In this document: piece after piece, positions 1 through 64,000 of the stretch
Layout: each line of letters starts with the position of its first letter
How positions within the stretch are numbered: position 1 is the first letter of the stretch
Origin: Melioribacteraceae bacterium
GTDB lineage: Bacteria; Bacteroidota; Ignavibacteria; Ignavibacteriales; Melioribacteraceae
DNA length: 64,000 bases
Assembly (NCBI GenBank): GCA_026983955.1
Contig: JALSTB010000013.1
Location: 17,720-81,719, forward strand
Direction of reading: 5' to 3'
Program-made: the position numbers and the translations under genes
Notes under the pieces: generated by a model
The model's input: the letters and a program-made list of their open reading frames with translations, nothing else
What the model was told of the DNA's origin: nothing
The model's database searches: none

Positions 1-369
1 TAATTTAAGAGCTTCGGAATATTTACCGTTCTTATATCCGGCTATCATTAAAAGAAAACCTATAACTGATAATGCAATGGGGAAGTGTATTACTTTGTTG
101 TGAACATGTTCAAACAAAGTGTCTATGGATATTTCACCCGTTTCCTCCGCCTCTGTCAAAATTTCACTTTCAAGATGTTCTTCAGCAGCTTTTTTGTTTT
201 TATAATTTCCCACAGGTATTCCGTTTATTGCTATTGTGTCATTGCCTACTATGGTTAAAGTATCAGGCTTTTTTGTTCCCTTTTTTTCATGATCACCGTG
301 AGCATAAATTGAGAATGTAAGGAGTAAAACAAATACTGCGGTGTAAACTATAGATTTATAATCATTCAT
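1..369 (-). CDS. DUF2231-like integral membrane protein, N-terminal part only (gene runs off the left edge)
   Basis: Not in the ORF track because there is no stop in the window. My reverse-strand translation from the ATG at 369..367 gives MNDYKSIVYTAVFVLLLTFSIYAHGDHEKKG...TLFEHVHNKVIHFPIALSVIGFLLMIAG, open for 123 codons to position 1. The H-x4-HFPIAL motif resembles DUF2231. The gene starts 3 nt downstream of the preceding gene's stop. Confidence 0.6.
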   Translation of the reverse strand, partial: MNDYKSIVYTAVFVLLLTFSIYAHGDHEKKGTKKPDTLTIVGNDTIAINGIPVGNYKNKKAAEEHLESEILTEAEETGEISIDTLFEHVHNKVIHFPIALSVIGFLLMIAGYKNGKYSEALKL

Positions 370-372
370 AAA

Positions 373-1194
373 TTATATCTCCTTATTTAAACCAATAGAA
401 AATATATAATCAGAAGTTGAAGAATTTAATCCTATTGATAAAATTGTGTTCAATAATAATCCTTGATTTATTAAATAATTATATCCGAACCCCAATTGTT
501 TGGGAGAAGATGTTCCTTGAATAATTGTTGAGTAGGAATCATATCCGATATAAAACGAGTGTTTTTTATTATCCAATATATAAGCGGCTCCGGCGGAAAA
601 TGTGAGGGGGTTCGATATTTCCGTCCCCTCAATTTTACCTAAAAACAAATAACCTAATTGTGCGTAAAACATAAAACCCGACAAATATTTTTTTGCCCCT
701 AATGCAATTTGATAATCATATTCTCCGGTACCAATTCCTAATTTATCGGAAGCGGTAGGCAGCTTTATATAACCGTCCAGTGAAAAAGAAGGAAGTATAT
801 TTTTTTCTTTTATTAATTCGTAACTGGCATTAATGTAAAAATCCCCGATTCCAAAAGCCGGTGAATCCGATGTTCTTCCTTCGCTATCGGACATATGAGG
901 GAAGCCGTTAAACCAGTGGCGCGAGTCTCTTCCCATATGATTATTGGGGATAAAGGTATTTTCAATTTGAGTAAATGTATTTGAAGAGGTAACAACCAAT
1001 GGAAAATTAAAATTCAAATAAACGGGTCCCGATTGATACGTAATGCCGTTGTATAAAAAGAAAGAATTGTGCGACGATCCGTCATCGTATTTGCTGCCTA
1101 CCGTTTGCAGTGAAGAATTAAAATACCATTTCCCTTGTGCAAGAGCGTTATAACGTAACAATAATATTGTCAATAACAACATGATGGTTTTCAT
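373..1194 (-). CDS. Secreted putative outer-membrane beta-barrel protein (family uncertain)
   Basis: 273-aa ORF with signal peptide MKTIMLLLTILLLRYNALAQ. It shows alternating hydrophobic/polar strand patterns with aromatic residues (GYDSYS, GFGYNY, FSIGLN). It has a His/Met-containing loop, HMGRDSRHWFNGFPHMSD. It lies 14 nt downstream of the Met-rich gene. Confidence 0.6.
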   Translation of the reverse strand: MKTIMLLLTILLLRYNALAQGKWYFNSSLQTVGSKYDDGSSHNSFFLYNGITYQSGPVYLNFNFPLVVTSSNTFTQIENTFIPNNHMGRDSRHWFNGFPHMSDSEGRTSDSPAFGIGDFYINASYELIKEKNILPSFSLDGYIKLPTASDKLGIGTGEYDYQIALGAKKYLSGFMFYAQLGYLFLGKIEGTEISNPLTFSAGAAYILDNKKHSFYIGYDSYSTIIQGTSSPKQLGFGYNYLINQGLLLNTILSIGLNSSTSDYIFSIGLNKEI

Positions 1195-1208
1195 GATTTT
1201 GTCCTTGA

Positions 1209-1718
1209 TTATTTATTCAGTTCTTTTTTCCTTTTTTCAAGTTTGTTCAGCATGTTATCATAATTCTTCATCATGTGTTTCATATTTTCCATCATATCAT
1301 TCATGTTTTTCATCATGTCTTTGTCTTGCATCATCTCCTTGTTTTGCATCATTTCCTTCATATGTTCCAGCATTTGTTTCATATTTTCCGACATCATATT
1401 CATATTTCCCATCATGCCAGCCATACCTTGAGAGTGTTGCATACCTTTCATCATGCCTTTATTCATCATTTGTTGTTGCTTACCCTTCATCATATTTTTA
1501 TCCATTCCTTGCATCATGTTTTGCATGCGTGTATGCATTTGATTCATATGTTCCATCATTTTTTCCATATTCATCATATTTTGCTGCATCATGTGTTGCA
1601 TATTTTTCTGCATGTTTTGATGCATGTGATTATTTTGGGCAAATAAGTTAGTTGTGCCGGCAAACAGCAAGAAAACCATACTTGCCGTTAAAACGAGTTT
1701 ATTAATTGCTTTTTTCAT
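1209..1718 (-). CDS. Secreted hyper-methionine-rich protein, putative periplasmic Cu(I)/Ag(I) binder
   Basis: 169 aa with signal peptide MKKAINKLVLTASMVFLLFAGTTNLFAQ. I count about 45 Met and about 8 His in about 141 mature residues, and no Cys. An AAGGAG RBS sits 7 nt upstream of the ATG. It is co-directional with the cus genes. Confidence 0.75.
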   Translation of the reverse strand: MKKAINKLVLTASMVFLLFAGTTNLFAQNNHMHQNMQKNMQHMMQQNMMNMEKMMEHMNQMHTRMQNMMQGMDKNMMKGKQQQMMNKGMMKGMQHSQGMAGMMGNMNMMSENMKQMLEHMKEMMQNKEMMQDKDMMKNMNDMMENMKHMMKNYDNMLNKLEKRKKELNK

Positions 1719-1756
1719 GGTAGTTCTCCTTATATTGTTGTGTTTTTGTTTTACAG

Positions 1757-2305
1757 CTATTTAACTTTATAGCCGTTTTCTTTTAATTTATTTATTGCAT
1801 CTTTAATAGAAACTTCTTTAAGATTCATACCACAGACCGGACATTCACCTGCTTCATCGGAAATTACATTCCAATCCATTTGATCTTGAAAAACTTTCCC
1901 ATCGCCGTTTTCATCAATTGCCTCGACATCAATTACACCTTTCCTAACAATAAAGTTTTTTTTGGCGGCGGCAATTTGTTCTTTATGTGCTTTAGCTTCT
2001 TTCAGGTTCATCATCTGTCCGTTTTTCATCAATCCGCGGTCTTTAACGTTTATGGATACCTCAGCCATTTTCATTCCGCATTCCTGGCAATTACTTTCTT
2101 TGTCGGAGATTTGATTTTTGTGCATTGGACATTGATATACTTTGCCATCTTTGTTTTTGTCGTATTGCATGATTTTTTTAGAGCTTATCTCACCTGATTT
2201 TATATCGGTATTATGTTTGTGATTATGTTCTTGTCCCAATGATTGACTTGTAGCAATTGACATCATCAGTATTGCAAACGATATTAGTTTAATTATCTTT
2301 TTCAT
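1757..2305 (-). CDS. Secreted protein with two heavy-metal-binding (CxxCGM-type, HMBD-like) modules
   Basis: 182 aa with a signal peptide and a His-rich mature N-terminus, QEHNHKHN. Module 1 is DKNKDGKVYQCPMHKNQISDKESNCQECGMKM. Module 2 is DENGDGKVFQDQMDWNVISDEAGECPVCGMNL. The C-terminal ~65 aa are paralogous to the CusB C-terminus. An AAGGAG RBS is present. Confidence 0.8.
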   Translation of the reverse strand: MKKIIKLISFAILMMSIATSQSLGQEHNHKHNTDIKSGEISSKKIMQYDKNKDGKVYQCPMHKNQISDKESNCQECGMKMAEVSINVKDRGLMKNGQMMNLKEAKAHKEQIAAAKKNFIVRKGVIDVEAIDENGDGKVFQDQMDWNVISDEAGECPVCGMNLKEVSIKDAINKLKENGYKVK

Positions 2306-2320
2306 GTTAACTCCTTGGTT

Positions 2321-2656
2321 TTATTTGATTACATTAATTTCACCGGTTTTGATTCTAACCGATTTTTCTATATTTGATACGAAAATCCAGCCGTCGCCGC
2401 TTTTACCTGTTCTTCCGTATTCGGCAATAACATTAACCAGCTCATCGGATTTTTCATCTTCACAAACCAGTTCAATTTTTACCACGGCAGAATATTTCTG
2501 AACATACTTAATTGAAAAGCTGAAAGCGTCTTCATCTGCCCATTCCGATAGGGCGTTGGCATCGAGAAGAGTCATTCCGGTAACCCCGGCTTCTTCCAAT
2601 TTTTGAATAACCAATTCAGCCCGGTCATGCCTGATGTATGCTTTGATTTCTTTCAT
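2321..2656 (-). CDS. PII (GlnB)-like signal-transduction-fold protein associated with metal efflux
   Basis: 111 aa. It aligns by eye to GlnB: MKEIKAYIR, GVTGMT, VKIELV, TGKSGDGWIFVSNIEKSVRIKTGE. The T-loop region is acidic and lacks the GlnB Tyr51 context. Confidence 0.85.
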   Translation of the reverse strand: MKEIKAYIRHDRAELVIQKLEEAGVTGMTLLDANALSEWADEDAFSFSIKYVQKYSAVVKIELVCEDEKSDELVNVIAEYGRTGKSGDGWIFVSNIEKSVRIKTGEINVIK

Positions 2657-2690
2657 GTTTACCTCTTTGATTAATGAACATCATATTCTA

Positions 2691-2792
2691 TTATTTGCAA
2701 CAACTTTTACCATTATTGGCTTTAACAACCTTTCTGTACATTAGCAGTCCGATTAACCCTGCCAATATTACAATGATAATTATCTCCGTCAT
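2691..2792 (-). CDS. Unannotated 33-aa single-TM peptide with C-terminal Cys-Cys (FeoB-associated Cys-rich membrane protein-like)
   Basis: My own translation is MTEIIIIVILAGLIGLLMYRKVVKANNGKSCCK. Its ATG overlaps the cusA TGA as ATGA (2789..2792). It falls below the ORF-track size cutoff. Confidence 0.4.
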   Translation of the reverse strand: MTEIIIIVILAGLIGLLMYRKVVKANNGKSCCK

Positions 2793-5700
2793 TTTTCCGT
2801 TTCTTTATTTGTTTGATTGTTTTCATTTAAATTAAATTCAGGTATTAACTTTTTTAATTCCCTTTTTTTAATTATATAGAATATTGCGGGGAAAAGAGTT
2901 AATTCCATTAACATGCTCGTAATAATTCCACCAACCATCGGGGCAGCAATGCGCTTCATAACATCGGAACCGATACCGGTGCCAATAACGATAGGGAACA
3001 GACCGAGCATAGTTGTCATTACGGTCATCATTTTCGGACGTATACGTTTTACGGCACCTTCGAATATTGCTTCTCTTAAATCCGATACTGATTTCAGAAG
3101 ACCGTTCTTTTTAAATTTATCGTACGCAATGTCCAGGTACAGTAGCATTACAACTCCGGTCTCGGCACTAACACCCAGCAATGCAATAATTCCAACCCAT
3201 ACTGCAACACTGATATTAAAATCTGCCGCATATAAATACCATACGGCGCCAACCATTGAAAAGGGAAGGGCTAAAAGGATTATTCCGGTTTTAATCCATG
3301 ATTTGGTATTGATGTAAAGAAGCAAAATTACAATTAACAAAGTAATGGGAATTACCATTGCCAAGCGTTTGCCAGAACGTTCCATGTATTCGTATTGACC
3401 GCTCCAAATAAGAGAGTATCCCGGGGGCAATTCGATTTTCTCGGCTATAATTTTTTTTGCGTTTTCTACATACGTACCAACATCGATGTCTTTAAGATCA
3501 ATATATACCCAAGCATTCGGACGTGCGTTTTCGGATTTGATTGCAGGTGGACCTTTTTTGATTTCCAAATCGGCCAATTCTGCAAGCGGGACGTATCCGC
3601 CGTTCTTAACCGGTACTCGTACACGTTTCAGTTCTTCTATATTTTCCCTGTAATCCCGCTGATACCGGAGATTAACCGGATAGCGTTCCAATCCTTCAAC
3701 TGTTTTGGTGATATTCATTCCACCAATGGCGGACATAATTACATCTTGTACATCGTCTATTGTTAAACCGTAGCGCGCAATTGCATCACGTTTAATGTTA
3801 AAGTCGATATAATTTCCTCCGGCTGAACGTTCGGCATAAGCAGAGCGTGTACCGGGAATGGTTTTGGCAACCTGTTCGATTTCCTTTCCGATTTTTTGCA
3901 ACACGTTTATATCCGGACCGGCAATTTTAATACCCACCGGTGTTTTAATTCCCGTTGCCAACATATCGATTCTGGTTTTAATAGGCATTGTCCAGGCGTT
4001 TGTCAATCCGGGAAATTGAATAGCCGAGTTCAATTCTTCAACCAAGCTTTCCGGTGTAACGCCGGGCCGCCATTGGTCACGCGGTTTTAGTTGTATGGTT
4101 GTTTCAATCATTGAGAGAGGCGCCGGATCCGTAGCGGTTTCCGCCCGTCCAATTTTTCCGAAAACGGATTCAACTTCAGGGAAAGTTTTAATTATTCTGT
4201 CCGTTTGTTGCAAAATTTCCTTTGCTTTTGTGATTGAGATGCCGGGCAGAGTAGTTGGCATGTAAAGCAAATCACCTTCATACAAAGGAGGCATGAATTC
4301 GGAGCCAAGTTTTGCATACGGGAAGTATGTAATAACCATTATAATGAGAGCTCCAATTAATACCGCCCATCGTTTTTTCATCACAAAATCCACAACAGGA
4401 TGGTATATTTTGGTGAGGAATTTTGTAATCGGGTTATTTTCTTCCGAACGCATTTTACCTCTTACGAAAAATCCGAGCAATACTGGAACGATAGTAACCG
4501 CTAATATTGCTGCAGCTGCCATGGAATAAGTTTTAGTATACGCCAAAGGTTTGAATAACCTGCCTTCTTGTTGTTCCAAAGTAAAAACGGGCAAAAATGA
4601 AACCGTTATTACCAAAAGGGAATAGAATATAGATGGCCCGACTTCTTTTGCGGATTCAAGAATAATTGCCCAGTGCGGTCTTTGTTTTTCTTTGGGAAGT
4701 TCTTGCTCGCGTGCCAAGTGTGTGTGTGCATTTTCCACCATCACAATTGCGGCATCTACCATAGCGCCAATTGCTATTGCAATTCCGCCAAGCGACATAA
4801 TATTGGCGTTTATACCTTGCATTTCCATTATTACGTATGATGCCAATACGGCTGTTGGCAAGGTAAAGATTGCAACCAACGAGCTTCTAACATGTAAGAG
4901 AAAAATCATTATTATTATTGCTACAATTATGCTTTCTTCGGTAAGTGTGTTTTTCAAGTTTGCAATCGCTGCATTAATTAAATCGGATCTGTCGTATGAA
5001 GTAATGATTTCCACATCTTCAGGTAAAGAAGTTTTCAATTCTTCCAATCTTTGTTTAACGCGGTTAATTACTTCCAAAGCATTATCACCGTAACGCATTA
5101 CAATGATTCCCCCTACGGTTTCACCCTCGCCGTTCCAGTCGGCAAGTCCGCGCCGCAATTCGGGACCTATATCGATATTCGCAACATTTTCGAGGTAAAC
5201 GGGTGTACCGGTTTCCGGGTTTACGCCGATAACAATCTTTTTCAAATCTTCCACACTTTTAATATAACCGAGACCTCTGACCATAAATTCCATTTCACCG
5301 ATTTCCAAAAGTCTTCCGCCTACATCATTGTTGCTGCGTTTGATAGCCATTTTAACTTTACTTAAAGGAATACCGAACGATGCCAATTTGTTAGGATCGA
5401 TATTAACTTGATACTGCTTTACGAAGCCGCCGATACTTGCAACTTCCGAAACGCCGGGTAAAGCCGATAATTCATAACGTAAGAACCAATCTTGAATTGA
5501 ACGTAATTCTTGCAAATCCCTTTTATCGGATTTGAGTACGTATTGATAAACCCAACCGAGACCGGTTGCATCGGGTCCGAGCGTGGGGGATACGCCTTCC
5601 GGTAAATCTTTCTGCAAAGAACTTAAATATTCCAAAACACGGCTGCGTGCCCAATAAATATCCGTCCCGTCTTCAAAAATTATATACACCATCGAAAATC

Positions 5701-5995
5701 CGAAGAACGAATAGCCACGTACCACCTTAGCATAAGGAACGGAAAGCATTTTAGTTGTCATCGGGTAGGTTACTTGATCTTCTACAATTTGTGGACCTTG
5801 TCCGGGATATTCGGTAAATATAATAACTTGCACATCACTTAAATCCGGTTGGGCATCAACGGCAATATTATTTATTGCCCAAACGCCGGCTGCTATAAGT
5901 GCAATTGTTAAAATGATAACCATGAATTTATTATTAATCGACCATTCAATTAATTTGGCAATGAGACCATCTTTTTGATTTCCTGCTGGTACCAT
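2789..5995 (-). CDS. cusA: Heavy-metal efflux RND pump, CusA type (Cu(I)/Ag(I))
   Basis: 1068 aa with 12-TM RND architecture. It has the CusA/CzcA-family N-terminus LIAKLIEWSINNKF. The contexts of the three CusA relay methionines are conserved as I recall them from E. coli CusA: DLLYMPTT, SMIETTIQL, IDMLATG. Confidence 0.95.
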   Translation of the reverse strand: MVPAGNQKDGLIAKLIEWSINNKFMVIILTIALIAAGVWAINNIAVDAQPDLSDVQVIIFTEYPGQGPQIVEDQVTYPMTTKMLSVPYAKVVRGYSFFGFSMVYIIFEDGTDIYWARSRVLEYLSSLQKDLPEGVSPTLGPDATGLGWVYQYVLKSDKRDLQELRSIQDWFLRYELSALPGVSEVASIGGFVKQYQVNIDPNKLASFGIPLSKVKMAIKRSNNDVGGRLLEIGEMEFMVRGLGYIKSVEDLKKIVIGVNPETGTPVYLENVANIDIGPELRRGLADWNGEGETVGGIIVMRYGDNALEVINRVKQRLEELKTSLPEDVEIITSYDRSDLINAAIANLKNTLTEESIIVAIIIMIFLLHVRSSLVAIFTLPTAVLASYVIMEMQGINANIMSLGGIAIAIGAMVDAAIVMVENAHTHLAREQELPKEKQRPHWAIILESAKEVGPSIFYSLLVITVSFLPVFTLEQQEGRLFKPLAYTKTYSMAAAAILAVTIVPVLLGFFVRGKMRSEENNPITKFLTKIYHPVVDFVMKKRWAVLIGALIIMVITYFPYAKLGSEFMPPLYEGDLLYMPTTLPGISITKAKEILQQTDRIIKTFPEVESVFGKIGRAETATDPAPLSMIETTIQLKPRDQWRPGVTPESLVEELNSAIQFPGLTNAWTMPIKTRIDMLATGIKTPVGIKIAGPDINVLQKIGKEIEQVAKTIPGTRSAYAERSAGGNYIDFNIKRDAIARYGLTIDDVQDVIMSAIGGMNITKTVEGLERYPVNLRYQRDYRENIEELKRVRVPVKNGGYVPLAELADLEIKKGPPAIKSENARPNAWVYIDLKDIDVGTYVENAKKIIAEKIELPPGYSLIWSGQYEYMERSGKRLAMVIPITLLIVILLLYINTKSWIKTGIILLALPFSMVGAVWYLYAADFNISVAVWVGIIALLGVSAETGVVMLLYLDIAYDKFKKNGLLKSVSDLREAIFEGAVKRIRPKMMTVMTTMLGLFPIVIGTGIGSDVMKRIAAPMVGGIITSMLMELTLFPAIFYIIKKRELKKLIPEFNLNENNQTNKETEK

Positions 5996-6074
5996 ATTTA
6001 TCTCCTAAATTTCTTGATGGTTTTTGCTTCGTATCGCATCAGAATTATTACGGCGAAACAAAAACATTCTTACT

Positions 6075-7703
6075 TTATTTATATTGATATCCGTGTTCTT
6101 TCAAATTTTTCTTTGCTTCTTCAACGGTTACTTCCTGTAAATACATTCCACATACAGGGCATCTTCCTTCCGAATCCGATATGACATTCCAATCCATCAA
6201 ATCTTGATAAACCTTTCCGTCTCCGTTTTTATCAATTGCTTCCAAATCGATAACCCCGGTCCTTACAATATTTTCTCCGCCCATTTCATCCTCACCGGAG
6301 TTTTTATTTTTTTCCATATTCATATTTTTCATTGCACTTTTTGCCGTATCGTTTTCATTCGTTCTAGCCGAAGAGAATAATTTTACCGCAGCCCTTAAAC
6401 TGCTTTCGGAATCTATCATGAATTGACCTGAAACAACGATAATATCCTTTTCTTTAAGTCCATCCAGAACTTGATAATAACCTTTGGAATAATGACCTAA
6501 AGTAACTTCAACAGGTTTGAATTTGCCATCGCCCAACGATAGAATTACAATTGCCGATTTACCGCTTCTTATGACAGCCGTTTCGGGCACAACCGGTGTG
6601 GGTTCGAATTCATTACCGCTAATTTCAACATTGGCAAACATCGAAGGTTTAAGCTCTTCATTTTTATTATCCAAATCGATACGTACTTTAACGGTTCTGG
6701 TAACGGGATCTACAGTCGGGTAGATAAACGAAACTTTACCTGTATAGACTTTACCGGGTTTGTAGCTGAAATAAATTTTCACTTTGTTACCCAATTGTAT
6801 TTTATCCAGTTCACTTTCATAAATATCCGCTTTCAACCAAAGTTTGGTTAAATTGGCAACCTTCATGATTTCGTTTCCTGCTTTTATTCGATCTCCTTGT
6901 AAAACATTTTTGGAGATAACCGTTCCGTTGAACGGTGCATAAAGAGTAATATACTTTTTAACTTTTTTAGTTTTAATTAAGTTATCTATTTCCGGTTTGC
7001 TCACGTCGTATAATTCCAGTTTACGTTTTGCGTTTTCGAGGACAGATGCACCTTTGTTGTACATTAATGCAGTTAACAATTCTTGCTGTGCAGCGACCAA
7101 TTCGGGTGAATAAATGTCAACTAATTTTTGACCTTTAACTACTTTTTGTCCGACATAATTAACATAAAGTTTTTCAATCCACCCGTTAATTTTAGTGGTA
7201 ACGGCATATTCTTTGGTTTCATCGGTATCCAGATAACCGTTTGTGTAAACAACGGGTGAAAGTTTTTTCTTTTCAACCATAGTCATTTTCACGTTCATAC
7301 TTTGAAGAACGGAACCATCGACAGTAACAACTCCCGATGCGCCACCTTCATCTTCGTAAACCGGAACCAAATCCATCCCCATTTTCGACTTACCCGGCGC
7401 ATCATAAATTTCGTTCGGATTCATCGGTGCCCGCCAGTATAAAATTTTTCTTTCACCTTGTTTTGTAGAAGCGGATTTATTTTGTGTACTTTTAATGGGT
7501 GTTAATTTCATTCCGCAAATAGGGCAATTTCCCGGTTCTTTCTCGATTATATCTGGGTGCATACCGCATGAATACAACGTTTCTTCATCTTCGTGCATGT
7601 GGGTTTCGGTTGAGTTGTTGGGAATTATTAAATACAACGCTCCAGCGCCAATTAAAATCCCGATAATAAATATCACTGTGTACGTTAATATTTTATTCTT
7701 CAT
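6075..7703 (-). CDS. cusB: RND periplasmic adaptor, CusB type, with extra N- and C-terminal metal-binding modules
   Basis: 542 aa. The N-terminal HMBD is YSCGMHPDIIEKEPGNCPICGMKL. The CusB three-Met site context is PMNPNEIYDAPGKSKMGMDLVPVY. It has an MFP lipoyl/beta-barrel core, a Met-rich linker (AMKNMNMEKN) and a C-terminal DKNGDGKVYQDLMDWNVISDSEGRCPVCGMYL module. Confidence 0.9.
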   Translation of the reverse strand: MKNKILTYTVIFIIGILIGAGALYLIIPNNSTETHMHEDEETLYSCGMHPDIIEKEPGNCPICGMKLTPIKSTQNKSASTKQGERKILYWRAPMNPNEIYDAPGKSKMGMDLVPVYEDEGGASGVVTVDGSVLQSMNVKMTMVEKKKLSPVVYTNGYLDTDETKEYAVTTKINGWIEKLYVNYVGQKVVKGQKLVDIYSPELVAAQQELLTALMYNKGASVLENAKRKLELYDVSKPEIDNLIKTKKVKKYITLYAPFNGTVISKNVLQGDRIKAGNEIMKVANLTKLWLKADIYESELDKIQLGNKVKIYFSYKPGKVYTGKVSFIYPTVDPVTRTVKVRIDLDNKNEELKPSMFANVEISGNEFEPTPVVPETAVIRSGKSAIVILSLGDGKFKPVEVTLGHYSKGYYQVLDGLKEKDIIVVSGQFMIDSESSLRAAVKLFSSARTNENDTAKSAMKNMNMEKNKNSGEDEMGGENIVRTGVIDLEAIDKNGDGKVYQDLMDWNVISDSEGRCPVCGMYLQEVTVEEAKKNLKEHGYQYK

Positions 7704-9003
7704 CGTTTGTCTCCGTTCTGTTTTTCTCGATGTTAATTAATTCCGTACCGGCAAGGTATTCTATGGTAAATAAGTTTTTGTAATAATCAGTTCTTATTTT
7801 GGCAAGCTCGGTTTTGATGTTAAGAATATCGTTTTCCGCTTTAATTACATTGGCAAAATCGATTTTACCTACTTGGTAATCGGCTATTGCTGCTTTGTAA
7901 GCCTGTTGTGCTTGTGGCAAAAGCTGGTCTGTGATTAATTCTTCACGATTGAACATTTCCAATAATTTCGAATTCACCGTACCGAAAGTTTGTTGCAACT
8001 TTTGAACGGCAAGATTATATTGTTCATTGTATAGCGAGCCCAAATGTACCGCCCGGTTTACTTGTTCGGTTTTTTTGCCTCCATAATTGATAGGCAGCGA
8101 TATTCCAACCAATACCGAAAAGAAATCGACAAAATCCGTTGATGTAACCGAATTGTAATCCCTTTGGGAATATTGAAGTCCAAGTTTGAAATTGGGATAG
8201 AAAGAATATTCCGCTTGTTCCTTCATCAGCTGTGCTTTTTTTACCGATAATTTCAAACTTTGCAACTGAGGCCGGTTTTCCGTTGCAATTCTCACCAGTG
8301 ACTCTGTTGATGTTTCTAAAAATTTTATCGGTTGAATCTTTCCGGTTTGAATTTCTCCGGTTCCGTTTCTTAATAGATAAGCGTTGAGTTTTGCAAGTAA
8401 TGCTCTTTCTTCCGATTTCAATGATTCGATTTTATCTTTAACACGCGTGATTTGAACTTCCACTTGTACAAGGTTTTGCAGACTGGCACTACCCACATCG
8501 TATTTTTGTCTTACAACATCGGATATTTGCTTTAACAAGCCAATACTTTCATTTGCGAATCTGATATTTTCCCTTACGAACTGAAGTGAAAAGTAGAGTC
8601 CGGCAACTTCTTTACGAATTTTATTTTTTAAATCTATAATGTTTTGCCGGATAATTGAGGTATCAACCGCTTTAACACCGGCAGCGGAACTTAATGCGCC
8701 CGGAAACGGAATGGCTTGCGTTAGCCCGATGACTTTTCCCGTCATAGGTTCTTGTGTAAAAGAGAAAGAATTCACAGGTAAATTTGCCAAACCCAAAGTT
8801 AATACCGGATCGGGTAAATTTGTACCGATTTCAATCTGAGATTTGGCCACTCTGTATTTTGCTTCTAGCATTTTAATTTCCGGACTTACCGAAATAGCTT
8901 TGTTAATTAACCATTCCAAATCTTGCTTGTCTGGTGTTTTGTTTTGCGCATTAATAACCGACAATGCCGCTATTAATAGCACAATCAGAATTTTTGAGTT
9001 CAT
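7693..9003 (-). CDS. TolC-family outer-membrane efflux factor of the Cus-type pump
   Basis: 436 aa with signal peptide MNSKILIVLLIAALSVINAQ. It shows a two-fold repeated coiled-coil/barrel pattern typical of OMF proteins. Its stop overlaps the cusB start by 11 nt. Confidence 0.9.
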   Translation of the reverse strand: MNSKILIVLLIAALSVINAQNKTPDKQDLEWLINKAISVSPEIKMLEAKYRVAKSQIEIGTNLPDPVLTLGLANLPVNSFSFTQEPMTGKVIGLTQAIPFPGALSSAAGVKAVDTSIIRQNIIDLKNKIRKEVAGLYFSLQFVRENIRFANESIGLLKQISDVVRQKYDVGSASLQNLVQVEVQITRVKDKIESLKSEERALLAKLNAYLLRNGTGEIQTGKIQPIKFLETSTESLVRIATENRPQLQSLKLSVKKAQLMKEQAEYSFYPNFKLGLQYSQRDYNSVTSTDFVDFFSVLVGISLPINYGGKKTEQVNRAVHLGSLYNEQYNLAVQKLQQTFGTVNSKLLEMFNREELITDQLLPQAQQAYKAAIADYQVGKIDFANVIKAENDILNIKTELAKIRTDYYKNLFTIEYLAGTELINIEKNRTETNDEE

Positions 9004-9103
9004 TTTTCCCTCAAAGATTTATTGTTCTAAAAATATTTTGTTAAAGCTGCGTATTAAAGCTGCTGGTTGTAACCAGGTTTAACAGGGAATTAAACGGGAT
9101 TGA

Positions 9104-9559
9104 TTAAATCAAAAAGGAATGTACGGCAAGGTATATTGGTGTTTTATATTCATTAAACAAGCGACCGGAATTTTCAGTAGAAATAAATTCTTTTCTTTCG
9201 CTTGTCAAATTAAAAGTAAAAACCACAACAAAACTTTGTTCGGAATTATATTTTGGAGTGATGACAAAGTTATTCGTGTCATTTAAATTTTTAACAATCA
9301 TGCAATTGTCATGAGTTAATTCCATGTCGCATGATTGATTTCCTAAGGATGAAAAATCCATGCCGGAATCGCAGCAATTATGTTCACCTTCGTGCATTTC
9401 CATTGAACATGTATGTGTTTCGTTGTATTCCATTGTGCAAGTTCCCGTGCACCGGTTTTGCGGAATGGCAAATAATAAAGGTGAAGCGGCGAAGTATAGC
9501 AGTAATAAAACCGCTACGGCTTTTTTAAGTTTTTCCGGTATGTAATAATTTAATTTCAT
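9104..9559 (-). CDS. Secreted Cys/His/Met-rich protein, first gene of the cus locus
   Basis: I chose the internal Met (MKLNYYIPEKLKKAVAVLLLLYFAASPLLFA) as the start, because the ORF track extends to 9607. After the hydrophobic segment come 7 Cys and 4 His in about 55 residues: CTGTCTMEYNETHTCSMEMHEGEHNCCDSGMDFSSLGNQSCDMELTHDNC. Confidence 0.6.
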   Translation of the reverse strand: MKLNYYIPEKLKKAVAVLLLLYFAASPLLFAIPQNRCTGTCTMEYNETHTCSMEMHEGEHNCCDSGMDFSSLGNQSCDMELTHDNCMIVKNLNDTNNFVITPKYNSEQSFVVVFTFNLTSERKEFISTENSGRLFNEYKTPIYLAVHSFLI

Positions 9560-9686
9560 CAATAGTCGAATTATTGTTAATTTCAAACGCAATATAGTAT
9601 GAGGCAATAAAACAAGCGTTATACAATTTTGGAAAAATGTTACAGAATTTTAATGTGAATTCTTTTACCAAAGTAAAAAAAATAAA

Positions 9687-10631
9687 TCAAATAAGCGAAT
9701 TTATTTTTAGAATTATTATCCCTACGCTTATTGTGATTATGGAAAACAGTGTTGAAACAACAATAATATCGCCTGCCAATTTTGAATTGCCGCCCATGGC
9801 TTCGGCCATTATAAAAGATGCAATAGCGGTTGGACTTGCAAACAGTATAAACAATATTACCATTTCGTTCGAATCGAAATGAAGAAGTATTCCGGTAAAT
9901 ACTGCAATTACAGGGAAAAGAACAATTTTGTTAAACATTACTATGAATGAAATTTTAGAAGCTCCTTTTAATCTTTTTAAGTTTAATGACGCACCTATAC
10001 TTATTAAAGCAAGCGGAAGTGCAATTTTAGCAAGGTAAGTTAATGTTGTTGTAACAACAGAACCAAGTTGTATGTGAAATATTGAAAATGGAGCTGCAAA
10101 AAAAGCAGCCAAAATTAATGGATTCTTTCCAATTTCTTTTACCGTTTGAAGATAATCATATTCTTTTTCATTTTTGAACGGAACGGTTAATGCTATAACG
10201 GCAAGAACATTGTATAGCGGCATTACAAAAGCTAAAACAAGCGAAGCTTTTCCTAATTGTTGTTCTCCAATCAGATTTGCAATTAATGCCAAACCGATAA
10301 TAGCAAAATTACTACGGAAACTTCCTTGAATGAAAACTCCTTTATCCGCCGGCGTTTTGGTAAATATGGAAGATAAACCCCAACTTATTGCTGCAATTGT
10401 AAGAACTAAAATTAAAGATGTTAAAATTAGCTTGCCGTCAAATGCCTTTGTAATTGTTATGGTTGCTATCTTTAAAAAGATTAATGCAGGTAAAGATACC
10501 GTGAAAACAAACTTTGAGCTCTGGGAGACAAACAGGCCGTTTACCAATTTAACTTGTTTTAAAAAATTGCCAATTATTATCAGCAAAAAAATAGGAGAAA
10601 CGATATTAATGGTAAATAGAATTATTGACAT
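9687..10631 (-). CDS. AEC (auxin efflux carrier) family permease
   Basis: 314 aa, about 10 TM segments and a two-halves architecture. The N-terminus MSIILFTINIVSPIFLLIIIGNFLK is typical of AEC/YfdV-like proteins. Confidence 0.8.
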   Translation of the reverse strand: MSIILFTINIVSPIFLLIIIGNFLKQVKLVNGLFVSQSSKFVFTVSLPALIFLKIATITITKAFDGKLILTSLILVLTIAAISWGLSSIFTKTPADKGVFIQGSFRSNFAIIGLALIANLIGEQQLGKASLVLAFVMPLYNVLAVIALTVPFKNEKEYDYLQTVKEIGKNPLILAAFFAAPFSIFHIQLGSVVTTTLTYLAKIALPLALISIGASLNLKRLKGASKISFIVMFNKIVLFPVIAVFTGILLHFDSNEMVILFILFASPTAIASFIMAEAMGGNSKLAGDIIVVSTLFSIITISVGIIILKINSLI

Positions 10632-10848
10632 GACGGTTCAAATCTTTTAACGCAATTTAAAAGTGTTGTTTTGTAAAAATAGCAATTAATTAGGACAGCA
10701 GGGAAGGGAAATCCATATTAATTAATTAAATTACAATGACGATTTAATAAAAAGTTCTGACCTCTTCCGATAAATTAAAGATGCTTTAATATTATTTAAT
10801 ATAATATTTAACATAAAACTGTAATTTGTTTTTATTGCCGGAGTAAAA

Positions 10849-11919
10849 ATGAAATTCAAAAGTCAATTATTTGACTTTGTTTTTAGAGAATGGCTGCTCA
10901 TTATTTCTGCTTTTAGCTTTTTACTAATATCAATTTATGTTAATCAATTACCTTCTTACTCAATACAAGAAATAGAAATACTTTTAATCCTTTTTGCTCT
11001 TTTTGTGACAATTAAAGGGTTCGAGAATAGCGGATTGGTACTGAAAATATCAAAAATTGTTGAGGGAAGTAACTTTGTCGGGTTAAAATTAATTTTATTG
11101 ACTTTTGTTTTGTCCATGTTAGTTACAAATGATGTTGCGTTAATTTTTATAGTACCCTTAACGTTAAAAATTAATTTTAACAAAAAAGATATGATGATTA
11201 TTTTGGAAGCATTGGCAGCAAATGCCGGTTCTGCGCTCACTCCCATCGGAAATCCTCAAAATTTATTTATTTACTGGAATTATAACCTAAAACCGGGACA
11301 GTTTATATCTTCAATATGGTTATTCTCATTTGTTTTTATATTCATTTTATGTTTAACCACTTTTTTGTTGAAAATTAATTCGGATATTTCCGGGCAAACA
11401 TCGTCAAACGGAATAAATAAACTGTCTGTTAGTTATGCCATCTTGTTCGTGTTGGTCATATTAATTGTAGTTCATGCAATACCCGTATATGCAATTTCGT
11501 TTGTTTTTTTATTTGTGTTGTTGTTTGACCGAATAAGTTTAAAAATCGATTATTTATTATTACTGACATTCTTCTTCTTTTTCGGTTTCGCTGAAAATCT
11601 TAAATTTGTGTTAGCCTCGGAAATAAAACATTCGGGACATGTATTTATATTATCGGCTCTTTTAAGTCAAGTAATCAGCAATGTTCCGGCAACGCTAATA
11701 TTCGCAAAATTTACTTCTCATTGGAAAGCTTTATTGTGGGGGAGTAATGCCGGGGGATTCGGCAGTTTATTTGGTTCTTTAGCCAATTTAATAGCCTATC
11801 GATTATATGCTGCAAATGTCAATAACGGTAATATCAAAAATTTCACATTAAAATTTATCGGAATTGGTTACATAGCATTTTTTATTGGTGCCGGGTTATA
11901 TTTTTTCTTTATAGTCTGA
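10849..11919 (+). CDS. ArsB/NhaD-superfamily (SLC13/CitMHS-like) anion permease
   Basis: 356 aa polytopic membrane protein. It carries the motif GSALTPIGNPQNLFIY, characteristic of ArsB/NhaD-type permeases. A GGAG RBS is present. Confidence 0.7.
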   Translation: MKFKSQLFDFVFREWLLIISAFSFLLISIYVNQLPSYSIQEIEILLILFALFVTIKGFENSGLVLKISKIVEGSNFVGLKLILLTFVLSMLVTNDVALIFIVPLTLKINFNKKDMMIILEALAANAGSALTPIGNPQNLFIYWNYNLKPGQFISSIWLFSFVFIFILCLTTFLLKINSDISGQTSSNGINKLSVSYAILFVLVILIVVHAIPVYAISFVFLFVLLFDRISLKIDYLLLLTFFFFFGFAENLKFVLASEIKHSGHVFILSALLSQVISNVPATLIFAKFTSHWKALLWGSNAGGFGSLFGSLANLIAYRLYAANVNNGNIKNFTLKFIGIGYIAFFIGAGLYFFFIV

Positions 11920-12084
11920 AAGTATAGGATTTATATTTATTTTTTTAAAGTAAAGTTATAGTTGTTTTCTTTTTATAACATAACTGAAGTGTTGTCAATT
12001 CTATATTTGTATGAAATATAATCCCACTGAAATTTGTTAAATTTATATATTGATTTAATTTATTGATATAAAGGAATATTTTAA

Positions 12085-12879
12085 TTGAAGATTCTTTTAC
12101 TAAGCATATTATTATTCGTTGCGGCGCTTTTAGCCAGTTTTTTCGGTCAAGGAGGCGGTGTATTATATACACCAATTCAAATATTATTGGGAGTCCCGTT
12201 TCAAACGGCGGCTGCTACAAGTTTATTTTTAATAATGGTCATAGCATTTTCCTCTACACTTGTATATCGTAAAGCGCATACGGTTGATTGGCAAATGGCT
12301 GCCATTATGGAAATACCTACTACCATAGGTGCTTTTATCGGAGGTTTTATTTCAGGTTATTTCCCGGAAAGAATACTAGTATTTATTTTATCCGGTCTTT
12401 TATTAACCGGAGCTTTTGCATTGAACCGCTATCATTCCCCGGCAAGTATTGAAAAAAAAGAAAGGAATGGTTTTTGGATTTGGACCCGTGAAATGAACGG
12501 TATAAAATACCATATTAACATTTTATTATTGATTCCCGTAACTCTTTTGGTAGGTTTCTTAACAAGCATAGTGGGAATAGGCGGTGGACCAATTAAAGTG
12601 CCAATGATGGTTTTGCTTTTTGGCGTACCAATGGATATTGCAATCGGTTCAAGCGCTTTTATGGTTGGTCTTACTGCTACAGCCGGATTTATCGGACATG
12701 CAGCGATTGGCCATTGGGACTGGAAAATTTCGCTAATTCTTGCAATACCTGTTTTTATCGGTGGGCAATTCGGAAGCCATTTTTCCACTCATCTTAAAAA
12801 AGAAAAATTACAGAAGTGGTTCAGCTGGTTTTTGATTCTTATAGCCGTTCTGATATTTATTCAGAAGGTAAATATTTAA
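12085..12879 (+). CDS. TSUP (TauE/SafE) family sulfite/organosulfonate-type exporter
   Basis: 264 aa with a TTG start. It has two 4-TM repeats, each with a Gly-rich motif (FFGQGGGVLYTP; IVGIGGGPIKVP). Confidence 0.8.
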   Translation: MKILLLSILLFVAALLASFFGQGGGVLYTPIQILLGVPFQTAAATSLFLIMVIAFSSTLVYRKAHTVDWQMAAIMEIPTTIGAFIGGFISGYFPERILVFILSGLLLTGAFALNRYHSPASIEKKERNGFWIWTREMNGIKYHINILLLIPVTLLVGFLTSIVGIGGGPIKVPMMVLLFGVPMDIAIGSSAFMVGLTATAGFIGHAAIGHWDWKISLILAIPVFIGGQFGSHFSTHLKKEKLQKWFSWFLILIAVLIFIQKVNI

Positions 12880-13095
12880 TAAATTAATATTAAGAAATTA
12901 TAAAATCGAATCATTATATTATGCTTTTACCCACAAGGCAATATTTGCAACAATTCCGTCTACCGGCATATAAAGTTCACTAAAACTGGGATTATTGTAT
13001 GGCGGTTTAACAATTTCATCATATTTGCTTTGCCGTTCGTCTGGTTTATTTTCAATAATCAAAATAATAACTTATTATAAATATTAAATCAACAA

Positions 13096-15318
13096 TTAAA
13101 TTTTCGCTCTTTTCAATCTTAAAGAATTGCTGATTACCGAAACCGAACTCATGGACATTGCACCTGCGCCAATCATCGGGTTTAGAAAACCTAGTGCCGC
13201 AAACGGAATACCAATCGAATTGTAAACAAACGCCCAAAACAAATTTTGTTTGATTGTTTTAATGGTTGCATGCGATAATTTTATAGCGGAAACCACCGCA
13301 GTCAGTTCACCTTTTATTAATGTAATATCCGATGATTCTATGGCAACATCGGTACCGGTACCAATGGCAATACCAAGATCGGCAGCAGCGAGAGCGGGAG
13401 AATCGTTAATGCCGTCGCCAACCATTGCAACAATTTCACCTTTACTTTGTAAATCTTTTATTATTTTTGATTTCCCGCCCGGTAATACTCCGGCATAATA
13501 ATTATCGAGTCCAACTTTTTCAGCTATGCTTTTGGCGGTTATTTCGTTGTCGCCGGTAACCATATAAACTTTAATACCCATTTGTTTTAATTTTTTAATG
13601 GCTCCGGCAGATGAGGATTTTACAGGATCGGCTATTCCGATAATACCGGCGAGCTTTCCATTGACCGCTACAAAAACAACGGATTTCCCTTCGGAGCTTA
13701 TTGCATTGTAAATCTCTTTTTTATCAATTGTTCGGATATTGTTATTTTCCAGGAAACTTCTGTTACCAATAAATAACTCGTAACCGTTCACTGTAGCGCC
13801 GATTCCGTGACCTTCAAAATTTTTAAAGTGGGAAATTTTTCCGGGTTCAATTTTTCTATCTTTACAATATCTTGTAATCGCTTCCGCAAGAGGATGTTCG
13901 GATCTGTTTTCTGCGGTAAATAATAAACTTAAAAAAGTATTACGGTCGATTCCGAATGTATGAATATCGGTAACCACAGGATTTCCTTCTGTTATAGTAC
14001 CGGTTTTGTCAAACACAACAGCGGTTATCTTGTGAGCTTTTTCGAGGCTTTCGCCGTTCTTAATTAAAATTCCGTTTTGTGCACCCAATCCGGTTCCAAC
14101 CATAATTGCCGTTGGGGTTGCAAGCCCCATTGCACAAGGACAAGCGATAATCATAACAGCGACAAAATTAATCAATGCCGTGTTGAACGATGATGTTTCC
14201 GGAATAATCAACCATCCGAAAAAAGTAAGCGCCGCAATACCGATCACCACGGGGATAAAAACCGCCGCTACTTTATCCGCTATTTTTTGAATTGGTGCCT
14301 TGCTTGCCTGGGCTTCTTCAACCAAGCGGATAATTTGTCCTAAAACGGAATTATCACCCAGTTCCGAAACTTCATATACAAAGGTACCGCTTTTGTTAAG
14401 TGTACCGCCGATAACCGCCGAACCTTTACTTTTTTCTACAGGTAAACTTTCACCTGTTAACATTGATTCGTCAACCGAAGAGTAGCCGTCTAAAATTTTT
14501 CCATCTGACGGAATTTTTTCTCCGGGTTTAACAATTACTTTATCCCCGGTTTTTAAATCATTTAAGTCAATCTTTTGTTCAACTCCACCAACTATCACTG
14601 TTGCTTGTTTCGGTTTCAGTTCCAGCAATTTTTTTATTGCAGAATTTGTTTTGCTTTTGGCTCTACTTTCCAGAACTTTGCCGAGAAGAATTAGTGAAAT
14701 GATTACAGTTGCCGTATCGAAATAAACATGAGAAACATTTTGTTCATTTAACCAAGAAGGGAAAAGGGTAATAACTGTACTGTAAATAAATGCAGCACCG
14801 GTTCCTATTGCTACAAGCGAATCCATGTTTACGGAAAAGTGTTTTATATTTGTCCAAAACGATGAATAAAATCGTTTACCTGAAATAAATATTACCGGCG
14901 TGGTTAGAATCAATAAAATTTTGTTTGTGTAATCATCTGAAAAAGTCCAAAATTCCCGGAAGAATTCAAAACCTCTTAGCATGCTTATAAGAAAGACGGG
15001 CAAAGTAAAGATTAATGCAAAGCGAAAGCTCTTTTTTAATTCGGAGTAATGCTCGTCTTGAAGGGATATTTCTTCGACGTTATCCGCTGCACTGCTTGTG
15101 CCGTCAAGCACTTGTTCGGTTCGTAATTTATAACCGTATTTTTCAACGGCTTTTGCCGCAACGGATAAATCGATATCCGATTTACTCTCTATTGTTACTT
15201 TCTCGGTTGCCAAATTTACGGAAACATTCTCTATGCCTTCGATTTTTCTAAGGGATTTTTCCACTCTTGCGGCACAGCTTGCACAAGTCATTCCTTCAAC
15301 CGGTAAATTGTATTTCAT
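13096..15318 (-). CDS. copA: Copper-translocating P1B-1-type ATPase
   Basis: 740 aa with an N-terminal HMA domain, [15 protein letters not shown]. It has the TM6 CPC motif ([13 protein letters not shown]), [18 protein letters not shown], the TM7 YN motif (FVYNSIGIP) and the TM8 MSxSS-like motif (AMSMSSVSV). Confidence 0.95.
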
Positions 15319-15341
15319 TTTATCAACGTGGTATTTTTTAA

Positions 15342-15542
15342 TTAATTAGCTACTTGGTAACCGGCTTCGGTAATAGCGTTGATTATTTGCTCTTCGGAAA
15401 TTTTATTTTCATCCCATTCAACTACAGCAGAGCCGATTTCAACTTCGTGTGAATAAACACCAAGTTCTTCCAGTTCCACTTCAACTGCTTTCACACAATG
15501 ATGGCAAGTCATTCCGTTAATCTTGAATTCTTTTTTTACCAT
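15342..15542 (-). CDS. copZ: CopZ-type copper chaperone (HMA domain)
   Basis: 66 aa with the motif [14 protein letters not shown]. It lies immediately upstream of copA on the same strand. Confidence 0.9.
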
Positions 15543-15758
15543 GATTTATCTCCTTTTTTTTACATGAGAAAAATAACACCGTATATTTTATGAAGCGTTA
15601 TATTATTTTAAGAAAATGTTATAATATTTTAACATTCGTATCACCTTCACCTTCGCTTGGCTGATAGGGCAATTTTTTTTGGCGTGCATTTAAATCCGAT
15701 TATTATTAATTTGGAATCCAACCTAAAGTAAACCGGTCAATTTATCTTATTTTGCTTA

Positions 15759-16637
15759 ATGACTCGACTTCAACACAAAATATATATATCGTTCTTCGTT
15801 CTTGTAACAATTGGTGTGACTGCATGGTTGATTTATTATGGTTATCCGTATTATTCACTTCCTGTTGAAGAACGATTTTTCTCACCTCTTCACAATCAAC
15901 TTAAACCCGGTGGATTTACCGGGCATGGAATCGGCATTATCGGTTCACTTTTGATGTTAATCGGCGTTGCCGTGTATATGATTAGAAAACGTGTAAAATA
16001 TTTTCACCGTTTCGGAATACTTAAACACTGGCTTGAATTTCATATTTTCTTATGCACGTTAGGTCCGATACTCATAGTTTTTCATACATCGTTCAAATTC
16101 GGCGGACTCGTTGCCGTTAGTTTTTGGAGTATGGTTGCAGTGTTTTTAAGCGGTATAGTCGGGCGGTTTATTTATGTAAGAATTCCCCGGACAATCGAAG
16201 GTGTGGAACTGGATTTGAGACAAGTCCAACAAATAAATGATGAGCTATCGGTGAAATTACGAAATTACTACAATGTCAAAGATGATATTTTACTTGAGAT
16301 TGAGAATATAACAAACAGAAGGCACAAGGGAACGCTCTCGGCAGCTAACATTTTTTTTATAATTGTTAAAGATTTTTTCATTAGAAGGAAAAACATCCGG
16401 ACGATAACAGGCAAACTTAAAAGTTCCGGGGTTTCCAAGAAAAAAATTGCAGAAATAAAATTGTTAGTAAAACAAAAAATGCTTTTAAACAACAGAATTG
16501 AATATCTAAGAGTACTTCAAAATATATTCAAGTTTTGGCATATCGTACATTTGCCGTTCGCCTTAATTATGTTGGTGATAATGATTATTCACATCGGTGT
16601 GGCAATTGCTTTTGGATACGTCTGGATATTCAATTAA
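15759..16637 (+). CDS. Polytopic membrane protein with two bis-His helices, putative di-heme b-type transmembrane cytochrome
   Basis: 292 aa with about 5 TM segments. The TM3 pair is H-IFLCTLGPILIVF-H and the last-TM pair is H-LPFALIMLVIMII-H, each with exactly 13 intervening residues. A Lys/Arg-rich helical loop of about 120 aa separates TM4 and TM5. Confidence 0.65.
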   Translation: MTRLQHKIYISFFVLVTIGVTAWLIYYGYPYYSLPVEERFFSPLHNQLKPGGFTGHGIGIIGSLLMLIGVAVYMIRKRVKYFHRFGILKHWLEFHIFLCTLGPILIVFHTSFKFGGLVAVSFWSMVAVFLSGIVGRFIYVRIPRTIEGVELDLRQVQQINDELSVKLRNYYNVKDDILLEIENITNRRHKGTLSAANIFFIIVKDFFIRRKNIRTITGKLKSSGVSKKKIAEIKLLVKQKMLLNNRIEYLRVLQNIFKFWHIVHLPFALIMLVIMIIHIGVAIAFGYVWIFN

Positions 16638-16813
16638 TTAACAAATTTTCAAGGGCGCTAAACATTAGGTAAAAAATACCGATTAATATACGATTATAGG
16701 ACATATTGTATCATTTTAGATTTATAAATCGGATAACAAATCGTTTTTTGCAATGAAAAAGCGGGTATTTCTGTGGCACTTTTATTGTTTTACCAAAATA
16801 GATAGTTTATAAA

Positions 16814-18142
16814 ATGGAAGTTTTATTAGAAAATATAATTATTTATGCACTTCTTGCCGTAATAATAGCCGGTGTATTTTACATATACCTCAAAACCCAT
16901 AAATACGAATCGGAAAAGAATATCCAAAAAATAAAGCGTGCCAAAGAATACGGTTTTCATGAACCGGTTTCACTGCATCCTGTAATAAATGAAGATATTT
17001 GTATCGGAAGCGGGGCTTGTGTTGTTGCGTGTCCGGAAAACGATATACTCGGCTTGGTTGACGGCAAAGGCAAATTAATTAATGCTTCCCATTGTGTTGG
17101 GCACGGTGCTTGCTTTCATGCTTGTCCGGTAGAAGCAATTACTTTGGTTATGGGCACCGAAAAAAGAGGAGTGGAATTGCCCCATGTAAGTTCCGAATAC
17201 GAAACAAACGTTAGAGGAATTTACATAGCCGGTGAATTAGGTGGTATGGGATTGATAAAAAATGCAATAGAGCAAGGGAAAAAAGCAGTCGACAATATTC
17301 ATAAATCGATTGAAAATAATAATGAAGCAAAATACGATGTGATAATTATTGGCGCAGGTCCTGCAGGAATTGCAGCTACACTTAGAGCAGCTGAATATAA
17401 TTTGAAATTTTTAACAATTGAACAGGACAGTATTGGCGGGACCGTATTTTCATTCCCGCGTGCTAAAGTTGTAATGACTTCACCGGTAGAAATACCGCTT
17501 TACGGGAAGGTGAAATTACATGAAACTTCAAAATCGGAGTTAATCGATTTATGGTCTGAAATTCTTGAAAAAAATAAAATTTCAATTAATGAAAATGAAA
17601 AAGTAAATGAAATAGTCAAATACGAGAAGTATTTTAAGGTAATTACAAACCAAGACGAATACACGGCTCAAAAAGTTTTATTGGCAATCGGGCGCAGAGG
17701 TTCACCCAGAAAATTAGGTGTGCCGGGTGAAAATTCGGAAAAGGTTTATTACAAATTGTTGGAACCGGAACTGATTCACAATAAAAAAATCCTGGTAGTT
17801 GGCGGTGGTGATTCCGCAATTGAATCGGCGCTGCTTTTAGCTGAGGAAGGTAATGAAGTTACTGTTTCTTACCGTTCGGATTCATTCAAAAGGTTAAAGC
17901 CCAAAAATTTCAAAAAGATTGAAGATGCAATAAAACTCAAACTGGTAAATGTTTTATACAATTCAACTGTGAAGGAAATTAAGCCTGATAAAGTTGTGTT
18001 AAATTTTAAAAACGGGTCGGTTGCCGAATTGGAAAACGATTTGGTTTATGTTTTCATTGGTGGTGAATTACCGAATAAATTTCTGGAAAAAATTGGAATA
18101 AAAATTACAAAGAAGTTCGGTGAAGCAATATTAAAACATTAA
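16814..18142 (+). CDS. Membrane-anchored 2x[4Fe-4S] ferredoxin domain fused to a TrxR-like FAD/NAD(P)H oxidoreductase (no redox CxxC)
   Basis: 442 aa with an N-terminal TM helix followed by a basic stretch. It has two cluster motifs, CIGSGACVVACP and CVGHGACFHACP. It has two dinucleotide folds, DVIIIGAGPAGIAA and ILVVGGGDSAIESA. It has no CATC-type disulfide. Confidence 0.85.
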   Translation: MEVLLENIIIYALLAVIIAGVFYIYLKTHKYESEKNIQKIKRAKEYGFHEPVSLHPVINEDICIGSGACVVACPENDILGLVDGKGKLINASHCVGHGACFHACPVEAITLVMGTEKRGVELPHVSSEYETNVRGIYIAGELGGMGLIKNAIEQGKKAVDNIHKSIENNNEAKYDVIIIGAGPAGIAATLRAAEYNLKFLTIEQDSIGGTVFSFPRAKVVMTSPVEIPLYGKVKLHETSKSELIDLWSEILEKNKISINENEKVNEIVKYEKYFKVITNQDEYTAQKVLLAIGRRGSPRKLGVPGENSEKVYYKLLEPELIHNKKILVVGGGDSAIESALLLAEEGNEVTVSYRSDSFKRLKPKNFKKIEDAIKLKLVNVLYNSTVKEIKPDKVVLNFKNGSVAELENDLVYVFIGGELPNKFLEKIGIKITKKFGEAILKH

Positions 18143-18156
18143 TCAAAATATTTGCT

Positions 18157-19722
18157 TTGGTCTTTACATTTGCCGTATGGGGAAATTTGTTTGCCCAAAT
18201 TTCTCCCGGTGATCTTGTTGCGGCTCATTCCGGGTTGGAAGGAATCAGCAATTGTACCAAATGCCATACACTGGGTAAAAGCTTGGATAATGCCAAATGC
18301 TTGAAATGCCATACTGAAATTGCCGGATTGATTAATACAAATCGCGGATTCCATGCAAATAAAAAGGTAGCCAAACAAAATTGTTGGAAATGCCACGGCG
18401 ATCATTTCGGAAGGAAATTTCAAATTATCCGTTTCAACAAAAAAACTTTTAATCATGTTGATGCAGGATATAAATTAAAAGGGGAACATGCAAAGGCCGG
18501 GTGTAATGACTGTCATAAACCTGAATTTATTAATGACAAAAAATTAAAGAATAGAAAAAAAACATATTTGGGGCTCAACACAGAATGCAAAACTTGCCAC
18601 GAAGACGTTCACCAATCGACGCTTGGGAATAATTGTGCCGGTTGCCACACCGAGGAGAAATTTAAACCGGCGGTAAAGTTCAATCATGATAACACAAATT
18701 ATAAATTAACCGGAGCTCACAAAAAAGTTGAGTGCAGAGGTTGCCACACCATTGCCACAAAAAACGGAAAGAAGTTTCAAAAATTTAACGATGTGGAATA
18801 TCAATCTTGCAAATCTTGTCACGAAGATTTCCATAAAGGCAAATTCGGAAACAAGTGCAGCTCTTGCCACACTACCGCCTCGTTCAGAAGGGTAAAAAAC
18901 ATGAGGTCATTTAATCACAGTAAAACAAATTTTCCTTTGGTTGGTAAACACAAACTGGTTGATTGTAAAACATGCCATAAAGGAAATTTGAGCTTCAAAC
19001 CTAAATACAAATTGTGTACGGACTGCCATTCCGATTACCATGAAGGTGAGTTTCAGGATGATGAAGATAACAGCGATTGTTCCGCATGTCATACCGAGAA
19101 AGGTTTCAGTCCCTCCACCTTTACCATTGAAAAACACAACAACACAACATTTAGATTAACGGATGCACACGAAGCATTGCCTTGTTATACTTGTCACCGT
19201 ACCGGCGATAAATGGCATTTTAAGATTGACGGTAAGTATTGTGTAAATTGCCATGAGAATATCCATCAATCTTCAATAAGTGAAAAATATTTTTCGGAGA
19301 AAAAATGTGAAAACTGCCATAATACGGTTACTTGGCAAAATATAACATTTAATCATGAACAAACACAATTTAAATTAACCGGCAAGCATCAAGAACAGAG
19401 ATGTTCCGCTTGTCATTTTAAAAGGGATGAAAAAAGTAATATTGTCCAGCATTTCAAAGATTTACAACCATATTGCAGTCAATGTCATAACGATGTTCAT
19501 GCCGGACAATTCGGAAGTGGCGAAGATGAAACTTGTAACCGCTGCCACACAACGGAGAATTGGGAACCGTCGTTATTCGACCATAACGAAACAAGATTTT
19601 CACTTGAGGGGGCACACGCCAATTTGGAATGTTCGCAATGTCATTTACCGGAAAAAAAGAAGGGCGTAGTGTTTATTCGTTACAAAATTGAGGATACGAG
19701 ATGTATAAGCTGTCATTCATAA
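18157..19722 (+). CDS. Multiheme c-type cytochrome, 20 CxxCH motifs
   Basis: I counted 20 CxxCH motifs in 521 aa. There is a repeating unit F-x-H-x3-F-x-L-x-G-x-H-x4-C-x2-CH ... C-x2-CH-x-D-x-H. The signal-peptide-like end is FAVWGNLFAQ. The true start may lie upstream at a non-canonical codon (see findings). Confidence 0.9.
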   Translation: MVFTFAVWGNLFAQISPGDLVAAHSGLEGISNCTKCHTLGKSLDNAKCLKCHTEIAGLINTNRGFHANKKVAKQNCWKCHGDHFGRKFQIIRFNKKTFNHVDAGYKLKGEHAKAGCNDCHKPEFINDKKLKNRKKTYLGLNTECKTCHEDVHQSTLGNNCAGCHTEEKFKPAVKFNHDNTNYKLTGAHKKVECRGCHTIATKNGKKFQKFNDVEYQSCKSCHEDFHKGKFGNKCSSCHTTASFRRVKNMRSFNHSKTNFPLVGKHKLVDCKTCHKGNLSFKPKYKLCTDCHSDYHEGEFQDDEDNSDCSACHTEKGFSPSTFTIEKHNNTTFRLTDAHEALPCYTCHRTGDKWHFKIDGKYCVNCHENIHQSSISEKYFSEKKCENCHNTVTWQNITFNHEQTQFKLTGKHQEQRCSACHFKRDEKSNIVQHFKDLQPYCSQCHNDVHAGQFGSGEDETCNRCHTTENWEPSLFDHNETRFSLEGAHANLECSQCHLPEKKKGVVFIRYKIEDTRCISCHS

Positions 19723-22079
19723 TTTTGTTCTTAATGTCCGGTATTCTTTATGCACAATCGCCGCACGGTGAAAATTTTAATTACGATTGTGCCGAATGCC
19801 ATTCGACCGATACTTGGAAAATAGATATCAAGAAATTGAAATTCGATCATTCAAAAACCGGTTTCGAACTTGCCGGTCAGCATGCTGTGCTTGATTGCCA
19901 ATCGTGTCATGAATCTCTCGATTTTGTAACAACCAAGAACAGATGTTTCGATTGTCATAACGATATTCACCAAAACACACTTGAAAAGGATTGTCAAAAA
20001 TGCCATAATTCAAACAATTGGTTGGTGGAGAATATTAATGACATTCATAATGCCGGACGTTTTCCTTTGCTTGGAGCACATTCGACCGCGGATTGCCAAC
20101 AATGCCACAAATCGATTGAAAATTTGGTGTTTGAGCAACTTGGAGTCGAATGTATAGATTGCCACTCCGGTGATTATATGAACGCTCAAAATCCCGATCA
20201 TGTGGCTGTCGGTTTTTCGAAGGACTGTGAACAATGTCATTCCGTTACGGATTTACAATGGAGTTCGGCTCAATTTGCACATGATTTTTTCCCGCTGACT
20301 TTAGGGCATGATATCGGTAATTGTTTTGCTTGCCATAGCACACAAGGTTTCGAAGGGTTGTCAACAGATTGTTATTCTTGTCATAAAGAAAATTTTAACA
20401 ATGCGGTTGATCCAAATCATGTAAACTCTAATTTTTCACATGATTGCGTACAGTGCCATACAACCAATCCGGGTTGGAAACCTGCCGATTTCAAAAATCA
20501 CGACCAAGTATTTGCTTTACTAGGCGCACACGATAAAATTCGAAATGATTGTGCAAAATGTCATTCTTCCGGATATTCCGGAACACCAACTGATTGTTAC
20601 AGTTGCCATGAAACCCAGTACAATCAAACAAGTAATCCCGATCATTCCGCAACTGGTTTCGGTACGGATTGCGAATCTTGCCATAATGTAAATGCGTGGA
20701 GTCCTGCAACGTTCGATCATGACAACCAATATTTCCCGATATACTCGGGTAAACATAATAACGAATGGAATAATTGTTCGGATTGCCATACGAATCAAAA
20801 CGATTACAGTGTTTTCTCGTGTATAACATGCCATGAACATTCGCAAAGCAAAATGGATGACGAACACAAAGAAGTTTCCGGTTATGTTTATGAAAGTCAA
20901 GCATGTTTTTCATGCCATCCGCAAGGCGACAAGGAAGGGGCAATAGATCATTCAAAAACGGCATTTCCGTTAACCGGCGCACATCAAAATGCAGAATGTT
21001 CACAATGTCATGCAAACGGTTATGCGAACACACCGTTGGAATGTTACTCATGCCACGATGACAAATACACAAGTGCGGCAAATCCGAAACATACTGATGC
21101 CGGTATATCGACGAAGTGTGAAGATTGTCATACAACTACAGCGTGGAAACCGTCAACTTTTAATCACGGCAGTACTGGATTTGAGTTGGCGGGCGGACAT
21201 CAATTGCCGCAATGTTCGAGTTGTCATCAAGGGAGCACATCCGGAACTTCTCCGCTATGTTACAGTTGTCATCAAGCCCAGTACAACAATGCAGAAAATC
21301 ATGTAGCACAAAATTATCCAACTACGTGCGAACAATGTCACAATACGACGAAATGGGATGATGCGGATTTTGATCATAACAACACGAATTTCCCGTTGAC
21401 CGGAGCACATGTAAATACGGATTGTTCGTCATGTCACACGAACGGTTATTCGGGAACTCCGTCCGATTGTAATTCGTGTCATAATGCAAATTACCAGAAC
21501 ACAACGAATCCAAGTCACACAAATTTGGGATTATCGAGACAGTGCGAGACTTGTCACACAACAGAACCTGGTTGGAAGCCAGCGGAATTTCCTGTGCACA
21601 ACGATTATTATGTGCTGAACGGAGCACATGCGTCAATTTCCGGTGACTGTGCGACGTGCCATAACGGAGATTACAACAACACACCGAACACATGTTACGG
21701 TTGTCATCAAGCGGATTATGAAGGTACGAACGATCCACCGCATCAAAGTACGGGATTCGGAACCGATTGCGAAACATGTCATACCGAAACTGCGTGGAAA
21801 CCTTCGACGTTCGATCATGACAACCAATATTTCCCGATATACTCGGGTAAACATAATAACGAATGGAATAATTGTTCGGATTGCCATACGAATCAAAACG
21901 ATTACAGTGTTTTCTCGTGTATAACATGCCATGAACATTCGCAAAGCAAAATGGATGACGAACACAAAGAAGTTTCCGGTTATGTTTATGAAAGTACCGC
22001 TTGTTATGACTGTCATCCGAATGGCAAAGAAGAAGGCGGAATTCCTTCTCCCGCTCATATTAAAAGAATGAGGTACTGA
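19701..22079 (+). CDS. Giant multiheme c-type cytochrome, 31 CxxCH motifs, modular
   Basis: I counted 31 CxxCH motifs in 792 aa. The signal peptide is MYKLSFIILFLMSGILYAQ, with no lipobox Cys. A GAGGA RBS is present. The start overlaps the upstream cytochrome gene by 22 nt. The stop overlaps the next gene's ATG. Confidence 0.95.
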   Translation: MYKLSFIILFLMSGILYAQSPHGENFNYDCAECHSTDTWKIDIKKLKFDHSKTGFELAGQHAVLDCQSCHESLDFVTTKNRCFDCHNDIHQNTLEKDCQKCHNSNNWLVENINDIHNAGRFPLLGAHSTADCQQCHKSIENLVFEQLGVECIDCHSGDYMNAQNPDHVAVGFSKDCEQCHSVTDLQWSSAQFAHDFFPLTLGHDIGNCFACHSTQGFEGLSTDCYSCHKENFNNAVDPNHVNSNFSHDCVQCHTTNPGWKPADFKNHDQVFALLGAHDKIRNDCAKCHSSGYSGTPTDCYSCHETQYNQTSNPDHSATGFGTDCESCHNVNAWSPATFDHDNQYFPIYSGKHNNEWNNCSDCHTNQNDYSVFSCITCHEHSQSKMDDEHKEVSGYVYESQACFSCHPQGDKEGAIDHSKTAFPLTGAHQNAECSQCHANGYANTPLECYSCHDDKYTSAANPKHTDAGISTKCEDCHTTTAWKPSTFNHGSTGFELAGGHQLPQCSSCHQGSTSGTSPLCYSCHQAQYNNAENHVAQNYPTTCEQCHNTTKWDDADFDHNNTNFPLTGAHVNTDCSSCHTNGYSGTPSDCNSCHNANYQNTTNPSHTNLGLSRQCETCHTTEPGWKPAEFPVHNDYYVLNGAHASISGDCATCHNGDYNNTPNTCYGCHQADYEGTNDPPHQSTGFGTDCETCHTETAWKPSTFDHDNQYFPIYSGKHNNEWNNCSDCHTNQNDYSVFSCITCHEHSQSKMDDEHKEVSGYVYESTACYDCHPNGKEEGGIPSPAHIKRMRY
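20709..20897 (+). repeat. Copy 1 of a 189-bp perfect intragenic direct repeat
   Basis: Base-by-base comparison with 21807..21995 shows identity over 189 bp. The offset is 1098 bp (366 codons, in frame). It encodes TFDHDNQYFPIYSGKHNNEWNNCSDCHTNQNDYSVFSCITCHEHSQSKMDDEHKEVSGYVYES. Confidence 0.9.
21807..21995 (+). repeat. Copy 2 of the 189-bp perfect intragenic direct repeat
   Basis: Identical to 20709..20897. The flanking homologous sequence is diverged, for example CESCHNVNAWSPA versus CETCHTETAWKPS upstream and QACFSCHPQG versus TACYDCHPNG downstream. Confidence 0.9.
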
Positions 22080-23686
22080 TGAAAAAAATACTGGCTTGTT
22101 TTTTTCTGATTACAATAACCATATCCGGTCAAAATGCGGGTAAAGTAAAACTCGTTGGAAAAGTCGATTACATTTCGGCACAATATTATTACATTAACTT
22201 TACGAACACGGAAAGAATTAACATTGGCGATACTTTGTTCATCAAGTACCGGAAAAAATATTATCCCAAACTTATTGTTGAAAAAAAATCTTCGAGAACA
22301 TGCGCAACAAAATTGTTAGGCAAAAAAATAAAAAAGGGCAGGAGAGTTTATGCTTTTGTTGACAAATTAAACGTAACCCGGGAAAAAACACAGCAAACGA
22401 AAAAATTAAAAGTATTAACGGCTGAAAACGGCTCACCGAAGATGAACACCGGTAAGGCGAAAAAATTTGTTAAAGTTAATCCGGAGTATTACGGTAAATA
22501 CAGTCTTTCAGGTTATTCCAATTTTTCGAATGTTATTGCACAAAGCGATTATCATCATTGGAGACATTCTTTATCTTTTTATGCAAACAACATTAAAGGC
22601 AGCAAACTTTCTTTTTCTTCATACATAATGTTCAGGTATAGAAGCGATAAATGGAGTTACGTTCACCGTCATTTGGGAAGTGCATTGAAAATTTACGATT
22701 TCTCAGTCCGGTACGACATCAATAAAACAACAAAATTAAGCTTCGGTAGGAAAATAAACAGAAAATTATCGAATATCGGAGCGATTGACGGACTGCAAAT
22801 GGAAACGGAATACAAGGGATTTTTTATCGGGGGTATTTTGGGTTCGAGACCGAATATTCAAGACTACGGTTATAATTTTAAATTGCTTGAAATGGGAGTT
22901 TACATAAGCAGCGAAGATTCCTTGGGCTACGGTAAAATGACAAATACTTTATCGGTTGTGCAACAAATGAATGATAACACGACCGACCGGAGATTCTTTT
23001 ATTTTCAACATTCCAGTCACATTTTAAAATCGCTTCATCTTTTCTTTTCTTCGGAAATAGATTTTTTCAAACATTATCATAATACAACTTCACACGATCC
23101 GTATTTGACAAACATTTTTGTTTCCCTCCGATATTCACCGACACGTTGGATATCTTTCAATACTTCCTACGATGCAAGAAAAAATGTAATTTATTACGAA
23201 ACATACAAAAGTCATCTTGACCGATTGTTGCAAAATGCAATGCGGCAAGGGTTCAGGTTGCGGGTAAACTTAAAGCCGGTTAAATTTATTTTCGCATCGG
23301 TTTATGCGGGATACAGATTCAGAAAAGATGACAAGGTTCCCACGAAAAATCTTGGGCTTTCTCTAACCCATTCAAGGATTCCTTTCTTACATTTATCGGC
23401 AAATTTAAGTTATATCAATTTGAAGACGAATTATCTTAACGGTGAAATTTTCGGATTGCGTTTGTCAAAAGATTTGTTCGACGGTTTATTGTATGCAACG
23501 CTTGGGTTCCGGAATTTGAATTACGAATTCACTTCATTCCAACAAAGTTTAAACCGGAACACGGCTTTACTGGATTTATCCTTCCGCTTGACAAGGAAAT
23601 TATCTTTTTCAATTAGTTACGAAGGAACGTTTGAAGAGAAATCTTCTTACTCGAATTTATTTTTCAATATTACACAAAGATTTTAA
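22079..23686 (+). CDS. Outer-membrane beta-barrel protein translationally coupled to the cytochrome genes (putative porin of a porin-cytochrome complex)
   Basis: 535 aa with signal peptide MKKILACFFLITITISGQNAG. An N-terminal soluble domain of about 110 aa and a Lys-rich linker come first. Then follow about 400 aa of alternating-polarity strands rich in Y/F/R/S. The C-terminal residue is Phe (FFNITQRF). The start codon overlaps the upstream stop (TGATG). Confidence 0.8.
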   Translation: MKKILACFFLITITISGQNAGKVKLVGKVDYISAQYYYINFTNTERINIGDTLFIKYRKKYYPKLIVEKKSSRTCATKLLGKKIKKGRRVYAFVDKLNVTREKTQQTKKLKVLTAENGSPKMNTGKAKKFVKVNPEYYGKYSLSGYSNFSNVIAQSDYHHWRHSLSFYANNIKGSKLSFSSYIMFRYRSDKWSYVHRHLGSALKIYDFSVRYDINKTTKLSFGRKINRKLSNIGAIDGLQMETEYKGFFIGGILGSRPNIQDYGYNFKLLEMGVYISSEDSLGYGKMTNTLSVVQQMNDNTTDRRFFYFQHSSHILKSLHLFFSSEIDFFKHYHNTTSHDPYLTNIFVSLRYSPTRWISFNTSYDARKNVIYYETYKSHLDRLLQNAMRQGFRLRVNLKPVKFIFASVYAGYRFRKDDKVPTKNLGLSLTHSRIPFLHLSANLSYINLKTNYLNGEIFGLRLSKDLFDGLLYATLGFRNLNYEFTSFQQSLNRNTALLDLSFRLTRKLSFSISYEGTFEEKSSYSNLFFNITQRF

Positions 23687-24270
23687 TTGACCGAATCGAT
23701 AAACTTGCGGGGCAGTTTCATATTGTTTTTGAATTCGCTTGCAGTTAAACCGGTCACTTGCTTGAACTGCCTCGATAAATGCTGTACGGAGCTGTAACCG
23801 AGCCGGTATGCGATTTCACTTAAAGTAAGTTCGCCGTATTTCAGAAGCTCCTTTGCTTTTTCTATTTTTTGGAGTATTATGAAATGTTCGATTGTAATAC
23901 CTTCCGTTTTGGAAAACAATGAGCTTAAATAATTATAATCTTTATGAAACGTTTTGCTGAGGTGCTTGGAAAAATTAAGTTTTTCCAAATCTTCGTCCTT
24001 GTATTTTTGAATTAAACTGATTATCTCGGTCTTTATGGAATCAATAAGTTTTGCTTTTGTATCTTCTATCAACTCGAAACCTTCTTTGGAAAGGACGTCT
24101 TTAATAGCTTCAACATCCAAACCGCTTTTACTTTGTGCCAATTTTACTTGTCCGAGTTCGATATGCAAAACCTCATATCCTAATTTTTGCAATTCTTCCC
24201 GTACCACCTTTATACAGCGGGGACAAACCATATTTTTTATATGTAAAACCGTTTCTTCCATAATCATCAC
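23683..24270 (-). CDS. AraC-family transcription regulator with N-terminal heavy-metal-associated (HMA) domain
   Basis: 195 aa with an HMA-like N-terminus, LHIKNMVCPRCIKVVREEL. The C-terminal AraC-type HTH is LSEIAYRLGYSSVQHLSRQFKQVTGLTASEF. The start is ambiguous among three N-terminal Met codons. Confidence 0.85.
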   Translation of the reverse strand: MMIMEETVLHIKNMVCPRCIKVVREELQKLGYEVLHIELGQVKLAQSKSGLDVEAIKDVLSKEGFELIEDTKAKLIDSIKTEIISLIQKYKDEDLEKLNFSKHLSKTFHKDYNYLSSLFSKTEGITIEHFIILQKIEKAKELLKYGELTLSEIAYRLGYSSVQHLSRQFKQVTGLTASEFKNNMKLPRKFIDSVN

Positions 24271-24341
24271 CGTTTTTTACATAAAATATAAAAAATATTG
24301 TTATTTTGAAATCAAACAGAAAACAGGTTATGGAGACATCT

Positions 24342-24983
24342 ATGAAAATTAGTTTGAAATTCTTAATAGTTTTAATATCGGGAATAATATTTAATTGTTC
24401 CGGAAGCACAAAATTGCTTAACCCAAGTGATGAAGATTTAGGAATGAAGGCACCGGAAAAGTTCACTGTCGTATTCGTAACAACAAAAGGTGATATTAAA
24501 ATTGATGTAAAGCGAGAATATTCACCACTTGGAGTTGACAGATTTTATTTTTTGGCGAAAAATCATTATTACGATGGCAACAGGTTTTTCAGAGTTGTGC
24601 CGGATTTTGTAGTACAATGGGGTATTAACGGTAATCCGGAAATTAACAAGGTTTGGGAGAATGCGGGTATCGAAGACGAACCGGTAAAACTTAGTAACAA
24701 GAAAGGTACGATGGCTTTTGCCAGAGGCGGACCGGATACCCGGTCAAATCAATTGTTTATAAATTTAAAAGATAACTTGCGCCTCGATACCACGAATTTT
24801 ATGGGTGTAAAAGGGTTTCCTGCTTTCGGAAAAGTTGTCGATGGAATGAATGTGGTCGAATCGATCTACTCCGGTTACAGGGAATTACCAAACCAGGATT
24901 CAATTCAAATAAAAGGAAACGAATATTTGATGCGGAACTTTCCCGAATTGGATTACATTATTACTACGAAAATTATTGAATAA
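24342..24983 (+). CDS. Cyclophilin-type peptidyl-prolyl cis-trans isomerase, secreted
   Basis: I chose the start at the ATG preceded by GGAGA, because the ORF track begins at a TTG at 24306. Cyclophilin motifs are present: FFRVVPDFVVQWG, GTMAFARGGPDTRSNQLFINL. Confidence 0.85.
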   Translation: MKISLKFLIVLISGIIFNCSGSTKLLNPSDEDLGMKAPEKFTVVFVTTKGDIKIDVKREYSPLGVDRFYFLAKNHYYDGNRFFRVVPDFVVQWGINGNPEINKVWENAGIEDEPVKLSNKKGTMAFARGGPDTRSNQLFINLKDNLRLDTTNFMGVKGFPAFGKVVDGMNVVESIYSGYRELPNQDSIQIKGNEYLMRNFPELDYIITTKIIE

Positions 24984-25013
24984 ATTATAAAATATTAAAA
25001 AAAGGTTAATCAA

Positions 25014-25625
25014 ATGAAATATAAATTAATTTTTGTTTATCTTGCCGTATTTGCATTTATTTTGTTGGCGATAGTTTTTTTCGATAGCAGGAATAATAAT
25101 AGCGAACGTACAAAGAAAATACCCGCGGACATCCAACAAAAAGAAATGCCGCAAGATGCAATACATAAAGGACTTGGAAATCCGGCAGCCGGACAACCGT
25201 CGCGCGAGAATGTTTTGGCCTCTGTAAAAGAAAAAATGAAAAAACTGGAAGAGGCAATAGCCAATAATCCGGACGATACCGTAAAAATCCGTGAATATGC
25301 CAATTTCCTGCTAGCTGCTCACAAACCTGAAAAAGCTTTGAAGTATTATAATATGATTCTCGATAAAAATCCCGAAAGGACTGATATTCTGCTTTCGGTA
25401 ACTTCAATTTATTTCAACAAAGGTGATTACAAGAAAGCCGAAGAAACCACAAGGCAAATACTCCGTTATGATAAAAACAATCTCGAAGCACAATATAATT
25501 TGGGCGTAATTTTTGCAGTAACCGGTAAAAAGAGTGAAGCTGAAATCATATGGAAAGATTTGATTGAAAAACATCCGGGTACGGAAGTGGCCAACTTGGC
25601 TAAAAGTGCATTACAAAAATTATAA
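25014..25625 (+). CDS. Membrane-anchored TPR-repeat protein
   Basis: 203 aa with an N-terminal TM helix. It has TPR-like repeats (ALKYYNMILDKNPERTD, YFNKGDYKKAEE, AQYNLGVIFAVTGKKSEA). Confidence 0.75.
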   Translation: MKYKLIFVYLAVFAFILLAIVFFDSRNNNSERTKKIPADIQQKEMPQDAIHKGLGNPAAGQPSRENVLASVKEKMKKLEEAIANNPDDTVKIREYANFLLAAHKPEKALKYYNMILDKNPERTDILLSVTSIYFNKGDYKKAEETTRQILRYDKNNLEAQYNLGVIFAVTGKKSEAEIIWKDLIEKHPGTEVANLAKSALQKL

Positions 25626-25630
25626 AAGAT

Positions 25631-25652
25631 AAGGGCGCAGTAAAGCGCCCTT
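25631..25652. terminator. Bidirectional rho-independent-type hairpin between convergent genes
   Basis: AAGGGCGC-agtaaa-GCGCCCTT, a perfect 8-bp GC-rich stem. It lies between the TPR gene stop (25625) and the POT transporter stop (25658). Confidence 0.7.
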
Positions 25653-25657
25653 AATGT

Positions 25658-27157
25658 TTATTCGGTAGCTTCTTTCAATCTTTTCAAAAATATTAAAATC
25701 AATCCTGCTGAGATAAGTGAAGTAATTACAAGCAAACCGAAGAATTGCCAAAGTTCCCAGTTCTGGTAAAATCTTCCAATAAAACCGGAAAGGTAATTAC
25801 CAACGGCAGTAGCTCCAAACCACAAACCCATCATCAAACCTTTGATTTTAGGTGGGGCAACCTTCGATACAAAGGACAAACCCATAGGACTCAAATGCAG
25901 CTCGCCAATGGTTACAACGAAATATGATGAAATTAACCAGAAAGGTGAAACCGTAACGGGTGATGCACCGCTTAACGAATAAGCCGGTGGCAAACCTACA
26001 GAAGCAATTACCATTATTAAAAAAGCCAATGCGGTATAAAGCATTCCCAAACCTATTTTGGCTGGAGAGGAAGGTTCTTTTCCTTTTTTATTCAAATAGC
26101 GGAAAAAGCCGACAATTATAGGCGTAAGCAAAACAATAAACATCGGATTAAAAACTTGGAATTGCTCGGGGGCAATCTCATTATGGTCGCCTAGCGTGGA
26201 AATTTTGATTGCCAAAATTACCAAACCTATAACAACAGCAATTCCGGCAAATGTTTTGGCTTTCCCGTTGGCATTTTTCGAAAGCAAATAACCTCCGCCC
26301 AAAAGTACGGCTAGCAAGCCGTGAATTCCGAAGAAATCGAACAATACGAACACATATTTGCTAACAATGTGATTCGTATAATCTCGGGCAAATAATGTTA
26401 ACGCCGCTCCGTTCTGATGGAAAGACATCCAAAAGAAAATTACAATTGCGAATATTGTCAACAAAGCCCAGATACGGGAACGTTCTTGTTCTTTGGTCAA
26501 CACTATGTCTTTTTCGTGATTTGTTTCGTGTTTGGATTGATAATCCGCTTCTTTGTAGTATTTTTTGAAAACCGTGAAAATAATTAAGGAAATCAACATG
26601 CCGATACCGGCAACGGCAAAACCGGCATTGTAACCTTCCGCTAATGTGGCGCCGAAATGATCCATCATAAATTGTTTTATACCACTTGCAGCTTGCGGCG
26701 CGTAAAATGCTCCGATATTTATTCCCATATAAAAAATATTGTAACCCGCATCTTTAATTGAGCCGTCTTTATGTGAATAAAGGTTACCGACCAATACCGA
26801 AATGTTGGCTTTAAATAACCCGTTGCCTATTACAACAACGGCAAGTGCAATATATAATTGAAAAGGCTCGCTTGTGGGAATTGCCATCAGCAAATATCCG
26901 ATTGCCATGGTAATGGCGCCGATTGTTATTGTTTTTCCGTATCCTAAAAGATTATCCGCAATCCATCCGCCGAGAATCGGTGCGAAATAAACTGCGGCAA
27001 GGAATGTACCGTAAACACTTGTAACTGTGGTAGTATCCCATTTGAAATTTTCTTGAAGATACAAAACAAAAATTGCCAGCATGGTGTAAAAACCGAAGCG
27101 TTCCCACATTTCGGTGAAAAACAGTACCGGAAGACCTTTCGGATGATTTTTAAACAT
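25658..27157 (-). CDS. POT/PTR-family proton-dependent di/tripeptide transporter
   Basis: 499 aa MFS-type protein. It has the N-terminal signature FFTEMWERFGFYTMLAIFVLYL (ExxERFxYY motif). Confidence 0.9.
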   Translation of the reverse strand: MFKNHPKGLPVLFFTEMWERFGFYTMLAIFVLYLQENFKWDTTTVTSVYGTFLAAVYFAPILGGWIADNLLGYGKTITIGAITMAIGYLLMAIPTSEPFQLYIALAVVVIGNGLFKANISVLVGNLYSHKDGSIKDAGYNIFYMGINIGAFYAPQAASGIKQFMMDHFGATLAEGYNAGFAVAGIGMLISLIIFTVFKKYYKEADYQSKHETNHEKDIVLTKEQERSRIWALLTIFAIVIFFWMSFHQNGAALTLFARDYTNHIVSKYVFVLFDFFGIHGLLAVLLGGGYLLSKNANGKAKTFAGIAVVIGLVILAIKISTLGDHNEIAPEQFQVFNPMFIVLLTPIIVGFFRYLNKKGKEPSSPAKIGLGMLYTALAFLIMVIASVGLPPAYSLSGASPVTVSPFWLISSYFVVTIGELHLSPMGLSFVSKVAPPKIKGLMMGLWFGATAVGNYLSGFIGRFYQNWELWQFFGLLVITSLISAGLILIFLKRLKEATE

Positions 27158-27364
27158 ATATTCTCCTTAGCTGTTTACGAAAAATTGACATTTCCGGGAT
27201 AGCTGAATATCAACCCGTTGAAGTTTCGGCAAAAATACATAATTAATGATAAATATAAAACATACAAAACAAGGAAACTTTCACTAATTCCGGCTGTAGC
27301 ACAACATAAAAGGGTTTTATTTGAATATTTGTCAATCTGAAATTCGCTTGCTATATTTGGTTTT

Positions 27365-28096
27365 ATGAAAAAGATAATTAAAAGAATTTTAATTGCGCTG
27401 ACTTCAATTGTTTTGCTTTTTGCCGCGGTAGTAATTATTGCCGATAAAGTAATAATGCCGGAAGTTGTTGACCGTCCGGAAGTTGTGGTTCCGGATTTGG
27501 TTGGAATGCACAAAGACGAAGCGGTAAAGAAATTGGAAGAATTGGATCTCATCCCCGTGTTGGAAGGACCCCGCTACAATAACAAATTTCCGAAAGACCA
27601 CGTTATTTTTCAGAAGCCGCTGAAAAACACAACTGTGAAAGTTAAACGCAGAATTTACTTGGCAATAAGCGGCGGCGATCCGTTGGTGAAGGTTCCCGAC
27701 TTGGAATACAAAACCCTTCGTGATGCGAAAATTACAATCGAAAGATTGGGGTTGAAGGTAGGAAATATCCGGGAAGTCCGTTCGGAAGCAAAGTCCGGTA
27801 TGATTGTCGGGCAAAATCCGCACCCCGGTTTAAATGTGGAAAAGGGATCGGTAATAGATTTAAAAGTCAGTATTGGACCGAACGTAGGGAAAGTACGAGT
27901 ACCCGATTTGATGGGGAAAACATTACACGAGGCAGAGAGGGAATTGAGAAACAATTCATTGTACCTCGGCAAAGTGAATTATCAGGAGTCACCGAATCTT
28001 TTACCTAATACCGTAATAGCCCAGTATCCCAGTAAAGGTACTTTGGTTGAAACTGGCGAAACGGTTGATGTATTCGTAACAAAAAGTTCCAAATAA
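27365..28096 (+). CDS. Membrane-anchored stand-alone PASTA-domain protein (three PASTA repeats)
   Basis: 243 aa with an N-terminal TM helix. It has three repeats of about 65 aa, beginning VPDLVGMHKDEA, VPDLEYKTLRDA and VPDLMGKTLHEA. No kinase or transpeptidase domain is present. Confidence 0.8.
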   Translation: MKKIIKRILIALTSIVLLFAAVVIIADKVIMPEVVDRPEVVVPDLVGMHKDEAVKKLEELDLIPVLEGPRYNNKFPKDHVIFQKPLKNTTVKVKRRIYLAISGGDPLVKVPDLEYKTLRDAKITIERLGLKVGNIREVRSEAKSGMIVGQNPHPGLNVEKGSVIDLKVSIGPNVGKVRVPDLMGKTLHEAERELRNNSLYLGKVNYQESPNLLPNTVIAQYPSKGTLVETGETVDVFVTKSSK

Positions 28097-28104
28097 CGGA
28101 GAAA

Positions 28105-28764
28105 TTGTTGAAATTATTAGCACCTTCAATCTTATCGGCCGATTTTTCCAACTTATCCAGGGAAATCCGGTATGTAGAATTAGCCGGAGCGGATATTATT
28201 CACTGCGATGTAATGGACGGCAAATTTGTACCGAATATTACTTTCGGTCCGCTAGTGGTTTCGGCTGTAAATAAAATTACCGGTTTACCTCTCGATGTTC
28301 ATTTAATGATTGAAAATCCCGACTTGCATCTCGAAGCATTTGTGAATGCCGGTGCCGATTACATTACCGTACATCAAGAGGAAGTTATCCACTTAAACAG
28401 AACACTGAACAAAATTAAAGAATTGGGAGCCAAAGCAGGTGTTGCAATTAATCCTGCCACACCGGTGGAAACTCTCACGGAAGTTCTAGATTTGGCAGAC
28501 TTGATTTTGGTTATGTCGGTCAATCCGGGTTTCGGTGGTCAACAATTCATACCAAATTCGATTACTAAAATCCGGAAGTTAAGCGACTTGAAACAAAAAT
28601 ACGGTTATAAATACTTAATCGAAGTTGACGGAGGTATAAATAAAAATACTATTCAACAAGCTTCGGATGCGGGATGTAATGTTTTTGTTGCCGGGTCGTC
28701 GATTTTTTCAGCCGATAATATTTCTGCAGCTGCTACGGAACTGAAAAATTTAATTCAACAATAA
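28105..28764 (+). CDS. rpe: Ribulose-phosphate 3-epimerase
   Basis: 219 aa with the motifs APSILSADF, HCDVMDGKFVPNITFG, DVHLM, MSVNPGFGGQ and EVDGGIN. The start is TTG at 28105 or 28108. Confidence 0.95.
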   Translation: MLKLLAPSILSADFSNLSREIRYVELAGADIIHCDVMDGKFVPNITFGPLVVSAVNKITGLPLDVHLMIENPDLHLEAFVNAGADYITVHQEEVIHLNRTLNKIKELGAKAGVAINPATPVETLTEVLDLADLILVMSVNPGFGGQQFIPNSITKIRKLSDLKQKYGYKYLIEVDGGINKNTIQQASDAGCNVFVAGSSIFSADNISAAATELKNLIQQ

Positions 28765-28771
28765 ACTCCGC

Positions 28772-29959
28772 TTAAAATACGTTGGAAATAATTTTATAAG
28801 CACCGACGTAGGTTCCCAATGCACTGCCCAGACTAGTTAGAATGAAAACCAAAAAAACTTTCAGAAGGCGGTTTTTCCACCACATTGAAATTTTATTGAA
28901 ATCATCTGTTAGAGTTTCAAACTCTTTAACCTTCGGGGGACTGAAATAAGCTTGAACAAAAGCGGCAACATATCCGGCACCGATAACCGGAGTTAAACTT
29001 GTAAGCGGAGCTGCGAAAAATACGGAAATAATGGTTACCGGATGTGCCAATGCAATTATTGCTCCTATTGCGCTTGGAATTCCGTTTGCCAAAATCCAAA
29101 ACAGTGAATTAGCTTTTGCAGCAAGAATTCCTTGCGTAAAACCTATATAAATTAATGACCCGATTATTACTGCCGGTATGCCCCAACCGATAATTTTCAG
29201 TAATGGGGAAGGCGGTGGAATTTGAACTATTTCTTCCAAATCAAAAGTTTGCGCCGATTTAAGTTTTTCAATGATTCCTTTTACATGCCCGGCGCCAACA
29301 ACCGCAACAATATTTTTGCCTTCTGCATTACGCATTTTTTCGGTGATGTATGTATCGCGTTCATCAATCAATACTTCTTTCAACACAGGCATAACTTTGC
29401 CAAGTTCAGCCATAAGTTCGTTGAGTATGTCTTTTTCTTTTAGCTTTTCCAGCTCTTCTTCAGTAATTTCCTGTTTTTCGAAAACACCGGCCAAACCGGA
29501 AAAGAGAAATTTAAGTTTTTGGAAAAGCGACATCTTATTCCACGCACGTTTAAGCGTTATTTTTACATCCCGGTCGCACAGAACAATTGGAATATTGTTA
29601 TCTTGTGCAACTTGAGTGGCAACCAATAATTCCGTACCTGGTGATACCCCCAATTTTTTTCCTAATTTTTTCTGGTATGATGCAAGGATTAAATTAACTA
29701 CAAGAGTGGTAAGTTGCTTGTTTTTGATTATCTCTTTTATATCGAGTTCTTGCCAACGTTTTTTATTCGATAAAGCTTCATACCTTTGTTTGTCAAGTTC
29801 CACGCAAACAGTGTCGGGCTTTTCTTCTTCAATTACTTTCTTTACCAAATCCGCCGATTTTTGCGAGATGTGCGCAGTTCCGATGATAGTGAAATTTTTA
29901 CCGCTTACATTAATTCTTGTAATGTCATCAGAAACAATTTTAATATTTTTATATTCCAA
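28772..29959 (-). CDS. TraB/GumN-family protein
   Basis: 395 aa with the N-terminal motif FTIIGTAHISQKSADLV. The middle region has VAVVGAGHVKGI. C-terminal TM segments are present. Confidence 0.8.
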   Translation of the reverse strand: MEYKNIKIVSDDITRINVSGKNFTIIGTAHISQKSADLVKKVIEEEKPDTVCVELDKQRYEALSNKKRWQELDIKEIIKNKQLTTLVVNLILASYQKKLGKKLGVSPGTELLVATQVAQDNNIPIVLCDRDVKITLKRAWNKMSLFQKLKFLFSGLAGVFEKQEITEEELEKLKEKDILNELMAELGKVMPVLKEVLIDERDTYITEKMRNAEGKNIVAVVGAGHVKGIIEKLKSAQTFDLEEIVQIPPPSPLLKIIGWGIPAVIIGSLIYIGFTQGILAAKANSLFWILANGIPSAIGAIIALAHPVTIISVFFAAPLTSLTPVIGAGYVAAFVQAYFSPPKVKEFETLTDDFNKISMWWKNRLLKVFLVFILTSLGSALGTYVGAYKIISNVF

Positions 29960-29979
29960 TATTAACCTTAAAATATTAA

Positions 29980-30402
29980 TTACATAAATTGTCTTTTAAA
30001 CTTATCAGGTGTACTTGCAATTTTTTTTGTTTGCATATCAAAAAACACGATTCCGGTTTTAACGGCCGCAACCATTTTGCCGGTTTCTTTGTTGGAAATT
30101 TTGTAAAAAATGTCGCAGCCTTTGTTTTCAATATTACCAACGTTTATTTCGATTATTAAAACATCCCCGTAAAAACTTTCCCGGATGAAATTGATAAGTG
30201 CATCAACCATCAAAATACTTTTGCCGTCGATATCGAGTTCCGTAAAACCCAAATGATTGAAAAACCGCACCCGGGCTTCGTGAACAATTGAAAGTACCGA
30301 ATCGTTACCGAGGTGACCGCCGTAATTCAAATCGGTTACCCTTACGGGTATTTCAGTTTCGAAAATATATTTATCCGGTAAATTTACTTTTATTCTGGGC
30401 AT
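29980..30402 (-). CDS. 4HBT/hotdog-fold acyl-CoA thioesterase
   Basis: 140 aa. The pattern VRVTDLNYGGHLGNDSVLSIVHEARVRFF is typical of YbgC-like thioesterases. Confidence 0.75.
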   Translation of the reverse strand: MPRIKVNLPDKYIFETEIPVRVTDLNYGGHLGNDSVLSIVHEARVRFFNHLGFTELDIDGKSILMVDALINFIRESFYGDVLIIEINVGNIENKGCDIFYKISNKETGKMVAAVKTGIVFFDMQTKKIASTPDKFKRQFM

Positions 30403-30414
30403 AAAATTTTAATC

Positions 30415-31863
30415 TCAATATTTCCGTTTCCAAGTTGAAGGAAGGAAAAAGATAATAAGTCCGTATATTTCCAATCTTCCTAAAATCATAGTTAATGAAT
30501 AAACCCATTTGCCGAGGGCGGGTATTGCGGAATAATTTTCCAAAGAACCTACGATTCCCAAACCGGGACCCACATTCCCCATCATTGCGGCGGCGCCGGA
30601 GTAAGCAGAAATCATATCCACTCCCATAGCTGTAACAGATAAACCCGAGAGGGCAACTACAAAAATGTAAGTCAAAATATAAAGTATGGTTGAATTAACC
30701 AACTCTTCATCAACTTTCTTTTTATCCATGGTAATGGTAATAACGGCATTGGGATGCAATGTTTGTTTGATTTTTTTCTCAAGTGATTTGATGAAAATAA
30801 TTATTCTGTCAACTTTAATTCCGCCCGAAGTGGAGCCAGCGGATGCGCATTGTAAAGTTAAAATTACCAGAATCATTTGGGAAAACGGCGGCCATACGGA
30901 CGAATCGGCATTGGCGAATCCCGTTGACGTACCGACAGATAAAACTTGAAAGGCACTGTAGCGTAACGCTTCCCAATAACTGCTGTAGTTGTTTGAATAG
31001 GTATTCAGACTAACCAAAAAGATTACGATAATATTTATCCCAACATAATATTTTGCCACTGTGGAAACTTTAACATCTTCGAACTTACCGGTAACCGCAG
31101 AAAACAACAAAGCGAAATTCATTCCGGAAAGAAGCATAAATATCATTATGATAATTTCAACCGTTAACGAGTGGAATGCAGCCACACTTGAATTTTTGGT
31201 GGAAAAACCCCCGGTTGCAACCGTTGAAAATGCGTGCGTGATTGCATCGAATAGATTTAATCCCGCCAATAACAACAAAGACGTTTCTATAACAGTTATA
31301 CCCAAGTAAATCCATAGAATTAATCTTACGGCATCGCGACTTCTCATTTTAAATTGACGCAAAGCCGCGGGTGACATTTCCGACCGGTAAAGAATCATAC
31401 CTGCACTGCCCAGCGAAGGCATTACCGATAACACGAAAATGATTATGCCCATTCCGCCAATCCAGTGTGTGGAAGCGCGCCAGAATAGAATTCCAAGCGG
31501 TAAAGACTCAATTTCAGTAAGAATGGAAGCGCCTGTTGTGGTATATCCCGAAACGCTTTCGAACCATGCATTTGTAATTGTAAACTCTCCGCCCCACATA
31601 ACGTAAGGAATCATTCCCAATAAACAAGAAAGCAGCCAACTGCCCACCACAATCAGCAAACCCTCAATATGTGTTATATCGTCAACAGCAGGCACAAAAA
31701 TTATCGGGAAAATACCGAATAAGACAGCAATGATTGTGGTGTACAACAACGGGAAGAGGGAAGATTCGTTATAATAAAATGAAATTCCGCTTGAAACCAA
31801 TAGGAATAATGCATTCAACAAAATTACAAAACCGATATACCGGAAGATAACGTACAGCCTCAT
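30415..31863 (-). CDS. trkH: TrkH/KtrB-family potassium uptake membrane subunit
   Basis: 482 aa polytopic protein with repeated pore-loop motifs (SGYTTTGAS, VATGGFST, VGTSTGFA, SAGSTSGGIK). Confidence 0.9.
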   Translation of the reverse strand: MRLYVIFRYIGFVILLNALFLLVSSGISFYYNESSLFPLLYTTIIAVLFGIFPIIFVPAVDDITHIEGLLIVVGSWLLSCLLGMIPYVMWGGEFTITNAWFESVSGYTTTGASILTEIESLPLGILFWRASTHWIGGMGIIIFVLSVMPSLGSAGMILYRSEMSPAALRQFKMRSRDAVRLILWIYLGITVIETSLLLLAGLNLFDAITHAFSTVATGGFSTKNSSVAAFHSLTVEIIIMIFMLLSGMNFALLFSAVTGKFEDVKVSTVAKYYVGINIIVIFLVSLNTYSNNYSSYWEALRYSAFQVLSVGTSTGFANADSSVWPPFSQMILVILTLQCASAGSTSGGIKVDRIIIFIKSLEKKIKQTLHPNAVITITMDKKKVDEELVNSTILYILTYIFVVALSGLSVTAMGVDMISAYSGAAAMMGNVGPGLGIVGSLENYSAIPALGKWVYSLTMILGRLEIYGLIIFFLPSTWKRKY

Positions 31864-32621
31864 TATTCTTGGATATCCTTATCAACGTGCGAAGTTAGTA
31901 AGTAGATTGATTCGGTCAATCTTGCAATTTCATCATCGGTTACAGGCCGGAATGTAAGCGGCACTCCTTTCGAAATAAAATCGTCAACTTGCTTTTTCAA
32001 TATTATTATAGGTTTAATCATGTAATGATTGACGAAATAATTGAAGAGCAATGTGAATACGATCGCAGCGATAATTGCAACAACTCCGGGAATAATTGCC
32101 CTCCGTGTTCTGTCCTTTATTTCCTGCGCGGTTGAAATCATTTTGACCTGATTGATTTCAATCAGTTTGTTGATTTTTTCCTGCACACTGTCGAATAACG
32201 GTTTTACGTTCTCTTTATACCATTTTAATTTCTCACCGCTGGTATGTGAAGGATTATTGAATGTGTGCCAGTTAGCATAATATTTTTTGTAGAGCCTTTC
32301 TATTTGGCTTAATAGTTCCTTTTCTTCTTTTGTAATTTTATATTTTTCAATTTGATTAAGAATACTTAAAAAATCATTACCGTACTTATCGAAGTTGAAT
32401 TGTGAGGAATTCTCCAAAAAATTCAATAATGCTTTCCGGTCGTTACTTTCCAAGAGTTCATTGATCGATTTTGCGAAACCTATTTTCTCGTAGCGTGAGC
32501 CGATAATATCTTCCAAGCTCTCACTGAAATATTTCATCTGAAAAATGGACCAGGCTCCAGCAACAAATAGCATAATTGCCAATATTGCAAAACCGGAAAG
32601 AATTTTATATCTGAGTTTCAT
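31863..32621 (-). CDS. Sensor stub: four-helix-bundle periplasmic domain, TM helix and HAMP domain, with no output domain
   Basis: 252 aa with an MCP-like N-terminus, MKLRYKILSGFAILAIMLFVAGAWSIF. It has a second TM helix, then a HAMP-like segment KPIIILKKQVDDFISKGVPLTFRPVTDDEIARLTESIYLL. Its stop overlaps the trkH ATG (TAATG). Confidence 0.7.
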   Translation of the reverse strand: MKLRYKILSGFAILAIMLFVAGAWSIFQMKYFSESLEDIIGSRYEKIGFAKSINELLESNDRKALLNFLENSSQFNFDKYGNDFLSILNQIEKYKITKEEKELLSQIERLYKKYYANWHTFNNPSHTSGEKLKWYKENVKPLFDSVQEKINKLIEINQVKMISTAQEIKDRTRRAIIPGVVAIIAAIVFTLLFNYFVNHYMIKPIIILKKQVDDFISKGVPLTFRPVTDDEIARLTESIYLLTSHVDKDIQE

Positions 32622-32800
32622 AAAAACACCGAATTTTATTCATTTCCAAAATTAAAATATAACAAAACCAGCGAAAATAATTTTATTACTTTACGTTATT
32701 TCTATGCGAAATCCACAAAATTTATTGAATCCTTTACCGCTAAACAGCATCAAATCAATTTGGTTTGAATTATTTTACATCATAAAACAAAGGGAGTAAA

Positions 32801-33151
32801 ATGTTACAGACAAATCTTACCCACATCACATCAGAAGAACAATTCAACGAAATTTTACAAAATAACGAAAACGTAATGATATGCTGCGGCAGAATGGGTC
32901 CGATGTGTGTGCCGGTTTACGAAATTATGGAAGAATTGGAAAATGAATATACCCATGTGAAATTTGCCGATATGGAATTTGATATTCCGGCTGCACATGT
33001 AATAAGAAATTTACCGGAATGCCGGTCTTTTACCGGTTTGCCTTTCACGGTGTATTACAAAAACGGGAAGGTGGTGAAAGCTACAAGCAGCATCCAAAAC
33101 ATGGAACAAGTAACCTCAATATTGGATAGTGAATTCGGTAAAAACGAATAA
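32801..33151 (+). CDS. Thioredoxin-fold protein with non-canonical active-site region
   Basis: 116 aa with Trx-like topology and a conserved cis-Pro context (TGLPFTVYYKNGK). The WCGPC position reads CCGRMGPMC. Confidence 0.75.
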   Translation: MLQTNLTHITSEEQFNEILQNNENVMICCGRMGPMCVPVYEIMEELENEYTHVKFADMEFDIPAAHVIRNLPECRSFTGLPFTVYYKNGKVVKATSSIQNMEQVTSILDSEFGKNE

Positions 33152-33164
33152 CGGAAGAAAAATT

Positions 33165-34112
33165 ATGAGAAAATACGATTTTGATGTAATTGTGCTCGGC
33201 GGCGGTCCTGCCGGATTGACCGCCGGTATTTATCTATCGCGTGCGCGTGTGGATACGGCAATATTGAACGAGGGCACCGTTGGCGGTCAAACCGTTCTTA
33301 CCCATGAAATTGCAAATTATCCTGGTGTTGAAAATATTAACGGGTATCAGCTTGCAAGAATAATGAAGAACCAAGCTATACGGTTCGGCTGCACTGTCCG
33401 TTCTAACATAAAAGTAACGGGACTCGCTTTAACCGGCTCATTAAAAAAGATAGAAATCAATAATAAAGAAACATACACGGCAAAAGCAGTGATTATTGCA
33501 TCGGGCGGCCGCTCCCGTACACTTAACGTACCCGGTGAAGAAAAGTTCAAGGGACACGGAATTTCATATTGTGCCACATGCGATGGGGATTTTTTCACAG
33601 ACCAAAACATAATTGTAGTAGGGGGCGGTAATTCAGCTTTGGAAGAAGCCGTTGCACTTACCAAATATGCAAAGTCCGTTACAGTCGTTCATCAGTTCGA
33701 TCATTTTCAAGCATTTCCGCATGCGGTTAAGGAAGCAAAAGAAAATCCCAAAATAAATTTCATTATGGAATCGGAGATAATTGAATTTTTGGGTAGCGAT
33801 AAATTGGAATCTGTTAAAATAATCGATAAGAAAACCGGTAATGTTTCCACTATGAAAATAGACGGGGTTTTCATATTGATTGGTTATGTGCCTAATACGG
33901 AAATATTCAAGGAAATAATCGAATTGAATGAAAAGAACGAAATCATTGTTGATGAAAATTTAAAAACCAACATAGACGGAGTTTATGCTGCGGGTGATTC
34001 AATTCAAAAAAAATACCGCCAAATAACTACTGCGGTTGCCGACGGAACAATTGCCGCACTGAATACAATCGAATATCTAAACAAACAAAAACAAGAACCG
34101 GTAGAAGTTTAA
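33165..34112 (+). CDS. trxB: Thioredoxin-disulfide reductase
   Basis: I chose the start at MRKYDFDVIVLGGGPAGL, preceded by GGAAG, because the ORF track begins at 33129. It has the redox motif YCATCDGDFF, a second GxGxxA fold (IIVVGGGNSALEEA) and GVYAAGD. Confidence 0.95.
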   Translation: MRKYDFDVIVLGGGPAGLTAGIYLSRARVDTAILNEGTVGGQTVLTHEIANYPGVENINGYQLARIMKNQAIRFGCTVRSNIKVTGLALTGSLKKIEINNKETYTAKAVIIASGGRSRTLNVPGEEKFKGHGISYCATCDGDFFTDQNIIVVGGGNSALEEAVALTKYAKSVTVVHQFDHFQAFPHAVKEAKENPKINFIMESEIIEFLGSDKLESVKIIDKKTGNVSTMKIDGVFILIGYVPNTEIFKEIIELNEKNEIIVDENLKTNIDGVYAAGDSIQKKYRQITTAVADGTIAALNTIEYLNKQKQEPVEV

Positions 34113-34125
34113 CCTTAAAATTTTT

Positions 34126-34165
34126 GAAGAGGCAAGTTATAACTTGTCTCTTCACCCTCATTTTT
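34126..34165 (+). terminator. Rho-independent terminator after trxB
   Basis: GAAGAGGCAAGT-tata-ACTTGTCTCTTC, a 12-bp stem with one G-U pair. ACCCTCATTTTT follows it. Confidence 0.65.
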
Positions 34166-34295
34166 GAAAAACGTCATTCCCTCGAAATATTTGGATTTAC
34201 GTCTAATTATTTTCTCTTTATTCTTGCAAATAACGACCTAAAAGTATAGTTTTCAAAATTCATTCAGTTAAAATATTCACCAAAAAGAGGATAAG

Positions 34296-36128
34296 ATGCA
34301 CGAAAAATTAATCGAATGCGTCCCGAATTTCTCCGAAGGGAGAAACATGGATATTATAAAACAGATTACCGCTGAAATAGAAAAAGTGGAAGGTGTAAAA
34401 TTACTTGATGTTGATCCCGGTGCCGATATGAACAGAACGGTTGTTACATTCATTGGAAATCCGGAAGGGGTAAAAGAAGCTGCGTTCAATGCGATAAAAA
34501 AAGCATCGGAATTGATTGATATGTCGAAACATCACGGATCGCATCCGAGAATGGGTGCCACCGACGTTTGTCCGTTTGTTCCGGTAAGCGGCGTTACTAC
34601 GGAAGAGTGTATCGAAATTTCAAAAGAAGTTGCAAAACGTGTGGGCGAAGAATTGAAAATTCCAGTTTACCTTTATGAAAAGTCCGCCACTTCACCCGAA
34701 AGGGAAAACTTGGCTTTTATCCGTCAAGGTGAATATGAAGCATTACCAGAAAAATTAAAGAAACCCGAATGGAAACCCGATTACGGTCCGGCTGAATTTA
34801 ATCCTAAAGCCGGTGCAACAGTAATCGGTGTAAGGGAATTTTTAATTGCATACAATATTAGCTTGAACACAAGGGAAAAATTGCATGCCACGGATATCGC
34901 ATTCGAATTAAGGGAAAAGGGAAGATCGGCAAGGCGCCCCGTATCGAAACCGTTTTATTACAAAGGTACGAATATCCTTAAATACAAAAAGGGTGAATAT
35001 CCTTGTGGCGAATGTGACTTTATTGGTAAAACAATTCAGGAAACGATTGATCATTGTAAAAATGTTCATAATTACGATTTGACGGAGCTTCTGAAATTGA
35101 ACGGAATAGATCCCGCTAAGCCCGAAGGAAAATCTGTGAAGAAACGGGGTAAGTTCAAATATTGTAAGGCGATAGGCTGGTTAGTTAAAGAATATGACCG
35201 TGCACAGATTTCAATAAATCTGACAAATTATAAAGTAACATCTATGCATCACGTAATGGAAGAAGCAAGAAAATTGGCCGCGGAAAGGGGATTGGTGGTG
35301 ACCGGAAGTGAAATTGTCGGTCTCGTTCCGTATCCGGCATTGCTCGAAACCGGGAAATATTATCTGAAAAAACAAGGAAGGTCAACTGGAGTACCCATTA
35401 AAGATATTTTGGAGACAGCCGTCCAATCTCTCGGATTAAGAGATGTATCCGATTTTGTAATCGAAGAAAGGGTGCTTGGCTTACCCAAGTTCGAAAAAGA
35501 TGCTTTGGTAGAGATGAAATTGAATGATTTTATCGATGAAGTATCTCGTGAATCTCCTGCTCCGGGTGGCGGATCAATTGCCGCATTGGCGGGAGCATTG
35601 GGAGCATCCCTTTCGAGCATGGTGAGTAATTTGACTGCAAACAAAAGAGGCAGTGAAAAAGTGGACGATATTCTCAATGATGCGGCGGATAAAGCCCAGG
35701 AAATTAAAAATAAATTGGTTAAAGCTATTGATGACGATACAAACGCTTTTAATGCCTTTATGGATGCAAAAAGACTTCCCGCCAAAACCGTTGAGCAAAA
35801 AGCTGAACGTGAAAAAGCCATGCTGGAAGGACTAAAACAAGCTGTTATGGTTCCATTTAATACGGCAGTTCAAAGTATGGAAGCCATAAAAATAGCCGGA
35901 ACGGTAGTGGAATACGGAAATCCGAACTCAATTACAGATGTCGGGGTTGGTGCTCAAATTGCTTATACCGGTGTTAAAGGAGGAATTTATAACGTGCTGA
36001 TTAATCTGAAAGATATTTCCGATGAAAATTTTGTTAAAGAAATGAAAGAAAAATGTGAAAGGTTGGAAAAAGAAGCAAAATCAGCCGTTGAGAAAGTTTT
36101 ATCGAAAGTTGAAAGTAGAATAAATTAG
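34296..36128 (+). CDS. Bifunctional glutamate formimidoyltransferase / formiminotetrahydrofolate cyclodeaminase with an inserted Cys2-His2 segment
   Basis: 610 aa. FT motifs are present: ECVPNFSEGRN, HPRMGATDVCPF. The cyclodeaminase motif is SPAPGGGSIAALAGALGASL. The inserted segment contains YPCGECDFIGKTIQETIDHCKNVH. Confidence 0.9.
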   Translation: MHEKLIECVPNFSEGRNMDIIKQITAEIEKVEGVKLLDVDPGADMNRTVVTFIGNPEGVKEAAFNAIKKASELIDMSKHHGSHPRMGATDVCPFVPVSGVTTEECIEISKEVAKRVGEELKIPVYLYEKSATSPERENLAFIRQGEYEALPEKLKKPEWKPDYGPAEFNPKAGATVIGVREFLIAYNISLNTREKLHATDIAFELREKGRSARRPVSKPFYYKGTNILKYKKGEYPCGECDFIGKTIQETIDHCKNVHNYDLTELLKLNGIDPAKPEGKSVKKRGKFKYCKAIGWLVKEYDRAQISINLTNYKVTSMHHVMEEARKLAAERGLVVTGSEIVGLVPYPALLETGKYYLKKQGRSTGVPIKDILETAVQSLGLRDVSDFVIEERVLGLPKFEKDALVEMKLNDFIDEVSRESPAPGGGSIAALAGALGASLSSMVSNLTANKRGSEKVDDILNDAADKAQEIKNKLVKAIDDDTNAFNAFMDAKRLPAKTVEQKAEREKAMLEGLKQAVMVPFNTAVQSMEAIKIAGTVVEYGNPNSITDVGVGAQIAYTGVKGGIYNVLINLKDISDENFVKEMKEKCERLEKEAKSAVEKVLSKVESRIN

Positions 36129-36390
36129 ATTGGGATTGTTAAAATTCGAATTTTAATAAACGTTTAATATGCCGGTTTATATTTACAATCCGGAAGTTCA
36201 TTCACACTAAGAGAAAAACCGGTTTGGTGAATTAAATATAACCGGTAAACTGAATTTGTATAACATAATAAATAACCGTCAATATATTTAACCTTTTCCG
36301 GTTTGTGCAACGATGAGTTCAACCCTATGAATATTTACATAATTTTTTTATTTTGATTCCCAATAATTTAATTATCGTACAACTAACATT

Positions 36391-37425
36391 ATGGCTTCGG
36401 AAACTTCAAGCAGAAAAGACGACCAACTCGAAATTGTTCTGAACGGACAAGTCACTTTTCTCGATAAGAGCAACGGTTTCGATAATTATGAATTCTTACA
36501 CGATGCAACCACCGGTGTTGAAATTGAAAAAATAGATCTTACAACGGAATTTTTCGGGCATAAAATTAATCTTCCGTTTATGATTTCGAGCATGACCGGC
36601 GGTTCGGAGAAATCCACCGGAATAAATGAAAAACTTGCCGTTGTTGCATCGGAGCTGGGAATACCGATTGGAATCGGCAGCCAAAGACAAGCACTTGAAA
36701 ACAACAATTATCACAATTCTTATAAAATCATCAGAAAAAATGCTTCCGATGTACCCGTTTTTGCAAATATCGGTGCAGCGGAAATTTCACTGAAATTTAA
36801 TAGAGATGATATTATAAAAATTATCGATTTGGTTGAAGCTGACGGTTTGATAATTCACATTAATCCTTTACAGGAATTAATTCAGAAAGAAGGAAATCCG
36901 CAGTTCAAAGATTTCTTGCAAAATTTATCACTTATTACAGCCGAATTTGATTTTCCCGTAATTGTTAAAGAAGTCGGAGCTGGAATAAGTAAACACGCAG
37001 CGAAAAAATTGTTGGATAGCGGAGCCAGAGGAATCGACGTTGCCGGTGCCGGCGGTACAAGCTGGGCTGGTGTTGAGCTTTTACGGAAAGGTGAAGAAAA
37101 ATCCGATTTTTGGGATTGGGGTTTGCCGACTTCATATTGCGTGAGAACGGTTAGCGAATTAAAAGCCGATTACAATTTTACATTAATCGGTTCGGGCGGA
37201 TTAAAAAACGGATTCGACATTGCAAAAGCCATTGCACTTGGCGCAGATATTACCGCTTCGGCAAAACCTCTGTTGGATTCGTTATCAAGCAATGGTGCCG
37301 GAAGCGTAATTGATCTAATTAACGGTTGGTTCGATACGGTAAGAAAAATTATGTTTCTTACCGGTTCGCAGACTCTCTCCGAACTCGATAAAACAAAACT
37401 TATTCCGAAAAAAAATCTTCATTGA
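36391..37425 (+). CDS. fni: Type 2 (FMN-dependent) isopentenyl-diphosphate delta-isomerase
   Basis: 344 aa with the motifs MISSMTGG, GIGSQR, VKEVGAGIS and GGTSWA. Confidence 0.9.
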   Translation: MASETSSRKDDQLEIVLNGQVTFLDKSNGFDNYEFLHDATTGVEIEKIDLTTEFFGHKINLPFMISSMTGGSEKSTGINEKLAVVASELGIPIGIGSQRQALENNNYHNSYKIIRKNASDVPVFANIGAAEISLKFNRDDIIKIIDLVEADGLIIHINPLQELIQKEGNPQFKDFLQNLSLITAEFDFPVIVKEVGAGISKHAAKKLLDSGARGIDVAGAGGTSWAGVELLRKGEEKSDFWDWGLPTSYCVRTVSELKADYNFTLIGSGGLKNGFDIAKAIALGADITASAKPLLDSLSSNGAGSVIDLINGWFDTVRKIMFLTGSQTLSELDKTKLIPKKNLH

Positions 37426-37427
37426 GA

Positions 37428-38408
37428 ATGAAAAATTATCAGAAAATTTACGATAGCGAAATAAACAAATTAAACAAGCGATTCAACAAATTATTCGGTA
37501 ATAAAAAACCGGAATCGTTATACGGACCGAGCCAATATATAATCGGTAGCGGCGGAAAGCGGCTTCGCCCTTTTAGCGTTATGGTTTCGGCTCTTGCAGT
37601 TGGCGGTAATTTCCGCAATGTTTATAACGCTGCCGTTGCCGTTGAGCTTTTGCACAATTTTACTTTGGTGCACGATGACATAATGGATCACGCCGATAAG
37701 CGAAGAGGTAAAACCACCGTACATATCAAATATGATTTGCCTACCGCAATATTGACCGGAGACAATTTAATTGCTTATGCGTATAAAAGTTTGCTAAAAG
37801 ACTGCAAAAACGATTGTGAGAAAGTCTTCGAAAAATTCACACAAGGAATAATTGAAGTTTGCGAAGGACAAAGTTTGGACGAATTATATGAGGAAAAACA
37901 AGATGTTTCCATTGCCGATTACAAAAAAATGATACGGAAAAAAACCGCTTCTTTAATTTCAATGTGCTGTTCAATCGGTGCCAGACTTGGCGGCGGAAAA
38001 GAAAATGAAATAAAAGCATTGGAAAAATACGGTATGAATCTCGGAATGGCATTTCAAATTCAAGATGATTATCTCGACCTTTTCGGCGATGAAAAAAAAT
38101 TCGGCAAAGCTCTTGGCGGGGATTTAATTGAAGGCAAAAAAACTTATTTGTTGCTCAGAGCTTTGGAAAAAGCCCGAGGCAACGAAAAGAAAAAATTGTT
38201 GAAGTTGTTACGTAACAAAGGAATCTCGAAAAACGAAATTTCATCTTATAAAAAAATATTTATAAAATTGAATGTAGCTTCCGACGCACGCAAGGAAATC
38301 GAAAGATATACCAATTTGGCTTTAAAGTCGGTGGATTTTGTAAAAAATCCGTATCCAAAAGAATTTTTATTGTGGTTCGCTAATTTTCTATTAAAAAGAA
38401 ACTTCTGA
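37428..38408 (+). CDS. Polyprenyl diphosphate synthase (FPP/GGPP synthase class)
   Basis: It has the first Asp-rich motif LVHDDIMD and the second FQIQDDYLD. I chose the ATG at 37428. A TTG at 37422 overlapping the fni stop is an alternative start. Confidence 0.9.
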   Translation: MKNYQKIYDSEINKLNKRFNKLFGNKKPESLYGPSQYIIGSGGKRLRPFSVMVSALAVGGNFRNVYNAAVAVELLHNFTLVHDDIMDHADKRRGKTTVHIKYDLPTAILTGDNLIAYAYKSLLKDCKNDCEKVFEKFTQGIIEVCEGQSLDELYEEKQDVSIADYKKMIRKKTASLISMCCSIGARLGGGKENEIKALEKYGMNLGMAFQIQDDYLDLFGDEKKFGKALGGDLIEGKKTYLLLRALEKARGNEKKKLLKLLRNKGISKNEISSYKKIFIKLNVASDARKEIERYTNLALKSVDFVKNPYPKEFLLWFANFLLKRNF

Positions 38409-38674
38409 TGATTGAAAAAAAAGTTAAAATTATAAACAATGCCGGATTGCATACACGACCGGCGGCAACAATAGTAAAAATAGCCGCAAAATATAAAAGT
38501 GATTTCTATATTTATAAAGACGGCTTGAAAATAAACGGGAAAAGTATAATTGGAGTAATGACTTTGGCTGCTGAAAAAGGTTCGGAGCTCACATTGGTTT
38601 TCGATGGCGAAGATGAAAAAGAAGCTGCCGAAGAGATTGTAAAGTATTTTGAAGAAGGTTTCGGGGAATTATGA
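38408..38674 (+). CDS. ptsH: Phosphocarrier protein HPr
   Basis: 88 aa with the His15 context NAGLHTRPAA and the Ser46 context NGKSIIGVM. The ATG overlaps the upstream stop (TGATG). Confidence 0.9.
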   Translation: MIEKKVKIINNAGLHTRPAATIVKIAAKYKSDFYIYKDGLKINGKSIIGVMTLAAEKGSELTLVFDGEDEKEAAEEIVKYFEEGFGEL

Positions 38675-40428
38675 AAAAACCTGTTACCAAAAATATTTTA
38701 AGCGGAATTCCGGCTGCCCCGGGAATTGCAATAGGCAAAGCATATCTTTATCAAAAAGACAAAGAATACGTTGAAAAAGAAGCAATCGAAAATACAGATG
38801 CCGCGGTCGAAAGTTTAAAAGAAGCCCTTGAGAAATCGAAAAAAGAGTTGAAAAAAATTTTCGGTCTTGCTGTAGATAAAATGGGCGATAAACGCGCCGG
38901 AATTTTCGAAGCACAAATGATGATTCTTGACGATCCCGTTTTAATTAAAAATATTGTGGATCGCATTCAAACCGAAAAATTGAGTCCCGAATACATCGTT
39001 AATGATGAAATATCGAAATACCAAAAAATAATGAGCGAATCTTCCGAACCCTACATGAAAGAACGCTCGCACGATATCGAAGATATTAAAAACCGGATAA
39101 TAAGGAATTTACGGAAGAAAAAATGGGTATCGAGAATTGAATCGGATGTGATTGTTGTAACCGATGTAATTACTCCGGCCGATACCGTTCTGTTTACCCG
39201 CGTAAATGTAAAAGGTTACGTAACCAACTTCGGCGGATTAACATCGCATGCGGCAATAGTTGCGCGGTCGTTAAACATACCTGCTGTTGTTGGTGTTCAC
39301 GATGCAACCGAGAATATCAAAAACGGTGATATTTTGATACTCGACGGTATTCACGGAAAAGTGATAATTAATCCGGACGAAGACCAGCTTGCGGAATATA
39401 AAAAGAGAATTGAGAAGCTCAATGAACTCGATACGCAGCTTGCAAAATTGAAGAATGAACCTGCTGTTACAATAGACGGAAAAAAAATACTTTTGCAATC
39501 GAATTTGGATTTAATTGAGGAACTCGATTTCGTAGTTGAACACGGCTCGGAAGGAATCGGTCTGGTAAGAACCGAACAGATTTTCGATGTTACAAATTCC
39601 TTCCCCGATGAAGAAGAGCAATACGAAATGTATTCCAAAATTGCACAAAAACTTTATCCTGAATTTGTTGTATTTCGTACCTTCGATATCGGAGGTGATA
39701 AATATTTACCGGTAGATATTAAAGAACCCAATCCTTTTTTAGGCTGGCGCGGAATCAGATTTCTTCTCGATAACATTAATTTGCTCAAAACACAATTGCG
39801 GGCTATGCTTCGTGCTTCTGCATTCAAAAATGTAAAAATTATGTTACCTATGATAAGCTCCATCGAAGAAGTACGCAAAACAAAAGAAATTTTGGATGAG
39901 TGTAAAACCGGACTTGAACGTGAAGGGAAACAATTCGACCAAAATATCGAATTGGGTATAATGATAGAAGTACCTTCTGCTGCGGTTTTAAGCAAGGAAT
40001 TTTCGGACGAAGTTGATTTCTTCAGCATCGGAACGAACGATTTGATTCAATACATCCTTGCGGTCGACAGAGGTAACGAAAATGTTTCCGAACAATATCA
40101 GGAATTTCACCCGGCTGTTGTTAAAGCACTCGATTACATCATCAAGGAAGGAAAAAAAGGTAATATTTCGGTAAGCATTTGCGGTGAAATGGCAGCAGAC
40201 CTTCTGGCGGTTCCACTTTTAATCGGTTTGGGTCTAGATGCTCTAAGCGTTTCCGCTTCAACATTGCCGCGCATTAAAAAGACTATCCGTTCAATAAAAT
40301 TTGAAGATGCCAAACGGCTGGCAAATCAATGTTTATCGCTGAAAACCGAAAAGGAAATTAAGGAAAAAGTTTACGCATTTTATAAAACCCACTTTACGGA
40401 CGAAATAGAAAATTTATTGGAGGAATAA
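38671..40428 (+). CDS. ptsI: Phosphoenolpyruvate-protein phosphotransferase (PTS enzyme I)
   Basis: 585 aa with the active-site His context GGLTSHAAIVARSLNIPAVVG. The PEP-utilising C-terminal domain has FFSIGTNDLIQY. It shows an ATGA overlap with ptsH. Confidence 0.95.
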   Translation: MKKPVTKNILSGIPAAPGIAIGKAYLYQKDKEYVEKEAIENTDAAVESLKEALEKSKKELKKIFGLAVDKMGDKRAGIFEAQMMILDDPVLIKNIVDRIQTEKLSPEYIVNDEISKYQKIMSESSEPYMKERSHDIEDIKNRIIRNLRKKKWVSRIESDVIVVTDVITPADTVLFTRVNVKGYVTNFGGLTSHAAIVARSLNIPAVVGVHDATENIKNGDILILDGIHGKVIINPDEDQLAEYKKRIEKLNELDTQLAKLKNEPAVTIDGKKILLQSNLDLIEELDFVVEHGSEGIGLVRTEQIFDVTNSFPDEEEQYEMYSKIAQKLYPEFVVFRTFDIGGDKYLPVDIKEPNPFLGWRGIRFLLDNINLLKTQLRAMLRASAFKNVKIMLPMISSIEEVRKTKEILDECKTGLEREGKQFDQNIELGIMIEVPSAAVLSKEFSDEVDFFSIGTNDLIQYILAVDRGNENVSEQYQEFHPAVVKALDYIIKEGKKGNISVSICGEMAADLLAVPLLIGLGLDALSVSASTLPRIKKTIRSIKFEDAKRLANQCLSLKTEKEIKEKVYAFYKTHFTDEIENLLEE

Positions 40429-40430
40429 AT

Positions 40431-41480
40431 TTGGAAATATCAGATTATGTAAAAAATTATGATCCGCAAAATCAATTCGATGTTCTTAAAAACTCGTTTG
40501 AACAAATAATCTACGCCGAACAGAACAAATACGATATTACAGGAATCGATAAAGAAGCAATTAAAAATATTGTGCTTACCGGTTTGGGAGGGTCGGCTAT
40601 AAGCGGAGATGTATTTGCAAACATGTTCGGACGCAAACTAACTGTTCCTTTTGTCGTGAACAGAAATTACACCATGCCGGCTTTTGTAAACAAATCGTCT
40701 TTGGTTATTGCATCTTCATATTCCGGCAATACAGAAGAAACACTCTCAGCCGTTAAAGAAGCTTCCGGGAGAGAAGCGCAAGTAATTTGTGTTACTACGG
40801 GTGGCCGGTTGGAAGAGTATGCAAATGAAAAAGGTCTGACGTTAATTAAATTGCAAAAAGGATTTCAACCGCGGTTTGCTTTTTGGTTATCCATTTTTAC
40901 ATTGATTAAGTTCTTTGAAATGCTCAATTTTATTGGTGATCAACGGAATTTGATTAATAATGCAATTGAATTGTTAAGAACAAAAGGTGAAACCTTATCG
41001 AAAGAGGAAAATAATTTTGCGCTGAGAACGGCAAAATCGTTAATCGGCTTTATTCCCGTGATTTACAGCGCCGATACTTATTCTTCGGGAGCAGGCTTGA
41101 GATTGAAAGGGCAATTTAACGAAAATTCGAAAGTACATGCTTTTCATAACGTGATTCCGGAAATGAATCATAATGAAATTATAGGGTGGGAGGCTTTCGA
41201 AGAATCGAAATTTCCGGTTAAATTAATATTCATAACCGACAATGAGTATCATCACAGAATAAAATTAAGATTTGAAATATTAAAATCAATAATTCAAAAA
41301 CTTAATATTGAAATTATTAACTTGGAAAGCCATGAGGAAGATTTTGAATTACGCATTTTGGATTTGATTTATACCGGCGATTGGATTTCATATTATTTGG
41401 CGGTATTGCGAAAACACGATCCTTCCGAAATAAATAATATCAATTATTTGAAAGAAGAGCTTGCTAAGAGGAAAACTTAA
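40431..41480 (+). CDS. Bifunctional phosphoglucose/phosphomannose isomerase (SIS domain)
   Basis: 349 aa with a TTG start preceded by GGAGG. SIS motifs are present: LTGLGGSAISGD, ASSYSGNTEETL. Confidence 0.85.
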   Translation: MEISDYVKNYDPQNQFDVLKNSFEQIIYAEQNKYDITGIDKEAIKNIVLTGLGGSAISGDVFANMFGRKLTVPFVVNRNYTMPAFVNKSSLVIASSYSGNTEETLSAVKEASGREAQVICVTTGGRLEEYANEKGLTLIKLQKGFQPRFAFWLSIFTLIKFFEMLNFIGDQRNLINNAIELLRTKGETLSKEENNFALRTAKSLIGFIPVIYSADTYSSGAGLRLKGQFNENSKVHAFHNVIPEMNHNEIIGWEAFEESKFPVKLIFITDNEYHHRIKLRFEILKSIIQKLNIEIINLESHEEDFELRILDLIYTGDWISYYLAVLRKHDPSEINNINYLKEELAKRKT

Positions 41481-44280
41481 ATACATTGCGGTTTTACTTA
41501 TTTGTTTAACCGGCACCACGTATTCCCAATTTTATTTTTTCGGAAGGAATAAAGTTCATTACGAAAAATTTAATTGGAAAATATTAAAAACAAAACATTT
41601 TGATATTTATTATTATGACGGATTTGAAGAAATTGCGGAGATAGGAGCCAAATTTGCAGAAGATTCTTATGATGTTCTGAAGGTGAAGTTCAATCATGTT
41701 GTAACAAGAAGAATCCCTCTGATTTTTTACAATACACACATTCATTTCCAGCAAACAAACACCTTGCCAGGCTTTATACCGGAAGGGGTCGGTGGTTTTT
41801 TCGAATTTCTAAAGGGAAGAGTGGTTATTCCGTATCTTGGCTCAATTTCAAAATTCAAGCATGTAATAAGGCACGAACTCGTTCATGTTTACATGTCAAG
41901 CAAACTTTCGAATGTCATCAGAACGCACCGCGTTGTTTCCGATAGATATCCACCGTTGTGGTTTGTTGAAGGTCTGGCGGAATATTGGTCTTATTACTGG
42001 GATGCACAAGCCGAAATGGTAATGCGCGATGCGGTTCTAAATAACTTGTTTGTCCCGATAAAACAAATCAGCAAAATTTACGGCTCTTTCCTTTTATATA
42101 AAGAAGGTCAAAATTTTCTGCAATTTGTTTCCGAAACTTACGGAGAAGATAAAATTTTATTGCTGATGGAAAATTTCTGGAGATTTACAAAATTCACTGA
42201 TGTTATCGAATTTACATTGGGGGAACCGATTGAAAGGATTGACGAACGGTGGACGTATTATTTGAAGAAAAAATATTATCCGTTATACGAAAAGAATTAT
42301 CCGTATTCCATAAAAACCAAAAAATTGACAAGTGAAGGTTTTAACTTTTCACCGGTATATTATAAAAAAGACACTACCGATTTTATTTACTTTATCGGGA
42401 ATCATACGGGGTATACTTCCATTTACGAAATGAAATATGATTCTGCTTCAAGCGAAATTGCAGAGCCCGAAGTTGTAATCGAAGGTGAAAGGGAAAAAGT
42501 GTTCGAAGCATTTCACCTTCTTCGTCCTTCCATTGCGGTTTCATCAAAAGGACTGTTGGCTTTCGTAAACAAATCCGGACCCTCCGATGTAATTAATTTC
42601 TATTCTCTGGAGAAACGGGAACTGCAGCTTACCAAGCGTTTCGAAAATTTGATTACAATCTCTTCACCGGCTTTTTCTTCCGACGGAAACAGTCTGGTGT
42701 TTTCGGCAAACGACAAAAAAGGCTTCACCGACCTTTTTATTTATTCGTTGGAAAACAAAAAATTAATAAGATTAACAAACGACTATTACGACGATACCGG
42801 ACCGGTTTTCGGAAAAGGCAATGAAACTATTGTCTTTGCTTCGGATAGAACGGACGGGGAGTTTGCGCGTAAGTACAATCTTTTTGAATACGACCTTAAA
42901 ACCCATCAAATCAAATATTTAACTTATTCGAATTCCAATTCCGTAAATCCGGTCTTTTCCCCCGATTTCAAAAGCCTCTATTTTGAAAACGATTTCGACG
43001 GTACAAATAATATTTGGAAACTTGTAACCGGAAAAAATGGTGAACCGTTAGGAATGAAACAGTGTACAAAGTTTTTTACAAGCGTTTTCGATTTTACATT
43101 CCTTAATGAACGGAAAGTAATTCTTTCAAGTTTTGAAAATTTCTCATTTCAATTTTATGAATTGAACTTAAATGATTTGGACACCGGTTCCCATCAAATA
43201 AAAAGATTCGATTTTACCAAAACCGGCAATAAGTGGTTGGCGGGAAAAATTAAAGTTAATCCGGCAAAACAAAAATTAAAATACGAAAGGACATATACTT
43301 TGGATTACGCGGTAAGCCAAGTAGCGGTCGATCCCGTTTACGGTTCACGCGGTGGAGCTGTGTTTGCATTAAGCGATTTGCTTGGCGACGATAAATACTA
43401 CTTCCTTATTTACAATACAGCGGAAGTTCAAAGTGAAATATTGGATAATTTCAATGTAGCATTGTCGCGAATAAATACTTCGTCAAGAAGCAATTACGGT
43501 TACGGTGTTTTTCATTTCAGCGGCAGAAGATACGATTTGCGGCAGTCAGATGAATTTTTTTACGAAAGGGTTTTCGGCGGTTACTTCAGTATGATTTATC
43601 CTTTTTCAAGTTTCGACAGATTGGAAGTGTCAACATCGCTTGCAAACTCGGACAGGGATTTGATAACCGAATTACTGGCAAGAAAAGCTCTTTTGCTTTC
43701 AAATACGATTTCTTTTGTTCATGATAACTCGATTTGGGGTCCAACGGGTCCGCTCGACGGTTCCCGCTACCGGGTTCTTCTCGGTTATACTACCGACATC
43801 AAATACAATAACGCAAATTATTATTCCGTTATTGCGGATTTCCGTCAATACTTCAGGTTATCGCTTCGTTCCACACTTGCAATTAGAGCCGCAATATTTA
43901 TTAATCAAGGTAAAGAAGCATACAGATATATAGCCGGCGGCAGTTGGGATTTGCGCGGATGGCCCCGCTGGTCGCTCCGGGGGAAAAAACTTTGGATTAC
44001 TTCAATTGAATTGCGTTATCCTTTAATTGACCGGATTTATATAAAATTGCCTTTTCTCGGAATTAACTTTTCAAGTTTAAGAGGTGCGGTTTATTTCGAT
44101 GCCGGCAATGCTTGGGACGATGTTTATACAGAAACCCTCGGAAGTCTGGGGGTTGGTGTGCGTTTCAATCTTTTGGGCGCTGTAACTTTCCGTTACGACG
44201 TCGGAAAGAAAATTGAACATAATTTTACGAAATTACAACCGGGATTGTTTTATCAATTTTTCTTCGGGTGGGATTTTTGA
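41461..44280 (+). CDS. Outer-membrane fusion protein: HExxH peptidase-like domain, PD40/TolB-like beta-propeller and Omp85-type C-terminal barrel
   Basis: 939 aa with a TTG start and a signal peptide ending TGTTYSQ. The zincin-like motif is HELVHVY, with a downstream FVEGLAEYW. PD40-like repeats are present (PAFSSDGNSLVFSAND, NPVFSPDFKSLYFEND). The BamA-like C-terminus is GAVYFDAGNAW...GVGVRF...FFFGWDF. Confidence 0.85.
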   Translation: MLRGKLKYIAVLLICLTGTTYSQFYFFGRNKVHYEKFNWKILKTKHFDIYYYDGFEEIAEIGAKFAEDSYDVLKVKFNHVVTRRIPLIFYNTHIHFQQTNTLPGFIPEGVGGFFEFLKGRVVIPYLGSISKFKHVIRHELVHVYMSSKLSNVIRTHRVVSDRYPPLWFVEGLAEYWSYYWDAQAEMVMRDAVLNNLFVPIKQISKIYGSFLLYKEGQNFLQFVSETYGEDKILLLMENFWRFTKFTDVIEFTLGEPIERIDERWTYYLKKKYYPLYEKNYPYSIKTKKLTSEGFNFSPVYYKKDTTDFIYFIGNHTGYTSIYEMKYDSASSEIAEPEVVIEGEREKVFEAFHLLRPSIAVSSKGLLAFVNKSGPSDVINFYSLEKRELQLTKRFENLITISSPAFSSDGNSLVFSANDKKGFTDLFIYSLENKKLIRLTNDYYDDTGPVFGKGNETIVFASDRTDGEFARKYNLFEYDLKTHQIKYLTYSNSNSVNPVFSPDFKSLYFENDFDGTNNIWKLVTGKNGEPLGMKQCTKFFTSVFDFTFLNERKVILSSFENFSFQFYELNLNDLDTGSHQIKRFDFTKTGNKWLAGKIKVNPAKQKLKYERTYTLDYAVSQVAVDPVYGSRGGAVFALSDLLGDDKYYFLIYNTAEVQSEILDNFNVALSRINTSSRSNYGYGVFHFSGRRYDLRQSDEFFYERVFGGYFSMIYPFSSFDRLEVSTSLANSDRDLITELLARKALLLSNTISFVHDNSIWGPTGPLDGSRYRVLLGYTTDIKYNNANYYSVIADFRQYFRLSLRSTLAIRAAIFINQGKEAYRYIAGGSWDLRGWPRWSLRGKKLWITSIELRYPLIDRIYIKLPFLGINFSSLRGAVYFDAGNAWDDVYTETLGSLGVGVRFNLLGAVTFRYDVGKKIEHNFTKLQPGLFYQFFFGWDF

Positions 44281-45419
44281 AAAAGCTAAGGACATTTATA
44301 ATTTTTATTGCCGTTCTATCGGTTGCGGTTTCTTGCAGTAAACCTTTAATGTTTAAAAATAAAATATTCATGAATTTCAATGCCTATTCCTTCGGCAGAT
44401 TTTCGCAAAGAATATTTTTCATACCGAGAACTCTTAACGATTCACTCGAGTTAAGTTGGTCGGCTGAAACCCACGGCAGCTATTCAAATACTTCTTTTAT
44501 TGCGTCCGACAGTGTTTTATATGTTGGGGATTTGTCCGGTAGAATAACCGCTTTTAACTTGTTTAACGGAAAAGAAATAGGTGTAATTAAAAACAAAGGC
44601 GAAATAAAAATCGCTCCGGTTGTAAAAGGGAAAACAATAATATTCGTTCTTAACGAATTGAAAGAAGGAATTTTTACAATTCATTTTTATGATTTACGGA
44701 CCGGTAAGGAAACCGTTAAAGAATTCCCCGGTAGCTGTGGAAATGAAATGTTGGTTTATAATAAAAAACTTTATGTATTGACCGATAACGGTGTTCTTCA
44801 CCAATTCGGTTTCGACGGTAAAAAAAATTGGGAGGTTAACACAAATATATTTACCGCTTGTTCACCGGCAGGTCAACAAAATGCCATTTGGTGGGGAAAC
44901 GGCGAAGGTGAAATTATCGGTGTGAATAAGAAAGGGGAAATAATCTACAGGGCAAAACATGCTTCCGGTTTCGAAGGAGGTATCTCGGTAAGGGATGTTT
45001 ATTTGTTTGCGTCCACTGAAAACGGTACGGTTATTAAGTTCGATTTGGTAAAAAAGCAAATTGCTTGGCGGTTCGAAACGAACGGAAAAATCAAAAACTT
45101 CATTGTGTTTAACGATAAAAAATTATTCGCCGGAAATTTAAACGGCACCGTGTATTGCTTGAATATTAATGACGGAAAACCCGTTTGGAAAACGGAGACC
45201 GGCGGGCTAATAAATTCCACACCGCTCTTGTTCAGAAATTTACTTGTTCAACCGGATCTTTTCAAAAAAGTGGATTTGATAACCGTTGATGACGGTAAAA
45301 TAGTTAAAACTATTAAATTTGAAAATAGAGTTAAAACCAGTCCGGTTTACACGGGCAATATGATTTTTTTCGGAACGGACTACGGTGAAATTTTTGCTTA
45401 CAAAATTTCGACAAAATGA
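44268..45419 (+). CDS. PQQ-like beta-propeller lipoprotein (BamB-like)
   Basis: 383 aa with the lipobox-like sequence LSVAVSC. It has repeated motifs of PQQ/BamB-type propellers (GKPVWKTETGGLINSTPL, LYVGDLSGRITAFN). The start is GTG at 44268 or TTG at 44274, overlapping the upstream gene. Confidence 0.8.
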   Translation: MGFLKKLRTFIIFIAVLSVAVSCSKPLMFKNKIFMNFNAYSFGRFSQRIFFIPRTLNDSLELSWSAETHGSYSNTSFIASDSVLYVGDLSGRITAFNLFNGKEIGVIKNKGEIKIAPVVKGKTIIFVLNELKEGIFTIHFYDLRTGKETVKEFPGSCGNEMLVYNKKLYVLTDNGVLHQFGFDGKKNWEVNTNIFTACSPAGQQNAIWWGNGEGEIIGVNKKGEIIYRAKHASGFEGGISVRDVYLFASTENGTVIKFDLVKKQIAWRFETNGKIKNFIVFNDKKLFAGNLNGTVYCLNINDGKPVWKTETGGLINSTPLLFRNLLVQPDLFKKVDLITVDDGKIVKTIKFENRVKTSPVYTGNMIFFGTDYGEIFAYKISTK

Positions 45420-46126
45420 AACCGGTATTTAATTTCATATTGATTTTTTTGATTACAATTCCGGCTTTTGCCGGAGACGGGAAAACAGGTTTAACAATTA
45501 AAACCAACCGGGATGCCGTAATTATTTTCGATGGGAAAGTATTTTGCGGGAAAAAACTTTTTGTCAATGTTGAAAAGGGAATTCACATAGTTAAAATTAA
45601 AAACAACTTGCGCTTGTGGGATTTCGATACCATTATCGATACGTTGAAAATAGATGGTAGTGTGAATGAAATAAATAAAGAATATTTTTTATCCGTGCCG
45701 GTTTTTCTTCAAACCGTTCCCGATGATGCCCTTGTATTTGCCGGTCGGAAGCCAATCGGTTATACGCCTCTGTATCTTCCCGGTGGTTTACGGAAAGTTA
45801 AATTAATTAAAAACAATTTTGAAAAGACAATCCGTTTGAACAAAAAGAAAATATTTTTGAATTTGGGAATTCCGGTGAATAAAGTTGAAGAAACAAATTT
45901 CACCGATGATGTTTGGTTCAAAGTATTGCTAGGCGGAATTGTAGGGTTCGGCGCAACTTCGGCATATTTTAAATTAAAAGCGGATGAGTATTACGACCGT
46001 TATTTGAAAACAAAGGACGAAACATTTTTGAATAAAACCAACAATTACGATTTAATAAGTGGAATAGCATTGGGTGTACTTCAAATAAACTTCGGAATTT
46101 TAATTTATCATTTCCTCATCGAATAA
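45416..46126 (+). CDS. PEGA-domain protein with C-terminal TM segments
   Basis: 236 aa with a signal peptide. The PEGA-like segment is ALVFAGRKPIGYTPLYLPGGLRKVKLIKNNFE. It shows an ATGA overlap with the upstream gene. Confidence 0.7.
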   Translation: MKPVFNFILIFLITIPAFAGDGKTGLTIKTNRDAVIIFDGKVFCGKKLFVNVEKGIHIVKIKNNLRLWDFDTIIDTLKIDGSVNEINKEYFLSVPVFLQTVPDDALVFAGRKPIGYTPLYLPGGLRKVKLIKNNFEKTIRLNKKKIFLNLGIPVNKVEETNFTDDVWFKVLLGGIVGFGATSAYFKLKADEYYDRYLKTKDETFLNKTNNYDLISGIALGVLQINFGILIYHFLIE

Positions 46127-46127
46127 G

Positions 46128-48902
46128 TTAATGTGCCTCTAGCCAATTGCCGCCAATTCCGGTATCAACAACAACCGGTACGGAAAGTGGCAGAGCCGTT
46201 TCCATTAAATTTTTAATTACCGGCATCAACAATTCCAATTCGTCTTTGTACGCATCGAAAAGAAGTTCGTCGTGCACTTGCAAAACCATACGGGTTTTGG
46301 CTTTTCTTTTCTCCAACTCTTTATGAATTTTAATCATCGCAAGTTTAATCATATCGGCTGCAGTACCTTGGATAGGCATATTAACGGCTACCCGTTCCTC
46401 AAATTGACGCACGGTGTAATTTTTACTGTTTATGTTTTTCAAATATCTTCTTCTTCCAAGAATGGTTTCGGCATAACCGAGAGCCTTAGCTTTCGCAATA
46501 CTTTCGTCGATGAAATTTTTCACACTCTTGAATGTACGGAAATAAGTATCAATAATTTCTTTTGCATGCGTTTGCGAAATTCCGAGTCTGCTTTTTAATC
46601 CGAAAGGACCTAAACCGTATAAAATTCCGAAATTAACCTCTTTTGCTTTCCGGCGCATATCGTCTGTAACTTCTTCGGGAGAAACCATAAACACTTTTGC
46701 CGCCGTGCTGCGGTGAATGTCTTCACCGTTACGGAAAGCCTCAATTAGCGATTCATCTTTTGAAAGATGTGCCAATATTCTCAATTCTATTTGACTGTAA
46801 TCTGCACTGAGAATAACGTAATTTTCATCAGTCGGCACAAATGCTTTTCTGATTTCCTTGCCCATTTCACTACGGATTGGAATATTCTGCAAATTCGGAT
46901 CGATGCTCGAAAGTCTTCCGGTTGAAGCAATGGTTTGATTAAACGTGGTATGAATTCTGTTTGTTTCCGGATCGGCAAGTTTCGGCAGCGCATCGGTATA
47001 AGTCGATTTCAATTTGCTGACCGTCCGGTAATTCAAAAGGTAATCGATAATGTCATGCTCTCCCCGCATTGCTTCCAACGTGCGTGCATCGGTTGAAAAT
47101 CCCGTTTTTGTTTTTCTTACTGGTTGCAATTTCAGCTTTTCAAACAGAATGTACTGAAGTTGTTTGGTTGAATTAATATTGAATTGTTCGCCGGCAAGAT
47201 TAAAAATCCGTTCCGCATAACTGTCCATTAGCGTTTGCAGTTCTTTACTAAGCTCCCGTAGAAATTCTGGGTCTATCTTTATTCCGGTCCGTTCCATATT
47301 TTCAAGAACTTCCACAAGAGGGAATTCCACATCGTAAGCCACTTTGCGAAGTTTGTGTTTGGTTAACTCTTCATCCAGAATATGATAAAGACGGTAAGTG
47401 ATATCCGCATCCTCACATGAGTAGTCGGAAAGTTGTTTTACATCAACTTCAAATATTTTAATTGCATCTTTTTTCTTCCCGATTAAATTTGTGAGAGGAA
47501 TGGGCGAGTAGTTCAAGTATTTTTTTGAGAGTGCATCCATGTTATGTTTTTGGTCCGGATCGAGCACATAACTGGCAAGCATCGTATCGAAGTAAAAATT
47601 CTTAACATCCATTCCGTTTGTTCTCAATACGGCAATGTCGAATTTTCCGTTTTGACAAATCTTTTTGATTTTTTTGTTTTTGAATACCGGTGAAAATATT
47701 TTCACGAAATCTTCCAACGGCAACCGGTCGTTTACCTCTTGCGAGAAAAATCCGGCACCGGTAGTTTCGGGATTAACGGCAACAAAATATCCCGTCGATG
47801 GTTTCAAGCTGAAGGCAACGCCTGCAAGATTGGCTTTAAGAGGATTAAGCGAATCGGTTTCCGTATCGAAAACGAACTCTTTGCATTCTTTAAGTTTGGC
47901 AGCCAGTTCCTTCGCTTTTCCAGCCGTTACAATTAATTCGTACTTCACTTTCGATTTATCGAAAACCGTATTTTCCTTATCAACTGTATGTTCGCTGCCG
48001 TCACCGGAAATTTCCATGTTGAAAATTTTATAAACGCGCGGGAGTAATTTTTTGAAATCCAACTCGTTGAAAATTTCTTTAATTTTATCGAAATCCGGTT
48101 TACGTAATTTGGCTTCTTCCAAATTTATTTCCAGAGGAACGTCGGTATGAATGGTGGCAAGTTCTTTCGAGAGGAAAGCGTTCTCTTTGTTTTCCAACAA
48201 TTTTTTCTTGATGCTTTCCCTCTCTATTTCATCAAGGTTTTCATACAGATTTTCCACGGAACCGAATTTTTGGATAAGCGGAGTGGCAGTTTTAGGTCCT
48301 ATTCCCGCAACACCGGGTATGTCATCGGAGCTGTCACCGACCAAAGCCAAAAAATCAATCATTTGTTCCGGTTCAAATCCGTAATTTTTCAATACGGCAT
48401 CTCTGTCGATTATCATCAAATTGTCTGCGGTTTTACCGGGCTTAATAATTTTAACATGATCGTTTACTATTTGAACGAAATCTTTATCCGGTGTAATTGC
48501 AAAAGATTCCAACCCCATTTTCGCAGCTTTTTTTACAGCGGTTCCAATTATATCGTCGGCTTCGTACTTCGGTAAAATATAAGTTTTGATATTAAAAGCA
48601 TCAACAATTTGTTTAATACGTTCAATTTGCGGAATCATGTCTTCGGGCATTTCGGCTCTGCTCGATTTATAATTTTCGTATCGGTCGTGCCGGAATGTTT
48701 TTTCTTTCGAATCGAACGCAACAGCAATGTAATCGGGTTGTGTATCTTCTATTATTTTTAAAAGTTGAACAACAAAACCGTAAACTGCTGAAGTCGGCTC
48801 TCCCTTGGTTGAATGAAGCGGGCGTGATATAAAAGCGTAATATGCTTTATATGCAAGCGACATTGCATCAATTATAACAAATTTACCTTTCTTTTTCGTC
48901 AT
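46128..48902 (-). CDS. polA: DNA polymerase I
   Basis: The 5' nuclease N-terminus is FVIIDAMSLAYKAYYAF. It has a 3'-5' exo region, polymerase motif B (RRKAKEVNFGILYG) and motif C (LQVHDELLFD). I chose the ATG at 48902, preceded by AAGG. The ORF track extends to a TTG at 48932. Confidence 0.95.
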   Translation of the reverse strand: MTKKKGKFVIIDAMSLAYKAYYAFISRPLHSTKGEPTSAVYGFVVQLLKIIEDTQPDYIAVAFDSKEKTFRHDRYENYKSSRAEMPEDMIPQIERIKQIVDAFNIKTYILPKYEADDIIGTAVKKAAKMGLESFAITPDKDFVQIVNDHVKIIKPGKTADNLMIIDRDAVLKNYGFEPEQMIDFLALVGDSSDDIPGVAGIGPKTATPLIQKFGSVENLYENLDEIERESIKKKLLENKENAFLSKELATIHTDVPLEINLEEAKLRKPDFDKIKEIFNELDFKKLLPRVYKIFNMEISGDGSEHTVDKENTVFDKSKVKYELIVTAGKAKELAAKLKECKEFVFDTETDSLNPLKANLAGVAFSLKPSTGYFVAVNPETTGAGFFSQEVNDRLPLEDFVKIFSPVFKNKKIKKICQNGKFDIAVLRTNGMDVKNFYFDTMLASYVLDPDQKHNMDALSKKYLNYSPIPLTNLIGKKKDAIKIFEVDVKQLSDYSCEDADITYRLYHILDEELTKHKLRKVAYDVEFPLVEVLENMERTGIKIDPEFLRELSKELQTLMDSYAERIFNLAGEQFNINSTKQLQYILFEKLKLQPVRKTKTGFSTDARTLEAMRGEHDIIDYLLNYRTVSKLKSTYTDALPKLADPETNRIHTTFNQTIASTGRLSSIDPNLQNIPIRSEMGKEIRKAFVPTDENYVILSADYSQIELRILAHLSKDESLIEAFRNGEDIHRSTAAKVFMVSPEEVTDDMRRKAKEVNFGILYGLGPFGLKSRLGISQTHAKEIIDTYFRTFKSVKNFIDESIAKAKALGYAETILGRRRYLKNINSKNYTVRQFEERVAVNMPIQGTAADMIKLAMIKIHKELEKRKAKTRMVLQVHDELLFDAYKDELELLMPVIKNLMETALPLSVPVVVDTGIGGNWLEAH

Positions 48903-48990
48903 TTTATTACCTTTGTAAAATAGAATTTTCAAAAATAAGATTTACACACGAAAATAAATATTGTTTAACCAAATAACCAACAGAACGGAT

Positions 48991-50013
48991 ATGAAAATAT
49001 ACAAATTTGTTTTTCTATTGTTATTTATTCTTAACACCGCTTGCGCAAATCAAAATTCTTCAAAAACACTTTTTGTTGCAAACTGGAATGTGGAAAATCT
49101 TTTCGATACGGTTGACGATCCGGGAAAAGCTGATGAAGAATTTCTGCCCGGTAGCCCGAGAAGGTGGACGGAAAACAGATTGGAAGTGAAACTTAATCAT
49201 CTGGCAAAAGTAATAAAATTCATGAACGATTTTGAAGGTCCGGATATTTTAGGTTTGGAAGAAGTGGAACATAAATCTTTATTGAACAGACTTATCAATT
49301 CTTACTTGAATGAAAAAAATTATCAAGCAGTTGAATTTGAGTCGCCCGACAAAAGGGGAATCGATTGTGCTTTGATTTACAATGCACGTAAATTAAAATT
49401 AATTGCATCGGAGCCGGTAAAAATCGATTTGCCGGGCGGCAAAACAACACGGGATATTTTGCATGCCGAATTTTTGCTTAACGGTAAAATCAAACTGCAT
49501 GTTTTTGTAAATCACTGGCCCTCGCGAAGGGAAGGCTTGAAAAAAACCGAACCGAAAAGAATTGCAGCCGCAACGGTTCTGAAAAAAAATATTGAAAAAA
49601 TATTAAGTGCAAATAAAAATTCTAAAATATTCATACTCGGCGATTTCAACGATCTTCCCTCAAATATTTCAATAAGTAAAGTTCTTGGAGCCAAACCTTT
49701 TTATTGTAAAAATGAATCCGCAACAACGGACACCGGACTGTACAATCTTTCGTATGAACTTTTTCAACAAGGAAAAGGAACGTATAAATACAAAACTCAT
49801 TGGAATATGTTGGATCAAATAATAGTAAGCGGAAGTATAATTAAAAACGGGGAAATACGGTATGAATGTAATTCGTTTCAAATAATAAAACCAGTATATA
49901 TGATAACAAAATCGTCAAGGCACAAAGGCAAACCCAAACCGACTTACGGCGGAAGAAAATATTTAGGTGGTTTCGCCGATCATTTTCCCGTTGGTGCAAA
50001 ATTTATTTTCTAA
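48991..50013 (+). CDS. Secreted endonuclease/exonuclease/phosphatase (EEP) family protein
   Basis: The start is at MKIYKFVFLLLFILNTACA. EEP motifs are present: FVANWNVENLF, LGLEEVE, FILGDFND, SDHFPV-like ADHFPV. Confidence 0.85.
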   Translation: MKIYKFVFLLLFILNTACANQNSSKTLFVANWNVENLFDTVDDPGKADEEFLPGSPRRWTENRLEVKLNHLAKVIKFMNDFEGPDILGLEEVEHKSLLNRLINSYLNEKNYQAVEFESPDKRGIDCALIYNARKLKLIASEPVKIDLPGGKTTRDILHAEFLLNGKIKLHVFVNHWPSRREGLKKTEPKRIAAATVLKKNIEKILSANKNSKIFILGDFNDLPSNISISKVLGAKPFYCKNESATTDTGLYNLSYELFQQGKGTYKYKTHWNMLDQIIVSGSIIKNGEIRYECNSFQIIKPVYMITKSSRHKGKPKPTYGGRKYLGGFADHFPVGAKFIF

Positions 50014-50216
50014 CAAATATATACTTTTTTATTTTAGAAGAATTTTCGTATTTTAGCAACCAATCAGATTTGATTACGCCTTAAGCAAAAATGCCCGGGC
50101 AGAATAATTAAATTTACTTATTGACTTTTTTTTATTAAATCCTTAATCTTACTCAGTTTATTTTTACGATTAAAGGAAACAATTAATTACAATAAATTCA
50201 TCGGAGGATATTTCAA

Positions 50217-50912
50217 ATGCAATTATTAGCAATTCTGGGATTTATTTATGAAGTTATTGCTCAAGTAGAATCTAACAGCGGAGGAGCATTAAGTTACTTG
50301 CAGGAAAAATTTGTTCAAGGCGGCGGGTTCATGTGGCCTATTCTTTTCTGTTTGATTTTGGGTCTTGCTTTCTCTATTGAAAGATTCTGGACATTATCAA
50401 GAGCAAGTGTAAATACAAAAAAGTTCATCGTTCAAGTTAAAGATGCACTTAAAAACGGTGGTATTCCGGAAGCAATTAAATTATGCGAAAACTCGAGAGG
50501 TTCCATCGCTTCCGTATTCCATGCCGGACTTTTGAGAGCCGATGAAGGTATCGAAGCGGCGGAAAAAGCCATTATGGCTTACGGGGCAATCGAAATGAGT
50601 TTCTTGGAAAGAGGACTTGTTTGGATTTCCTTGTTTATCAGCTTGGCACCGATGCTCGGATTTACCGGAACGGTTCAAGGTATGATTGTTGCCTTCGAAG
50701 ATATTGCCTCGGCTAACCAAATGTCGCCCGCTATTGTTGCAAACGGTATTTCAATAGCGATGTTAACCACGTTGTTCGGTCTAATCGTTGCTATGATTCT
50801 TCAATTCTTTTACAATTATTTTGTTGCCAAAATCGATAAACTTGTTGGCGATATGGAAGAAAGCTCGATTGAACTTATCGATACTTTGTATGAATTGCAA
50901 AAAAACAAATAA
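50217..50912 (+). CDS. exbB: MotA/TolQ/ExbB proton-channel family protein
   Basis: 231 aa with a GGAGG RBS. The conserved C-terminal channel region is LAPMLGFTGTVQGMI...ISIAMLTTLFGLIVA. Confidence 0.9.
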   Translation: MQLLAILGFIYEVIAQVESNSGGALSYLQEKFVQGGGFMWPILFCLILGLAFSIERFWTLSRASVNTKKFIVQVKDALKNGGIPEAIKLCENSRGSIASVFHAGLLRADEGIEAAEKAIMAYGAIEMSFLERGLVWISLFISLAPMLGFTGTVQGMIVAFEDIASANQMSPAIVANGISIAMLTTLFGLIVAMILQFFYNYFVAKIDKLVGDMEESSIELIDTLYELQKNK

Positions 50913-50938
50913 TTTATTAAAAGTCACGAGTTGGTAAC

Positions 50939-51478
50939 ATGATACATTTAAAAAGAAGAAAAAGAGAAGGTGCAGGCGAATTTTCAACGGCTTCAATGGC
51001 AGATATCACTTTTTTGCTGTTGCTGTTCTTCCTTGTATCGACCGTTATTGACGTTGATACGGGTATCGGTCTTACCTTGCCGGAATATATTCCGCCGGAA
51101 GAACAAGAACTTGCACCTCTTTCAAAAGATAGATTGGCAGCCTTGCTCATCAATGAAAACGGGGATGTTTTGCTTAACGGTGAAATAATCGCTATTCCTC
51201 AAATTCAAGACAATTTGATTGAGAGAATTAAGAGCAAGATTGATTTGCCGAAAAACAAAAAGCTTGTTGTTTCGATTAAAACGGATAGAAAAACGAATTA
51301 TAATCTTTATATACAAGCTCTCGATGAGGTGAAAAGCGCTTATTTCAAAGTCCGCGAAGAATATGCCCTCAGCCATTGGGGGAAAAAGGTTAAAGATTTA
51401 ACGGATGATCAAATTAAAGAACTGCGTGAAAAAATTCCTATTATAATTTCTATTGCCGAACCTGAGCAAGTAAAATAG
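50939..51478 (+). CDS. exbD: ExbD/TolR-family biopolymer transport protein
   Basis: 179 aa with an N-terminal TM helix and the ExbD signature SMADITFLLLLFFLV. A periplasmic domain follows. Confidence 0.85.
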   Translation: MIHLKRRKREGAGEFSTASMADITFLLLLFFLVSTVIDVDTGIGLTLPEYIPPEEQELAPLSKDRLAALLINENGDVLLNGEIIAIPQIQDNLIERIKSKIDLPKNKKLVVSIKTDRKTNYNLYIQALDEVKSAYFKVREEYALSHWGKKVKDLTDDQIKELREKIPIIISIAEPEQVK

Positions 51479-51493
51479 TTATTTGAGGTATTA

Positions 51494-51907
51494 ATGAAAT
51501 TTCAAAAGAAAAGAGCAGCTACTAAACAAGGTATTCCGACTTCTTCAATGCCGGATATCATCTTTATGCTATTGTTGTTTTTCATGGTTGCTACCACCCT
51601 GAGGGAACAGGAAGTATATGTTTCTTTTACTTTGCCCGAAGCGAAAGCAATCGAAAAAATCGAGAACAAAAGATTGATATCCTACATTTATGTCGGTAAA
51701 AACGGTAGAATTCAAATTGACGACGCTATCGTTCAATTGAAAGATATTCAAGATATTATGTATAAGAAAAGAGTTGCCTTACCCAATGTGATCGTTTCAC
51801 TAAGAATTGACAAGAATACTAATATGGGTTTGGTTACCGATATTCAGCAAGCGTTGAGAAAAGCGGATGCCAGAAGAATAAATTATTCAGCCAGAATGAA
51901 AGAATAA
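51494..51907 (+). CDS. exbD: ExbD/TolR-family biopolymer transport protein (second copy)
   Basis: 137 aa with the signature SSMPDIIFMLLLFFMV. Confidence 0.85.
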   Translation: MKFQKKRAATKQGIPTSSMPDIIFMLLLFFMVATTLREQEVYVSFTLPEAKAIEKIENKRLISYIYVGKNGRIQIDDAIVQLKDIQDIMYKKRVALPNVIVSLRIDKNTNMGLVTDIQQALRKADARRINYSARMKE

Positions 51908-51928
51908 TAACTTATTTGGAATAATTTC

Positions 51929-51964
51929 AAGCAGGTTATTATTTTTAGTAACCTGCTTTTTTTA
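51929..51964 (+). terminator. Rho-independent terminator after the exbB-exbD-exbD operon
   Basis: AAGCAGGTTA-ttatttttag-TAACCTGCTT, a perfect 10-bp stem that runs into a T-tract (TTTTTTT). Confidence 0.8.
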
Positions 51965-51982
51965 TTTATGCGAGGATAAAAA

Positions 51983-52429
51983 ATGAATTTGAAAGAGAAA
52001 ATAAACGAGGATTTAAAATCCGCATTAAAAGAAAAGGATAAGGTTAAACTCGAAACCATCCGTTCGATAAGAGCTTTAATTCTTGAATTTGAAAAAAGCG
52101 GAAAAGACAAAGAATTGAAACCTGAAGATGAAATAAACTTACTCTCCACCGCCGCCAAAAAACGTAAAGAAGCAATTGAGCAATACAAAAACGCCGGAAG
52201 GGAAGACCTTGCCGCAAAGGAAGAAGCGGAACTGAAAATAATTCAGACTTATCTTCCCGAGCAATTATCCGTGGAAGAACTTGAGGAAAAAATAAAAGAA
52301 CTTGCATCGGAAATAGGAGCGAAAGATAAATCCGATTTTCCAAAATTAATGCCTCAAGCAATTAAAAAATTTAAAGGGCAAGCCGACGGAAAAACAATTA
52401 AAGAAATTGTGGAGAAGGTTTTGTCATAA
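51983..52429 (+). CDS. GatB/YqeY-domain protein
   Basis: 148 aa. MNLKEKINEDLKSALKEKDKVKLETIRSIRA is typical of the YqeY family. Confidence 0.85.
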   Translation: MNLKEKINEDLKSALKEKDKVKLETIRSIRALILEFEKSGKDKELKPEDEINLLSTAAKKRKEAIEQYKNAGREDLAAKEEAELKIIQTYLPEQLSVEELEEKIKELASEIGAKDKSDFPKLMPQAIKKFKGQADGKTIKEIVEKVLS

Positions 52430-52989
52430 TGAATTATATTGATTATACATTACTCGGCGTTTTATTAACCGGATTCATTTTAGGATACAAAGACGGAATC
52501 GTAAGAAAAATTATTGGGGTGGCGGGTTTTGTTATAGGAATTTATCTCGCCGTTAAACTTTCCGGACCCGCCAGCGTGTTTTTGACCCCGGTTTTTAACA
52601 ACGAACAATATCTTGCTCAAATTATCGGCGGTTTGATAATTTTCCTCGGAATAATTTTGCTGTCTTCGGTACTTAAAAGAATTTTACATCCTGCAGACAA
52701 GGTAAATAATTTCATAAACCAGTTAATCGGCGGAATTGCCGGAGCTCTGCAAATACTAATCTTTGCCAGTTTATTTCTGCTTTTTTTGAATGTTTTTGAA
52801 TTTCCCTCCGAAAAAGATAGAAAAGAATCGGTTCTTTATTCAAGTGTTTATTCCGTTGTTCCTTCTATAATCGATTTTATCTTAGGCAAAGGTGTCGATG
52901 CCAACAGTTTCATTAACGATTATATTGAAAGTGCCGGCAGTTCAGATTCTCTGAAGTCCGTCGATTCAACAAAAACTCCGGCCGAATAA
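52429..52989 (+). CDS. cvpA: CvpA-family membrane protein
   Basis: 186 aa. The N-terminus IDYTLLGVLLTGFILGYKDGIVRKIIGVAGFVIGIYLA is typical of CvpA. It has 4 TM segments. Confidence 0.8.
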   Translation: MNYIDYTLLGVLLTGFILGYKDGIVRKIIGVAGFVIGIYLAVKLSGPASVFLTPVFNNEQYLAQIIGGLIIFLGIILLSSVLKRILHPADKVNNFINQLIGGIAGALQILIFASLFLLFLNVFEFPSEKDRKESVLYSSVYSVVPSIIDFILGKGVDANSFINDYIESAGSSDSLKSVDSTKTPAE

Positions 52990-52995
52990 TCCGAT

Positions 52996-55341
52996 ATGAT
53001 TTCACAAGAATCACTTGAGAAACTTGAATACCGCAAAATTCTAAATTACATTTCCACATTCTCGGCAACCGAACAAGGGAAGGAGGAAATCCGGACATTA
53101 ACACCTTTGAATTCCTTGCAATTAATCATCGAAGAGGGCAAACTTGTATCCGAAGCAAAAGAGATTTTAATTGAAAAAGATTACCCGCCCTTTGTGTACT
53201 TACCCGATTTATCGGACGTTTTAAGCAAAAGCCGGATCGAAGGAATAATTCTTCATGTTAAAGATATTAGAAATGTTGCCAAATTAGCCGGAAATTCGAG
53301 GCAGCTCAGAACTTTTTTCCGTGATTTACAAGAAAGTGGTATCAAATCAAAGTACGCTGGCAGGTTATTTGTCGATAAGGTTTTCGAAAAGCACTTGAAT
53401 TCAGTATTTAGTCCCACCGGGGAAATCGTCGATTCGGCAAGCAAGGAATTGACTTCGATAAGGCGGGAAATAAGGGAAAAAGAAGATTTGCTTAAAAAAA
53501 CGGTGGGGAAAATACTAAAAAAATTAAGCGATTCATACTTGGTACGCGAAGAATATGTAACGCAAAGAGACGGGAGAATCGTGCTCCCGATTAAAGCGGA
53601 GCACAAACGGCATGTGAAAGGCTTTATTCATTCCGAATCGGCAACCGGTCAAACCGTTTACATAGAACCGGAAGAAACTTTGGAGTTGAACAATGAAATA
53701 TTAACGTTGAAATTTGCCGAAAAAAGGGAAATAGAGAGAATATTAAAAAGATTGACTCAGCTCATCGGAGCAAGGAGCATGGAATTATCGGAAACATTGC
53801 AAATTATTACCAAACTGGATTCTCTTTTTGCCAAAGCACGCTATTCCCTCGAAATTATAGGAAGTTTTCCTGCGTTTAATAACTCAAAACCGTTAAAAAT
53901 AATTCAAGGCTACCATCCGATTTTGAAAAAGAGATTGGGACACGAAAAAACCGTTCCCTTGAATTTGGAAATAGGGAAAGATAAAATAATTGTAATTACG
54001 GGTCCGAATGCCGGTGGTAAAACGGTTGTGCTGAAAACGGTAGGTTTACTTGTTGCTCTTGCACAATCCGGCATTCACATTCCGGTACATCCCGATTCAA
54101 ATCTTCATTTCTTTAACAAAATTTTCATCGATATTGGCGATGAGCAGTCTATTGAAAACGATCTGAGTACTTTTAGTTCACATCTTTCAAATTTAAATTA
54201 CATTGTTAATAATGCAACACCCGACTCTTTAATTCTTTTGGATGAAATTGGAACCGGTACCGATCCGGCCGAAGGCTCTGCGCTTGCTACTGCTATTTTA
54301 TTGCGTTTACTGGAAATTGGTGCTACGGTTCTTGCTACAACACACCACGGAAATTTGAAAATGCTTGCCACCGCATTTGAGGGAATACAAAACGCTTCGA
54401 TGAAATTCGATACGGAACGATTAATACCGACGTACGAATTTTATCAGGGTTTGCCCGGTTCAAGCTATGCTTTCGAAGTTGCAAGAAAGATTGGATTGGA
54501 TAATAAGATTATTACCGAAGCAAAAAAACATTTGGACGTTAACAAAGACAAGTTGGAAAATTTCCTTGTAGAGATAGAAAAAAAATCGAATGAACTTACA
54601 CGGAAATTAAGAAATATGGAATTGGAAAATACGAGATTGAAGGGGCTTGCCAATTTGTATCAAAATAAAATTGAAGACTTAAAGAAAAAGCAAAAAGAAA
54701 TTTTATTGAAAACGGAAGCAAAAGCGGAAAGTTTTTTGGATGAAATTAACAAAAGTTTCGAAAAAACGGTTAAACGTATCAGAGAAACATCAGCCGATTC
54801 CAAAGTAATAAAAGAAGAAAAACAAAAAATTCTAAAATTAAAAGAAAAAAAAGAAAAATATTTTACGGTTGAAGAACCCCGGCAAGAAACCGGGCAAAAC
54901 TTTAAGGTGGGTGATTATGTACGGATTAAAGATTCCGCCACAACCGGTGAAATTATTGAACTGGATGATAATAAAAATATCGCCGTAATTGTATCCGGAA
55001 ATCTGAAATTGAAGGTCAAGTTAAAAAGTCTGCTACACGAAAGCAAAACCGGCAAAGAGAATTTTGTAAAAAGTGCAAAATACTCGCCTTCAGTTGAAAC
55101 TCTGAGATTGGATATCCGCGGTAAAAAGCCGGAAGAAATAGAGCACAAACTTTTGAATTATCTCGATAACGCCTACGCATCGAATCTTGAACGTGTTGAA
55201 ATACTTCACGGAAAAGGCACCGGAGTATTAAAGCAATTTGTGAAAAACACCCTCGAAAATCATCCCAAAGTGAAAAAATTCTATTTTGCAGATATTGAAA
55301 GCGGTGGCGATGGTGTGACCGTCGTGGAATTTGAGGATTAA
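52996..55341 (+). CDS. mutS2: Endonuclease MutS2 (MutS domain plus C-terminal Smr)
   Basis: 781 aa with Walker A (ITGPNAGGKTV), LLDEIGTGTDP and the Smr domain (LDIRGKKPEEI...VEILHGKGTGVLK). Confidence 0.95.
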   Translation: MISQESLEKLEYRKILNYISTFSATEQGKEEIRTLTPLNSLQLIIEEGKLVSEAKEILIEKDYPPFVYLPDLSDVLSKSRIEGIILHVKDIRNVAKLAGNSRQLRTFFRDLQESGIKSKYAGRLFVDKVFEKHLNSVFSPTGEIVDSASKELTSIRREIREKEDLLKKTVGKILKKLSDSYLVREEYVTQRDGRIVLPIKAEHKRHVKGFIHSESATGQTVYIEPEETLELNNEILTLKFAEKREIERILKRLTQLIGARSMELSETLQIITKLDSLFAKARYSLEIIGSFPAFNNSKPLKIIQGYHPILKKRLGHEKTVPLNLEIGKDKIIVITGPNAGGKTVVLKTVGLLVALAQSGIHIPVHPDSNLHFFNKIFIDIGDEQSIENDLSTFSSHLSNLNYIVNNATPDSLILLDEIGTGTDPAEGSALATAILLRLLEIGATVLATTHHGNLKMLATAFEGIQNASMKFDTERLIPTYEFYQGLPGSSYAFEVARKIGLDNKIITEAKKHLDVNKDKLENFLVEIEKKSNELTRKLRNMELENTRLKGLANLYQNKIEDLKKKQKEILLKTEAKAESFLDEINKSFEKTVKRIRETSADSKVIKEEKQKILKLKEKKEKYFTVEEPRQETGQNFKVGDYVRIKDSATTGEIIELDDNKNIAVIVSGNLKLKVKLKSLLHESKTGKENFVKSAKYSPSVETLRLDIRGKKPEEIEHKLLNYLDNAYASNLERVEILHGKGTGVLKQFVKNTLENHPKVKKFYFADIESGGDGVTVVEFED

Positions 55342-55450
55342 AGAAACCGCTTTTACAATTTGCGTATTTTCTTACTATATATTATTTTGAAAAATACTTA
55401 TTGTGCAATTATTTTATTGGATAAAATTATTCCGGTTAAATTTTACGAGA

Positions 55451-56956
55451 ATGCAGAGAATTAAAAAAATTTTAATTGTAAATCGCGGTGAAATTGCCGT
55501 AAGAATTATTTCTGCTTGCCGGGAATTGGGAATAACAAGCGCAACGGTTTATTCCGAAGCCGATACTACATCTCTTCACACCAGGCTATCCGATGAAACA
55601 TACTTAATAGGTCCGGCGCCGGCGGCTGAATCTTACCTTAACATAAATAAAATAATTCGCCTTGCGAAAGAAATTGACGCCGATGCAATTCATCCGGGAT
55701 ATGGATTTTTATCTGAAAATCCGGAATTTATTAAAGCGGTTGAAGATGCGGGAATTATTTTTATCGGTCCGTCATCGAAATCCGTTGAATTGATGGGTAA
55801 TAAAACCGCCGCCCGTGAATTGATGCAAATGAATAACGTGCCGATTGTTCCTGGTACTACGAAAAGAATTGAAAGTGTGGAGGAAGCTATTGCCTCGGCA
55901 AAGGAAATCGGTTTCCCCGTTATGTTGAAAGCCGCTGCCGGTGGCGGTGGGAAAGGGATGAGACTCGTTCACTCCGAAAACGATTTGGCCGGTTCGCTTG
56001 AACGGGCTCAAAACGAATCACTCAAAGCATTCGGCAGTTCCGAAATTTATATGGAAAAATTCATTGAAAATCCGAAACATATCGAAGTGCAAATTCTTGG
56101 AGATAAACACGGAAATTATATCCATCTTTTCGAAAGGGAATGTTCCATTCAACGAAGGCACCAAAAGGTTGTGGAAGAATCGCCTTCAACTTTCCTCGAT
56201 GGTGAGGTGAGACGGAAAATTACGGAAGCCGCAATCAATGCAGCAAAGGCTTGCGAATATTATAATGCCGGCACAATCGAATTTTTAATGGATAAAGATC
56301 ACAATTTTTATTTTTTGGAAATGAATACCAGACTTCAAGTAGAACACCCGGTAACCGAATTGATAACCGGTGTGGATTTGGTTAAAGAACAAATTAATAT
56401 TGCCGGAGATAATGAGCTTTCCTACAAACAGCGTGATATAAAAATGCACGGGCACGCAATTGAGTGCCGTGTTTATGCAGAAGACATTGAAAACAACTTT
56501 GCACCTTCAACCGGAAAAATCAAGTATCACTCTTTGCCTGCCGGTCCGGGAATCCGTGTGGACCGGGGAATCGACTTCGAATCGGAAGTTCCAATCTATT
56601 ACGATCCGCTTCTTTCCAAAGTTATAACTTGGGGAAGTACACGCAGTGAAGCAATCGAGAGAATGAAAAAAGCTTTATCCGAATACAAAATAGTCGGCGT
56701 AACAACAAACGTTGAATTGTTTAATTGGATTCTTAACCACAAAACTTTTTTGGAAGGGACTTTTGACAATAACTTTCTTGATAAAGAATTTTTACCGTTG
56801 GTTGAAAACGGAAAATTTAAAACCGGAACTTCCGGAGTGAATAACGAAATAGCCGCACTGGCAGCTGTAATAATTTCGGAAAAGGAAAAGCAACATATTT
56901 TAACTGATATGAAAATTAACGGTAGGAACAATTGGGTAACTGCAAGATATGAATGA
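55451..56956 (+). CDS. accC: Biotin carboxylase subunit of a biotin-dependent carboxylase, with a C-terminal extension of about 50 aa
   Basis: The start is at MQRIKKILIVNRGEIAVRII. ATP-grasp motifs are present: MLKAAAGGGGKGMR, EMNTRLQVEHPVTE. The ORF track begins earlier, at 55403. Confidence 0.9.
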   Translation: MQRIKKILIVNRGEIAVRIISACRELGITSATVYSEADTTSLHTRLSDETYLIGPAPAAESYLNINKIIRLAKEIDADAIHPGYGFLSENPEFIKAVEDAGIIFIGPSSKSVELMGNKTAARELMQMNNVPIVPGTTKRIESVEEAIASAKEIGFPVMLKAAAGGGGKGMRLVHSENDLAGSLERAQNESLKAFGSSEIYMEKFIENPKHIEVQILGDKHGNYIHLFERECSIQRRHQKVVEESPSTFLDGEVRRKITEAAINAAKACEYYNAGTIEFLMDKDHNFYFLEMNTRLQVEHPVTELITGVDLVKEQINIAGDNELSYKQRDIKMHGHAIECRVYAEDIENNFAPSTGKIKYHSLPAGPGIRVDRGIDFESEVPIYYDPLLSKVITWGSTRSEAIERMKKALSEYKIVGVTTNVELFNWILNHKTFLEGTFDNNFLDKEFLPLVENGKFKTGTSGVNNEIAALAAVIISEKEKQHILTDMKINGRNNWVTARYE

Positions 56957-57449
56957 ATATGTTGTAACAACCGGTGATTCGAAGAAAAAGATAAAAATCC
57001 TTTCCACCGGGGAAGCGGTAATTGACGGTAAAACAGTCCATTACGAAGTTGTGAAATTAAATAATAATACTTTATATCTACGGACCGGAAATAAGTTACA
57101 TGAAATTATTTATGAGAAAACCACAGGAAACAATTATTTCATTTATGTAAATGGACAAAAAATAAAAACCACAGTGCGAACGGAACTTGAAGAAAAAGTA
57201 AACGAACTTCTTGAAAGAAAAAAAGACGGAGTGGAGGAATCGGAAATTACAGCTCCTATGCCGGGTTTGCTGCTTAAAATATTAAAGAAAGAAGGAGAGG
57301 AAGTTTCTGCCGGAGAACCCGTTGCTATTCTGGAAGCCATGAAAATGGAAAATGAAATCAGAGCACAATTAAACGGTAAAATAGGTAAGATTTATATCCG
57401 TGAAGGTCAATCCGTTGATAAAGGAGAATTAATACTTAAAATAAATTAA
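56949..57449 (+). CDS. Biotin carboxyl carrier protein (biotinyl domain)
   Basis: 166 aa with the biotinylation motif EAMKMENEI near the C-terminus. It overlaps the accC stop by 8 nt. Confidence 0.85.
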   Translation: MNEYVVTTGDSKKKIKILSTGEAVIDGKTVHYEVVKLNNNTLYLRTGNKLHEIIYEKTTGNNYFIYVNGQKIKTTVRTELEEKVNELLERKKDGVEESEITAPMPGLLLKILKKEGEEVSAGEPVAILEAMKMENEIRAQLNGKIGKIYIREGQSVDKGELILKIN

Positions 57450-57480
57450 TTTTATTATTTCAACAAATATAGGAGGATTC

Positions 57481-58746
57481 GTGTTAAAGAAAATTAACGT
57501 TACAATCTTCGGAATTCTATTTGCTGCAACTCAATTGTTTGCAAGCGGATTCCAAATTAATGAACACGGCGCACGAGCGATGGCGCTTGGCGGTGCATTC
57601 ACCGGTTTGGCAAACGACCCTTCGGCTGTTTATTTTAACCCCGCCGGAATTACTCAATTAAACGGAACACACGTTATGGGCGGAGTTACATTAATTATTC
57701 CCAAGTCAACTTTCCGCGGTCCCAGTCCTTCAGTTACCGAATGGGAACTGGAAAAACAAATATTCAATCCGATCAATTTTTATGTCACTCACCAATTGTC
57801 CGAAAAATTACATTTCGGCTTTAGCGTTAACAATCCGTATGGTCTGGGAACCAAATGGCCGAGTGATTGGGTCGGAAAATATATGGCTGTTGAAACGGAA
57901 ATTAAAACTTTCTACTTCAATGCAGTTGCCGCTTACGAGGTATCCAAAGAATTTTCTTTGGGATTCGGTTTCACTTATGCATACGGTGATGTTCTAATTT
58001 CCCGGATGCAAAATTTGAGCCCGTTTAAGGCGGAAGCCGAAATTAATTTGGAAGGAAACGGTAGCGGAGCAGGATTTAATTTCGGATTATTATTCAAACC
58101 GAGTAAGAACTTTTCAATAGGTGCGGCTTATAAAAGCAGGGTACATTTCAATTTTAAAGGCGATGCCACAGCATCTGCACCGAAACAATTTAACGGATTA
58201 TTACCTACGGGCAAAATTGAAGCACCGTTAACCGCTCCGGATATATTGTCGGTTGGTATTGGTGCTAAAGCCGGCGAAAATTTGACTTTCTCTGCAGATT
58301 TTCAATATACAATGTGGTCAACATACGACAAATTGGAAATTACATTCAAAGATTTTATCGATGACGAAACCGGTAAACCGCTTGTTTCCACATCCGTAAG
58401 GGATTATGACAACAGCTATATCGGCCGTTTTGGCGCCGAATACAAAGCAAGCGATATGTTTTCGTTACGTGCAGGATTTTTGTATGATAAAAATCCTGTC
58501 AAAGATGAAAGAGTTGATCCTACATTGCCCGATGCCGATAGATTAGGGTTTAATGCCGGCGTTGGAATTAAATTGGCAGATAATCTTTCCCTCGATTTGG
58601 CGTATTTATTCTTAAGATTCAGTGAAAGAAAAATCGAAAATTCACTCGAAAGTTACAGCGGAATTGAAAACAGTATAGCTCCGATGAACGGAGTTTATAA
58701 TTCCGTGGCTCATCTGTTTGCCGTAAATTTATCGGTTAATTTATAA
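57481..58746 (+). CDS. FadL/OmpP1/TodX-family outer-membrane transporter of hydrophobic compounds
   Basis: 421 aa with a GTG start after AGGAGG. After the signal peptide comes the FadL hatch motif ASGFQINEHGARAMALGGAFTG, then NPAG. Confidence 0.85.
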   Translation: MLKKINVTIFGILFAATQLFASGFQINEHGARAMALGGAFTGLANDPSAVYFNPAGITQLNGTHVMGGVTLIIPKSTFRGPSPSVTEWELEKQIFNPINFYVTHQLSEKLHFGFSVNNPYGLGTKWPSDWVGKYMAVETEIKTFYFNAVAAYEVSKEFSLGFGFTYAYGDVLISRMQNLSPFKAEAEINLEGNGSGAGFNFGLLFKPSKNFSIGAAYKSRVHFNFKGDATASAPKQFNGLLPTGKIEAPLTAPDILSVGIGAKAGENLTFSADFQYTMWSTYDKLEITFKDFIDDETGKPLVSTSVRDYDNSYIGRFGAEYKASDMFSLRAGFLYDKNPVKDERVDPTLPDADRLGFNAGVGIKLADNLSLDLAYLFLRFSERKIENSLESYSGIENSIAPMNGVYNSVAHLFAVNLSVNL

Positions 58747-58765
58747 AAGGAGGGAAAAGAAAATT

Positions 58766-60178
58766 ATGAAAAAATTAAATAAATATTTGGTATTTACTTT
58801 CTTAATCGTTGCTCTCGCTCTTTGGAGTTGCGAAGACAGAACGGATTTAACCGGACCGGCTGCTCCTTCGTTGGGTAATGCCGATTTTTCAACCTTCGTT
58901 ACTTTGGGGAACAGTTTAACTGCAGGTTACCAAAGTGGTGCACTTTATGAAAGTTCACAAGAATATTCTATTGGAAACATGATTGCAAAACAAGTCGGCG
59001 CAACATTCGAACAACCGTTAATTTCCGATCCTGGTGTACCGGGAAGAATTGAAGTAAAATCGATTGCGCCTTTCGAAACCGTTACCAATACTACATTAGG
59101 TCAACCGGTTAACACTAATTACCCGAAACCGTACAACAACCTGGGTGTTCCCGGAGCTTGGTTGGCAGATGTTTTACAAGCAACGGATGCCGCTTCCAGT
59201 ATTCCAGGCGACAATATATTTTTCGATATAATTTTAAGAGGACAAGGCACTCAACTCCAGCAAGCGCTTTCGCTTAAACCTACGTTAATGACCTTGTGGA
59301 TTGGAAATAATGATATTCTGGGATATGCCACAAGAGGCGGAACGGTACCGCATACACCAACAGACGTGTTTGCACAAGTTTACGGTCAATTGGCCGGAGC
59401 AATAGCTTCGCAATCAAGTGCCAAAGTTGTTGTGGCAAATCTTCCTGATGTCAGCGCTATTCCGTATTTTACCACAGTTGGTCCCGGTGTGGCAAAGGCA
59501 ATAAAACCTGCCGTCGATGCCGGTCTTGCTTTCGGAATATTTTATAACACTAACGGTCAAGTAGGTCCGGCTTCACAAACCAGTGTTGCCACTGTCGATG
59601 CTTTGCTTAAAGGAGATGTATTATTAACTTTAACTTTAAGTGCATACGGATACACCGATTTAATCGGCAAACCTACCGGAAAATTTTATACGGATAACGG
59701 AATTGATCCGGCTTTGGTTGGTGTTGATACTACACAACCGTTCGGTTTACATCCGTTGAATCCGATTCCCGATGCATTTGTTTTGGATCCGGCCGAAATT
59801 CAAGAAGTGAAATCCACAATTTCAAGCTACAACCAAACAATTGCAAATACGGCTGCATCTTTCGGATGGCCCGTGGTTGATATCAATTCCTTTTTCAACA
59901 ATGTTGCTGCGAAAGGTTATGTATCGGACGGAATTAAATTCACAACGGAATACGTAACCGGCGGCATATTCAGTCTCGATGGCGTTCATCCGACAAGTCA
60001 AGGGTACGCCGTTGTTGCCAATTTGTTCATCGATAAAATTAACCAAACATTCGGTGCGAAAATTCCGCACATAAATGTTTCAACAATTCCAGGCAGTTTG
60101 GTTCTCGCGAAAGTAGCTTTCAATAAATACGGATTACCGAAACTGGATAAAAATGCTTTTGCAAATTTTCCTTTTTAA
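58766..60178 (+). CDS. SGNH/GDSL-family hydrolase lipoprotein
   Basis: 470 aa with the lipobox LALWSC. SGNH blocks are present: TLGNSLTAGY (block I), GNNDIL (block III), DGVHPT (block V). Confidence 0.8.
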   Translation: MKKLNKYLVFTFLIVALALWSCEDRTDLTGPAAPSLGNADFSTFVTLGNSLTAGYQSGALYESSQEYSIGNMIAKQVGATFEQPLISDPGVPGRIEVKSIAPFETVTNTTLGQPVNTNYPKPYNNLGVPGAWLADVLQATDAASSIPGDNIFFDIILRGQGTQLQQALSLKPTLMTLWIGNNDILGYATRGGTVPHTPTDVFAQVYGQLAGAIASQSSAKVVVANLPDVSAIPYFTTVGPGVAKAIKPAVDAGLAFGIFYNTNGQVGPASQTSVATVDALLKGDVLLTLTLSAYGYTDLIGKPTGKFYTDNGIDPALVGVDTTQPFGLHPLNPIPDAFVLDPAEIQEVKSTISSYNQTIANTAASFGWPVVDINSFFNNVAAKGYVSDGIKFTTEYVTGGIFSLDGVHPTSQGYAVVANLFIDKINQTFGAKIPHINVSTIPGSLVLAKVAFNKYGLPKLDKNAFANFPF

Positions 60179-60187
60179 TTAATTAAC

Positions 60188-60214
60188 ACCGTCCCGGTTT
60201 TAAGCCGGGGCGGT
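60188..60214 (+). terminator. Probable terminator hairpin after the SGNH hydrolase gene
   Basis: ACCGTCCCGG-ttttaag-CCGGGGCGGT, a 10-bp stem with one G-U pair. The T-tract that follows is weak (TACTTGTTTT). Confidence 0.5.
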
Positions 60215-60224
60215 TACTTGTTTT

Positions 60225-60710
60225 ATGAGATTGATGATAATTACATATTTAGTCATTTTTCTTCTTTCCGGATGTGCGGCTGTAAAACAGCAATCGGCCG
60301 GAAATGAAACGGAAGGGAAAGAAGATGTTTATGTATTCGATGATGTAACAAATATCGATACAGTTGCGGTTGAAAACATTCCGGTTCAAGATTCGACTGA
60401 AGCAGTTTACGGTAAAAATTTATCTGCACCGGACGAAACGGACCCGGTGAAAACCGCAAAAAATTTAAATCCGCCAGAAAGTAAGTTTTCCGTCCAGCTC
60501 GGAGCGTTTTCATCATTGGAAAATGCAAATAATTTTGTGAACGATATTCAATCGCAGTTCGATTTTCCTCTGGAAATTTTTTTCAACGAGAAAGTGAATT
60601 TGTACACGGTAAGAACAAAAACTTTCGACACCAGGGAAGAAGCGGAACAATTAAGAGACAAATTAAGAAAAACCAAAAAATTTTCCGATGCGTTTATCGT
60701 TACGGAATAA
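60225..60710 (+). CDS. SPOR-domain lipoprotein
   Basis: 161 aa with the lipobox LLSGC. The C-terminal SPOR pattern is FSVQLGAFSSLENANNFV...YTVRTKTFDTREEAEQL. Confidence 0.8.
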   Translation: MRLMIITYLVIFLLSGCAAVKQQSAGNETEGKEDVYVFDDVTNIDTVAVENIPVQDSTEAVYGKNLSAPDETDPVKTAKNLNPPESKFSVQLGAFSSLENANNFVNDIQSQFDFPLEIFFNEKVNLYTVRTKTFDTREEAEQLRDKLRKTKKFSDAFIVTE

Positions 60711-60822
60711 AACGGTAAACGATTACCACCCGAATTTTTCATGATAAAAAAACACTTGCAAATTATTTTTTTATTCATAAATTTAATTTCAATAAAAAAC
60801 AAAATACCTTAGTGAGGGAAAA

Positions 60823-61242
60823 ATGGCTTTTTCATTAAACAAAGTAATGTTAATCGGTAATTTGGGGCAAGATGCCGAACACCGGTTCACAACAAATAAC
60901 ACGGAAGTTACATCTTTTTCCGTTGCAACAACACACAGCTACAAGAACAGGGAAGGCAATTGGGTGAACGAAACCACATGGCATAATGTGGTTGCTTTCG
61001 GTTTATCCGATTTTTATAAAAACGTGTTGAAAAAAGGCAAAAAAGTTTATGTTGAAGGGAGAATAAGCAAGCGCGATTACGAAAATAAAGACGGGCAAAA
61101 AATATACGTTACCGAAATAATTGCAGATAGAAACGGGATTATTCCACTGGACAGCCGTGATGACGGTTATCAAAGCAGCGCCGCTGCTCCGGATGAACCG
61201 GTTGATTCTCCTACGCCGGAAGATGACGACTTGCCGTTTTAA
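60823..61242 (+). CDS. ssb: Single-stranded DNA-binding protein
   Basis: 139 aa with an OB-fold N-terminus, NKVMLIGNLGQDAEHRFT. The acidic C-terminal tip is DDDLPF. Confidence 0.95.
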   Translation: MAFSLNKVMLIGNLGQDAEHRFTTNNTEVTSFSVATTHSYKNREGNWVNETTWHNVVAFGLSDFYKNVLKKGKKVYVEGRISKRDYENKDGQKIYVTEIIADRNGIIPLDSRDDGYQSSAAAPDEPVDSPTPEDDDLPF

Positions 61243-61276
61243 TTGATTTGTATAACAACTGGGACTTGAACTCTAT

Positions 61277-62551
61277 TTGGATACTGATTGGTATTCCCAT
61301 ATCTTGATTTTAATCGGACTCCTTTCACTCTCGGCATTATTTTCAGGCTCCGAAGTAGCTTTATTTTCTCTGAATTCGAAAAAGCTTGAAGAAACCGGGA
61401 ACAAGAGAAGTTTTACGGTAAGATATATCCTTAAACTCTTAAACCAACCGAAAAAATTGTTGGTATCCATTCTAATCGGAAATACAATCACTAACGTAGC
61501 GGCATCCATTATTTCGGTCTCGCTTGCATTAAAAGTTGCCGAAGTGTACGGTTATCAAAAAGATTTTGTATTGGTGGTTCAAATTATCGTCCTTACAATT
61601 TTAATTCTCCTTTTTGCCGAAGTTACCCCGAAAGTTTGGGCGTCTAAAAATCCGTTGCGATTTGCAAAATTTGCCGTGCTCCCGATTTATTGGACAAATT
61701 TCCTGCTTTCACCCGTTTCAAAATTTCTAAGTGAAACGCTTAAGTTTTTTGCCGAATCGCTTAGTTACGATAAGAAAAAATCTGCTTTATCTACCGAAGA
61801 TTTTGTTCAACTGGCAGATATCGGCGTGGAAAAGGGAATGATTGAAGAAGAGGAACAAGAATTAATTCAAGGTGTCGTTTCTTTCAGAACCATTACTGTC
61901 CAAGAAATAATGACTCCACGGGTTGATATTGTCGCGGTTTCCGTCGATACTACCTTCGATCAATTGTTGGATATTATAACCGAATCCGGACACAGCCGCC
62001 TCCCGCTTTATGAAAAATCTTTGGATAACATTCTCGGGATAATTTACGCAAAAGATTTGCTGCCATACATTGCCGATGAAAAGCTCCGTGTAAACTTTTC
62101 ACTTAAAAAGATTGCACGTGAATGCTTCTTTGTACCCGAAACCAAACTGATAAGCGAATTGATGAATGAATTTCAAGAAAAGAAAATGCACATCGGCATT
62201 GTTGTGGATGAGTACGGCGGAACTTCGGGGTTAATTTCACTTGAAGATATTCTTGAAGAAATTGTCGGCGAAATCAGAGATGAACACGATAAAGAAGAAG
62301 ACAAAATTATCAAGTTGGAAGAAAATAAATATATTGCCGACGGTAAGATCATGATTGACGAACTAAACGAATTTATGGGAATAAAACTGCTCGAAGAAAA
62401 TGAAGACTACGATTCGCTCGGTGGATTTATCTTTCAACATGCCGGTGCCATTCCCGAAAAAGGCTATTCTTTTGAACATAACGGGTACCGGTTTTCTGTA
62501 AAAGATATTAAAAACAATAGAATTCATAAAGTATTAATCGAAAAATTATAG
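61277..62551 (+). CDS. CNNM/hemolysin-family protein (DUF21, CBS pair and CorC_HlyC domains)
   Basis: 424 aa with a TTG start. Motifs are LFSGSEVALFSL, a CBS pair and VVDEYGGTSGLISLEDILEEIVGEIRDEHD. Confidence 0.9.
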   Translation: MDTDWYSHILILIGLLSLSALFSGSEVALFSLNSKKLEETGNKRSFTVRYILKLLNQPKKLLVSILIGNTITNVAASIISVSLALKVAEVYGYQKDFVLVVQIIVLTILILLFAEVTPKVWASKNPLRFAKFAVLPIYWTNFLLSPVSKFLSETLKFFAESLSYDKKKSALSTEDFVQLADIGVEKGMIEEEEQELIQGVVSFRTITVQEIMTPRVDIVAVSVDTTFDQLLDIITESGHSRLPLYEKSLDNILGIIYAKDLLPYIADEKLRVNFSLKKIARECFFVPETKLISELMNEFQEKKMHIGIVVDEYGGTSGLISLEDILEEIVGEIRDEHDKEEDKIIKLEENKYIADGKIMIDELNEFMGIKLLEENEDYDSLGGFIFQHAGAIPEKGYSFEHNGYRFSVKDIKNNRIHKVLIEKL

Positions 62552-62563
62552 TATCATTGCACT

Positions 62564-62941
62564 ATGAAAAAAGGTTGCTTCATAAGTTTTGTTGTACTTC
62601 TCTTCCTACTGATTGCCGCCGGCATATACGTTTACAAATTTCATAAAGAGGAATTTCTGAATTTCGGAAAGAAAACCCTTTTCAGCATGATTAAAAGCGA
62701 ATTGGAAGACGAGTTTGAAAACGTTCGATATTCACCACAAAAAGATTCTTTAAAAATTTTAACTTTTAATTTTCTCGAAAAATTGAAAAACGATAATTTT
62801 GAGAAGAGAAAAACCGAAATTGAAGAATTAAGTAAACTGATTAAGGAAACCCTGGAAGATAAAGAAATTACTCCGGACGAACTAAGCAAAATAAGAAAAT
62901 TGATAAGGAATTATGAAGCAAACGAAAAAAACCGAAATTAA
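62564..62941 (+). CDS. Membrane-anchored hypothetical protein
   Basis: 125 aa with an N-terminal TM helix, then a highly charged helical region. I recognise no motif. It overlaps the MlaD-like gene start by 29 nt. Confidence 0.5.
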   Translation: MKKGCFISFVVLLFLLIAAGIYVYKFHKEEFLNFGKKTLFSMIKSELEDEFENVRYSPQKDSLKILTFNFLEKLKNDNFEKRKTEIEELSKLIKETLEDKEITPDELSKIRKLIRNYEANEKNRN

Positions 62942-63821
62942 AGTTGGTATTACCGTAGCAGTAGGAATAATTTTATTCTTGTGGATATTTGGCTGGGCGA
63001 AAAATTACCGCCTCAATTCCGAAAGGAAAATTGTGAAAGTCGAATTCGGTTCGGTGGCAGGATTGGAAACGGGTGATGCGGTTACAATCAACGGTGTGAG
63101 AAAAGGATACGTTGAAGACATACGGAACAGCGGCAATTCTGTTCTTGTAACGGTAAACCTGGACGATGACGTAAAATTAAAAAAAGATGCAACGTTTTCC
63201 ATTCTTATGCTCGATTTGATGGGTGGTAAAAAAATCGAAATTAACCCCGGTAATGATACGCGGGAACTCAATTATTCCGAAATACAAACCGGTAAATTTC
63301 TCGGCGATATATCCACTGCCATGGCAATGCTAAGCTCGGTTCAAAACGATTTGGTTGACGTGATCAAAGAAGTGAAAATTTCATTGACAAACTTAAACGA
63401 TGTGTTCGGTAAAAAAGAATTTTTCGAAAATTTGGAAAACACGGTTAACAATCTTTCCGAGTTAACCGTCGAGTTTAAGAGCTTGCTGAAAAACCAAAAA
63501 CCGGAAATCGAAAAACTTGTAAAAAACAGCAACGCTCTGGCTGAAAACGTGAACAATATGATTCTTGAAAACAAAAACAATTTGCGCACTACAGTTGAAA
63601 GTGCTTCCACGGTTTTACATGAAATGAAAAAATTGATTACAAAAATTAACAGACTTTCCGATGAAACCGTTAACCGGAAAAATAATTTGGGGAAAATTTT
63701 GTACGATGAAAATTTGATAAAGAACTTAAAATCTTCATTGGAAAAACTGAACAAACTCTCCGGAATTTTAATCGAGCAACTTCAAAACGAAGGTGTTAAT
63801 GTTGATGCAAATATTTTTTGA
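62913..63821 (+). CDS. MlaD/MCE-domain protein
   Basis: 302 aa with an N-terminal TM helix. The MCE domain is VEFGSVAGLETGDAVTINGVRKGYVEDI. A long helical C-terminus follows. Confidence 0.85.
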   Translation: MKQTKKTEIKVGITVAVGIILFLWIFGWAKNYRLNSERKIVKVEFGSVAGLETGDAVTINGVRKGYVEDIRNSGNSVLVTVNLDDDVKLKKDATFSILMLDLMGGKKIEINPGNDTRELNYSEIQTGKFLGDISTAMAMLSSVQNDLVDVIKEVKISLTNLNDVFGKKEFFENLENTVNNLSELTVEFKSLLKNQKPEIEKLVKNSNALAENVNNMILENKNNLRTTVESASTVLHEMKKLITKINRLSDETVNRKNNLGKILYDENLIKNLKSSLEKLNKLSGILIEQLQNEGVNVDANIF

Positions 63822-63830
63822 GATGATCGA

Positions 63831-64000
63831 ATGATTTTCGGAATCGGAATTGACATAATAGAAATTGACAGAATACAAAACAGTGTTGAAAAATATAAAG
63901 ATCATTTCCTCAATAAAATCTTTACACAAGTTGAATTGGAATATTGCCTTGGTAAAAAAAACAAATACCAGCACCTTGCCGCACGTTTTGCCGCCAAAGA
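63831..64000 (+). CDS. acpS: Holo-[acyl-carrier-protein] synthase, N-terminal part (runs off the right edge)
   Basis: Not in the ORF track because there is no stop. My translation from the ATG at 63831 is MIFGIGIDIIEIDRIQNSVEKYKDHFLNKIFTQVELEYCLGKKNKYQHLAARFAAK. This matches the AcpS N-terminal signature GIGxDIxEIxRI...LAxRFAAKE. Confidence 0.85.
   Translation, partial: MIFGIGIDIIEIDRIQNSVEKYKDHFLNKIFTQVELEYCLGKKNKYQHLAARFAAK

Follow-up and report, generated by a model that had tools for sequence, protein, structure and literature searches.

A predicted two-haem inner-membrane protein in a putative electron-conduit gene cluster of a Melioribacteraceae bacterium

We find that an open reading frame in a 64,000-nucleotide stretch of DNA from a Melioribacteraceae bacterium (GCA_026983955.1, contig JALSTB010000013.1, positions 17,720 to 81,719; hereafter the window) encodes a predicted five-helix inner-membrane protein whose four conserved histidines most likely hold two stacked b-type haems. 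The protein probably passes electrons from a neighbouring NAD(P)H-type iron-sulfur flavoprotein to giant multihaem cytochromes leading out of the cell, although haem binding is inferred from sequence alone. The class itself is not new, since He et al. 2017 (Front Microbiol 8:1584, PMC5566968) described the "conserved inner membrane protein" (IMP) of the putative PCC3 and PCC4 porin-cytochrome c clusters with the same motifs, and proposed from genomes that it carries two b haems; this proposal still stands only as a prediction. What our analysis adds is the near-universal pairing of the IMP with a membrane-anchored flavoprotein in the loci examined, and the replacement of this flavoprotein by a non-homologous enzyme in a deep sister clade, which favours a split, NOX-like, quinone-independent route from NAD(P)H to the outside.

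A predicted five-helix protein with two conserved histidine pairs

The preliminary description of this locus had reported a membrane protein with two histidine pairs at 13-residue spacing, on TM3 and on the last TM helix, and we confirmed this observation. The ORF begins with ATG, encodes 292 amino acids and contains H95-IFLCTLGPILIVF-H109 and H264-LPFALIMLVIMII-H278, with exactly 13 residues between the histidines of each pair. Hydropathy and the secondary structure of an AlphaFold model placed five TM helices at about residues 9-29, 53-75, 88-110, 116-138 and 258-285, so that the pairs lie on TM3 and TM5. Charge distribution agreed with an N-in topology, since loop 75-95 has 6 K+R and the helical insert at about 142-257 has 25 K+R against 12 D+E, while the two predicted outer loops have 2 and 1 K+R. 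The gene is a single copy in its own genome, and its family comprises more than 6,400 proteins (3,451 representatives at 50% identity). The features of the gene and its neighbours are as follows.

15759..16637 (+): gene for the 292-aa five-TM protein (PCC3-type IMP), the predicted di-haem b subunit
16020..16088 (+): TM3 (residues 88-110) with W91-x3-H95-x13-H109; H95 codon 16041-16043, H109 codon 16083-16085
16104..16172 (+): TM4 (residues 116-138) with the S131-G132-I-V-G135 (SGxxG) motif at 16149-16163
16182..16529 (+): predicted cytoplasmic helical insert (residues about 142-257), with helices at 153-170, 175-185, 195-222 and 227-284, the last running continuously into TM5
16530..16613 (+): TM5 (residues 258-285) with W260-H261-x2-H264-x13-H278; H264 codon 16548-16550, H278 codon 16590-16592
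16814..18142 (+): partner gene for a 442-aa flavoprotein with an N-terminal TM anchor (residues about 8-26), a di-cluster ferredoxin domain (residues 63-104, 17000-17125) and a TrxR-like FAD/NAD(P) body without a CxxC
18157..19722 (+): 521-aa multihaem cytochrome c with 20 CxxCH and hits to Cytochrome_C7 and c3 families, presumed periplasmic like the PCC3 periplasmic MHC
19701..22079 (+): 792-aa multihaem cytochrome c with 31 CxxCH and Cytochrome_C7 and MtrC/MtrF-like domains, presumed outer or extracellular
22079..23686 (+): 535-aa protein with no Pfam hit, conserved at the end of the cluster and presumed an outer-membrane porin only by analogy with PCC3
25014..25625 (+): 203-aa membrane-anchored TPR protein, a displaced accessory gene of the cluster

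We next questioned whether the histidine pairs could have arisen by chance. With 11 His in 292 residues, at least two H-x13-H pairs occurred in 4.5% of 200,000 composition-preserving shuffles, and 4 of 55 long frames in the window have at least two such pairs, indicating that the bare pattern in one sequence is not significant. It becomes significant through conservation: in 110 relatives of 26-81% identity, H109, H264, H278, W260 and G135 were present in 110, H95 in 109 and H261 in 101, whereas H6, H45, H56, H83, H90 and H189 were variable. W91 was found in 103, S131 in 108 and G132 in 109 of the same 110 sequences. The four histidines are the most conserved residues of this very large family.

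To determine how the helices pack, we applied mean-field DCA to 390 sequences (Meff 283). The top couplings gave self-consistent antiparallel registers for TM2-TM3, TM3-TM4, TM4-TM5 and TM2-TM5, which places TM2 to TM5 in one four-helix bundle. Three TM3-TM5 pairs fell among the top 17 (97-274, 99-265 and 96-271), with offsets of 166-177 compared with 169 for the His pairs, a register that puts H95 level with H264 and H109 level with H278.

The preliminary description had also suggested that the Lys/Arg-rich insert could dock the downstream flavoprotein. This is not supported by conservation. Although the insert keeps its length (112-130 aa) and its positive charge (median net charge +7) across the 110 relatives, it is the least conserved part of the protein (0.26 majority fraction), while the short cytoplasmic loops 76-91 and 139-152 are much better conserved.

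Possible relationship to two-haem cytochrome b families

In length, predicted topology and motifs, the protein matches the published IMP: about 300 aa, five TM helices, SGxxG on TM4 and Wx3Hx13H on both TM3 and TM5. This assignment rests on these shared features and on gene context, and not on sequence similarity to the type IMPs of Sideroxydans lithotrophicus ES-1 and Leptothrix cholodnii SP-6; a homology search from a distant high-GC member of the family returned only 7 hits, with no named proteobacterial relative among them. The published clusters encode a periplasmic cytochrome (median 21 haems), a second, very large cytochrome (median 34) and a porin; here, cytochromes with 20 and 31 CxxCH follow on the same strand, and the last gene, which encodes the 535-aa protein, hit no Pfam family.

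No Pfam or NCBIfam model reached its cut-off for the window protein, and the NCBIfam scan gave nothing relevant. The best Pfam match was DUF4405 (PF14358), at E 0.066 and 14.2 bits against a curated cut-off of 26.7, over residues 258-281. However, when 55 relatives were scanned, 35, 23 and 11 gave sub-threshold hits to DUF4405 (best E 5.7e-6), Ferric_reduct (PF01794; best E 1.5e-4) and Ni_hydr_CYTB, respectively. The Ferric_reduct hits lay over TM2-TM3, and those inspected scored 14.6-20.6 bits against a cut-off of 28 and covered profile positions 1-61; the window protein itself had no hit to this family at E<=1. hhalign against 26 DUF4405 proteins aligned the Wx3Hx13H of TM3 with the same motif in DUF4405 (E 0.001, probability 21%). 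A DUF4405 protein has been purified and shown to bind haem b, with four central His as the most conserved residues (preprint 10.1101/2024.03.13.584918, which concerns DUF4405 and FezC cytochromes). DUF4405 systems are, however, associated with ApbE flavinylation and extracytosolic flavoproteins and not with multihaem cytochromes and porins, and the window's genome has two genuine DUF4405 proteins elsewhere.

Structural and profile comparisons did not demonstrate kinship at the level of fold. Foldseek searches of the PDB gave nothing significant, either with a mediocre model (pLDDT 75) or with a high-confidence one (pLDDT 93.8, pTM 0.85), for which the best E was 0.91 and no NOX, STEAP or cytochrome b appeared among the 50 listed matches. 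This is not strong negative evidence, since Foldseek is weak on all-helical membrane bundles and the 115-aa insert dominates the model. PDB searches with the single sequence and with a 55-sequence profile returned only coiled-coil noise on the insert and nothing for the membrane part. hhalign against alignments of MsrQ-type and longer FRD proteins from the same phylum was likewise not significant, although these alignments held only 5-7 sequences and were too thin.

The closest architectural parallel is the ferric-reductase domain of NOX, FRE and STEAP enzymes and the bacterial MsrQ-Fre pair. In those proteins His pairs 12-13 residues apart on TM3 and TM5 bind two stacked b haems, the N-terminus is cytoplasmic, the TM2-TM3 loop is basic, and electrons come from a cytoplasmic NAD(P)H flavoenzyme and leave on the outer face; MsrQ, like this protein, is a separate polypeptide served by a separate flavin reductase. 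The window protein differs in having five helices instead of six (the sixth may be supplied by the flavoprotein's N-terminal anchor, by inference), a 115-aa insert between TM4 and TM5, a TrxR-like dehydrogenase with two Fe-S clusters in place of an FNR-like one, and a presumed multihaem cytochrome acceptor in place of O2, Fe(III) chelate or MsrP.

Gene neighbourhood and flavoprotein partners

Since the gene neighbourhood might indicate the electron donor, we examined the closest 80 genome loci, which came from Ignavibacteriota and Bacteroidota. In 79 of the 80, the IMP gene sits in one cluster with the TrxR-type FeS flavoprotein, which often starts 3-12 nt after the IMP. Wherever the contig extends far enough, the two cytochromes follow, and in most such loci a homologue of the 535-aa protein follows the second cytochrome. 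The window's flavoprotein matched Pyr_redox_3 (1e-47) and Fer4 families. It has only six Cys, all invariant, plus an invariant His97, and an N-out TM anchor followed by a basic stretch. Its Cx2(S/T)x2Cx3CP and Cx2Hx2Cx3CP motifs predict a [3Fe-4S] cluster and a His-ligated [4Fe-4S] cluster. The 203-aa TPR protein, which matched TPR families, is 37% identical (E 1e-40) to the gene lying between the IMP and the flavoprotein in one of the 80 loci (L003); that gene lies between the two in 21 of 80 loci and nearby in 4 more.

We then scanned metagenomes with a 7-sequence alignment, a 22-sequence one having been too divergent for this purpose, and examined 80 loci around a distant clade. Of these, 35 carry a non-homologous FNR-type flavoprotein (FAD_binding_6 + NAD_binding_1 + Fer2) directly upstream of or overlapping the IMP, with N-terminal TM segments in 15 of 16 checked. 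A further 24 have the TrxR type, 3 with adequate flanks (L202, L203 and L211) have none, and 18 are too short to judge, such that 59 of 62 informative loci carry a flavoprotein. On the IMP tree, the FNR-partnered sequences form one side of a single branch (SH-like support 99). The partner swap is a single event on the tree and so provides only two independent associations. One 418-aa protein (P0180) looked like an IMP-flavoprotein fusion, but it consists of IMP residues 1-224 joined to the last third of the flavoprotein and is probably a deletion or assembly artefact.

The IMP gene is divergent from copZ (15342-15542, minus strand) across a 216-nt spacer, as the preliminary description had noted for copZ-copA, so we considered whether the histidines could instead bind Cu or Fe in a metal transporter or sensor. 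The window carries a large copper/silver resistance island upstream, and the cluster is flanked by an AraC regulator (HTH_18/HTH_AraC hits). However, cop genes are near the IMP in only 5 of 80 loci, a lineage-specific arrangement that says nothing about function, and in three of those AraC sits with copZ and not at the far end of the conduit, indicating that the conduit is simply inserted into a cop locus here. The conserved neighbours are redox proteins, family-level similarity is to two-haem cytochromes, and i/i+14 His pairs on two helices at two membrane depths fit haem ligation and not a single ion site. We thus regard a copper-linked function as highly unlikely and the copZ-copA adjacency as incidental. 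A thiol-disulfide relay of DsbD/CcdA type with a TrxR-like partner was also rejected, because the IMP has no conserved Cys and the lack of a CxxC in the flavoprotein rules out thiol chemistry.

A proposed route for electrons and its alternatives

The preliminary description had read the protein as a di-haem b transmembrane wire of FRD/cytochrome b type coupled to the downstream FeS flavoprotein, and our analyses support this interpretation. It survived every computational test we could run, including two that had been set beforehand as grounds for rejecting it, namely conservation of the four histidines in homologues and adjacency of the helices that carry them. We hold the following explanation with moderate confidence. 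The protein would be the inner-membrane electron-transfer subunit of a PCC3-type porin-cytochrome conduit, in which H95 and H264 ligate one b haem near the cytoplasmic face and H109 and H278 a second near the periplasmic face. Electrons would pass from NAD(P)H to FAD, two Fe-S clusters and the cytoplasmic haem of the bundle, cross the membrane haem to haem, and leave to the 20-haem cytochrome, probably at the well-conserved periplasmic loop 28-55, before moving through the 31-haem cytochrome and the presumed porin to an extracellular acceptor. In this view, the IMP supplies five helices and ends outside, while the flavoprotein starts outside with one helix and continues into a cytoplasmic dehydrogenase, so that together they resemble a NOX/FRE enzyme split after TM5 with Fe-S clusters added. 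Such a route would need no quinone and pump no protons and would be helped by the membrane potential, and so it would act as an electron sink for a fermenting or anaerobic heterotroph and not as an energy-conserving site.

Our data establish the motifs and their conservation, the topology prediction, the coupling between helices, the gene cluster with its conservation, and the existence of two alternative flavoprotein partners. In contrast, haem binding, the direction of electron flow, NAD(P)H as donor, physical contact between the subunits and the physiological role are all inferred. No biochemical evidence exists for haem in any member of this family, and the literature still calls PCC3 "functionally unverified".

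The published model for the family differs in that the IMP is a quinone-active di-haem cytochrome b, like cytochrome b of bc1 or HydC/FdnI-type subunits, which exchanges electrons with the menaquinone pool and links it to the periplasmic multihaem cytochrome; the flavoprotein would then be an accessory or an alternative input. The weak hits of 11 of 55 relatives to Ni_hydr_CYTB, a quinone-reactive family, are consistent with this possibility, as are the three loci without a flavoprotein and the proteobacterial PCC3 clusters, which are described without one, so that the IMP can apparently work with another donor or acceptor, possibly quinones. However, all hits to quinone-reactive families are below their cut-offs, no quinone-site motif has been identified, and the near-constant presence of an NAD(P)-type flavoprotein, often with overlapping or closely spaced genes and replaced by a non-homologous enzyme of the same chemistry in the sister clade, is hard to explain if quinol were the donor. 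We therefore consider this alternative possible but unlikely.

Inward electron uptake from Fe(II), a cathode or a partner cell, with delivery to the flavoprotein to reduce NAD(P)+ or another cytoplasmic acceptor, appears very unlikely. PCC3 was discovered in Fe(II)-oxidising bacteria, the inner-membrane component of one PCC3 copy is up-regulated in iron-oxidising Sideroxydans CL21, and haem wires are intrinsically reversible. On thermodynamic grounds, however, moving electrons inward works against the membrane potential, and reaching NAD(P)+ from Fe(II) is strongly uphill without a coupling device, none of which is visible in a five-TM protein without conserved protonatable channels. Moreover, the hosts here are Ignavibacteriota and Bacteroidota heterotrophs and not lithoautotrophs.

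The published model is quinone-active and inward (Fe(II) oxidation), and its examples are mostly Proteobacteria; the main text of He et al. 2017 mentions neither Bacteroidetes/Ignavibacteria nor FAD or ferredoxin, and NADH only once in another context. Our literature searches for an NAD(P)H-fed porin-cytochrome cluster in Bacteroidota or Ignavibacteria found nothing beyond general reports of porin-cytochrome genes in Ignavibacteria. It is about as likely as not that the IMP and its flavoprotein form a previously unrecognised, quinone-independent "split NOX with Fe-S clusters" that sends electrons from cytoplasmic NAD(P)H directly into a trans-envelope conduit of about 51 haems. This module, found in roughly a tenth of sampled genomes of the window's GTDB phylum (loci from Ignavibacteria- and Bacteroidota-type organisms), would exist in two deep clades using non-homologous NAD(P)H dehydrogenases (TrxR-type with two Fe-S clusters, or FNR-type with 2Fe-2S).

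Every characterised extracellular electron-transfer pathway of Gram-negative bacteria starts from the quinone pool, through CymA, ImcH or CbcL. CymA of Shewanella and ImcH, CbcL and CbcBA of Geobacter connect cytoplasmic-membrane metabolism to periplasmic multihaem cytochromes of a porin-cytochrome conduit, the same position in the pathway as proposed here, but they are quinol dehydrogenases that carry c-type haems, or HydC-like b haems fused to c-type domains, whereas the present module has no CxxCH and is tied to an NAD(P)-type flavoprotein. If it really takes electrons from NAD(P)H through Fe-S clusters and two b haems, it would be a different and simpler entry point, and would give the PCC3 inner membrane protein a concrete biochemistry. 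As a compact two-gene NAD(P)H-to-periplasm wire, it could also be useful for bioelectrochemical engineering. Being non-energy-conserving and driven by the membrane potential, it could let abundant sediment, soil and bioreactor fermenters (Ignavibacteria, Bacteroidales, Prolixibacteraceae and Saprospiraceae) dump reducing equivalents on minerals, humics or electrodes, and would thereby give fermentative anaerobes an extracellular electron sink that bypasses the respiratory chain.

Position and conservation of the histidine pairs

We first asked whether the two histidine pairs reported for this membrane protein in the preliminary description are present at the spacing claimed. The ORF at 15759-16637 (+) is real and encodes 292 aa, and it contains H95-IFLCTLGPILIVF-H109 and H264-LPFALIMLVIMII-H278, each with 13 intervening residues, so the observation is confirmed. 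Hydropathy analysis and two AlphaFold runs gave five membrane helices at about residues 9-29, 53-75, 88-110, 116-138 and 258-285, while a helical segment at about 142-257 ends in a helix that runs continuously into TM5. The His pairs therefore sit on TM3 and TM5. Basic residues were found in the N-terminus, in loop 75-95 and in the insert between TM4 and TM5 (25 K+R against 12 D+E), whereas the other two loops are nearly uncharged. This gives a predicted N-in topology, with H95 and H264 near the cytoplasmic face and H109 and H278 near the periplasmic face.

Since the protein has 11 His in 292 residues, we determined how often the pattern would arise by chance. Two H-x13-H pairs appeared in 4.5% of shuffles, and three other long frames of the window also have two or more such pairs, so the bare pattern is not improbable and its significance comes from conservation. 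The protein belongs to a very large unannotated family: more than 6,400 proteins were found by a word-seeded search, all labelled "hypothetical" and without precomputed Pfam domains, and a profile search of 1.84 billion cluster representatives gave 3,451 representatives at E<=1e-3. In 23 close relatives, seven His are invariant. In 55 representatives of 27-41% identity, only nine columns are invariant, and four of them are H95, H109, H264 and H278. The same four histidines stood out in a wider set of 110 sequences (26-81% identity), in which the remaining His of the window protein vary freely. Loss of the histidines among homologues had been named beforehand as grounds for rejecting the di-haem reading, but the four histidines are conserved.

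Conservation of motif residues in 110 sequences of 26-81% identity
H109, H264, H278, W260 and G135: 110/110
H95: 109/110 (one Tyr)
G132: 109/110
S131: 108/110
W91: 103/110
H261: 101/110

Relation to known proteins and coupling of the His-bearing helices

We next compared the protein with a previously described class, the inner membrane protein (IMP) discussed by He et al. 2017 (PMC5566968) for PCC3-type porin-cytochrome clusters. The defining features of the IMP are a length of about 300 aa with five TM helices, SGxxG on TM4, and two Wx3Hx13H motifs on TM3 and TM5. That paper compares the IMP with the FRD domain of NOX/FRE and with cytochrome b, and it proposes two b haems and a quinone-active role. 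The window protein has all three motifs in the right helices. In the cluster, the published median haem counts are 21 and 34, and the two cytochromes of the window have 20 and 31 CxxCH, while the 535-aa protein presumed to be the porin gave no Pfam hit. The di-haem idea is therefore a rediscovery of a published prediction, and a 2023 pangenome paper and a 2025 preprint still describe PCC3 as predicted and "functionally unverified". The main text of He et al. does not mention Bacteroidetes, Ignavibacteria, FAD or ferredoxin, and it mentions NADH only once, in another context.

To relate the protein to characterised cytochromes, we scanned it against Pfam and NCBIfam, but no model passed its cut-off, the best hit being DUF4405 at E 0.066 over residues 258-281. 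Scanning 55 diverse relatives individually gave a consistent picture, in which three families recurred and no others did.

Pfam families recurring among 55 diverse relatives (relatives with a hit; best E)
DUF4405: 35; 5.7e-6
Ferric_reduct: 23; 1.5e-4
Ni_hydr_CYTB: 11; 4.1e-4

These three families share one Pfam clan of two-haem cytochromes. The Ferric_reduct hits cover TM2-TM3 against profile positions 1-61, while the DUF4405 hits cover TM3 or TM5 against the Wx3Hx13H helix of that profile. A DUF4405 protein and the related FezC have been purified and shown to bind haem b (preprint 10.1101/2024.03.13.584918). In genomes of one family in our sample (f18; for example genome G030, contig C14, 65468-65758; G011, C28, 23520-23813; and G038, C133, 25835-26116), short proteins of about 195 aa match only IMP profile positions 62-157 (TM2-TM4; E 1e-12 to 1e-16), and in several genomes they lie within 1-3 kb of genuine DUF4405 genes. 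This hints at a link between the two families, or these proteins could correspond to the "shorter IMPs" mentioned by He et al. 2017. Outside the window, the organism's own genome also encodes two proteins that pass the DUF4405 cut-off (72 and 32 bits; contig C174, 24783-24983, and contig C55, 16357-16536), so it has further candidate b-type membrane cytochromes unrelated to this cluster.

At the fold level, the evidence was negative or uninformative. Although AlphaFold with a 110-sequence alignment gave a model with pLDDT 93.8 and pTM 0.85, Foldseek found nothing in the PDB better than E 0.91, and PDB sequence searches were also empty. We therefore consider the protein a separate family that is probably a remote member of the two-haem cytochrome b superfamily, and not a member of PF01794 or PF14358.

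To test whether the His-bearing helices are neighbours, we ran a mean-field DCA on 390 family sequences (Meff 283). The strongest couplings gave self-consistent registers.

Strongest couplings between transmembrane helices (orientation; coupled positions)
TM2-TM3: antiparallel; 69/70-99
TM3-TM4: antiparallel; 107-122, 110-118, 107-129
TM4-TM5: antiparallel; 121-275, 138-262, 118-275
TM2-TM5: antiparallel; 69-268, 74-265, 63-279, 67-272
TM3-TM5: parallel; 97-274, 99-265, 96-271 (ranks 7, 14 and 17)

The TM3-TM5 offsets are 166-177, against 169 for H95/H264 and H109/H278, and about 0.3 TM3-TM5 pairs would be expected among 17 random pairs. Although this result is supportive and not decisive with this Meff, it is the pattern of a four-helix bundle (ring 2-3-4-5) in which TM3 and TM5 face each other across the core at matching depths, which is the arrangement used by cytochrome b and FRD domains to sandwich two haems.

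Gene neighbourhood and flavoprotein partners

We then examined the genes around the IMP. Downstream on the same strand lie the following genes:
a gene for a 442-aa protein with a predicted N-out TM anchor, a di-cluster ferredoxin domain (residues 63-104, window 17000-17125) and a TrxR-like FAD/NAD(P) body without CxxC
a gene for a cytochrome with 20 CxxCH
a gene for a cytochrome with 31 CxxCH
a gene for a 535-aa protein with no Pfam hit

No terminator-like site was found in the 176-nt spacer between the IMP and flavoprotein genes. The ferredoxin domain of the flavoprotein has only six Cys, in the motifs Cx2(S/T)x2Cx3CP and Cx2Hx2Cx3CP. The six Cys and His97 are invariant in 77 orthologues, and position 66 is Ser (48) or Thr (28), suggesting a [3Fe-4S] cluster plus a His-ligated [4Fe-4S] cluster instead of a standard 2x[4Fe-4S]. 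A distant homologue at locus L082 has a complete CxxCxxCxxxCP first motif but keeps the His in the second.

In the closest 80 loci from one-genome-per-species contigs (Melioribacteraceae, Ignavibacteriaceae, Bacteroidales, Prolixibacteraceae, Saprospiraceae, Chitinophagales and a Chlorobiota MAG), 79 carry the flavoprotein in the cluster, and the exception is a contig that ends inside the IMP gene. The two cytochromes follow wherever the contig extends far enough, and a homologue of the 535-aa protein usually follows them. In many Bacteroidota, the flavoprotein starts 3-12 nt after the IMP. Gene order is nevertheless variable: in loci L186, L192, L213 and L021 the TrxR-type flavoprotein lies after the cytochromes and the homologue of the 535-aa protein instead of directly after the IMP, and in L082 the order is cytochrome, a 550-aa protein in the porin position, a 264-aa protein, IMP, then flavoprotein. 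Full-length IMP genes occur in about 31 of 301 sampled genomes of the phylum and once in the window's own genome. One protein from the representative library (P0180, 418 aa) is an apparent fusion of IMP residues 1-224 with the last third of the flavoprotein (Pyr_redox hits at residues 286-412), although it is most likely an internal deletion or a mis-assembly and not a natural single-chain version.

A 203-aa membrane-anchored TPR protein encoded at 25014-25625 (+) is the orthologue (37% identity, E 1e-40) of a gene that lies between the IMP and the flavoprotein in 21 of 80 related loci and near the cluster in 4 more. In this window it has been displaced to beyond the AraC and cyclophilin genes, and it is probably an accessory or assembly factor of the conduit.

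Since the IMP gene lies close to copZ-copA in this window, we considered whether the protein could have a copper-related, non-haem role. However, cop genes adjoin the IMP in only 5 of 80 loci. In loci L002, L004 and L054, the AraC regulator lies directly beside copZ-copA, whereas in the window (positions 13096-15542 and 23683-24270) and in locus L001 the whole five-gene conduit sits between copZ and that regulator. The conduit therefore looks inserted into a cop locus, the regulator probably belongs to copZA, and a copper-related role is very unlikely.

We next questioned whether more distant IMPs have the same partner. A distant family member (P0221) is preceded, with a 2-nt spacer, by a 429-aa protein with FAD_binding_6, NAD_binding_1 and Fer2 domains and N-terminal hydrophobic segments, and it is followed by a cytochrome with at least 34 haems. 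A metagenome scan seeded from that clade returned 80 loci.

Flavoprotein arrangements in 80 metagenome loci
FNR-type flavoprotein directly upstream or overlapping: 35
TrxR-type flavoprotein: 24 (21 immediately downstream, 3 after the 535-aa protein)
No flavoprotein despite adequate flanks: 3
Flanks too short to judge: 18

Thus, 59 of 62 informative loci have one or the other flavoprotein. Fifteen of 16 FNR-type partners checked have a hydrophobic N-terminal segment. The FNR-type (FAD_binding_6 + NAD_binding_1 + Fer2) partners of this sister clade (L084, 1522-2811, and those upstream of the IMP in L136, L140, L145, L147, L148 and L152) carry two N-terminal hydrophobic segments with recurring His-containing motifs ("TTIH...", "H..WF..CER"), which might contribute to membrane anchoring or even to cofactor binding. 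On a FastTree tree of 135 IMPs, the FNR-partnered sequences form one side of a single branch (SH-like support 99), and only 3 label changes are needed, against about 30 in shuffles.

The IMP has therefore kept a membrane-tethered NAD(P)-flavin-FeS dehydrogenase as neighbour across a replacement by an unrelated enzyme of the same chemistry. Although the replacement is a single event and should not be over-counted, this is the strongest argument that the cytoplasmic redox partner of the IMP is such a dehydrogenase and not the quinone pool. The quinone-active model of He et al. remains possible, if doubtful, since three loci, as well as the published proteobacterial PCC3 clusters, lack a flavoprotein.

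Proposed electron path and role

Taken together, these data support the interpretation of the protein as a di-haem b transmembrane wire, although the two-haem prediction was already published for the family in 2017. The conservation of the motifs, the couplings between the helices and the pairing with two flavoprotein types were established directly from sequence and gene order, while haem binding, electron transfer and the physiological role are inferred without biochemical evidence. We propose that electrons would pass from NAD(P)H to FAD, two Fe-S clusters, a haem b at H95/H264, a haem b at H109/H278, the 20-haem cytochrome, and the 31-haem cytochrome and presumed porin, and then to an external acceptor. 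In this view, the IMP ends on the outside, while the flavoprotein begins on the outside with one helix and continues into a cytoplasmic dehydrogenase, so that the pair would topologically be a NOX/FRE enzyme split after TM5.

The best-conserved extramembrane parts are the periplasmic loop 28-55 (five positions at 90% or more), a candidate cytochrome docking site, and the short cytoplasmic loops 76-91 and 139-152. In contrast, the 115-aa insert keeps its size (112-130 aa) and positive charge (median +7) but not its sequence. We therefore doubt the earlier suggestion that the insert is the specific docking surface for the flavoprotein, although it could be a spacer or an electrostatic platform.

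Inward electron uptake would be thermodynamically unattractive for an NAD(P)-linked partner, and we regard it as improbable. Outward electron flow would be favoured by the membrane potential and would pump nothing, and we infer that the likely role is redox balancing in anaerobic heterotrophs. What these analyses add to the 2017 prediction is the near-obligate, twice-realised pairing of the IMP with NAD(P)-type FeS flavoproteins in Ignavibacteriota, Bacteroidota and a sister clade, which would make this conduit NAD(P)H-fed and probably quinone-independent, in contrast with the quinone-active role previously proposed for the family.
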